Below are positions 1-64,000 of a stretch of DNA of 64,000 nt, in pieces (the stretch's first letter is position 1; each line of letters begins with the position of its first letter). Both the position numbers and the translations under genes were made by a program. The stretch covers positions 5,457 to 69,456 of the forward strand of contig NIVC01003923.1 of assembly GCA_002269645.1 (NCBI GenBank), written 5' to 3'. The stretch is from Macrostomum lignano (taxonomy: Eukaryota). Below the pieces are notes generated by a model, which was not told where the DNA came from, made no database searches, and saw nothing but the letters and a program-made list of their open reading frames with translations.

Positions 1-167
1 TGGAATCTATTGTTACATCCATTGTTCATTGATGAATTGATGAATTGTGACTAATGCACTGCCGTCTATTGAAGCTTGTACGAGTAACTTCACGCGACAG
101 TCAGAGCCTCACGTTTCATGCCCAAATTGGAGCCAAAGCGTCACTTAAGTTCTTCAAGTCAGTGTCA

Positions 168-868
168 AAGCGTCACTTCACTGCTTCAAACCCCCAGAGT
201 CAAATCGTCACTTCACTACTTCAAACCCCCACAGTCAAATCGTCACTTCACTACTTCAAACCCCCACAGTCAAATCGTCACTTTACTAGCTCGTACTTCA
301 AACCTCCAGAGTCAAATCGTCACTTTACTGCTTCAAACCCCCAGAGTCAAATCGTCACTTTACTGCTTCAAACCCCCAGAGTCAAATCGTCACTTTACTG
401 CTTCAAACCCCCAGAGTCAAATCGTCACTTTACTGCTTCAAACCCCCAGAGTCAAATCGTCACTTTACTGCTTCAAACCCCCAGAGTCAAATCGTCACTT
501 TACTGCTTCAAACCCCAGAGTCAAATCGTCACTTTACTGCTTCAAACCCCCAGAGTCAAATCGTCACTTTACTGCTTCAAACCCCCAGAGTCAAATCGTC
601 ACTTTACTGCTTCAAACCCCCAGAGTCAAATCGTCACTTTACTGCTTCAAACCCCCAGAGTCAAATCGTCACTTTACTGCTTCAAACCTCCAGAGTCAAA
701 TCGTCACTTTACTGCTTTAAACCTCCTGAGTCAAATCGTCACTTTACTGCTTCAAACCTCCAGAGTCAAATCGTCACTTTACTGCTTCAAACCTCCAGAG
801 TCAAATCGTCACTTCACTGCTTCAAACCTCCTGAGTCAAATCGTCACTTTACTGCTTCAAACCTCCTG
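168..868. repeat. 35-bp minisatellite
   Basis: (CACTTTACTGCTTCAAACCCCCAGAGTCAAATCGT)n, about 20 copies; explains ORFs 54-869 and 118-720. Confidence 0.95.
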
Positions 869-925
869 AATCAGAGTCGGTGCTCAAGGATCATAAGCTC
901 CCGCCCCATCCCCGATCCCCGTCAG

Positions 926-3900
926 TCTCATGCGAGCCCTGATGTCGCCGGACTTCAAGGCGCCGCAAATTCGCCTGGAGGCCATCACGGATGGCATTGA
1001 CATCAGCACATGGACAATCAACAGGTCAGGCCAGTCCGTCACCTTCAGCGTGTGGGACTTCGCCGGCCAGACGCTGTACTACAACACGCACCAGTTCTTC
1101 CTGACCGCCCGCGCCGTGTACCTGCTGGTGTGGAACATGCGGCTGGGCTTCGAGCACGCTGGCCTGGACTTCTGGATGAACAGCATCTCCTGCCACGCTC
1201 CCGGCGTGCCAATCTTTGTTGTGGGGACTCACTGCGACAAGGTGGCGAAGTTTGACATGCCAGTGCAGGATCTCAAGGATAAATATCCCGGAATTGTGGG
1301 ATTCTTCTCAGTCAGCTCAGCGAGCGGAGAGGTGAGGCGTGAGGGAAACTGAATGCTTCAGATGGTCCAGTGAGAACTACTAAAAAGCCTGTGAATTCAC
1401 TGAGAAGGTCTGCGAGTCCGGTAAAAGTCAGAGCGTCGTGTGGGAAGTTAGATTGTCCTGTACTGGGAGGTCAGATTGTCCAGTACTGGGAGGTCAGATT
1501 GTCCTATACTGGGAGGTTAGATTGTCCTGTACTGGGAGGTCAGATTGTCCTGTACTGGGAGGTCAGATTGTCCTGTACTGGGAGGTCAGATTGTCCTGTA
1601 CTGGGAGGTCAGATTGTCCTGTACTGGGAGGTCAGATTGTCCTGTACTGGGAGGTTAGATTGTCCTGTACTGGGAGGTCAGATTGTCCTGTACTGGGAGG
1701 TCAGAATGTACTGTACTAGGAGGTCAGAATGTACTGTACTGGGAGGTCAGATTGTCCTGTACTGGTAGGTCAGATTGTCCTGTACTGGGAGGTCAGATTG
1801 TCCTGTACTGGGAGGTCAGAATGTACTGTACTGGGAGGTCAGAATGTACTGTACTGGGAGGTCAGAATGTACTGTATATGCCAAGTGCTTTTTTACGCGT
1901 AGAAGAATTTTTGAAGCGACGCGGGTTGAAAGTGATTGACAACCTGATACTGTAAAGCAACAGGTGCATTGCACAGAATAGTGTTTTGCTTTCACCTTCG
2001 GCTTACCTGAAACTTCTTTCTATTGATTTTTTAAATTCAGTCTTCGATACCCTTTCTCTGAGAATGTAAAAATAGTTCGTGTCTGACCTGCGCCCTGCTC
2101 CGCTCCGGTTTCTCATTGTATTAAAAGCACTTGATTGATTGATTGATTGATTGCCTGCTTGGCGGCCGCTCCTCATCGACTCTCACGGCGCAGCAGGGGG
2201 GGGGGGAGTGCCGGCCCGCGGCTCCACTCCCGCTAATAACGCGGATTAACCCAGCACTGCACTAGCGGGCGGGAGTCGCCTTTTGGGCTCTTTGAAGTCG
2301 CAGCCTCCATCCGCTTAGGATGGAAGATTAAGGAGGCATCGGGGATGCGAATTTCCTCATATCATTCCGCGTTTCAAGGGCTGAGCGAATCTGCAATCCC
2401 ATTTAGATTTTCTTTGTCGCTCTCAGGGAGACTCTAAGACAGATGTGGAATTTGCGTGAACTCCGAGGATCCGGAATCTGGGAACCGGGATCTGGTTACC
2501 CGAGGCGCAACTTGAGAGCCTGCAGGGAGGGGGATCGGGCTAATGCATCATCTCTGATTGAAGGCCACTGCAAGGCGTGTGATCGTGCTATTTGATTTGC
2601 GAGTCGAGAGGAGGTCTGTTTAGAAATGCTAGCGCCAGCCGGTATTCACCAAAATTTCACGAGAATAATTTGGTGATATTCCGCAAAGCACATCAGCTAA
2701 ATATAGCTCGTAGGTATGAATTTATCTGATTTTAGCCTGAAATTGACAATATTTTGCCTTTTTGGACTTTCCAATTTGCAGATAAAGCAAGTATGGCTGT
2801 TGTCATTGCTGATGTAAAATTTATGGCAAATTTCTGATAGAGAGAAATCCAGCCAGCCCGAAATCGGACATCCAAACTTGCGCGCTGTCTATGGCCCAAC
2901 CTGCCTTTACTCTGTAGGATTCCAACATTGGATGTTTTCTTGTAAAAAACTGGAATCTTTTCAGTACTTTCAAACTTTCTAGCTTAGCAAAACAAAAGCA
3001 ATAATAAAAACGATCGGCTGCCTTTAAACCGTGTTGAAAAGCAAAAAAAAAACAAAAATTGATGCAGAGCTCCGGAGTCGACTTTCACAGAATTGACAGC
3101 TTCAACAAATTTGAAATATGGGTTCATTTTCAATGGGATTTATTATGAGAGTTGCGCGAGAAATTTGTTGAGAAATCTGCTGATCCTCTCCATTCTCTAC
3201 AGCCGTTTAATCAGCGGAAGCAGGTTTCGCAATTAATTAAATTGCAGGCAAGACAAGAAGCATTATTTTACAAATCCAATTCCGCGAATTCCAGTTTACA
3301 TTTCCCTCATCAGGAGGCTGCAGTCTACTGGAGTTTACGAGCGTACGCCAGTCAGTAGTGTCAGTGACGTTATCAGAGAGATTAGGATTAGACAGAGATT
3401 GCTCTGGTAAGTGGATCTAAGAGATTATATGGATTAGAGAGAGATTATATGGATTAGAGAGAGATTAGATGGATTAGGGAGAGATTAGATAAATAAGAGA
3501 GAGATTAGATAGATTAGAGCGGGGTTAGATGGATTGGATAGATGAGAAAATAATAAGAGAGATTATATGGATTAGAGAGAGATTAAATGGACGAGAGAGA
3601 GATTCGGTGGATTAGAAAGAGATTAGATGGATGAGAGATAGAGAGATTCGGCCGATTAGAACGAGATCAGATGGATTAGAGAGAGATAGAGAGAGAGATT
3701 CGGCGAATTCGAGAAAGATTAGACGGATGAGAGATAGAGAGATTCGGTGGATTAGAGAGAGATTCGGCGGATTAGAACGAGATTAGATGGATTAAAGAGA
3801 GATTAGATGGATGAATTAGAGAGAGATTCGGTGGATTGTAACGAGATTAGGTGGATTAGAGAGAGACCGGACGGAATAGATGGATCAGACAGTAATGAGA

Positions 3901-5017
3901 GAGATTAGGGGCAGTGCATGGATACTTTAGTGGGTTCAAAGCGGCTGAGAGAGGCCATCAAATGCCTGAGGAGGCTGCTGATTGCTCCCTGCTTGCTTGG
4001 ACTGGCTAAAAGAAGCAGACAGGCCAAGATTGTAGCAATATTGAGCGATCAGCTCTGCCTTCAACAGCTTCTGCCTGCTTCATCTGGCCTAGAAAAAAGC
4101 CAAATCGGCCTCCTCGAGCAGAGTCTAAATTTAACTTTAGCACGAGAGCCAACCCCCCCCCCCAAGTTGCGTTTTATTAAAAACATCAATCTGGTTTACT
4201 TCAGCCAAGCTGCTGTGCATCCAGTTCTCAGTTTCTGCTCACAGGTGAACAGGACTTAAGATATTCTCACATTCATTTCCAACATTGAAAATCCGCTGAA
4301 AAAATGTCTGAAAAAGACACGACAAAATGACATTTGAGGAAAGAAAGAAAGTTTCAAGCGCAATAAACTTCTACTGCAAGCAGACCTCTAGCTTGGATTG
4401 TACGCGGTTGCTGAGCACTTGAATTCGCGTCTAACTGGGCCGGGTGCAACTCGGTCAATCTCCGATATGTATCGAAAACAATCGAAAACTAAGAGTCCGA
4501 TTGGGAGGAGAGCGGGAAAAAGGGGAAGAGTGAGGATGACCGGGAGGGAGACGGGGAGAGGGGGAGAGGAGAGGGAAGGAGAGGGAGAGAGAGGAAAGTG
4601 AATGAAGAGCTTCCACCGTGACATCAATAAAGTTGCCACTAAGCAGGCAGCCCGGAGACTATATTTGCACTCAGTTGTACCTTCGGCCCGGCCGCACTAT
4701 CGCAGTCGTGGCCAACCCATCAAATTTTTCTTTTTCTGTCTGAGCGACTGATGGGAGGCCTCCCCGCTCTCATCACACGCGGCGCGGCGAAGGACAGTCG
4801 CTCAAGCCAGCTGGGCCGCGAATTCCGTCAAAGTGTCCCCGATTGTCCCCTCATGAATAAAACATCGGCGCAGACTCGAGTAAAAACGCTCAAACGACGA
4901 GTCGAGTCGCTGGGCGCCAGATCTCCGTCAGTAATTCCTACTTTCTCGCTACGGCCCAGACAGTCGTTGTGAGGATAAAACTGGAGCTGGCGATGAAGAT
5001 TTGAGCCGGACCGACTC

Positions 5018-5052
<35 letters not shown>

Positions 5053-8000
5053 AACTCTCCTCTGAATCCCTGGAGGCAGCGAGATTGTAATCGGCTCTTT
5101 GATGAAGGCAAATATTTGCGCGGCGGAATTGCAAATGTGCCGCTCGGGTTTCGGGGGGGGGGCAATCGCGGGGTCCGCCAGGAGGGCAGGGGAGCGGACA
5201 GGCCCAGACAGACGCCCCAGAGCGATAGCTCAGGAGTTCAAAGTCTTTCGAGAGTCGGCGAACGAAAACTGACCTCGGGCAATTAGATAGTTGTGGACAA
5301 AATACGCGAAATTCGATTCTTTCAAATTCGCGACTTAATCCGCTTATTAACAGGGAGTTGAGCAGCTGCTCAAGCAGATTCTGGAGACAACCCTGAGCCA
5401 GCCATACATTGGCGAGCACGTGCCAGAGGCTTGGCTTAACTTTGAGAAGGCGATTATCAGGTAAGTGGCTAATTGGCGAGTGCTATTTCTGACCGTCATG
5501 TCCTCCGAATGAAAAGCACACATTTTTCATCCTTCAGCAACCGGAGCTCGAACAGTCTGCTCAAGTGGAGCGAAGTGATGCAGCTTGGCAAGAAGACTGG
5601 AATTTACGGCGAAGAGGTGCAATTTTATGCTTGCTTGAACTGCGGAATTAGCAGCAGGATTAACAGCAGGATTAGCAGCAGGATTAACAGCAGGGTTAGC
5701 AGCAGGATTAACAGCGGTATTAACAGCAGGATTAACAGCAGGATTAACAGCGGAATTAGCAGCAGGATTAACAGCGGTATTAACAGCCGGATTAACAGCA
5801 GGATTAACAGCGGAATTAGCAGCAGGATTAACAGCCGGATTAGCAGCAGGATTAACAGCAGGGTTAGCAGCAGGATTAACAGCAGGGTTAGCAGCAGGAT
5901 TAACAGCAGGGTTAGCAGCAGGATTAACAGCAGGATTAGCAGCAGGATTAACAGCAGGGTTAGCAGCAGGATTAACAGCAGGGTTAGCAGCAGGATTAAC
6001 AGCAAGGTTAGCAGCAGGATTAACAGCAGGGTTAGCAGCAGGATTAACAGCAGGATTAACAGCAGGATTAACAGCAGGGTTAGCAGCAGGATTAACAGCA
6101 GGATTAGCAGCAGGATTAACAGCCGGATTAACAGCCGGATTAACAGCAGGATTAACAGCAGGGTTAGCAGCAGGATTAGCAGCAGGATTAACAGCCGGAT
6201 TAACAGCCGGATTAACAGCAGGATTAACAGCAGGGTTAGCAGCAGGATTAACAGCAGGATTAGCAGCAGGATTAACAGCAGGGTTAGCAGCAGGATTAAC
6301 AGCAGGGTTAGCAGCAGGATTAACAGCGGTATTAACAGCAGGATTAACAGCAGGATTAACAGTGGGATTGATAGCGGGATTAATTCTTCCAATTCCGGCA
6401 GGTGCCGCAAGCTGTGCAGTTTCTTCACGACATGGGCAGTCTGCAGCACTTCGACTCTGACTTGCTGTACGACATTGTCATCATCAATCCGCAGTGGCTG
6501 GTGGACGTGATGGCTTGCGTTGTCACCGTGCACAATCACGTGATCAAGGTAGGCTGGTGCGCGTATCTTCAATGGGGTGGGGGGGGGAAGATGAGGCCTG
6601 CCACAAATCAAGGGAAAGAGTAGTCGTTGGCCACTGAGCACAAAACCGAGTAGCTGTTGACCATTGAGCACAAAGTCGAGTAGCTGTTGAGCCTTGAGCA
6701 CAAAGTCGAGTAGCTGTTGACCATTGAGCACAAAACCGAGTAGCTGTTGAGCCTTGAGCACAAAACCGAGTAGCTGTTGTCCATTGAGCACAAAGTCGAG
6801 TAGCTGTTGACCATTGAGCACAAAACCGAGTAGCTGTTGTCCATTGAGCACAAAGTCGAGTAGCTGTTGACCATTGAGCACAAAGTCGAGTAGCTGTTGA
6901 CCATTGAGCACAAAGTCGAGTAGCTGTTGACCATTGAGCACAAAACCGAGTAGCTGTTGACCATTGAGCACAAAGTCGAGTAGCTGTTGACCATTGAGCA
7001 CAAAGTCGAGTAGCTGTTGACCATTGAGCACAAAACCGAGTAGCTGTTGACCATTGAGCACAAAGTCGAGTAGCTGTTGACCATTGAGCACAAAACCGAG
7101 TAGCTGTTGACCATTGAGCACAAAACCGAGTAGCTGTTGACCATTGAGCACAAAGTCGAGTAGCTGTTGACACTCACTCAGGATGCACAGCGGCCCTGAT
7201 TGTCTGATGGTCGGGCGTGTACGTAAATACTGTGAATTTCACGAAAAGCATTTTGTTCATGGGATCGAACTTCTATAAGTTGGGGCGGTCTTGAGGCACC
7301 TGTTCAGCATAGAGGAAATTGAGTCTGGGAGCGGCGACCGTGGGAACAGGGAGCAGCGCGGGCTCCCCAACTGGATGTCAAACAAACCTCCGGACTTTCT
7401 CCTCTCATTTCACTTCCCTCATCCGTGCCCTCCCTGCCTTTTTAGTCCCGTAAGCGCTTTGGTTTTGGAATTTCAAGCAGCTGGCCTGATGTTGATTCCA
7501 GGTTAGACTCAAGGAAGCGGCGCCCTTCTCCCCCCAAGCCCCTTTCTCCTGTCATATCCGTTCTCCGGATTTCTGAACTCAGAAGACTGCGTTTGAATTG
7601 ACGCGAAAAGCGCCACTCCAAGCGAATTCTCCAATTCTCTCCCTTATTCAAACAGTATTGGAATATCAGTGGAGAAAAGTGCGTTTCGCCTTTGGTAACA
7701 TCTTCCCACTACAGGCGAGAAATGAGCTGGCCCAATTGGGCCAGATGTGCAACCGACAGCTCAGCCGCAGCTATTGCGCGGCGCATCTGAAAGCTGCATA
7801 CGGTTGTTCAGTCAAAGGACTGGGGGTTGCCGCACACACCTTATGTAATGCTGGCACCCATTTTACAGTTGGGTGAACTGAAGCAATGCAGAGTAAAAGT
7901 GTCTTGCTCAAGGACACAAATTGTTCCAATGGGATCGGGAATCGAACCCCCAACCTTCTAGTTGCGAGTCCGACGCTCTAACCTCTAGGCTACAGCAATG

Positions 8001-11000
8001 AGGACATACAAGCGCGTCAATGCCTGGCCGGGTACGGGGATCCAACCTACACCTACACCTACACCAACCCGCAGGAGGGCCGGTTCAAGCACGAAGACAT
8101 CCACACTATCTGGAAGGACTACCCGGCCCAGCTCCACGATTGGCTCCTCACCCTGACGGAGACTTTCGACTTGACTTTCCCGCTCACCGACTCCGGTGTC
8201 AGCGTTGTGCCCTGCCTTCTGCCGCAGAAGAAGCCCCAGTTCGATTGGGACGACGTCACCGCGCTCGGCGACATCCAGGAGGCCAAGATGAAGTACACCT
8301 TCGACTACCTGCCGGCTGGTCTGTTCAACAGGGCCCAGGTGCGATTGTGCCAGTTCTCCGACGACCTGGTGATCTGGCAGCGGGGATCCCTGCTGTGCAA
8401 GGGCGACCACCGGGCCCTCATGGTCAAGAAGGGGTGCGTCTGGGTGCCCAATACCAGCCTGCTGCCTTTTTGTTGCGAGAGAAAATTATCAAAAATATTT
8501 TCCCTCATCGCCCGTTTTTCATTTCACAGGGAACGCACAGTGATAGTGAAGGTGCAGGGCTCATCTCCCGAGAACATGCTGATGCTGATACACGAAGTGT
8601 TTGAAGGCCTCATCGCCGAGGCGTTCGGCGGGGTCTCCTACGTGTACGAGGTGCCGTGCATTGACTGCGTCAGACAGGTGAGCGAATGCCGTAGCATGCC
8701 GGCACGCTTGGGTTAAACTGATCAACCTGTGTGCTTTTTTAATTTCAGAAAATCCAAGAGCCGGCCATGTTCAGCAGCCAGGTGCTGCGCAGGGCCATCG
8801 AGATGCGGGCCTTGTTTCTCCAGTGCCATTCCATGTTCCACTGCGTGCCGATTCCCACTCTGCAAGGTACCGGGAGCTTTTTTGTCACTTTTTCTTGTAC
8901 TATACTGGTTTAAAAATATCCACAAGTCTAACAAAGCTTTGCTATCAAGCACTAGTTGCTAGGCGCTGTGCAGTGGGCACAGACGGACTGCATAGGTACA
9001 GTCGCGCTTCTATCATGCGACGAACGAAATAACGAAGCAAGCATCCTAACTGGAGTTTTCGGTGCATCAAAACTCAAGCAGGTGCAACAAGCAACAGAGC
9101 AAATATGCGTAAACACTAATTATCATTCAGTTGCAAAACCGCCCGATCTCTTGCAATTTGAGCTTTATAGAGGCTCAGCAATGGGGCTGGACAACCGTCA
9201 GACACTCAGTCCACAGTGCACACAGAGGCTCAGCAATGGGGCTGGACAACCGTCAGACACTCAGTCCACAGTGCACACAGAGGCTCAGCATTGGGGCTGG
9301 ACAACCGTCAGACAGTCAGTCCACAGTGCACACAGATACTCAGCATTGGGGCTGGACAACCGTCAGACAGTCAGTCCACAGTGCACACAGATACTCAGCA
9401 TTGGGGCTGGACAACCGTCAGACACTCAGTCCACAGTGCACACAGATACTCAGCATTGGGGCTGGACAACCGTCAGACAGTCAGTCCACAGTGCACACAG
9501 ATACTCAGCATTGGGGCTGGACAACCGTCAGACAGTCAGTCCACAATGCACACAGATACTCAGCATTGGGGCTGGACAACCGTCAGACAGTCAGTCCACA
9601 GTGTACACAGAGGCTCAGCATTGGGGCTGGACAACCGTCAGACAGTCAGTCCACAGTGCACACAGATACTCAGCATTGGGGCTGGACAACCGTCAGACAC
9701 TCAGTCCACAGTGCACACAGATACTCAGCATTGGGGCTGGACAACCGTCAGACAGTCAGTCCACGGTGCACACAGATACTCAGCATTGGGGCTGGACAAC
9801 CGTCAGACAGTCAGTCCACAGTGCACACAGAGGCTCAGCATTGGGGCTGGACAACCGTCAGACACTCAGTCCACAGTGCACACAGAGGGGCTGGACACCC
9901 ATGAGTGACAGGCAGAAACTTCAGCAGGATTATGCTGACCGTAGGGAATAGAAGGCCATAATTGAATAAGGCAAGCAGCTCAGATGCGTCAGTCATGTAG
10001 AATAGCCTGGCATCGCTCCACAAAGCGACAGGCACATGGCTCAGCGACTATCTAATAACAGTCTGCGGGGCAGCTGGGGGAAACGCACGGGAAAGCCGAT
10101 CGCCAATTTCAGGAAGCGGCGCAGAGGCGGACTTATGTAGCCAGGCTTAATGAATAGTAGAAAGTGGGGCGAGGCAAAAACGGTTTAACCTTCTGCCTCG
10201 TTGCACGCTAAACTCATTCGCCCTCCTCGCCCTCCTCACTCCCGTCTCCCAGCTGTGATGCCGCCCGAATCGCCCGCCGACTTTGAGCTGCACTTTGAGC
10301 GCTCAGTGAACGACCTGTCAGCGGCCCGGCTGGACCTCGTGCACGACGTCACCCTCATCTTCTGCTGCGCCAACAAGAGCGGCGGCGGCGGGGACATCAT
10401 AGAGAAGATCCAGGCTGGCTTGGAGACTGCCGGCTTATCTGTGTGAGTATAGCAAGCGGCAGAGTTGAAGCTGCCAACTTATCTGTGTGAGTATAGCAAG
10501 CGGCAGAGTTGAAGATACTGCCGGCTTATCTGTGTGAGTATAGCAAGCGGCAGAGTTGAAGATACTGCCGGCTTATCTGTGTGAGTATAGCAAGCGGCAG
10601 AGTTGAAGATACTGCCGGCTTATCTGTGTGAGTATAGCAAGCGGCAGAGTTGAAGATACTGCCGGCTTATCTGTGTGAGTATAGCAAGCGGCAGAGTTGA
10701 AGATACTTCCGGCTTATCTGTGTGAGTATAGCAAGCGGCAGAGTTGAAGATACTGCCGGCTTATCTGTGTGAGTATAGCAAGCGGCAGAGTTGAAGCTGC
10801 CAGCTTATCTGTGTGAGTATAGCAAGCGGCAGAGTTGAAGATACTGCCGGCTTATCTGTGTGAGTATAGCAAGCGGCAGAGTTGAAGCTGCCGGCTTATC
10901 TGTGTGAGTATAGCAAGCGGCAGAGTTGAAGCTGCCGGCTTATCTGTGTGAGTATAGCAAGCGGCAGAGTTGAAGCTGCCGGCTTATCTGTGTGAGTATA

Positions 11001-14000
11001 GCAAGCGGCAGAGTTGAAGCTGCCAGCTTATGTGTGTGAGTATAGCAAGCGGCAGAGTTGAAGCTGCCAGCTTATCTGTGTGAGTATAGCAAGCGGCAGA
11101 GTTGAAGATACTGCCGGCTTATCTGTGTGAGTATAGCAAGCGGCAGAGTTGAAGATACTGCCGGCTTATCTGTGTGAGTATAGCAAGCGGCAGAGTTGAA
11201 GATACTGCCAGCTTATCTGTGTGAGTATAGCAAGCGGCAGAGTTGAAGCCGCCAGCTTATCTGTGTGAGTATAGCAAGCGGCAGAGTTGAAGATACTGCC
11301 GGCTTATCTGTGTGAGTATAGCAAGCGGCAGAGTTGAAGAGTCTGCAGTCTCTAATGATGCCGATGATGGACTGACCCTGGCCGGATGCTGAGTGGCCGG
11401 GGCCTGAAATAATGAAGCTTGGAGTAGAAGAGATTCAAGGTGCTTCTTTAATCAGTGCTGGGCGTAGCCACCCGTAGCCAGGCCGCATCCCCGAGACCGG
11501 CTATTTTCTGTCGTCAGGATTAAAAATGAGGCCCCGCATTTTCCAAGCCCGCCAAGACAACCGCGGGAAAATCCGACTCTTTCGTTCCTCTCTGGCCTCG
11601 ACTGCTTTTTTAAGTACAAGCTAGTTTACAACAATGCGGTTGGACACCTCAGTGGCAGACTCTTATAGGCATCAAGATAGCGACATGGAGCCCGATGCAG
11701 CACTAGTGTACTTTTAGCACCAGTGCTGATTTTGCTTCCCCGCCGCCCCGACACCGAGCAGGCAGTGCGTGTCGGACGAAGCAACATCCGAAGAGCGCAG
11801 CCTGTCGGACAGCATGGCCCTGCTGCAGCAGTCAGGCTGCTGCCTGTGCCTCATATCCAACGAGTTCGTGCTGTCGGAAACCTGCGCTCAGTACCTGTCG
11901 CTGGCTACTGAGCACCTGAAGAAGCCGCTAGTGCTTGGCCTGGTCGGCAGCGGCAAGGACTGGCAGCAGACAGCGCTGGGCGCCCGCCTGTCCGGTCTGG
12001 TGTACATCAACTTCCAGCGCGAGGCCCAGTTCGACGCCAAGCTGGCCGAGGCGGTGGCCGCCGTCAGGGAGAAGAGCGGCGCCGGCAAGCGAGAGGTGAG
12101 CCGGGCGATTTCAACTGATCACTCGTTGAATTGCCTGCCTGATTTCCTGCAACCATGTGCGAGTGTGTTGTGTTTGCCGCGTCTGACTCTCTTGTGAATG
12201 TTCTTTGCTAAGCATAACTGCAACTCGCCAACTATGAAATGGTGCGTGCAGAAGATTGCCAGCTTTTTTTATGTGTCAGCGCCAGCTGCCTCAGGCTTGC
12301 ATGAGCAGCATAGTACTTCGCGGGCAACCGGAATCCCACAAATCCCCCCAATCTCGGGGAGAATCCGCCGACCAGACGGCGGAGACAGGCGAGCTTAGCG
12401 CAGCCTCTCAGACCGATCCTTCAGCTGGGACGAAACAAAAGCGCTCGTAAAATCAGCCATGTTTGTCGGACAGCTCTGGCGCAGCTGGGGCATCCCTGCT
12501 GGCCCGGCAGGCTCTCATTAGCCTTTTAGCGGCAGTAACAAGCCGCTGAGCTTAGCAGAGTTCGGGCGGTTGCGGCTTGGCAGTCCGGATATGCGATAGC
12601 CTGTAATAAGCGCGAGTAAAAATCTGAGAACGTCAGGCGTAGGATGAGAATTAACACTGCAGTGTATTCTTCTGCTGTCGCAGTACAAAGGATCTTCTGT
12701 CTTTAATGAGGGAAGCCGACCCTAAAGTCAGGCCTTCTTACCAGAATAGAGCATGGTTGCTGTTTTTTTAACAGAAAAGACAAAACTTATTGTCAAATGA
12801 CGCGCGCGGGAAACGACAAATGAGCACAACATATAGTAAAAGTGATCAAATCGCGGTTATCAAACAAGGGAAATGGGTGAACTAGTAAGAATAATAATCA
12901 GTTTCAAAACTTGCAATCAAAAAGGAACGATGCGGACTTGGGAGCTACGCTAGATGAAGCAATCCACTATTTATTATTGACAATGATGAGCACAACAAAT
13001 ACAGTTAAGAAATTTGCTTTGATTGTCCAATGCAGGGCAACTCAGACGCCTGCTTTTGCTACAGAAGATTCAGTGACTTCAGATTCGGCAAGATTCGCTT
13101 CTCCGGCTCGGCTCAGTCAGCACCGCCTGGGTGCCACTTCAGCGGAGCCAGAGCGGCATCCTCGATATGCGATGGGGCAGCGGTGGCCGCCGCCGCGGCC
13201 TCCGCCCGCCTCAGCGCGTTGGCCTCCCTGCTCAGCATGCTGTAGTTGTTGTTCTGCAGGTGGTTGTTGTTGTAGTTGTAGTTGTTGCTGCGGCCCTGGC
13301 GTCTGTCTGGCAGGTGCAGCATCTGCCTCACCGTCTCCCTGAAGGTGTTGCTGGTGCTGCTGTAGATGATGAAGTTGGTGAAGCTGTCCGCGCTCAACAG
13401 GATGTTGGCCAAGAAGGTGGTGTGCATGCGGATCTGGTTGAAGCCTCGCATCGAGGCGAAGATGGTCTGGTTCAGAATGAAGAACAGAAAGGTCGGCAGC
13501 TCGCAGATGATGAACGAGAACATCAGAATCATGACGGTCTTGGTCGCCGCGTCCTGGCTGCGGCTGCCGCTGCCGCTGGCACCGCCGCCGCCGCGGCCAC
13601 TGCCGCTTCCAGCGCTGCCGCCGCTGTTCTGCTGCAGCAGTCGGCGCCTGCGCAGGATGAAGATGATCACCAGCGACAGGCCGCTGATGAGGAATATCGG
13701 GGCGATGGTCTGCAGCGGGAACACCAGCAGAGTTTTGTAGTGCCTGTAGGACGGATTCTTGTCCAGGATGTGGTGCGTAGCCGTTGTCAGGCTGTAGACG
13801 GTTGTCTCGGTTGAGTTGTTCTCAGCCGGGTACTCGCAAATTGTCCAGGTGAACTCAAACAGCCGGGGCGCGCACACCAGCAGCGACAGGATGAGCGTCA
13901 GGGCGTAGCAGGCCTGGCTGCGCCTGTGGCTGAACAGCTGGCCACGCCGGGTGCTGAACGGGTTGCTGACCACCTCGCAGCGGCTGCCGGCGATCATCAC

Positions 14001-17000
14001 CAGACTCCAGTTGCGCACCATGATGAAGGCGTTGGCGATGGCGAACGACAGGAAGAACGCGCAGGTGATCATCTGCGGGCGCAGGGGGCTGTCGAAGGCC
14101 TGGCGGCCGGCGTCGGCCATCACGGTCAGCATGACGGTGAGGTTGACAGCGAAGCCGATGTTCAGCACAGTCTCCGACAGGGACAGCAGCAGCAGCAGGC
14201 GGCCCATGATGACATTTTTCTTGTCCAGAATGAATACTATGAGGGAGAAACCGTTGGTCAGGGCGTTCAGGTAGCTCAGAACGCAAGCGATGTACAAATA
14301 GACGTTGGCGGCGCCGCCAGCGGGGCCTTCCGAGCTGCCGGAGTCGTTCAGGCAGCTGCCGTTGACAGCCACATAGGCGAGCATCGCTGCTGAGCTGAGC
14401 TGATTCTCACTGAACTGAACTGGGAGCTGAGAATCGAACCTGAGCAGTCCGCTGGTTGGCCTTCTCGGCTCTCCGCCCTGATGGATTTTTCTAGTCCTCC
14501 ACTTCAGCGAAGTCTCAGCCTCCGCCAATCCGCCCCCGGCTCGCTTGTCCTTCACAGCCAATGGCCGGGCTCCCAGACAACAGCTGGGCACTTTAATCTG
14601 TCGGATTTGGCAGCGGCTCAAAATCCAGTTTTAAATCCTTTAAAGCTGTTTGAAGTCTCAAGGCTGACATCAAACTGTCGTATTGCTTTTGCAGCTCATC
14701 CATAATGCACCACGCACAATAGGCTAATGAAAATGAACGAAGCACTGTACCAAGGCTCTGGACGGCTTATGGCTCAGATGGGATTAAGGACTTGAAATTA
14801 GGGAATTCGCCCTTTCTGTCTGATTGAATCATGCGGTTCTCCTCAGGTCAAAGGGAGCCGCCAACTTCATGGGAGATTTGCGTCAGCCTGACCGCCTGTT
14901 CTGATTCCGCTTTTGCTGCCAAACTTTCTTCGAGCTAATTATAAAAGCATGAGCAAGCTCGACAACACTGCTGGATGTACTTTTAAAATATTACTGGCTT
15001 ATTTTTATAAGCCAGTGTTTTACTAGCAATTGTTATTAAAATCTGCGGGTCAGTGCACCCCCTGGGAGAGGTGTTTGCCGCCTAATTAATCAGATTCTTA
15101 TCCGAGCGGTAAGATACGGATGACGCTGTCGAAATTGCTGGCATAATTGCACTGCTCCGCATCCGTGCATTTTTGTTGAAGGAAATCCCAAGCCTAGGTG
15201 GTAATGAGAGACTTCGCGACTTTGGGAATAATAATGTGTGCGCTAATTCAAAAGTGTTAAGTCTTGATCCAAACTAATCCCTGAGTAAGAGTTCCGTGAT
15301 CACCTTCTTGTGCATGCCGTTCATTGCAAACGGCACAGTCAATAACACCTTACAGTCCATGCACCTGACACAATGAAGTACGTGACTCGCACAATACCTC
15401 ACACAGTTCTCAAAATTCATCACACACCTCACACAACCCATCACACACCTCACACAACCCATCACACACCTCACAGAACCCATCACCTCATCACCTCAAA
15501 ACCCACCACACACACCTTACACAACCCACCATACACCTTAAAACCTATCACACACCTCAAAACCCATCACACAACTCAAAATCCATCACACACACCTCAA
15601 AACCCATCACACACCTCAAAACCCATCACACACCTCAAAACCCATCACACACCTCAAAACCCATCACACACACCTCAAAACCCATCACACACCTCAAAAC
15701 CCATCACACACCTCAAAACCCATCACACACCTCAAAACCCATCACACACCTCAAAACCCATCACACACCTCAAAACCCATCACACACACCTCAAAACCCA
15801 TCACACACCTCAAAACCCATCACACACCTCAAAACCCATCACACACACCTCAAAACCCATCACACACACCTCAAAACCCGTCACACACCTCAAAACCCAT
15901 CACACACACCTCAAAACCCATCACACACACCTCAAAACCCGTCACACACCTCAAAACCCATCACACACACCTCAAAACCCATCACACACCTCAAAACCCA
16001 TCACACACACCTCAAAACCCATCACACACCTCAAAACCCATCACACACCTCAAAACCCATCACACACCTCAAAACCCATCACACACACCTCAAAACCCAT
16101 CACACACACCTCAAAACCCGTCACACACCTCAAAACCCATCACACACACCTCAAAACCCATCACACACCTCAAAACCCATCACACACACCTCAAAACCCA
16201 TCACACACCTCAAAACCCATCACACACACCTCAAAACCCATCACACACACCTCAAAACCCATCACACACACACACCTCAAAACCCATCACACACACCTCA
16301 AACAAACCATGACGCACCTCAAACAACCAATCACACCTCACATAGCCGTCGCACACCTCACACAACTCATCACACACATCGCAACCTATCGCGCACCTCA
16401 AACAACCAATCACACCTCACATAGCCCGTCGCACACCTCACACAACTCATCACACACATCGCAACCTATCGCGCACCTCACCCGCAGCGGGTCAGCGGGC
16501 GCGCAGACGTGTTCATCAGCTACTGCTGGGCGAACTCGCAGGAGGCGGTCAAGGCAGGCCACGGCAAGGCCACCAGCCGCTCCATCGGGTTTGGCGATCC
16601 CCGGAAACTCAAGAAGCACCTGGAGGAAGCCGGCGGCCTTTCCTGCTGGATTGACATCGAACGGCTGGGCGAGAACGGCATGTTTGAGGACCTCTGCCAG
16701 GGACTCAAGGCCTGCAAGCTGGTGGTGGCCTGCCTCTCCGATGAGGTGAGAACTGCTCGCGACTTTTGGCATTAGAATGCATGCTTTTGATTACGAGCGT
16801 ATTATTCAACTCTAAATATTTGCAGCTCACTGTGAATCTCTACAGCTCACTGTGAGTTTATGCAGCTCACTGTGAATCTCTGCAGATCACTGTGAATCTC
16901 TGCAGCTCACTGTGAATCTCTGCAGCTCACTGTAAATCTCTGCAGCTCACTGTGAATTTATGCAGCCCCTATTAGCGCAAAAAATATCGCTTGCAAAATC

Positions 17001-20000
17001 ATCCGCAATGCTTTCTGAAGCTAAAAGTACAAAAACTTTTCCCCAATCGCAGTACGTGGCATCGAAGAACTGCCAGATGGAGTATCGCTTTGCTCACCTG
17101 ACGCTCAACCGGCCCATGGTGATCTGCGTTGTGGGCACCGGCGTGCTGTGGGAGTCCACTGAGGTGAGCGGGGGCGACTGCGGAGTCTGGGGGGGGGCAG
17201 TTGGAACTCGAACGGGAGATAAGGAATGGGAACTGAGGTATGAGATGAGAGCAGAGATGAAGTGAGAAACTTAGCTGAGAGGAGAAATGACATGAAGGTA
17301 GAAACAGGTGAGAGTAAAATGAGATGAAAAGCGGAGGAAACAGGTGAGAGTAAAATGAGATGAAAAGCGGAGGAAACAGGTGAGAGTGAAATGAGATGAA
17401 GGGAGAACAGGTGAGAGTGAAATAAGATGAAGGGAGGAACATGTAAGAGTGAAATTAGATGAAGGGAGGAACATGTAAGAGTGAAATTAGATGAAGGTAG
17501 AAGGAACAGGTGAGAGGAGAAATGAGATGAAGGTAGAAACAGGTGAGAGTGAAATGAGATGAAGGGAGGAGGAACAGGTGAGAGTGAAATGAGAAGGGAG
17601 GAACAGGTGAGAGGAGAAATGAGAAGGGAGGAACAGGTGAGGGGAACAGGTGAGAGGAGAAATGAGAAGGGAGAAACAGGTGAGAGGAGAAATGAGAAGG
17701 GAGAAACAGGTGAGAGGAGAAATGAGAAGGGAGGAACAGGTGAGAGGAGAAATGAGAAGGGAGAAACAGGTGAGAGGAGAAGTGAGAAGGGAGGAACAGG
17801 TGAGAGGAACAGGTGAGAGGAGAAGTGAGAAGGGAGGAACAGGTGAGAGGAACAGGTGAGAGGAGAAGTGAGAAGGGAGGAACAGGTGAGAGGAACAGGT
17901 GAGAGGAGAAGTGAGAGGAGAAATGAGAAGGGAGGAACAGGTGAGGGGAGAAATGAGAAGGGAGGAACAGGTGAGAGGAGAAATGAGAAGGGAGGAACAG
18001 GTGAGGGGAGAAATGAGAAGGGAGGAACAGGTGAGGGGAGAAATGAGAAGGGAGGAACAGGTGAGAGGAGAAATGAGAAGGGAGGAACAGGTGAGAGTGA
18101 AATGAGAAGGGAGGAACAGGTGAGGGGAGAAATGAGAAGGGAGGAACAGGTGAGAGGAGAAATGAGAAGGGAGGAACAGGTGAGAGGAGAAATGAGAAGG
18201 GAGGAGCCAGTGAAAAGTGAAAGGAGTGAGGAAAAGGTGAAATAAGATACAAAGTGGCTGGAAAGAAGGAAAGCGGAAATCGATTCCCAGGACAGTGGAA
18301 ACTATGAAACGAGGTTTTCACTCAGTCCCAGTTCAGGTGGCCCTGCAGTGGGGTCTCGGCCCAGCTTAGCATAAATCTTCTTTCAGCGCATCGCAGCCCG
18401 GCAGCCACCCACACGCAAGCAGCCGGACTGCTTTTGGCTTTGGTCTGACCCTTATGTGAAATTTTTCCTTAACGTGAGATTCGATGCACTTTAATTCGAA
18501 TCCGCTGTTTCATGTTTTTTTATAAATTCTGAAAGCAGTCTTAGATAAATAAACTAAAGAACTTGAAATCTGGTGAGATTGGTATCTAATCTAGAGATAT
18601 TGATATCTAGTCTAGTGAGATTAGCATCTAGTCTAGTGAGATTAGCATCTAGTCTGGTGAGATTGGCATCTAGTCTAGTGAGATTAGCATCTAGTCTAGT
18701 GAGATTGGCATCTAGTCTAGTGAGATTAGGATCTAGTCTAGTGAGATCTAGTCTAGTGAGATTGGTATCGAGTCTAGTGAGATTGGCATCTAGTCTAGTG
18801 AGATTAGCCTCTATTCTAGTGAGATTGGCATCTAGTCTAGTGAGATTAGCCTCTATTCTAGTGAGATTGGCATCTAGTCTAGTGAGATTAGTCTCTATTC
18901 TAGTGAGATTGGCATCTAGTCTAGTGAGATTAGTCTCTATTCTAGTGAGATTGGTATCTAGTCTAGTGAGATTGGTATCTAGTCTAGTGAGATTGGTATC
19001 TAGTCTAGTGAGATTGGTATCTAGTCTAGTGAGATTGGTATCTAGTCTAGTGAGATTGGTATCTAGTCCAGTGAGATTGGTATCTAGTCTAGTGAGATTG
19101 GTATCTAGTCTAGTGAGATTGGCATCTAGTCTAGTGAGATTGGTATCTAGTCTAGTGAGATTGGTATCTAGTCTAGTAAGATTGGTATCTAGTCTAGTGA
19201 GATTGGTATCTGTGGTGTCTCAACAGACTATCACGGGAAACACGAGTACGTGGCAGGTAAGACTTTTGCCGGAAAAAAAAGGTACGAGCTCCACTTAGGG
19301 CAACCCGCGCTTATATTTGATATTTAACAGTAAATTGTTACACGATCGATAAATTCAACCGCCAAAATGTCACGTGATTAAAAATACGTTTCACAATACA
19401 ATATACGAATTATTTATTAACTGCATTACTTAAAGTAGAGTAGTAAGAAAAAGTAAGAAAAGGTTAGTTAGACGAACGGCCCTTTTACGGGCTCCTTGTC
19501 ACGACACAACAGTATCTAGTCTAGTGAGATTGGTATCTAGTCTAGTGAGATTGGTATCTAGTCTAGTGAGATTGGTATCTAGTCTAGTGAGATTGGTATC
19601 TAGTCTAGTGAGATTGGTATCTAGTCTAGTGAGATTGGTATCTAGTCTAGTGAGATTGGTATCTAGTCTAGTGAGATTGGTATCTAGTCTAGTGAGATTG
19701 GTATCTAGTCTAGTGAGATTGGTATCTAGTCTAGTGAGATTGGTATCTAGTCTAGTGAGATTGGTATCTAGTCTAGTGAGATTGGTATCTAGTCTAGTGA
19801 GATTGGTATCTAGTCTAGTGAGATTGGTATCTAGTCTAGTGAGATTGGTATCTAGTCTAGTGAGATTGGTATCTAGTCTAGTGAGATTGGTATCTAGTCT
19901 AGTGAGATTGGTATCTAGTCTAGTGAGATTGGTATCTAGTCTAGTGAGATTGGTATCTAGTCTAGTGAGATTGGCATCTAGTCTAGTGAGATTGGTATCT

Positions 20001-22209
20001 AGTCTAGTGAGATTGGTATCTAGTCTAGTGAGATTGGTATCTAGTCTAGTGAGATTGGTATCTAGTCTAGTAAGATTGGTATCTAGTCTAGTGAGATTGG
20101 TATCTAGTCTAGTGAGATTGGCATCTAGTCTAGTGAGATTGGTATCTAGTCTAGTGAGATTGGCATCTAGTCTAGTGAGATTGGTATCTAGTCTAGTGAG
20201 ATTGGCATCTAGTCTAGTGAGATTGGTATCTAGTCTAGTGAGATTGGTATCTAGTCTAGTGAGATTGAGAAAAGCATCTAATCTACCGAACCGACAACCC
20301 CGGCAGATCGGCATGATGTCGCTCGGTCATCCAAAGGTGAACTTCCAAGCTGCCAGCGAATCCTGCTACGACGCTCTGCTGAGCGCGGTGACGGAGACGC
20401 TGGAGAGGTACTACCCCATCAAACGGCCGGACAGCAAGGACAGTCTCCGCAAGCGGCGCAAAAGCAGCCTGAGCAGTCCGGGCGGAGGTGGCGCCATGTT
20501 CCAGGTGATGCGTTTTCTCTTGACTGGTTACCTATCTAGTACGAGATAATGATGGAGAGACAATGATTTTCTGGGGGGCTAGGGGCGCCCTGACGCAGCT
20601 TCGGTGACAACTGTCACAGTAAATGAGCACTCAAGCGCGTCAATGTTGTACGCAGACACGCACTCATGCACACTGGGTGCACAGCGGCTCCTGACTGAAA
20701 ACCGGCATGATATCCGAAAAACTACTTATAGTAGAAAGTAAATAAATAACTGTTATTTTTTCTGTTCCTAATTGGAAAACTGTCAAACATGGCTACAGGA
20801 ACTGATCGAGCTCGCCCAGCGCAAAGTCTACCGCCAGTTCTCCGGATTTCTCGACACGGCCGAGCAGTTTCCCTGCCTCATCGTGGCCGACATCTATACT
20901 GACTCTGTGAGTAGGCTCTGCCATTTCCCAGTCTACCATTTCCCAGTCTACCATTTCCCAGTCTACCATTTCCCAGTCTACCATTTCCCAGTCTACCATT
21001 TCCCAGTCTACCATTTCCCAGTCTACCATTTCCCAGTCTACCATTTCCCAGTCTACCATTTCCCAGTCTACCATTTCCCAGTCTACCATTTCCCAGTCTA
21101 CCATTTCCCAGTCTACCATTTCCCAGTCTACCATTTCCCAGTCTACCATTTCCCAGTCTACCATTTCCCAGTCTACCATTTCCCAATCTACCATTTCCCA
21201 ATCTACTATTTCCCAATCTACCGTTTTAGTCTGCCCGACAAGCTCTCCATCAATTTCCCAACCAATCATCCCTGTCGTCTCGGCCACTCCGCAGGACAAC
21301 CCGGCCGGCAGCCCGGACAAGGCCGAGTTCTCCGCCGTGGCCGCCTTCGCCGACGACGCGGCCGCGGACGAGCCGCCGTTGTCTGACGACGGCGTCGAGG
21401 ACGAGCCCCGCTTCCAGTTCCGGTTCCGCCTGCTCTGCGAGCACGAGGGCGGCTGGCACGCGGCCCCAGGCGCCGGCCTGCCGCTCCGCCTCGGCCGGGA
21501 TGCCGCCCTGCAGCTGCTGGGAGGCCTGGCGCCGCTGCTGCTCCGCCTGGCGTTGGTCCTCCGGCACAGCCGGCGCTCCGGCCTGGACACCGCGGCCGAC
21601 CTCGTGGCCGGCGGCCGCCTGCTCGACCACCTGCGCGCGGCAGCTGAGCGCGCCGGGCCCGAGGCCGACCTGCGTCAGCTGCACGCGGCGCTGCGCCAGC
21701 ACCTGCGCCGCCGGGACCCGGGCATCGCTGCCGGCCTACGCCGCTGCCACCTGCCGTCAGGAAAAATCCTCTGGCTGTGCCCGGAGCACCAGAGCCAGCC
21801 GAGGACCGTCGTGCTGGCGGACGCCACCACGGCCGTCCCTGCTGCTGACGCTGGTGACACTGCGGAGGACGAGGAGGAGGAGCTGCTGGCGCAGGTGCTG
21901 TCGGTGGTCGGCAGCGGCGCCGTCGCGTCTGTCGCTGCTGAATCGGCGGCTGCCGAGGCGGCCGAGCAGTCCAGCTCCAAGCGCAAGCTGGCCGTCGCTG
22001 GCCTCGGCCGCATCGACGAAGCCGTCGAGTCGCCGGAGCCGTCGGCCTCGGCTGCGTCCTCCGCTGCGGCGGCGGCGGCTGCGACGGCGGCGACACCCGT
22101 GAAGGATGCGCGGCAAGGCAGAGTCAACAGCCCCCCGGGCGTCAGGAAGCGGCCATTCAGCGCGCCGGCCGGGCAGGGCCAGAAGAGCCGCGCCTGCCAG
22201 CTGCTGTGA
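926..22209 (+). CDS. ROCO-family GTPase (Roc-COR-TIR-TIR-Cys/His module-CaaL), 5' part upstream of window; 14 exons, about 1158 aa in window
   Basis: Phase-consistent GT-AG exons: 926-1331, 5354-5460, 5538-5616, 6402-6548, 8075-8433, 8530-8677, 8749-8866, 10253-10442, 11762-12095, 16488-16745, 17053-17163, 20307-20504, 20799-20906, 21295-22209. Roc motifs TDGIDI, WDFAGQTLYYNTHQFFL, VVGTHCD, VSSASG; COR motifs VPEAWLNFE, FLHDMG, IINPQWL, FDLTFPL, YLPAGLF; TIR motifs DVFISYCW, CWIDIE, SKNCQME. The P-loop lies in an exon upstream of the window. Confidence 0.92.
1441..1878. repeat. 23-bp minisatellite
   Basis: (GGGAGGTCAGATTGTCCTGTACT)n. Confidence 0.95.
2130..2620 (-). mobile_element. Possible 5'-truncated LINE 3' end
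   Basis: GC-rich tract ending (minus strand) in an (ATCA)n tail. The upstream frame ends WPSIRDDALARSPSLQALKLRLG*, loosely like CR1/L2 ORF2 C-termini. Confidence 0.3.
3372..3905. repeat. Degenerate about 20-bp GA-rich repeat
   Basis: GAGATTAGATGGATTAGA(GA) variants. Confidence 0.85.
5645..6372. repeat. 12-bp minisatellite
   Basis: (AGCAGGATTAAC/AGCAGGGTTAGC)n inside the ROCO intron 5617-6401. Confidence 0.95.
6627..7172. repeat. 30-bp minisatellite
   Basis: (GAGTAGCTGTTGACCATTGAGCACAAAGTC)n. Confidence 0.95.
7745..7993 (-). mobile_element. tRNA-derived CORE-SINE, copy 1
   Basis: Minus strand reads TAGCCTAGAGGTTAGAGC (A box), GGTTCGATTCCC (B box), then GTGTCCTTGAGCAAGACACTT..CTGTAAAATGGG, matching the MIR/CORE domain pattern. 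A second copy lies at 53609. Confidence 0.85.
9172..9897. repeat. 55-bp minisatellite
   Basis: (CTCAGCATTGGGGCTGGACAACCGTCAGACAGTCAGTCCACAGTGCACACAGATA)n, about 13 copies. Confidence 0.95.
10426..11340 (+). repeat. 44/47-bp minisatellite containing the exon end and 5' splice site, 20 copies
   Basis: (CTGCCGGCTTATCTGT|GTGAGTATAGCAAGCGGCAGAGTTGAAG[ATA])n. The first unit overlaps the end of exon 10253-10442. Confidence 0.95.
13113..14384 (-). CDS. Intronless class A (rhodopsin-like) peptide-type GPCR, FMRFamide-receptor/Srw/PROF1-like, 423 aa, nested antisense in a ROCO intron
   Basis: Seven hydrophobic segments from the ATG at 14384; N-terminal N-glycosylation sites (NGS, NDS); TM3 RNWSLVMIAGSRC replacing DRY; APRLFE in TM4; CELP in TM6; NFIIY in TM7; helix-8 FRETV. 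Confidence 0.9.
   Translation of the reverse strand: MLAYVAVNGSCLNDSGSSEGPAGGAANVYLYIACVLSYLNALTNGFSLIVFILDKKNVIMGRLLLLLSLSETVLNIGFAVNLTVMLTVMADAGRQAFDSPLRPQMITCAFFLSFAIANAFIMVRNWSLVMIAGSRCEVVSNPFSTRRGQLFSHRRSQACYALTLILSLLVCAPRLFEFTWTICEYPAENNSTETTVYSLTTATHHILDKNPSYRHYKTLLVFPLQTIAPIFLISGLSLVIIFILRRRRLLQQNSGGSAGSGSGRGGGGASGSGSRSQDAATKTVMILMFSFIICELPTFLFFILNQTIFASMRGFNQIRMHTTFLANILLSADSFTNFIIYSSTSNTFRETVRQMLHLPDRRQGRSNNYNYNNNHLQNNNYSMLSREANALRRAEAAAAATAAPSHIEDAALAPLKWHPGGAD
15415..16480. repeat. 19/21-bp CA-rich minisatellite
   Basis: (CACACCTCAAAACCCATCA[CA])n, running up to the acceptor at 16487. Confidence 0.95.
16822..16965. repeat. 20-bp minisatellite
   Basis: (GCAGCTCACTGTGAATCTCT)n. 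Confidence 0.9.
17225..18240. repeat. 30-bp purine-rich minisatellite
   Basis: (GAGAGGAGAAATGAGAAGGGAGGAACAGGT)n variants. Confidence 0.9.
18568..20268. repeat. 21-bp minisatellite split by a solo LTR
   Basis: (TCTAGTCTAGTGAGATTGGTA)n at 18568-19210 and 19512-20268. Confidence 0.95.
19211..19511. mobile_element. Solo LTR (301 bp) inserted into a 21-bp minisatellite
   Basis: TGTGGTGTC..GACACAACA termini (8/9 inverted match); 5-bp TSD GTATC on both sides; shares AACGGCCCTTTTA and CACGATCGATAA with the large LTRs. Confidence 0.85.
20920..21218. repeat. 15-bp minisatellite
   Basis: (CCATTTCCCAGTCTA)n. Confidence 0.95.
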
Positions 22210-22244
22210 GGCGCGGACTGGGGGGGGGGGAATTCCGGATGGGA

Positions 22245-22690
22245 CTTAGCGATTTAGAATGAGAAGAGATTTAGAAGAGATTTAGAATGAGATTAGAGAT
22301 TCATAATGAGATTCAGATATTCAGAATGAGATTCAGAGATTCAGAATGAGATTCAGAGATTCAGAATGAGATTCAAAGATTCAGATAGAAATTCAGGGAT
22401 TCAGATTGAGATTTAGAGATTCAGAGTGAAATTCAAAGATTCAGAATGAGATTTAGAGATTTAGAATGAGATTTAGAGATTCAGAGTGAGATTCAAAGAT
22501 TCAGATAGAAATTCAGGGATTCAGATTGAGATTCAAAGATTCAGATAGAAATTCAGAGATTCATAATGGGATTCAGAGATTCACAATGAGATTCAGAGAC
22601 TCAGAATGAGGTTCAGAGATTCATAATGGGATTCAGAGATTCACAATGAGATTCAGAGACTCAGAATGAGATTCAGAGATTTAGACTGAG
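22245..22690. repeat. About 20-bp repeat in the ROCO 3' UTR
   Basis: (ATTCAGAGATTCAGAATGAG)n variants. Confidence 0.85.
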
Positions 22691-22696
22691 AGTATC

Positions 22697-22702
22697 AATA
22701 AA
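22697..22702 (+). terminator. Probable polyadenylation signal of the ROCO gene
   Basis: First AATAAA after the stop at 22209, following a repeat-filled 3' UTR. Confidence 0.55.
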
Positions 22703-23025
22703 ACTGTTTTCATTTTACGCTCATGAATATTTTAAAAGATGGGCTGATAACGTTATACACAGTAATTAATAATTTGACTTTTCCACTTTTGTCTAATCCG
22801 CGCACTCGTACTCGTAGCAGATTTTTACTCAACCAACGAAGCCTTAATCAATATTTTATCGTTTATCAGCCAACCAGTTATCATATTTACATATATGTTG
22901 TGCCTTGTGACCTTTTTGCAGTCCGAAGCTCAGTTGCCTGGCACTGTTAGTTGAGTAAAACAAAAAAGATTTGTTATACCTTTCAAAATCTAGTTTTTAA
23001 AATTAGTGAAGCTCCGAGACACGGT

Positions 23026-23922
23026 TCAAGACTGCCCTGCTCCTCCATTGTGCTTCGCAAGCTTACGATAAATTCTAGCTGTGATTTCCTGGCGGTTCTC
23101 TGATTTCAATTTTTTAATTTTTTGTCTGCAGCGCATGATGAGCTCGGCCATGATGTAGCACCTTTGCCTTACACAGAAATATATACTGAAATATTTATAT
23201 TGATAACTTTTAACTGATTTATAAGTTATATTACTATAGTATTTGATTTTAATTAGCTCTCGGAGCAGCTTAGTGGGTATGGCGTTGGTTCGATTCCGTG
23301 AGCAGCAAAATTTTTTGTTACAATTAATAAGGGTCTTTAGTAATGGCTCTTGAGAACGCACAGGGCTGATTGGGTTTTTTCCATAGACAAATTGCGTCGA
23401 GAGAAATGCAATTCCTCAAAAGAATGCTAAATTCACTACTGCAGCGATGCGACTAAAATATACAATCGACGTTCTTTACTGGCTCATTTCTAAGAAAGCC
23501 AAGTGTACCGTCTTTCCACTTAGTACTTCATCTGTCCATGGTTCTGAATAAGCGCAAGTTTTTAAAACAACTTACAGCACTACTCAGAGAAACAGCATAG
23601 AAATAAATGAATGAAAACAAAGGTTCTAAATTCGAATTAAAACAAAGGCATAACACTTTCAATTTATTTAGGCACTAGGAACAGAGAATATTCAAATAGG
23701 AGTTTCTGCTCAAGATACAAGGTTGACTCTGTTACATTGTTTAATGTACTTTACCAGCTTACCAATCATCTTACCTGGTTGAGTGTGATTCTACCGGATA
23801 TTTTGGTCGAAGTTTTGTACAAAGATTTAAGATACATTTTCAAATGCAATACGTCATTACGTTAAAAAACTTACCAAAATAATGGGATGAAGTCTTCTTT
23901 GCGGCCAGGAAATTACGCGCGT
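23026..23922 (-). CDS. Tentative terminal exons of the lectin/sushi gene
   Basis: Phase-compatible chain 23875-23922, 23480-23543, 23026-23185 gives DARNFLAAKKTSSHYFEPWTDEVLSGKTVHLAFLEMSHIYFCVRQRCYIMAELIMRCRQKIKKLKS..GQS*. The first acceptor is weak and no clear TM helix is present. Confidence 0.4.
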
Positions 23923-24005
23923 CTTTTATAAAGCTTGGCATGAAAAAATTACTCCGAAAACAGATTAATAGCGAAGAGAGGATCGAATATCCGTCATGCA
24001 CTTAC

Positions 24006-32697
<8,692 letters not shown>

Positions 32698-34190
32698 TTT
32701 TTCTAAACTTGTCGTAGTCCTGCAGCTGCGCTGTTGCCGATAAAACTGCCGGAAGAGAGGAAAGCGGGGAAGAGCCGGGGCTCAGAATGCTTCTTAAATG
32801 TGAAAAGAGCAGCCGTTGTCTGATTGGCTGACGAGCTCCTGCACTCGCCACTTGAAGACAGCGCTCTGTCTTGGTTGCCTTGGAGACTTGGTAAAGCTTT
32901 CAGCTAAACTCCAGAAATTGCTCCTCATGGCTGGGAGCAGGGGAGAGACTGGCAGAGACTGCAAGGGGAAGAAGGTTTTTGGGTAAGGTGTAGAGCCAAG
33001 AAGTCGCATAGCTGGGTATTTGGTCTCGATATCAAAACACTTCACTGAATTTTCGTCATAAAACGTTCACCGAATTGGTTTCAATAATTATTAATGATGC
33101 AAAAGATTTCATGATTCAGGCAATGATGTTCTGCTCACAGATTTTATGAATTCGCTAAGCACCGAATTCCTGGCCCAGCAGTGGCAAAACTTCCCTTCTG
33201 CAGTGCTCGGGAGCAAGCGTGCAGCTGCTTGTTGATAATGAGAAGGAATCACAGGGCGGTGAAACTGCTTCAGTGAGTCTCTGTAAAAATATTGAAGTGG
33301 TTAAGAGGCTTTGGCGCTGGGCGAAGGCTTGTCCTTTGTTCCTGCCCCCTCATCTCCAGCTTCCTGCTTTCCAGCCTCTGCGCTATTGTGACGGGCTTCT
33401 GGAGTTGGTTCCATTGTTTAGATGGGAGCTATCTATCTTGGGGTATTCAAGAGTCGCCTATTCAGCAAAACCATTCGACCGAGACGCGGAAACTATCGAC
33501 TGTTTAGGAGAAGGTAAGGCAGACAAACCCCATAAGCGTCTCCCATCGTGGATCCCCGAGGCAACCGTTTCAGTTGAACAACAAAGCCGATGCTGCAGGT
33601 TAACGCGAGAGTTTGTCAATTTCTATTGACGTGGGGAGCACAGCGAAGCCCTTCTAGATCTGTAGCTCATGCAGTCTTTTATTTTGTTGAGACAAGAAAA
33701 AACTTCCCTCTCGAGCTAAAGTTATTTCCAGCCAAATGTAAGAGAGCCGTCAAGCTGAAAGCATTCCCTGTAGCGATTCTGCGATGATGCCCCATTATTG
33801 TAGCAATCGGAAGAAACTTTCCTAGAATATTAAAAGGAAAAGGCAAATACACGATCAGTATATGCACACAGCTTTAATGAACTTTCTCATTTTATCTGAG
33901 CTATAAAGTCGTAACTACTGGCACAAGTAGACAGTAGATACACGTAACTACATTGCATGTACATGTAAATGTCGAGATGCTGTACTGCTTACTCTAATGT
34001 ACATGTACTTGCAAGTTGTTGTCGCTGAGTTTGGGAAGCCTGCATTACACAAACCAGAATGTGAATAAAAATTCCAAAGAGTAAAATTAATCTAGCCGAA
34101 GAGTACAATAAAAAATTCAGAATTTTGAAACCATACGCTTTCATTTACATGCATAATTATTAAACGCATGCAGCATGGCTACTAGCAAAC

Positions 34191-34551
34191 CTAGGTTTTT
34201 TTCGTCCGAAATCTAGTTGCCAAATGGCAACTGGAGCTCAAAATCTAGTTGCTAATTGCCATCCTCAGTTGCCAACTGACAACTGACCTATTTCAGTGTC
34301 CCACTTTATAAAGTTGTTTTTGCAACAATTTTCACGCATTGACGAAAAAATAATATGCTCGAATCAGCTCAGGCTTCAGGTTTTCAGTCAAGCCAATCTT
34401 AGCAGTAATAAAATGTGACAGACTGTTTTATCATTGGCAACTGCCTTGGTTCAAGTTGGTTGCCAGATTGGCCTCTGATGCCACAAATCCAGTTGCCAAT
34501 GGCTTTTTTGGGTAGCCGGACGTGGCTACCGTATGGCCTAAAAAAACCCAG
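34191..34551. mobile_element. hAT-like MITE (361 bp)
   Basis: TIR CT(A/G)GGTTTTTTT; TSD CTAGCAA(A)C and CTAGCAAC; internal repeated GTTGCC/GGCAAC motifs. Confidence 0.7.
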
Positions 34552-35116
34552 CTAGCAACAAAGACCGTTCAAAACTAGCTTAAATTGAGGATTCAATCTA
34601 AGTTAAACAGAATCGTGTCCAGAAATATTTCATACAGTTACAGAAGCAATAATTATAAAATTCAAAGATTCAACAACCAATAAATAACTTTGCAAGCACG
34701 CCAAACGTGTCCAAGGTTTAGAACGAAGTCTTCGAAATAAAGACAATACTTGTTTAAATCAAAAGCATGCCTGTTTTATCATAGAATATTTACTAATGTA
34801 TTGCTAACGTCAGAACCGCAGAAAATATATTGCAATATTTTAATGCCTTTTTTCTCTAATTTGTGCTGAGTTTAACGGCTGCTAAAAGTTGATAACTTCT
34901 GAAATGCTGTCATTCCAAGAAACTAACAATTTGTATGATATGGTATATATAAGCTCACGAATTTTGGTTAGAAGCTATAGCACTAATATAGCACTAGTAC
35001 ATGTTGGCTACGTATCGTCTGTTATTTACTCATTGCTCATTGGTTTATTTTTGGTTAATTAATAAGTAATTTTTTTATAATTTAAGCATAATAATCTTGT
35101 GGGCAGGAAGATCAAC

Positions 35117-38100
35117 ATGACAACTAATAGCTCATCTATTACCCATGCAATTTTTGACATGGATGGACTTCTAATTGGTAAATAAAACACTATTGTATTA
35201 AAAGCTTAGATTAAGCTAATTTTCTATCTGCATACTGTTTCTTCCATTTCAGATTCAAATTCAAGAATTATACCTACTAAAATATAGAACCTAAGCCTAA
35301 TTAATTTTAATTTGCCTTTTAGACACTGAGTCTGTTTATACAGATTGTTACAATAAATTTTGTGCTCAATTTGGCAAGCAATTTACTTGGGAAATCAAGC
35401 AGAAGCAAATGGGAAGGCCACCAAATGAATCTGCAAAAATAATAATTGGTAAGTAATGCAACTTATGCTAGTGCAAGTCACTATTGATAAGTAGCTATAT
35501 CATGTGATTTCTATTTTGTATAATAGCTAAAAAGTATGTTGTCAATGTGATAAAAAGTATTAAAATTGTTTTTATGCATTTAAATGAATAATAAGTCTGT
35601 GACGTTGTCAGTTTAAGGTGGTCCCGAAAAGGGCCGTTGGACTGCTGGTTTTCCATAGTCATTCAACCCTTCAGTTTCACCGCTTCAACTAAACTTTTCC
35701 ATTCGTTTATTGCGACGTTTACTTGTAGTAGTGCCCAACGATTTTGTGGCAATTTATAATTCATTGTATATTTTGCTATCCTCTCTCGCCACCGTATAAA
35801 ATTGGCACGATCGATAATTTTAAGTTCTCTCGCCAGCCAATGAAATCACTCGTGTTCGCGCTACCCCCCTCTGCGCTCTTTTATTAAACCCCCCCCCGCC
35901 TGGCGGCGGGCACTCCACGCTCCCCTCGCTCTCTCTCGCTCCTCTCTCTCCGCTTGTTCCTTGTTTCCTTCCCTGCGGCCTCTTAGCTGTCTTATCTGTT
36001 TGTCTGGCTGCCTCGAGCCTCCTTATTTCTCACCACGGCCCTTCTGTCTGGGCCAGCCTGCTCACACACTTACTTGACTGTTTCACGCCACGACCGACGC
36101 CAACTCACCACTACGTTTCACTGCCTTCACGGTGCTCATAGCCACTGCTCACGTCACGTCGCCATTGGGTCATTCGCCTGCCACTTGACTTCATATCCAA
36201 ATTATATTCAACCCATTGCTGCAGCCGCCAGTGCCCAGAAAGCTATAGTCTGTTTATTGCCAGTAACAACCAAACTTAATACTGATATTAACAATAAAGA
36301 CAACTACGGCAGTTCCTGCCTTTATCGCCAAGTGCTCCGCTACAAAATCCGCTTTACAAGAATTGACTTCAACTTATTTTGGGACTAAAACGGCCCTTTT
36401 AAGGGGTCACCGCATAGCTGGCCGCTACGCCAATAACGTGACATAATTTTGGAGGTACCACCGAGACTCCTACTCAGCACTGCCGGCTCGCAACTAAGTC
36501 AGCACCACCGAGACGCCTACTCAGCACTGCCGGCTCACAACTAAATCAGTGCCATCAAGACTTCTACTCAGCGCTGCCAACTCGTAATCAGTGCCACCGA
36601 GACTCCTGCTCAGCGCTGCCAGCACACAAGCAAGCGCCATCAAGACTTCTGCTCAGCCTTGCCAGCTCGCAACCAAGCGTCAGCGAGATTCTGCTCAGCC
36701 CTGCCAGCTCGCAACCAAGCGTCAGCGAGATTCTGCTCAGCCCTGCCAGCTCGCAACCAAGCGTCAGCGAGATTCTGCTCAGCTCTGCCGGCTCGTGACT
36801 GAGTGCCGGCCTGCCACGTTTCTGCCTGACGGTCCGCAAGGCTGCAAGAGCCTGTGCCACGTCAGGCCCAGGGGTCCTGACTGCCCGGCTGGTCTCCGCT
36901 CGTCGCCGCGAGTCGTCGCTGGTCGTCGCCCTGAGCAACGCGCGCTGTCAACTGCGTTGAGCTCGAGCTTACGCTCTGCCAAGATAGCTCCGCTGCGTGT
37001 GCCAAGCCACGCCAGGTTACGCTGTGCGCTGATTGTTTGTAGGGACTATTGCCTGACAGTTAGTCTGGGTGGTTTGCGTGATAGGACTCTCCCCTATTAT
37101 AGGCTTTTTGCGGTTTGCCCCTGTCAGGCACGTTTTTTGTTAGTAGGACGCAATCTCTCTCGTCTCTCTCGCGTCGTCAACCTCAATTCGTTCTCTCTGG
37201 AACCTTACTCTCACTCGTGGTTGCTCCGTTCGCCTCACTCGGGCTCCTGCCTGAGCTTCATCTCGCACAATGTCCGGCAACGGGGAAGACTTCGGCATGG
37301 CGCCTCCCGAGCCTGTGGCGGACCCAGTCGCCGCACAGGCAGTTAATCCACCAGCCCCAGCCACTGAACCCAGACCCAGCTATGGGCGCCCCATCTGCCC
37401 ACCCGTTAGGTACCGGGCGTGCCAGGTGTCCGGCCTGCTCCAGCTGTAGGGTGGCAAGCATTAGTTTGCTCACGCCCTGGGCAAGGCGTTAAACTACCTC
37501 CTGTGGCCCCTGTTGGCCACGGGTCCCTGTGGCCCCGCTGTTCTCCGCCTTCCGCGCCGGTTCTCTCCTTCCTGCCTGTTGGGCGCTTCCGCGCTGGTCC
37601 TCTCCCCCCTGTCTGTTGGGCGCTTCCGCGCCGGTTCCCTCCCTTCTGCCTGTTTGGCGCGCTGCGCCGTTCTCCGCCTGGCGCGCTGCGCCGTTTCCTG
37701 CCTTGGCGCCCCTGCGCGTCTCCGCCTGGCGCGCTGCGCCGTTCCTGCCTGGCGCGTGGCGCCGTTTCCTGCCTTGGCGCGTAGCGCCGTTCTCTGCCTT
37801 GGCGCGTGGCGCCGTTCCCTGCCGTGGCGCCCTGTCGCCGTTTCCTGCCTTGGCGCGTGGCGCCGTTCTCTGCCTTGGCGCGTGGCGCCGTTCCCTGCCG
37901 TGGCGCCCTGTCGCCGTTTCCTGCCTTGGCGCGTGGCGCCGTTCCTTTGCCTGGCGCGCTGCGCCGTCCTCTGCCTTGGCGCTCTTGCGCCGTTCTCCGC
38001 CTGGCGCGCTGCGCCGTCTCCTGCCTTGGCGCGTTGCGCCTTTCTCCGCCTGGCGCGCTGCGCCGTTTTCTGCCTTGGCGCTCCGCGCCGTCCTGTCTCC

Positions 38101-41100
38101 GCCTTGGGCGCTCCCTTGCCGGTTTCTCCCTCCCGCCTGTTTGGCGCGCCGCGCCGTGTCCCGCCGCCCTTGGCGCTTGTCGTCGTTTGCCCGCAGTTGT
38201 CCGGACTGTGTCTCTGTTTCGTGCCTCTGCTCTGCATCTTTTGCCTCATCCGTCTTGTCACCTTGTTCTGTGCTCCTTGCCTCATCTGTCTTGTCACCTC
38301 TGTTCGTCCTGTCGTTTTTTTTTGTGCGTTTGCGTGCCCCGCGCGCTCCGCTCTGCGCTACTTTTGTAACCAATGTTATTCTCACTGCCATACCTACGTT
38401 GACTTTGATTTTCACCATTCATCTACCTGTATTCATTATTTACTGCAGTCTGTTCCTTTGTTTTCGTATTCCCCTTCAGCCTCTTCACTTCTTTTTGCGA
38501 GCGTGTGAAACATCCCATTTTGTTGCGGTGCCGGACCTCGAAAGCCGGGCGCCATAGGCGTTTTTCAACGCTCTTTCTTTTCTCTGTGCCTGTTTTTTTT
38601 CTTTGCGCCTCTGTGCGCGTGTCTGGGCGGCGCCTGCGTCCCATTGGGGGCGAGCCCATGCGGTCCACCGGGACCGGCCCAGCTGTTGAGCCGTTTGTCG
38701 GCTGGCTGCACCCTGCAGCGGATGCATTCTGCATCGTTTACACACCTTCACTCCACTGCTTCCCTCGCGTGCTAGCTCTTCTTTGTAATGTTCTGTAACT
38801 TTCTGTAATCCTACCACCTGTTCTGTAATTTGACTTCGATTATTCAGCCACTCATAAGCCTGTGGGTTAGTAATCCCTAAAGCCTCCAGTAATCATATGC
38901 TCATACAAACTGACTCAACCCCACTGTAATTCATTCTACTATAATTTCATAAACTGCGGTCACGTTGTGTTTTTCTTGCCGTCACCCCGCGTCTGGGTTT
39001 TTTTTTTCGCCAGAGATAAGGTGCGAAATCGCACCTTGTGCCAAATTTCAAGGTGCGATTTTAAGGCTCAGAGTGCAATTTCTCTTGAGTCTTGTTTAGA
39101 ATGTGAGGGTTTCACAAGAGATATTCAGCCAGACATTCAAAACGATCGTCTGTAACTTTAAACAAAATTGACCCGCTTCAACCATCTTTTTGGCAAATAC
39201 TTACGCAAGTGTTGGGCGTCGAATAAGCTTTAATTTATTAACTGATGTAAAAATCCTTCTGACATACATTGATTTAAAAATTGCTTAGTAACACTCTGAT
39301 TAGAAATCGCTTTACTGTTGACTAAAATTGTTTTGATCGTAGCAGCCTAAAAGCAGATACTGGATTTAAAAATGCTTCGATTTACTCTATACGCATGTCT
39401 CAGCTTTAAAATGACACCTCAGGCGTTGCAAAAGACAGCTTTGATGCTGAGATATTCGACATTAAACAATTGCTTTGCGCAAACTCACATTCAGAAATTT
39501 CACTGATTTTTATCGATATTTGTGCAGTTGCCGTGTCCTTGTTTTTCATCAGAAACTTGTCAAATTCTAGTCATGTCCAGTTTAAACCTGGACTTCTCTT
39601 AAACTGTCTTAAGTATTTGATTTTTAATGATTCCTGCCTTTATATTGCATAGATTGTACCTGAGTCAGTGAGTCTGTGAGTGTACATTTGTACATATGGC
39701 GACCAATCATGACTTTTTCACCGCTTTGCGGTTCAAATAAATATACGAGTGTACGAGAAACATGTTCCAACTGTTATTGAGAGAAATTGACGTCGCGTTT
39801 ATTAACAGTCAGTGGCAATTAATATGAAGCAAATAGTTTATTGTTATGTTTTTACATTTTTTGCGTGGCAATTCTGCTATCCAAATTGGAATGAGGTAAG
39901 CGGTGGGATCTAATGTACTGCTAAGCTTTCCAATCCCTACGGACTACCGTAGCAGTTCTTAACTTTTTTCTGTCTTGACTTCTAGACTCGGAATTCGGAA
40001 CAACCTAAGGAGCCGCATGAAAATATTTAATTGGATAAAGATATTTTCTAAAAACAGCTCAAGTTGTGACACATCTTCTTCTCGCCTCAGTCCATCAACT
40101 GCTGCTCCTTCTGAGACCGAAGCGATCGTGAAAGTAAAACAGATCAGTTTAGATCCCATGGCCATGAATACAACCATTTCAATTGTGAACCTGCTTCGCT
40201 TACGAGTACGAGCACTAGCCTTCCATTTGATGCCATTAGCTCACTTAACTCTGAAATAGTTCAAGGACGGTTCCAAATGTTGAGATCTGACGTAGAAGCA
40301 GTCCAATTTGCGGAAATTTATCAACTGGACTCCATGAATCACTCCAATGAAAGGCGGCGAATAGCTGCAGAATGCGTAAACAAGTTTAAGTGAGTCACAA
40401 AAACCCCATTTACAGTAACTACATACACTTGTACGTTAGCAAGGCTCCATGCGATGGTCTATAAATGGAGAAGTAGACAAGCATCTGAACAAATATTGAA
40501 TAAAAATCAGTGAAGTTTCCGAATGTGAGTTTGAGCAAAGCAATGTTTAGTTTCGAATATCTCAGCATCAAAGCTGTCTTTTGCAACGCCTGAGGTGTCA
40601 TTTTAAAGCTGAGACATGCGTATAGACATGACTAGAATTTGACGAGATTCTGATGAAAAACAAGGACACGGCAACTGCACAAATATCAACAAAAAATCAG
40701 TGAAATTTCTGAATGTGAGTTTGCGCAAAGCAATGCATGTTTAGTGTCAAATATCTCAGCATCAAAGCTGTCTTTTGCAACGCCTGAGGTGTCATTTTAA
40801 AGCTGAGACATGCGTATAGACATGACTAGAGTTTGGCGAGATTCTGATGGGAAACAAGGACACGGCAACTGCACAAATATCAACAAAAAATCAGTGAAAT
40901 TTCTGAATGTGAGTTTGCGCAAAGCAATGCATGTTTAGTGTCAAATATCTCAGCATCAAAGCTGTCTTTTGCAACGCCTGAGGTGTCATTTTAAAGCTGA
41001 GACATGCGTATAGAGTAAATCGAAGCATTTTTAAATCCAGTATCTGCTTTTAGGCTGCTACGATCAAAACAATTTTAGTCAACAGTAAAGCGATTTCTAA

Positions 41101-44100
41101 TCAGAGCTAGTGTTGCTAAGCAATTTTTAAATCAATGTATGTCAGGATTTTTACATCAGTTAATAAATTAAAGCTTATTCGACGCCCAACACTTGCGTAA
41201 GTATTTGCCAAAAAGATGGTTGAAGCGGGTCAATTTTGTTTAAAGTTACAGACAATCATTTTGAATGTCTGTCTTCGGAATGGGTCTCCCTAAAACACGC
41301 CCCGCACCGCCCTGCAGCGCTACACATTAAAACAAATTGGACTATAACTAAAGACACTTCAGAATGCGTTTTCTGTTAAGCTTAAAGTTTTTATTAAATT
41401 TAGTTTTTTTACTTTGAAATATAAAATTCGGTGAACAATAAGTGATATTAATAATAATATTAATAAAATAATAATATCATAATTTAATAATGAAAACGAG
41501 AATATAAAAAAAAATAATATTTAAAAAAATAAATAAAGATATTTATTCCATTACTATTTTAACTTTTCCTTGCAATCAAATAGGCCCCCCTACTGCATTG
41601 ACAAAAAATGTTATAATGTGTAGCGGTTCGGGGCCCGGTGCGGGGCGTGTTTTAGGGAGCCCCTGTCTGAATATCTCTCGTGAAACCCTCACATTGCTCA
41701 CATTTCAGACAACTGGGAATGTATATTTTAATATCTTACATAAGGCTATAGCTATAGGCTATATCGCCTATATGACTTATAGGATTTAAAGAGTTATTTT
41801 GTTTCATATTTTAAGGCAGTGCATAAAAAATAGCTTAAGCATGGTTAAGCCTTTAAAGAAAAATGGTTATAAGACCGCACCTAAACCGCACCTACTTTTT
41901 TAATTTCAGGGTGCGATTTTAAAATTTAGGGTGCATACGCACACTCTACGCACAAAAAAAAAACCCTGCCCCGCGTGTTGGTTTTCTTTTTGCGCGACCC
42001 TATCCTTTTTCGGAAGGGAGGCGGGTGTGACGTTGTCAGTTTAAGGTGGTCCCGAAAAGGGCCGTTGGACTGCTGGTTTTCCATAGTCATTCAACCCTTC
42101 AGTTTCACCGCTTCAACTAAACTTTTCCATTCGTTTATTGCGACGTTTACTTGTAGTAGTGCCCAACGATTTTGTGGCAATTTATAATTCATTGTATATT
42201 TTGCTATCCTCTCTCGCCACCGTATAAAATTGGCACGATCGATAATTTTAAGTTCTCTCGCCAGCCAATGAAATCACTCGTGTTCGCGCTACCCCCCTCT
42301 GCGCTCTTTTATTAAACCCCCCCCCCCGCCTGGCGGCGGGCACTCCACGCTCCCCTCGCTCTCTCTCGCTCCTCTCTCTCCGCTTGTTCCTTGTTTCCTT
42401 CCCTGCGGCCTCTTAGCTGTCTTATCTGTTTGTCTGGCTGCCTCGAGCCTCCTTATTTCTCACCACGGCCCTTCTGTCTGGGCCAGCCTGCTCACACACT
42501 TACTTGACTGTTTCACGCCACGACCGACGCCAACTCACCACTACGTTTCACTGCCTTCACGGTGCTCATAGCCACTGCTCACGTCACGTCGCCATTGGGT
42601 CATTCGCCTGCCACTTGACTTCATATCCAAATTATATTCAACCCATTGCTGCAGCCGCCAGTGCCCAGAAAGCTATAGTCTGTTTATTGCCAGTAACAAC
42701 CAAACTTAATACTGATATTAACAATAAAGACAACTACGGCAGTTCCTGCCTTTATCGCCAAGTGCTCCGCTACAAAATCCGCTTTACAAGAATTGACTTC
42801 AACTTATTTTGGGACTAAAACGGCCCTTTTAAGGGTCACCGCATAGCTGGCCGCTACGCCAATAACGTGACAAGTCAATGTATTAGTAAGTTGTATATAA
42901 ATTAATCAAATGACAAACAAAAAATTCTATATTTGATAATTATTTGTTATACTTGTTAATTAAAAAAGCTATCTTGGATCATAGAAAATATTTAAATGAT
43001 CTTTTCAGACCATCTTGACTTGCCCATCACAGTGGAACAGCATCATGAAATGATCAATACAATGTTGCTAAAGGAGTTTCCCTATAGCAAGATAATGCCA
43101 GGTGAACTTTTAAATATTTTTAAGCTGTTTGAAAATTTAGCAAAGTTAAACTCTTATCTTAATCCCATTGTAGCCACATTTGAAAAACCTAGGCAATGTG
43201 TTTTCCCACAAAATTGTGATTTTTAAGTAAATGGCAGTAGCCATAACTGTCTTAGCATACATAAATGCCTCATCATCTAATTGGAGCTATGTAGATTGTA
43301 GAACCTGTACAAAACTTATATTTCCTAGAAATAAGCGACACACTGATTAGTTCCAGAAGCTATCCATCAAAACCCCAAGGCTATGGGCTCTAATAGGGCT
43401 AATCTACTAAGATCCCCATCTACACAGGTGTGAACCGTCTCCTGGAGCACCTGTGGCAGCACCGGGTGCCCATGTGCATCGCCACCGGGTCGGACCAGAC
43501 TGGCTTTGACGTCAAAGTTGGCGGCCGGCCGGAGTTGCTGAGCAAATTCCATCACTGGGTGCTGGCTGGCAGCGACCCAGCTGTGGGCCATGGCAAGCCG
43601 GCGCCCGACTGCTTCCTGGTGGCTGCTGACAGGTTCGACCCGACCCCTATTGACCCGGCCAGAGTGCTGGTCTTCGAGGACGCGCCAAATGGCGTTGAGG
43701 CCGCCCTGGCCGCTGGCATGAAGGTGGGTCCTCGGCGTGGCCTTCCGGGTCAAACAGATCTTGGTTTAAATTGGCTACACTCATGTTGCATCAAGTCAGG
43801 TCAGATCTAGTCAAAGTCAAATCAACTCAATCAATATCAGGGAAAGTCAGGTCAGGTCAAGTCGGGTCAGGTCAGGTATGTCAGGAGTCAGTTCAGTCGA
43901 GGTCAAGGTCAGGTTAAGTCGGAACCAGCCAGCTAAGAACGGGTCATGTCAATTCAAATCAGATTCGGTCGTCAAGTCACGACCGAGGTCGGGTTCTAAT
44001 TATGATTTCGTTTTAAGACGTTTGTAGCAACCAATCGTTACTTTTTACTTTAAACTGTTCCTTCCTTTTTATATTACTTTGACTAGTAGCAAGTATCGTT

Positions 44101-44264
44101 CATATTTATTTTAACTCCGGCAGGTGGTCTGGTGCCCGGATCCGCGCGCCGACATCTCGGTTCACGCGGGCAACCCGAGCGTGACTGTGCTCCGGTCGCT
44201 GGAAGATTTTCAGCCGGAAACTTTCGGCTTGCCGCCGTTTCCCACTGGAGACCCCAGCGAGTGA
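35117..44264 (+). CDS. PUDP: HAD-family pseudouridine-5'-phosphatase (HDHD1/GS1-like), 5 exons
   Basis: Exons 35117-35177 (MTTNSSSITHAIFDMDGLLI, HAD motif I), 35323-35448 (DTESVYT..FTWEIKQKQMGR), 43009-43101 (..IMPG), 43428-43723 (IATGS, GKPAPD, LVFEDAPNGVEAALAAGM), 44124-44264 (SLEDFQPETFGLPPF..*). All phases are consistent. Confidence 0.93.
35598..36443 (+). repeat. 5' LTR (846 bp)
   Basis: Matches 42026-42872 except for two homopolymer lengths. TG..CA ends, opposed CCAAT boxes (35801-35805 reverse, 35837-35841 forward), AATAAA at 36293-36298. Confidence 0.95.
38993..41968. mobile_element. hAT-like non-autonomous DNA transposon with long foldback arms, nested in the LTR element
   Basis: 8-bp TSD CCCCGCGT (38985-38992 and 41969-41976); TIR C(T/A)GGGTTTTTTTTTT; repeated GGTGCG/CGCACC subterminal motifs; internal inverted arms about 39100-39585 versus 40820-41271 plus 41665-41695; the right arm has an about 190-bp unit triplicated at 40500-41015. 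Confidence 0.85.
41282..41662. mobile_element. MITE inserted in the right arm of the foldback element
   Basis: Inverted ends GGGTCTCCCTAAAACACGCCCCGCACCG..CGCTACACATTA and TAATGTGTAGCG..CGGTGCGGGGCGTGTTTAGGGAGCCC, with an AT-rich core. The host arm homology resumes immediately after it. Confidence 0.7.
42026..42872 (+). repeat. 3' LTR (847 bp)
   Basis: Preceded by the PPT and followed by the TSD AGTC. Confidence 0.95.
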
Positions 44265-44560
44265 CAGTTTATAGCTGTGGCCTTGCTGCCGTTTCCCACT
44301 GGAGACCCCAGCGAGTGACAGTTTATAGCTGTGGCCTTGGTGCCGTTTCCCACTGGAGACCCCAGCGAGTGACAGTTTATAGCTGTGGCCTTGCTGCCGT
44401 TTCCCACTGGAGACCCCAGCGAGTGACAGTTTATAGCTGTGGCCTTGGTGCCGTTTCCCACTGGAGACCCCAGCGAGTGACAGTTTATAGCTGTGGCCTT
44501 GCTGCCGTTTCCCACTGGAGACCCCAGCGAGTGACAGTTTATAGCTGTGGCCTTGCTGCC
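44234..44560 (+). repeat. 54-bp minisatellite including the last PUDP codons and stop, 6 copies
   Basis: (GCCGTTTCCCACTGGAGACCCCAGCGAGTGACAGTTTATAGCTGTGGCCTTGCT)n. Confidence 0.95.
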
Positions 44561-44787
44561 GTCGGCTTTCGCACTGTGCAGTCCTCAGACTTTCCTGCCT
44601 ATATATTAAAGCAATTCAATTCACTCTCCATAGTCAGTGTTGAAATAAATGTTAGAACCAATTTAGCTTATTGGTTGATGTGGTGTAGTGGCACTGCCTT
44701 ATGGGCCCCGACTTTGCTACGGATGTCTCAGGAGCTTTTGGTGTTTTTATATTTTCGCACGATGTGCGAGTCCATCGGCCTTCTACA

Positions 44788-45170
44788 TCACAAACTTTGT
44801 GGCGGCCTAGACCAGCGGTCTGGCGCGGCGCTCTGATGTACCAGCGGCCCAGGCTCGATTCCAAGTGCAGTCAAATTAATAATTTGGGGATAAATTGGAA
44901 TCTCGGCTTGGCCCTGTTTGTGTAAATAACGTCCTTGATGGCCAACCCCCAAGGCACAGTGAAGTGTACATGTCTAACGATAAATTAAGTTAGGGCCGCT
45001 TTACACCTGTGTGAGTGTGTGCCTGCGCGTATGACTGCGTACGCATCCTTGCGCTTGTGTGCCTGCTCAGGGGAGTCGGCGGAATGGGCAGCAATGCCTC
45101 TCGCCGGTTGTGTGACAATGTCGCTTAAAGTGTGCCAGGGTGCACGCAGCCTCCTGCTTCTACATGTAAC
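44788..45170 (+). mobile_element. tRNA-derived SINE-like element, second family
   Basis: A-box-like GGCCTAGACCAGCGG and B box GGCTCGATTCC; body motifs CCCAAGGCAC..GTGTACATG..GCTTGTGTGCC..CAGG.GAGTC..AATGGGCAG shared with 32170-32400. Confidence 0.55.
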
Positions 45171-45204
45171 TACGAGGAAAAACTAACGATCACAAACTTC
45201 CCCA

Positions 45205-45748
45205 TCTGGAAACTTCACAATCTGGAAACTTCCCAAGCTCGAAACTTCCCAAACTGGAAACTTCACAGACTGGAAACTTTACAATCTGGAAACTTCACAG
45301 ACTGGAAACTTCACAATCTGGAAAATTCCCAAACTGGAAACTTCCCAAACTGTAAACTTCCCAAACTGGAAACTTCACAGACTGGAAACTTCACAATCTG
45401 GAAACTTCACAATCTGGAAACTTCACAGACTGGAAACTTCACAATCTGGAAACTTCCCAAACTGGAAACTTCCCAAACTGGAAACTTCACAGACTGGAAA
45501 CTTTACAATCTGGAAACTTCACAGACTGGAAACTTCACAATCTGGAAAATTCCCAAACTGGAAACTTCCCAAACTGTAAACTTCCCAAACTGGAAACTTC
45601 ACAGACTGGAAACTTCACAATCTGGAAACTTCACAATCTGGAAACTTCACAGACTGGAAACTTCACAATCTGGAAACTTCCCAAACTGGAAACTTCCCAA
45701 ACTGGAAACTTCACAATCTGGAAATTTCATAAACTGGAAACTTCACAT
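45205..45748. repeat. 16-bp minisatellite
   Basis: (CTGGAAACTTCACAAT/CCCAAA/CACAGA)n. Confidence 0.95.
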
Positions 45749-46559
45749 CGTCAAAATTGTCAAGTTTTGAATTGGACGCAAGACTTTTCTATAACTATAG
45801 AATAAATTTTCTTTTTAATTTTAAAAGTTCTCAATTTCTCCAGTTGAACCGACTTTAAGCGTGTTTGCAATGCCCTGCTTTTTGCAATGCTTTCCGGGCC
45901 AATGGCTACCAGGGCCACGAACTCGCCAGCTCTGATTGGCTGAGGGCCCCAGATTAATACTGCTTCAGCACCCGCCTCTCTGAACCCTATACTGACCTCA
46001 TGCTGTCGTCTGCCATGAAATCGCAAACCGAGTTTCAATCCGCAGGGTCAACACTGAGCCAGGCTCTGCGACCCACTTGCAGACTCTCCCCAATTTGGCT
46101 GATATTGGAATGATTCAATCTCAGCAGCGCCATCATTAGCCAGCCCTATTGAGTCTCTCGCGGATAATATATTTGGCAACGAGGAGTCTGCGGCAGCTCC
46201 GCATTGCCAACGGCATCTGCTAGCAGCCCGTGTCGATCTGTGATCATTCTTAGCTCTGCTCTTGACCAACAATGCTGCACTGTTCTGCACTGCTTCTGCA
46301 GGCCTTGGCGGTGCTCCTGTTTGGTGAGTGGCTTATATGTTAGCTGATACTAATAATAGGATTTTTCGAGCGCTCAAGTTATGTCTTAAAATTTCCGGTC
46401 TGTAAGTTTTGTACGAGCTCGTACCTATCTAAAGCCATCGATGCTAACCTATAGACTATGGTAAACCCCGTCCAAGGATTTTGAAACGCCTAAATAGAGA
46501 TGCCTAAATCGTTAAGAAGAGCCTGGCCAATTTCCATCCTAGAAACAATGCATCTCTTC

Positions 46560-48880
46560 TAGGGAGCCTTGGCAACATCTAGAGACCCTTGACAACATCT
46601 AGAGACCCTTGAAAACATCTATATTTCTAGATATTTCTAGGGTCTAGATGTTGCCAAGGGTCTCTAGATGTTGCCAAGGGTCTCTAGATGTTGCCAAGGG
46701 TCTCTAGATGCTGCCAAGGCTCTCTATATATTTCTAGGGTCTAGATGTTGCCAAGGGTCTGTAGATGTTGTCAAGGTATCTAGACCCTAGAAATATCTAG
46801 AGACCCTGGCAACATCTAGAGACCCTTGCAACATCTAGACCCTAGAAATATCTAGAGACCCTGGCAACATCTAGAGACCCTTGCAACATCTAGAGACCCT
46901 TGCAACATCTAGAGACCCTTGCAACATCTAGAGACCCTTGCAACATCTAGAGACCCTTGCAACATCTAGAGACCCTTGCAACATCTAGAGACCCTTGCAA
47001 CATCTAGACCCTTGAAATATCTAGAGACCCTAAAAATATCTAGAGACCTTGCAACATCTAGAGACCCTTGGCAACATCTAGACCCTAGAAATATCTAGAG
47101 ACCCTTGCAAAATTTAGACCCTAGAAATATCTAGAGATCCTGGCAACATCTAGAGACCCTTGGCAACATCTAGACCCTTAAAATATCTAGAAATATCTAG
47201 AGACCCTTGAAAAATTTAGACCCTAGGGTCTCTAGATCTCTAGGTCTCTAGGGCCAAGGGTCTCTAGATGTTGCCAAGGGTCTCTAGATGCTGCCAAGGC
47301 TCTCTAGATATTTCTAGGGTCTAGATGTTGCCAAGGGTCTGTAGATGTTGTCAAGGTATCTAGACCCTAGAAATATCTAGAGACCCTGGCAACATCTAGA
47401 GACCCTTGCAACATCTAGACCCTAGAAATATCTAGAGACCCTAGAAATATCTAGAGACCTTGCAACATCTAGAGACCCTTGGCAACATCTAGACCCTAGA
47501 AATATCTAGAGACCCTAGAAATATCTAGAGACCTTGCAACATCTAGAGACCCTTGGCAACATCTAGACCCTAGAAATATCTAGAGACCCTTGCAAAATTT
47601 AGACCCTAGGGTCTCTAGATCTCTAGGTCTCTAGGGCCAAGGGTCTCTAGATGTTGCCAAGGGTCTCTAGATGCTGCCAAGGCTCTCTAGATATTTCTAG
47701 GGTCTAGATGTTGCCAAGGGTCTCTAGATGTTGCAAGGTCTCTAGATATTTCTAGGGTCTCTAGATATTTCTAGGGTCTAGATGTTGCCAAGGGTCTGTA
47801 GATGTTGTCAAGGTATCTAGACCCTAGAAATATCTAGAGACCCTGGCAACATCTAGAGACCCTTGCAACATCTAGAGACCCTTGCAACATCTAGACCCTA
47901 GAAATATCCAGAGAACCAAGAAATATCTAGAGACCTTGCAACATCTAGAGACCCTTGGCAACATCTAGACCCTAGAAATATCTAGAGACACTTGCAAAAT
48001 TTAGACCCTAGAAATATCTAGAGATCCTGGCAACATCTAGAGACCCTTGGCAACATCTAGACCCTTGAAATATCTAGAGAGCTTTGACAACATCTAGACC
48101 CTAGAAATATCTAGAGACCCTGGCAACATCTAGAGACCCTTGGCAACATCTAGACCCTAGAAATATCTAGAGACACTTGCAAAATTTAGACCCTAGAAAT
48201 ATCTAGAGATCCTGGCAACATCTAGAGACCCTTGGCAACATCTAGACCCTTGAAATATCTAGAGAGCTTTGACAACATCTAGACCCTAGAAATATCTAGA
48301 GACCCTGGCAACATCTAGAGACCCTTGGCAACATCTAGACCCTCGAAATATCTAGAGACCTTGGCAGCATCTAGAGACCCTTGGCAACATCTAGACCCTA
48401 GAAATATCTAGAGACCCTGGCAATATTTAAAGACCCTTGGCAACATCCAGACCCTAGAAATATCTAGAGACCCTGGTAATATTTAAAGACTCTTGGCAAC
48501 ATCTTGACCCTAGAAAAATCTAGAGACCCTGGCAATATTTAGAGACCTTGGCAACATCTAGAGACCCTAAAAGCGTCTAGAGACCCTGGGCAATATCTAA
48601 AGACACTAGAAATATCTAGAGACCCTGGCAACATCTAGAGACCCTGGTAACATCTAAAGACCCTAGAGATATCTGGAGACCCTGACAACATCTAGAGAAA
48701 TATCTAGAGACCCTGGCATTCTCTAGGGACACTGACAACATCTGGAGACCCTGAAAATGTCTAGAGCCCCTGACATCTAGAGACCCTGACATCTAGAGAC
48801 CCTGACATCTAGAGACCCTGACATCTAGAGACCCTGACATCTAGAGACCCTGACATCTAGAGACCCGGCAACATCTAGGA
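46560..48880. repeat. Complex about 20-bp TCTAGA-rich satellite with internal inversions
   Basis: CTAGAGACCCTTGGCAACAT/CTAGACCCTAGAAATAT units occur in both orientations. Confidence 0.92.
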
Positions 48881-50045
48881 GCGTACTTGATTCAATAATC
48901 CACTGCCTTACCATTAACCCGGATTTTGTCCGTTCTCTCCCCACCCCAGTCCGAGCACAGTTCTTTCGAACTCCGCATTTTGCCTCTTCACTTGATGGCG
49001 AGAGGGCCGCGGTTAGCTCAAATACGAAGGCTGTTGAGTGTCGAGAGACAAAGAGAGGCACTCGACATCAAATTATCGAATCGGACAGGGGATGCTGAGT
49101 TTACTGGTAGCCGAAGGTAGTGAAGCGAAAGAGCACATCGATTGCCTGATGAGTTCCTAGTATACAGGACTGCGTAGCATGATGAAGCTGCTTCCCAGCC
49201 TCCCTGCAGTTGGGTCCCGCCCGACTACCAAAGCATGCGGGTGTTCTGTTGCAGCCTTGCAGCCGCTACGGTCTCTCCCCAACATGGACTTGCAGACTAC
49301 AGAAGAAGCACTGGATATCTTCTGCAGCATGGTAGAAAAAAGATGCTGTTTCTGGTACTTAATGCGATGTAGCATTTGTCAGCACTCAGTGTGACAAGCT
49401 TGTGAGTTAATCTCGCATCATATGCGCTGAGCAGTCCATGGAATTCTGTCCTGCATCCAGAGATTCTGGACCAGTTGCGAGACGTGCTACAAGCGTCGTC
49501 AAAGCGTCATTATTTTAATTATCGTGACTCCAAGCCACTCAAGGATTCATGGGAGTAGTAGCGAGGGCGAGCTCTCAAAAGTTAATTCTCATTATAAGAA
49601 GCTACAGTGCGCAGGGCGGGGGGTCAAGGAGGCTCGGGCGGGGATGACTTCGTGTTCCTGGACTCCTCTGTGCTTGGGGCCTCCTGTAGCAAAAGCAGGC
49701 AGTTGCGAGATGGAGCTAAGAGGAAGCTGACGGGACTGCTCAAGGAAATTGCGAGTAGGGGGGGGGAGAGTCTGCATGTCCGCGGGAAGAGAGGAGGAGC
49801 CAAGAACTGAGCTGGGATTGAGGCTCCCGGGAAATGGGATAATCTGCCCAACGTAAACTGCAGCTTAATTAGCGGGGGCGAAGTCGAGCTCGCCTCGGCG
49901 GCTGTTAATTCGGTTTCTGGGCCCCCAGCCAGCCGTACGATGGGGCGGCTGGTGCACGACTGCGAGGCTGGGGCCGCAGCTGGTCCGATTCAATTCTGTC
50001 GGGTGGCCAGGCTGAAGTAAGTGGGCCGTGCGGCTCGGCAACTAA

Positions 50046-50561
<516 letters not shown>

Positions 50562-51764
50562 TTCTAGTGGCACCTTATCAGACTAATAGTAAAGCGCACC
50601 TGTTGCAATAGTCTCCAATTGTCCAGCAAGCAATGAATTCCCACTCGAAAAGTGTTAGACTCGCAGGGAGGAACAGAAAAGCGTAAAACAAACAGCTGTT
50701 TCTGGTGTTGGCCCGCCAAAGCAACAGCAGTTTGTGTCCTTGCCGCATTTTTACCAGTTTTCTTCTACACAGATTATTTGCCCCTGTTTCCTGCCCCTCC
50801 CACAAAAATAACTATTAGCCGACAAGGACGCCGCCTCGGGGCTGCAGGAGGCCAAATTGGCAGGCCGGGGACTGATGGAAGACACGAGACACTTGAAGGA
50901 CTTGCAGGACCCGACAAAGCGGCACTGCGGCCGCGCGGCGGCTGCAATCGCTCTGCGGCCTCCGCACTTGGCTGTGGGGAGAGGGTGGGGGTCTCCACCC
51001 AGTGCAGCCGAAGGTGCTAAAGATGCGGCAACTATGTGAGGGAGCGCGCCTCCGGGAACCGCTGCCCGGTGGTTCAGACCCGAAGGAATGCTAAAATTTT
51101 ACCGCTGATTTCTTCCTTTCTCCCCCTGCCTCCCTCAAAACGCGCCGCTCCCGTTTCCGCCATTCATCCAAGCAGCCTCAGTTTTTTTGGAAACTTTTAG
51201 ACTGATGGACCGCTTTAGACTGAAGGGGATCTGCTCCCCTTTCTGCTGATTCCCGACAGGCCCCGAGGGGCTGGAGAGAACTGACCCCCCCCCTTGGTCC
51301 TAGGGGCCTGCCAGCAGAGTGCAGGCCGGCTAAAAGGTCACAGCGGGTGGCTAGTGGCCGGGTTCCCCCCTACCCTTACGCGCATTTGTAGGAAACTTTC
51401 GATGAAGAAATATCTCGTCGCCGCGTCGCCCCTTGACCGTCAAGAAAGTGGCGGCTTGCGCTGCAGACTGACGGAAAAGAGGCTGGGCCGAAGCGTCACG
51501 GAAGTCAGCCAGCGTCGCCTCTGACCGCCTGCGTCAACACTGGCCTGCGGGCGCGTCTGGTGCTTCTCCGCGCGCCATTATCGCAATTTCGGCCAGCTAT
51601 AAACAATTCAAGCTTTGACGCAGCCGCTCTCAGACCCCACCTGCGGCCCACGGGCCTTGACTGGCAAGTGTCGGACGGGCTTCAGACTGAGTGGCAGTTT
51701 CCCTCCCCCTTGCTTCTGTCCGTCCATCCATCCACCAATGCGTCTGAGCTGCGTTGCAGCGTCG

Positions 51765-52758
51765 CTGTGGTGTCACTGTGGTGTCACTGACTTTCACTGT
51801 GGTGTCACTGTAGTGTCACTGTGGTGTCACTGTGGTGTCACTGTGGTGTCACTGTGGTGTCACTGTGGTGTCACTGTGGTGTCACTGTGGTGTCACTGTG
51901 GTGTCACTGACTTTCACTGTGGTGTCACTGTAGTGTCACTGTGGTGTCACTGTGGTGTCACTGTGGTGTCACTGTGGTGTCACTGTGGTGGCTCGGTAGC
52001 GTCACTGTGGTGTCACTGTGGTGTCACTGTGGTGTCACTGTGGTGTCACTGTGGTGGCTCGGTAGCGTCACTGTGGTGTCACTGTAGTGTTACTGTAATG
52101 TCACTGTGGTGTCACTGTAATGTCACTGTAATGTCACTGTGGTGTCACTGTAATGTCACTGTAATGTCACTGTGGTGTCACTGTAGTGTTACTGTAATGT
52201 CACTGTGGTGTCACTGTAATGTCACTGTAATGTCACTGTGGTGTCACTGTAGTGCCACTGTAGTGTCACTTCAGTACCATTTAAGTTCCACTGACTCCTC
52301 TGTGACCCCACTGACTCCTCTGTGACCCCACTGACTCCTCTGTGACCCCACTGACTCCTCTGTGACCCCACTGACTCCTCTGTGACCCCACTGACTCCTC
52401 TGTGACCCCACTGACTCCTCTGTGACCCCACTGACTCCTCTGTGACCCCACTGACTCCTCTGTGACCCCACTGACTCCTCTGTGACCCCACTGACTCCTC
52501 TGTGACCCCACTGACTCCTCTGTGACCCCACTGACTCCTCTGTGACCCCACTGACTCCTCTGTGACCCCACTGACTCCTCTGTGACCCCACTGACTCCTC
52601 TGTGACCCCACTGACTCCTCTGTGACCCCACTGACTCCTCTGTGACCCCACTGACTCCTCTGTGACCCCACTGACTCCTCTGTGACCCCACTGACTCCTC
52701 TGTGACCCCACTGACTCCTCTGTGACCCCACTGACTATTCTGTGACCCAACTGACTCC
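51765..52758. repeat. Adjacent 11-bp and 20-bp minisatellites
   Basis: (TGTGGTGTCAC)n at 51765-52270, then (CTGACTCCTCTGTGACCCCA)n at 52290-52758. Confidence 0.95.
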
Positions 52759-53608
52759 CCCAGGAATCTTCACACGAAGTTTCCACAGCATTTCGATTCA
52801 TTTCCGTATAAGACTGTCAAAATTCGCAGTGCAACTCGCGGCTTGGCGTCAGGCGGTTTTGCCTGTCACGATCGGGCCCAGACTTGCCGTTTCGTCTCGT
52901 GAAAATCGAGAATGGCTCACCGGAGACTTGCGCCAAATCGTGGAAAGAAAATAAATTAAAGTTGGCACTTATTCTGGTTCGCAAGTTCCGGCTGCCAGAT
53001 CTCTGGAGCAGATATTATATTAACTGCTGAGCACTGAGCATTCCGAGGCCAGCATTAATATTGCCCCGTCCTCGTATTATTTCGCCATTTCTCACGGTAG
53101 GAAATGACCGTTTTGTTGCCGCCCAGTCAGCCGTTTCGCTGAGTGGCCTACCCGCTATTTTCCTCTCGTATGGAAGATATGGAAGCTCAATTCCCTCCCC
53201 TGCTCCCGTCCTTCCTGAGCTCCCCATTGAGAAATCTTCGCCCTCTCCTACGCAGCAATCTTGCTTCGATCTAAATCTTGTCGTGACCTGTCAATAGCAT
53301 CGCCGCCTTTGCGACGGATGGCCTTCTCTAATCCTGTCAACTGGTGTGGAGCAGACCTGATTGACAGCTTCAAATGGGAATTCTCTTATTTTTTAGCAAA
53401 ATTAATAACTGGCCTGCGGTGAACGGACGGTAGCAAAGCAATGCAGAGATGGGATAGTGCGCCCAGTCAATCAAAGGCAGAGAAAGGCCGCCCGCACGTT
53501 CGCGTTAATGTCTGGTCCAGGGCATCCAATTACTCCGAGGCATTTAACTTCATCATTAACACCTTCAATACAATGCGTCTGCCGACCTGAAGCTCGTAAA
53601 TTATTAGT

Positions 53609-53866
53609 TGCAACCGACAGTTCAGCCGCAGCTATTGCGCGGCGCATCTGAAGGTTTCGTACGGCTGTTCAGTCCAAGGACTGGGGGGTCGCCACACACA
53701 CCCTCAATTTCCCCAGCTAATGCTGGCACAAATGTACAGCTGGGTGAACTGAAGCAATGCAGAGTTAAGCGTCTTGCTCAAGGACACAAATCGTTCCAGT
53801 GGGATCGGGAATCGAACCCCCGACCTTTCAGGTCATGAGTCGGACGCAATCAACCACGATCCGTAC
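53609..53866 (-). mobile_element. tRNA-derived CORE-SINE, copy 2
   Basis: Colinear, diverged copy of 7745-7993, with B box and GTGTCCTTGAGCAAGAC core. Confidence 0.85.
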
Positions 53867-55186
53867 AATGAAGTTAAGCATAACTGGTTACAGTTAGTAT
53901 GCATCCCGCATTGCAGCCACGTTTAACAATAGAGAAAGTCAAGCTGATCTCTAGTGAGCACAGTTAATGATGATGTGAGCACAGATATAAGCTGGCCACT
54001 TAGCAGGGATTCAGACTATTACATCTTCTATTTATACGATGAAGTATCTTATTTAAATCCATTTGACTATGGAAGAAGCATTTACTTAATCGAGTGTGGT
54101 CGCCTCCAGTCCCTAGGTTAGATTGTCCTTAGTGCTCCTTATTTCAAAAAACTCTATCATTCTATATACCTTCCTGTCCCCTCTTTTCTACCTCCGTTCC
54201 CGACGTCTATCTTTTAAAGGGGATGTTTATCCCCCCTTAGAACGCTGTCTAGCCAGTCCCTCTGTTTGGTCTCTGCATATCTTGAGCAATCCCAACTTTG
54301 GCTGCGCAACCGGAAGCTGCTTATTTTTAAAGCTTATCATAAATTTTGGCACATTGTCAGACACAGGATGGCGTTGCAGTCACGCCATCAGCCTCGGTCA
54401 CGCAATTTATTGTGCTGAGAGCTGCGAAACGGCTAAACGAATCAAGGGTGGCATTGCGTCTCGCTGAATTTCAATAGACAGACGCGTGCCCAAGCTCCAT
54501 GCTGTATAAGGCATGTCTGGCAGTCTAATCCGTGTATAACAATGCTAACTTGGCTGGGAGCAGGCGGTGCAAAAGATTGGCACAAAAATCGCAGCTTTTT
54601 CATCAGACTCTCGGGAATTCGCTGCCAGCGAGCCAGGCAGTCGAAATCGTGAAAATGCCAGCCTCTCTCTCTGGCCTCCACAGAGAAAATCGCTGTTAAA
54701 TTATTAATCGATGGCTGCTTAAATTGGCACTGGTTTCATGACGCTGCTGTCTGCATCGCATTCGAGCTGACTTTGCTTGCTCGCATGCGTCTGGCGACAG
54801 GTGCTGGCGTCAATAATTCAGCAATTCTCCCAGACAGTTCAGGCAATCCGAAGATCTCCCAGGCAGCAGGCGTCCGGGATTCGATTTTTCGTGCCCACTT
54901 GCTGCGCTCATGTTTTATTAATTAAGCGCTAGAGAAAAAACACTCAAAGACAGATATGAAGTTGAGAAAGAAAATGCTGCTTTGCATGCTGTCTCGAGTG
55001 TGGGGAAGAACTCGCGCTGTCTCCTTCGGTTTTCAGCTTCCCAACGGGAACAAGACTTAAAGCATTACTCGCTGCTCTTCCCTATTTGAAGGATTCTCAC
55101 GACTAAAGTTTTTTGTCTAATGGAAAAAAATGTCGGTCTCATTTTTGGTGCAACCTAGTATATTGCCTATCAAAATCCGTCTACAG

Positions 55187-58100
55187 TCCGCACAGAGGCC
55201 ATCGAGCTCGCAAGTTGCAGCGAGACCGAGTTCAACTTCGAGTTGGACACGTGCATCAACCGCCTGGGCCCGAGCACACGGAGTCACGTGTTTAACTACT
55301 CATTCGAGTCCAAGACCTCCGGTCTGGTGTCCGTGCTGCAGCTCAGCCTGCAGATGCCTGCACAGTTGGTTACCATCTGCTCGTGAGTGGTACAGGTGTT
55401 CTAGGGGTACAGGAGGGTTGTTAGTAAGATTGGTTTGAATATTTATAGGACTGTCACGCACTAAAATCCACTTGCAGCAACCTGCGAGTCTACAAAGACT
55501 GTCAGGACGCGGCGGTGCGCAGGTTCCAGTCCAGCTGGTCTCGCTGCAGCTGGTGGCGGGCCAAGCAGGAGGAGTACTTTTACCGCTTTGACGGCTTTTT
55601 CAATGGCGTATGCGAGACAAGTGCGTACTGGAATAATATTCTGTTGTACTTGTATTCTCAGCGTTCTGAGCTGAATGCGGTTCCACGTTGCTCAAACATC
55701 TCAAATCGCTTTGATCGACAAATACGCTTTATGATTTCTCTTCCTTCAATGAGCAATGCTTTAGCCCTGTTGTTCACCTATAGAGGGTTGTCGTGTCAGC
55801 CTTGGCCTCAGCAGCTCCCCCGACAAGCAGCTCTCCTCAGTTCGCACTTTCTACTTCTCCAGACTACAGCAGCTACGCCCACTGCATCAGCAAGCAGCTG
55901 GACAGCTACCTGGCCCGGCGCTGCAACCTGATGTTCTCAGTGCGCAACCGGCTCATGGTCTCTGACGAGTGCGGGCTCAGCAACGAGTACCTCGGCTGTC
56001 TAAATGCTCTGGTTGCCACCGGCTGCGTCGGGCGCGTCGCCGAGTTGCGATTTCAAGACGTGGCTCCGTACCTGCTTGGCTCGGCGGCCTGCCGGGATCG
56101 ATACGACTTTGCCAGGCCTGCGTTCGGTGAGTAAACTACGAAGACCAAAGGCGTGCAGTAGTTTCTAGGGAATAAAAAACTTTAAAAGAGCTTTATAAAA
56201 AAACCAAGAAACGCAGACACAAGATCGCGATTTGTCTAGATCTAAATATGTTCGGGTCACGGATGTTAGTCCTAGCCTGCTTTGGCTATCAGTGCCCCAG
56301 TGCACCCGTCTCTGCCCCAGTGTGCCCTATAACTGTACCTGTCAAAAGCACTTTACAATCTGTTTAGCGAAATCCTCTCCTCCCTCCGCCTGGCCGTGAT
56401 TTTCCAGCCTTCGCCTACGACAATCCGACGTGCGTGCCGCGCTTTCAAGAGATGCTGCAGAAAATTCGTGACGACTTTCTTAACGCCGTCGGAGATCCGT
56501 TCGTGCGGGTCCCTACCCCTACCCGGTTCTGATGAGCGGCTCCAGCCAAATTCTGCGGAACAAAATTTGTCCGTAAGGATTATTTTCCTCTGTGCTCTGC
56601 GTTGACGCGTCCGCGATGGCGGGACACTCGGGGAGTTGGAGCTTCTCACATCGACGCCCCATTTTGCTTCCTCATTCCGGCATCCAGTCTCCTACTTCGT
56701 ATTTGTAAATTATTAATCAGCCTCATTCACTCACTGGATTCCAGTTTCTGTCGCAGCTACTCCCGCAGTGTTAGACGCGCATTTCGCAGGGATCCAGAGC
56801 TCAGGGCTAGAAAAAAATTAAGCTGTTCAATGCAGCAGACAGACGGTTCTTAGCACCTCAGCGTTCTTACTCTTTGTCCCTATAGTCATAAAAATTTCAA
56901 TTATGGAAATAAAAGCTGCATCTTCGAGCTATCTGATACATCTACATCCGCACCTGCATCCGCATTCACATTCACACCCGCATCCGCATCCGCATCCGCA
57001 TCCGCATCCACATCCGCATCCACATCCGCATCCACATCCGCATCCACATCCACATTCACATCCGCATCTGCATCCGCATCCACATCCGCATCCACATCCA
57101 CATTCACATCCACATTCACATCCACATTCACATCCGCATCTGCATCCGCATCCACATCCGCATCTGCATCCGCATCCACATCCGCATCCACATCCACATT
57201 CACATCCACATTCACATCCACATTCACATCCGCATCTGCATCCGCATCCACATCCGCATCCACATCCACACCCACATCCACATCCACATCCACATCCACA
57301 TCCGCATCCACATCCACATCCACATCCACATCCACATCCGCATCCGCAATCGCATCCTCAAACATCTTGGAGAATGGAGGCATGCAGTCTCCGCAAAAAA
57401 TTCCTCTGGAAGATTCGCGATCCTATTTTCATTTTTTCATTCGCACCATTGACTCTGACGAACCTCTCCAACAGTGCACTGCAGAGATACGAGAGCCGGT
57501 CAACCGAAGTGAAGAGCCGATGCCAGCACGGCTACAATTTGATTCGGGCCACGTTTGACTGGAGACTTCTCACCAATCAGCTGGAGTTCATCTGTGACAA
57601 TATCGACAGTGAGTCAGTCAACTTGTTTGGTTTCCACTCAACACTTAATGCGTAATTTCAAGTATCTATGTATCGCTGGTACGCTCCTATATGAAAGTTC
57701 ATTTGAGAGACCAGTTTTTCTTAAAAGTACGTTAGCCAAATGAGAATTTTTTGTTCTTTGTCACTTAGTCGACGAGTTTCCACCTTCTAGACTTCCGATA
57801 CGAGCTGTACATGCATTGGGGCAGAGCAGCTCAGAGGTAAACACGTCTGATTCTCGTTTCACGACCCCTGGTTCGATTCCGTTCGCAGCTCGTAGTAACA
57901 TTAATTCTCGGCTTCTGCGCGAAACATTGCCGTAGTTGTCGTGCGATTCACACTCACGAGGGCCAACCTGCAATGCACAGAGAATTTACATGCCTGAAGA
58001 TTAGCACGAGTCGTGACTGCGTGCCTGCGTACGGTATCCGCGCGCTTGTGTGTACTCAGGAGCGAGCGGAACGGAGTTAGAATTGTCTCACCGCTATTCG

Positions 58101-58395
58101 TTGCGCCCACATTCACAGAAAGAAGAACAAAATACGAGTTGCTGTTGTCTCTTTCTGCTAACTGACCAATATGGCCACATATTTTGAAAAACAATATCAA
58201 AGCAAAAACTGGACTCTTATATTGTTCCGTCTTCTAACTGGCTCGTACTAGAGGTTCTCGTCCTTAACTACTAGCTAGAAAATTATAAATGCACATGCAG
58301 ATGCGCATTTCGTAATAGAAGAGAAAGTTATCCAGTGCAGGCGACACGTTGAGGACGGAAGAACTAAATGCTTATGAAAAAACAGCTCAGACAAG

Positions 58396-58430
<35 letters not shown>

Positions 58431-59953
58431 CCTGAGTGAGCGGTGAGGCCCTGAGACCGAGCGCACCCGACAAGTCCCAGAGTCGGTGGCGGCGCTCAAG
58501 GACTCCGCGAAGAATAAATAGAAAACCAGTCCAGGGAGCGGACGCGTGCATTTGGAGCTGGAGAAGGTTGGGGCGGCGGCCCATTTAGGATTAAGCGGGA
58601 TTGGCAAACTTGCGAGCTGGGAGATCCTAGGGAGGAGGGGGGTGCAGGCAGATGAAGCCGATAGGGGAAGCTGAGTCTCATGCCGAATTCTCTGATTAAT
58701 ATTGCATTTTGCCTCTCCCGATGGCCGAGTCGCTGCAGTTCATCTCTGTCTCTATCTCGTCCGTCTTTTCTCTTTAAATTGTGCACTCAAAAATGGCCGA
58801 AATTGGCTTCCCATTTCGGCGCGGGGCCTGTCAGATTGCGGTCTCTGCGCCGCGGGAAATGGCCGAGCCCTTGGGATGATCAAATAGATAAAACTATTTG
58901 CCTGTTAAGCAGGAGTCCTTCCCGCCCGTTACACCATAGAAAATTTTGGAGCTGTAAAACAATGACGTTTAGCTGCTTAGCTCATTGCGCATCAGCGCAT
59001 GAGTTCGATGCTCAAAACAAATTGTTTCACGAATGAGGCGTAGTTCACTATAGTAGTCTCATCCATCTTAATGAGATCTCACATCCATATCATACAACGA
59101 AATTTTGTCGATCTGATTTTGATTTGATCTGATTTTGTCGACTCATTGGGATTTTTCCAGTCTCATTGGAAAGGAACCTCACTGACTCATTGGGATTTTT
59201 CCAGTCTCATTGAAAATGAATCTCACTGACTCATTGGGATTTTTAAAAATCTCATTGGGAATATCATTGACTTATTGGGATTTTTTATAATCGCACTGAT
59301 GATCTCACAAATCCAATTGGATCTCAAACCGATGCTGACGTCCTGATGGAGAACTTAGCAATCCTATAATTGAGAATCTAACTTGTGATTTCATGATCTT
59401 TTTAAGGTAACGTACTGACTTATTCACAGATCTCGACTCTAGTATAGACCTGTAGGGCCACCTCTCGCCTTTAGCTTAGTAATAATGCGAATAGCCAGTC
59501 TACCCAACCCAGCTGTCAATCACAGCTTGATAAACACTGGCAAACCGCAGGCTACTCATCCGGGCTGCCCTGCATGCGCGCCGCCAGCCTGCGCAGCTGC
59601 GAGCACCACACGGACAAGGTGAACCGTCTGCTGTTCAACCACTGGCAGATTCGCTGCACAGAGACTTAAAGCAGAGTCGGGCGGCCCTGTGCAAAGAATG
59701 GGAGGCGACAATTCGGTGCCTGTCAGCCGCAATGGCCAGGCAGTGCGGCAAGACAGCCGGCCAGCAGTTTGGCGTGCTGGTTGCCATGCAGAACTCGGAG
59801 CGGCGATACGAAATCAGCTGCTCGGGCGACTACCAGCCTCTGAACTTCACTGTGAGCTATTTTGTTGATAAGTACCTGGCGCCGGGGCAGCTGGATGTGC
59901 AGCAGCAGCAGAGCGGCGGCAACAGCAGCAGCAGCCGCTGTACCCCATGCTGA
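55187..59953 (+). CDS. Cys-rich helical-repeat protein (DUF19-like secreted/surface protein); start not identified; two apparent single-C frameshifts
   Basis: Exons 55187-55382, 55478-55620, 55863-56126, 56408-56572, 57475-57608, 59551-about 59953, with matching phases and a repeated pattern (TICS|NLRVY..GVCET versus KICP|ALQRY..EFICDN at the same phase-2 junction). Continuity requires one extra C at about 56512 and at about 59640. The family call is by resemblance only. Confidence 0.7.
56938..57350. repeat. (CATCCA/CATCCG/CATTCA)n hexamer repeat, intronic
   Basis: Lies between exons ending at 56572 and starting at 57475; explains the HP-repeat and DA/DV-repeat ORFs. Confidence 0.92.
57826..57892 (+). 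mobile_element. tRNA-like SINE head
   Basis: AGCTCAGAGGTAA (A box) and GGTTCGATTCC (B box); similar to the head at 32175-32222; no full cloverleaf. Confidence 0.45.
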
Positions 59954-60538
59954 ACGATGCAGCTGAGCTTGACGCAGACAAGCAGCAGCGCCAGCAGCAG
60001 CAGCAGCAACCTCGCCAGCTGGACGGCGAAGACTGGCCGAGCCAGAACGAGCCACTGCTCCTTGCCGGCAGCGGTTATCATCACCTCTGCAATTTCCTTA
60101 GCTGCGACGAGCTGGCGTCAATCTTGACTGACAGAGCGCGTCTCCCAGACCACTGCTTTCAAAGTGTCTGCTGGCTTTGGGTGTCGCTTTTGATTAGGAG
60201 GCATTGTCCTGTACGAAATGAGTCCTGACCAATCACCGTTGGTTCTTGACCATTTTAGAGCAGGCGTTCTTAATTTATTGCATTGGGATTTTTCCAGTCT
60301 CATTGGAAAGGAATCTCACTGACTCATTGGGATTTTTCCAGTCTCATTGGAAAGGAACCTCACTGACTCATTGGGATTTTTCCAGTCTCATTGGAAAGAA
60401 ATCTCACTGACTCATTGGGATTTTCCAGTCTCATTGGAAAGGAATCTCACTGACTCTTTGGGATTTTTTAAATCTCATTGGGAATCTCATTGACTTATTG
60501 GGATTTTTTATAATCGCACTGATGATCTCACAAATCCA
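59137..60538. repeat. Two dispersed arrays of a 44-bp unit flanking the last exon
   Basis: ACTGACTCATTGGGATTTTTCCAGTCTCATTGGAAAGGAATCTC arrays at 59137-59320 and 60282-60538, both ending ..TTTTATAATCGCACTGATGATCTCACAAATCCA. Confidence 0.85.
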
Positions 60539-63487
60539 TCTCATCATCCCAGCTCGTAGATAGCTCGTATATCTCCTATTTTGGACTTTTCGATTTACAA
60601 AACACGAGCTGTGTTCGCCGAGGCTGTTTCATGTGTTTCTCAAGAAACGTTTAAAAATGTTTTCAAGCCTAAAAATAAGTATTTTCAAAGATGTTGAAAA
60701 CTTTGAGTCGAAACAGAAAGTCTACTGTATCGCTTTGTGACAATCGCAGGTATCTTCATGGTGAGTCAGAACTGTGCAACCAACTGTCAAGTGGACACGA
60801 ACTTTCAATTGGCAAAGTTGTTTATGCAGACTCTTGGCTTCCTTCATCTGGTAACATGGGTTCAGTGCGGGCCAAAATTTTCACCTGTCGATGGCTTAAA
60901 CAGCGATGATTAAAATAGCGCATCATTGCGGTGGTTTATAAATAGAGGTCTTGTTCGCGGTTCCTATGCTAATTTTGCCTTGAATAACATGACCATGCAA
61001 ACTATTTTTGTGTAATAATTATTTGCGATTAAAACTGGCTCGCATGTTGCAATAAGCTTCAAGTTCCATCACTTTGCTGAAAATATTCTGTTTGTTACTT
61101 GGGCAGCACAAAGTTTTACCTCTACAGCTGAGTGTACATAACCAACCACTGATTGAGCTCATTCGAAAGCATCAGACGGCAAACTCAATAATGCTCTTGC
61201 TTTGTTGTTGTTCCGATGTCGTATTTTAGCCGTTTCGGCGCAAAATATACTGTAAACTGTACTGTACAGCCTGTACAGTTCTTTGTAGGCCTCTGGACTG
61301 CGCGCTATGAAAGCTGAAAGGTAATTTATCGAGCATCTAATTCAGCAGTTGATTAGCAATAATGAAGCCCACCCAAGTTCTCTCTTTGGCTATTCCAGTT
61401 TGATTTCCTAAGAGCTTAATTTGCTATGAACAGTAAGCGTTGATAAGAGGGCTGGAGCCGATGTGAACTGCGCATGGCCTAGAAACGAACGGTTTGCAGT
61501 CAATACGAATAAAGTACGCCCTTTTGGGTGTAGTGAAGCACCGAATGTGCAATATTATCCTGGTCAAACTAGCCGCCATCGATGCAATTTACTCTGCACT
61601 GCACTCTTGCTCAGCTCTCGCGCAACTACGCACACCCACTTTTAATTAGGACTGGATTCGAACTAACAGCCAAGCCGGTTACTGCTGTGCATGTACGAGT
61701 ATTTCTGACTCCCGCCTGATCGGTGATTTTCACGATCTAACAAAGCAGCCTCGGCAGGCTCAGGCAAGTCTATTTCTCTTCGGTATCCGGGCAACCACCT
61801 CCAGCAAGGAAAGTTGTCTGCTGCCTCTGAAGCCTAAAAAGAAAGGAGAGAAGGAAAATGTCACTGTGATTTAGGCAGCCGATCAACTCCATTGCCTAGA
61901 ACGACTGCTACTAGAATTCCGGGAGTATGCGCGAGCGAGAAGGAAAACAGACCCAGTAGTGGTTGGAAGAATTCCATTTTAGGGGGGGGGGACAATAAAA
62001 TCGGCTGGATCGCGAGCAGCTTACCAAGCCAGAATGGGTATTGGTTCCCGCCTAAACCGCGAAGGCCAGTGTCTGAGAGGGGGTGAGAGCAGACGTTGCG
62101 CCTTGTCCACCTCCACGCAGCTCGGACCGCCCCCAGCTCGAGTTTCGATACGCTGTGGACTGTGTGGAGAATCGCCACACACACCCAAGGTCTCAAGCTC
62201 CCTAGCGTCTCAAGCTCCCTGCCCCGGTACGTTTCGCCCTTATCGGCCTTGGAAGAAACGGGCAGCGGCTTGGGGCAGTCTAGAGGGGAGATTGTCGCAC
62301 CGGAGCAGGGGGAGAGAGGCAAGCGACAACCCCAGCGGCGCGAGTCATAGCAAAATACGAAAGCATTTATGCTTAAGGAACCTTAAGGAACCTCGCGCCC
62401 TCGTCCAAGCGTGCACGGCTATACACACAATCTGGCTCATGCGATTTCGAAATAGCAGACCAATTTTGCCAGCTAGCAAAGCAAAACGCTTGAGTCAAAA
62501 CTCGCTGCAGGTCCGCGCAGCAAGCTAACTATCCAATCCCGCACGTTGCTGCGGGCTGCGCCACCCACCTGCCTGACTTCAGAAAAGGGTGAACTTAGCA
62601 GGGGCCTGCCATTTAAGCTGAGAAAATAGATAGATAGTGGCAGATTAGTAAAGGGACGGCTTTAATTTTTTTAGAGTAGCCGACAGAGCCATTTACAAAG
62701 ATAAGGCCGCTGTTCATGAATGTGAGGTGCCGCTGACAACCAGATAACGTGCCTTCGAACGCAGATTTTGCCAAAGGCACGGGTTTTCGCTTGGCAAAAG
62801 TCAGAGCGAGAAATTTTGGTGACTAACTAAAGGCGGGACTGAGACGAAACAATCACGTGCTCTGAGCGCTGAGTTAGACGCAGCAAGCGGGTGCGGGAAT
62901 CGCAGCGGGACTCAAACGCCAGAGAGACGCGATGGCGGCAGCGCAAGTCACGGCTGGCTTGGCGAACCCACTGGTGGACCTCCTGGAGCCGGCTTTCAAT
63001 GGCGGCATCCTGAATCCGCTGCTGGCCTGGGCCGCCGGGGCGCTACCCGACCGCCTGTCGATGTCGGATACTCCGGCAGGCGTCTTGCATCGATTGTCTC
63101 CGCCGACGTCAATAGGACGGGTTCAGATAGTCTCGAGTCCGTGCTCAAAGTCTGGCTTAATGGCCGGCTGCACTCTCACCTGGCGTATTTTATTCTGTCT
63201 GGCCTTTTGCTACTAATCTGGCTGTGTTGCCTGCTGCTTTCTTCTGGGCGTCACCCTGCGCAGAGAGAGCGCACCGGCGGGCCCGTCTGAAACGAATTCT
63301 ACTGAAAAAGACGATCAAGTGGACGCGCCGGACGAGAAGAGCGTAGCAAGGCAGCTTCCGCGCTCTCAATACCGACGATTCGGCGCCATGGTAATTCGAC
63401 GAGTGCGCAGATGGACGCGAAACCGGCACCAGAGGAAACAACCGCGGAAGTGGAGGGTGCGACCGGTAAAAACTGACCAAAGAACAG

Positions 63488-63889
63488 TTGAACGTTCAGA
63501 CTGAAAGTAATAACAACCACAATAGCAGCCGCAATGGTCCCAATAACGGCTATGACTTGACGGACAACACCGATCCGTGGTCCATGACAGAATCGGCGTC
63601 GACTCAGACGACCACAAAAACGGTGCGTCGGGGAAAGCAGCCGCGACGGAGGTTGTCCGAGCTGCAAACCTTTCAGCTAAAACTATATCGGTATCACCGA
63701 CTGCTGGCTCAGACCAGCGCAGCGACTTTGGCCACTTTGCTGTGCGTCGCCCTACTGGTTGCCTACTGCACCCAGGCTGGGGGGATCCTCGCCTTGGCTT
63801 CCAGGAGAGAGGGACGCCAACTCGGCGCGGTCTATTGTCTCCGCCACTGTCGGTCACCTGGACAGGTTCCTGACTCGAGCATTGGTTGA
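63488..63889 (+). CDS. Possible first coding exon of a membrane-anchored or secreted precursor
   Basis: Polar N-terminus, basic cluster, hydrophobic LATLLCVALLVAYCTQAGGILALA, then RR and YCLRHC; possible ATG at about 63584. The rest would lie beyond the window. Confidence 0.35.
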   Translation: MNVQTESNNNHNSSRNGPNNGYDLTDNTDPWSMTESASTQTTTKTVRRGKQPRRRLSELQTFQLKLYRYHRLLAQTSAATLATLLCVALLVAYCTQAGGILALASRREGRQLGAVYCLRHCRSPGQVPDSSIG

Positions 63890-64000
63890 GTCCAATCGAC
63901 TATTATTGACACTTGAAACCGCCTATCCAATCGGTGGAAAAGCTGTTTACAGATTTTGGAACTGAGCTGCTCCGAGCTGCTTATGGCTGACTATGGCATC

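Follow-up and report, generated by a model that had tools for sequence, protein, structure and literature searches.

The element and its LTR hairpins

The window, a stretch of 64,000 nucleotides from a Macrostomum lignano contig, contains an LTR retrotransposon whose features are collected in Table 1. TG...CA LTRs, a target duplication, a primer site and a polypurine tract are all found, as in Ty3/Gypsy elements, and the two LTRs align with 845 identities, no mismatches and 3 gap positions. The Pol order protease-RT-RNase H-integrase was found in the coding relatives L061 and L062, whose LTRs are 96% identical to those of the window copy, and is absent from the window copy itself. The nested element is missing from a sibling copy (L067). 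At least 542 LTR copies belong to the family, and a matched hairpin pair is present in more than 500 of them. The LTR is covered by assembled contigs from four runs guessed to be RNA, contigs of a kind that shows neither ends nor strand. A minus-strand open frame in L062 had no Pfam match; expression of an antisense protein under the 3' LTR was considered and set aside as probably spurious, the frame being unmatched in sister families and carrying stops in diverged copies. The cold-shock/protease piece had no protein relatives at E 0.001 in an uninformative search that compared only similar-length proteins.

Table 1. Features of the retrotransposon, in window positions
Feature	Position	Strand
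AGTC target duplication	35594-35597 and 42873-42876	
5' LTR, 846 nt, TG...CA	35598..36443	+
Antisense histone-like hairpin, 5' LTR; C.A at pair 3, U.G at pair 6	35620..35635	-
Sense histone-like hairpin, 5' LTR; extra G private to the window copy	36392..36408	+
Internal region, non-coding; non-autonomous element, gag-pol of the coding relatives absent	36444..42025	+
Primer-binding-site-like stretch, TGG start; presumably tRNA-Gln	36450..36466	+
Nested inverted-repeat element, 8-bp duplication CCCCGCGT	38993..41968	.
Polypurine tract	42012..42025	+
3' LTR, 847 nt, TG...CA	42026..42872	+
Antisense histone-like hairpin, 3' LTR, facing the element body; Histone3 19.0 bits	42048..42063	-
AATAAA, predicted polyA signal, about 70 nt ahead of the antisense hairpin	42134..42139 (5' LTR copy 35706-35711)	-
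Opposed CCAAT box (ATTGG on +), poorly conserved	42229..42233	-
Predicted sense promoter: CCAAT (42265-42269) and TATA-like TTTATTAA (42308-42315)	42265..42315	+
AATAAA, predicted polyA signal, 99 nt ahead of the sense hairpin	42723..42728 (5' LTR copy 36293-36298)	+
Sense histone-like hairpin, 3' LTR; G.U at pair 2; Histone3 20.6 bits	42822..42837	+

All four hairpin motifs lie exactly where the original prediction had placed them, on the strands that it gave and at most 60 nt from both LTR ends. Their stems carry the imperfect pairs it described, and its 18/22 inverted repeat of sense and antisense motifs was recovered as a 22-nt inverted repeat of 82% identity. Among the 72 distinct LTR sequences, a single one has the extra G of the 5' LTR. 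The distance between AATAAA and the sense copy, put at about 100 nt, also agrees with our measurement, and this order is widespread: the sense signal precedes the hairpin in 18 of the 21 subfamilies having a sense hairpin, and the minus-strand signal precedes the antisense hairpin in 19/23. Both of the proposed opposed CCAAT boxes are present, but they are not jointly conserved, since the sense box is kept in 22/23 subfamilies and the opposed box in only 8/23; the TATA-like word is kept in 19/23.

Kinship with the host histone stem-loop

The host genes for H2A, H2B, H3 and H4 carry AAAAC-GGCCCT-TTTC-AGGGCC-ACC at their 3' ends, and the LTR motifs have the 5' flank (AAAAC in sense and CCAAC in antisense, A/C-rich as at host histone ends), the 5' arm and the U-loop in common with this stem-loop. 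A host SLBP gene with a TPNK motif was found. The scoring with Rfam Histone3 that the original prediction called for gave E-values of 0.0072 (sense) and 0.03 (antisense) in a 1-kb search, but both scores fall under the gathering score of 34 bits, at which the whole 64-kb window yields no match; even the top-scoring LTR variant, L197, reaches 28.9 bits. Across the genome we counted 1,115 occurrences of the 14-base 5' half, against 18 for a reversed control. Together with the Rfam E-values, these counts place the motifs beyond chance. The proposed kinship is real and host-specific. Folding against shuffles gave no excess hairpin stability (z of -0.14 and -0.56).

Even so, the motifs do not qualify as canonical histone 3' ends, since their scores are under the cut-off, covariation and a downstream element are lacking, and AATAAA lies upstream. 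A downstream word, fitted on the host histone ends themselves, where the HDE is expected 10-20 nt after the stem, was present at 23/24 of those ends, yet at 0/19 distinct sense flanks and 0/7 antisense flanks of the LTRs, in line with the earlier remark that no such element was visible. U7 (RF00066) gave no match, in a weak test that scored 65 of about 171,000 candidates, and viral contigs held no exact match to the perfect host motif. The LTR hairpins sit in non-coding LTR and not shortly behind a histone stop codon. The idea that the LTR took over an entire divergent pair of histone genes was rejected, as outside the hairpin it is unlike 18 histone loci, with no matches beyond AT-rich ones of 23-25 nt.

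Conservation within the family

Across 23 LTR subfamilies, the outward-facing two-hairpin layout that had been described is kept in 21, and the other two have no sense motif. In the sense alignment 98.1% of stem cells are paired and every change is one-sided; pair 2 is G.U in 14/18 distinct copies and G-C in 4/18, and the stem is perfect in L197 and L173. The antisense alignment is 80.2% paired, with pair 3 unpaired in 16/16, G-C at stem position 2 in 16/16, and a loop of 5 nt (one extra base) in 13/23 copies. The U at loop position 3, a diagnostic position of the histone stem-loop (10.64898/2026.10.14.759114, section 9), is invariant in both alignments, and the remaining loop positions vary. 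Compensatory stem changes, which the original prediction had proposed to seek across LTR families, numbered zero in both alignments, a count of low power as the 5' arm hardly varies, just as in the canonical element. The ACC behind the sense stem is not conserved among subfamilies. The further claim, that these hairpins form the ends of mature LTR RNAs on both strands, found no support, given the missing covariation and downstream element, the AATAAA kept ahead of both hairpins, the prevalent G.U pair and the five-nucleotide antisense loops.

Neither the sister Gypsy LTRs (0/15) nor the outgroup LTRs (0/8) contain a match within 2 mismatches of the 13-mer. The sister families have an RT 87-90% identical to that of the family, with the same LTR ends and primer site. 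The absence of the motif from the 15 sister-family LTRs therefore indicates that it was gained by the window element's Gypsy family. We rejected a link between the motif and the cold-shock domain, as the sisters carry the domain yet not the motif.

Copies elsewhere in the genome

Accessory copies were counted up to 1.6 kb from a histone ORF. Facing outward were 23 of 25 distinct copies, 11 of them downstream in sense and 12 upstream in antisense; the corresponding p of 1e-5 is overstated because the copies are tandem or paralogous, hence non-independent. Over 100,572 bases of histone loci there were 49 motif contexts against 2 for the reversed motif. The hairpin layout of the LTR repeats this arrangement around host histone promoters. 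Like the LTR copies, the accessory copies lack the downstream word (0/25), and few are fully paired (6/25). An A at position 14, equivalent to the C.A mismatch of the antisense LTR copy, is found in 13/39 non-LTR sites. AATAAA lies upstream of 10/39 non-LTR copies compared with 5, 7 and 5 in three controls, which is no clear enrichment, and no non-coding RNA genes were found beside non-LTR copies in 20 loci. Other repeats, too, have acquired the hairpin, without obvious use.

Possible functions

Judged from sequence, our preferred though tentative reading is that these degenerate histone stem-loops act as back-up terminators on nascent RNA, presumably recognised by SLBP, and stop transcription both ways. 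It builds on the kinship with the host stem-loop, the abundance of the motif, its outward orientation at histone loci, its gain in one family, its position after AATAAA and the absent downstream element. RNA would start near the CCAAT/TATA-like block and the sense RNA would be polyadenylated after the AATAAA at 42723, so that the sense hairpin falls in U5. Polymerase passing the polyA site would then reach the sense hairpin and be released, and divergent transcripts, stopped by the antisense hairpin, would extend no further than about 100-200 nt. At the 3' LTR, the antisense hairpin would prevent antisense RNA from reaching into the element body, with less double-stranded RNA and less silencing as the expected gain. 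Genomic RNA would be able to continue past the sense copy of the 5' LTR because of the weak stem and the absent downstream element. Several observations count against back-up termination. The predicted antisense stem has -4.2 kcal/mol compared with -11.4 for host H4, the G.U of most sense copies replaces a diagnostic G-C pair, and the lack of a U7 match in the weak test above leaves the cleaving step unexplained. Moreover, sense-oriented copies lie between apparent exons at a kinase locus (L278) and an antistasin locus (L275), which weighs against a strong terminator since such a terminator would cut the gene. A broader proposal, somewhat more doubtful again, is that a stripped-down stem-loop without U7 element is an SLBP-read, genome-wide terminator flanking strong promoters, and that the Gypsy family captured a pair of them, silencing its own antisense transcription and staying below RNA surveillance.

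The motif might instead be read as DNA. It would then be a protein site with a fixed orientation (boundary, pause or roadblock), placed on both sides of strong promoters, and its likeness to the histone stem-loop would be either coincidental or due to descent. We consider this unlikely. In its favour are a primary sequence kept without covariation, the 10/39 non-LTR host sites with at most 3 pairs, the tandem arrays with lost stems (L205-L209, L273) and the tolerated intronic copies in sense orientation. On the other side, the conserved half is the SLBP-binding half, pairs 2, 4, 5 and 6 persist in 33, 31, 37 and 35 of the 39 non-LTR sites, orientation follows both transcription directions from histone promoters, and no candidate DNA-binding protein emerged.

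We regard as improbable the idea that LTR transcripts of either strand finish at the hairpins, lack polyA and adopt histone-mRNA handling, with S-phase or germline control. The downstream word that marks host ends is missing, the ACC after the sense stem is not conserved, AATAAA is kept upstream on both strands, and the longer loop breaks the antisense geometry in more than half of the copies. In one planarian, stem-loop histone RNAs are reported to feed PIWI-bound piRNAs (PMC10954484), and such piRNA sourcing would be a cost for a transposon. In favour of the idea are the histone-like flank, arm and loop, the presence of an SLBP gene, a sense stem intact in 21/23 subfamilies, and the 19-32 nt that remain for U5 past that stem.

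Similarly improbable is a neutral relic, a host motif captured once, copied inverted to the other LTR end and persisting only through family youth or slowly mutating ends. The hairpins are indeed no more conserved than the LTR ends and several inner blocks, two subfamilies have lost the sense copy, and the hairpin's acquisition by other repeats fits as well. However, the sense core persists while both neighbouring sequences are swapped in subfamilies 53-76% identical to the window LTR, and changes in the sense stem preserve pairing.

There is rather little probability that the motifs circularise the genomic RNA and so aid reverse transcription, through a duplex between the sense copy in U5 (by the primer site) and the antisense copy's complement in U3 (by the polypurine tract). 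Among the 21 subfamilies having both motifs, the predicted duplex ranges from -29 to -46 kcal/mol; one of these subfamilies (L259) alters both partners at one position, the only such double change, and cyclization sequences have a precedent in Ty1 and Ty3 (PMC11381356). Against it, the 12-nt core has a mismatch without compensation in 6/21 subfamilies, sister families are without such a duplex (z no lower than -1.4), and the match to the host motif is left unaccounted for. The fallback of the original prediction, that this is simply a terminal inverted motif for integrase attachment or related to the primer, would suit the closeness to both LTR ends, but it is largely refuted by sisters that share the LTR ends and primer site without the motif. 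A separate 9-nt terminal repeat (TGTGACGTT/AACGTGACA) and a 3'-end spacer that varies among subfamilies also speak against it.

Relation to known systems

In the openly accessible literature searched, we came upon no account of a histone stem-loop within an LTR or serving as an accessory terminator; among animal transcripts, this stem-loop is regarded as exclusive to replication-dependent histone mRNAs (PMC10388802). If back-up termination is true, about 800 non-LTR copies of the SLBP-binding half, outward around histone promoters, and more than 500 LTR pairs would broaden the part that SLBP plays in transcription termination, divergent transcription included, and a retrotransposon would have borrowed histone stem-loop termination. 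Should the motif be a DNA site, it would be an orientation-specific boundary word with histone-hairpin sequence, which would still be new.

Compared with the histone 3' stem-loop (RF00032) of the SLBP/U7 pathway, the LTR motifs have the A/C-rich flank, the GGCCCT 5' arm, the U-rich loop with its invariant U3 and, in the sense copy, the 6-bp stem, and their 5' half is identical to host histone ends. They differ in having no histone ORF ahead, a score below the cut-off, no downstream element, a place after AATAAA and a paired, outward-facing layout; in addition, the sense motif has G.U at pair 2, and the antisense motif has a C.A mismatch and, in many copies, a loop of 5 nt. The coding relatives resemble Ty3/Gypsy elements in their Gag with zinc knuckle, protease-RT-RNase H-integrase order, 4-bp duplication, primer site and polypurine tract, and the window element is a non-autonomous derivative; a cold-shock domain ahead of the protease and histone-type hairpins at both LTR ends set the family apart, and its LTRs, at 756-871 nt, are about twice as long as those of sister families (379-629 nt).

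Upstream antisense RNAs (PROMPTs) at divergent promoters are terminated via polyA signals. There, as proposed here, strand-specific signals curtail divergent transcription, whereas the LTR's putative signal is a histone-type hairpin and not only AATAAA. Like Ty1 CYC5/CYC3 and the Ty3 pairing (PMC11381356), the LTR motifs place complementary sequences at both genomic-RNA ends, but their complementarity stems from two copies of one host motif, shows little covariation and is missing from sister families. Finally, human HERV1/LTR12 carries HDE-like motifs bound by U7 snRNA, a pairing element that the host is reported to use to repress NF-Y-driven transcription (PMC11417402). In both cases an LTR bears part of the signal for histone 3' ends, close to CCAAT boxes; the Macrostomum LTR, however, has the stem-loop half, not the U7 element, and has it at both LTR ends.

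Histone-like hairpins in the LTRs of a Gypsy element

The element under study is an LTR retrotransposon whose copy in the window contains no coding genes and whose two LTRs align with no mismatch and with 3 gap positions. Coding relatives, 96% identical to it in the LTRs, have Gag and a Pol arranged in the Gypsy order; a cold-shock domain (PF00313, 30 bits against a cut-off of 27) stands ahead of the protease. In the host genome the 5' end of the LTR was counted 542 times. A nested insertion carrying 194-nt tandem repeats is absent from the sibling copy at locus L067.

Features of the element and its surroundings in the window
Feature	Position	Strand	Remarks
LTR element	35598-42872		LTRs of 846 and 847 nt, TG...CA ends, AGTC duplication
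Further LTR-element marks			primer-site-like stretch and polypurine tract
Nested inverted-repeat insertion	38993-41968		8-bp duplication, CAGGG-type ends
Long inverted arms of insertion	39127-39577, 40500-41274
Open frame adjoining element	43403-43810	+	presumed HAD-family phosphatase exon-like, from its translation
Additional motif-core copy	19474-19486	+	one mismatch

The coordinates of the original prediction hold for the four motifs as well as for the 22-nt inverted repeat, both CCAAT words and the AATAAA. A 1-kb search with Rfam Histone3 scored the sense motif at 20.6 bits (E 0.0072) and its antisense counterpart at 19.0 bits (E 0.03), each below the cut-off of 34. Folding of the LTR hairpins was no more stable than that of shuffled sequences.

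To follow the motifs across the family, we drew 72 distinct LTRs out of the retrieved loci, using their first 19 bases as anchor; at 90% they fall into 23 subfamilies. Of these, 21 carry the sense motif and all 23 the antisense motif. Among 18 distinct rows the sense stem is 98.1% paired, with pair 2 being G.U in 14 and G-C in 4, and the compensatory evolution sought under the original prediction did not appear (zero two-sided changes). The antisense stem (16 distinct rows) is 80.2% paired and never at pair 3, and its loop has an extra base in 13/23 subfamilies. Pair-2 G-C and loop U3 are named as diagnostic of the histone stem-loop in 10.64898/2026.10.14.759114; U3 is invariant in both alignments while other loop positions vary. 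An AATAAA lies 98-138 nt upstream of the sense hairpin in 18/21 subfamilies, and a minus-strand AATAAA within the first 150 nt of the LTR in 19/23. Of the two opposed CCAAT boxes, the sense one (+) is a stable feature (22/23 subfamilies) but its partner (-) is kept in only 8/23.

Kinship with host histone ends

Among the best 30 Histone3 matches, 12 follow directly on H2A, H2B, H3 or H4 ORFs, with the sequence AAAAC-GGCCCT-TTTC-AGGGCC-ACC; another 2 are found upstream of H3, and the other 16 lack a histone ORF in their vicinity. The LTR motifs have flank, 5' arm and U-loop in common with this host end, and the host genome encodes an SLBP domain with TPNK. The SLBP exon occurs nine times with identical scores and flanking minisatellites (L231-L238), representing true copies or assembly redundancy. 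No U7 match was found among 65 scored of about 171,000 candidates.

The 14-base 5' half of the motif, AAAACGGCCCTTTT, occurs 1,115 times in the genome (314 of LTR type) against 18 for its reversal, and the 3' half 241 times against 53 for the control. Across the 41 retrieved loci that contain a histone ORF, the 114 rows with the motif reduce to 7 primary contexts and, within 1.6 kb of the ORF, 25 accessory ones. Of the latter, 23 are directed away from the closest histone promoter (11 downstream in sense, 12 upstream in antisense), although the contexts are partly non-independent and one sits between two divergent genes. Like the LTR copies, accessory copies lack the downstream word (0/25) and are mostly imperfect (full pairing in 6/25); this word, fitted on host ends (23/24), was found in 0/19 sense and 0/7 antisense LTR flanks. 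At 39 non-LTR sites, which include a few true histone ends, pairs 2, 4, 5 and 6 survive in 33, 31, 37 and 35 cases and pair 3 in 15, with no clear enrichment of upstream AATAAA.

Histone-type stem-loops were also seen in other repeats. A second, distant Gypsy-type element, for which an LTR pair was sought and not found, bears a perfect histone 3' cassette on its antisense strand about 550 nt past the integrase (upstream GAACG, perfect stem, ACCAC, downstream TGATGT; L200:5817 (+), L290:1869, L292:1584). Internally deleted DNA transposons with terminal repeats of about 105 bp, which we take to be Merlin-like, have a perfect or near-perfect stem-loop immediately left of the right repeat (L346, L351-L354, L356, L357), absent from 8/15 examined relatives, mostly longer ones. 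A dispersed repeat of ~130 nt, with no histone gene in its neighbourhood, contains a perfect stem-loop that exceeds the Rfam cut-off (L031, L035, L056 about 1490-1610, L191), and tandem arrays hold 3 to 9 degenerate motif copies in a single orientation (L205-L209, L273, L278, L221).

A possible role in back-up termination

The LTR layout matches that of host histone loci, from which we infer, tentatively, that the hairpins would act as a back-up terminator read in the nascent RNA, with SLBP as the probable reader. The LTR mirrors these loci in its predicted central promoter and its degenerate outward hairpins past the expected RNA ends, and the antisense copy of the 3' LTR would hold antisense RNA outside the element. 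In a planarian, PIWI-bound piRNAs derive in part from stem-loop histone RNAs and from a Ty3-like transcript (PMC10954484), making avoidance of aberrant RNA plausible. With genes judged from ORFs alone, the motif lies downstream in sense of eRF1, a MAPKK1-interacting protein and a lectin, and antisense within Der1-like and Ras-family genes; copies in sense also lie between what look like exons of two genes, a kinase and an antistasin, which counts against termination.

That the motifs act as an oriented site in DNA seems unlikely. We also doubt the original proposal that mature LTR RNAs end at the hairpins, since the same piRNA sourcing would make mature histone-like ends costly. The motifs are well conserved, yet not above several other LTR blocks, and a neutral relic appears equally improbable. 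RNA circularisation through the paired motifs (Ty1 and Ty3 have cyclization sequences; PMC11381356) is less probable again: a duplex is predicted, and across 21 subfamilies there is one double change against 6 uncompensated mismatches.

For 30 further Gypsy elements the two ends were retrieved: 23 yielded an LTR pair, 6 did not and 1 yielded a tandem repeat. The 13-base core, with up to 2 mismatches allowed, is absent from all 15 LTRs of cold-shock sister families (87-90% RT identity in the nearest ones) and from all 8 outgroup LTRs. On this comparison of LTR sequences, the hairpin motif is a gain in one Gypsy family, which argues against a primer role and makes an integrase motif highly improbable. 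The cold-shock domain (PF00313) characterises a clade of Gypsy elements that comprises at least eight families, and sits between the zinc knuckle of Gag and the protease (e.g. L061:2775-5600 (+)); a literature search found no description of this arrangement.

Comparison with known systems

A literature search, with subscription journals and preprint supplements outside its scope, uncovered no description of the histone stem-loop either inside LTRs or acting as an accessory terminator. The LTR motif does not belong with the canonical histone 3' ends, from which it departs in score, downstream element and position; its likeness to them lies in the half that faces SLBP. Among LTRs, the closest precedent found is the U7-pairing motif of human LTR12 (PMC11417402), which represents a different half of the histone signal and has a repressive role, whereas here it is the stem-loop half that the LTR carries.
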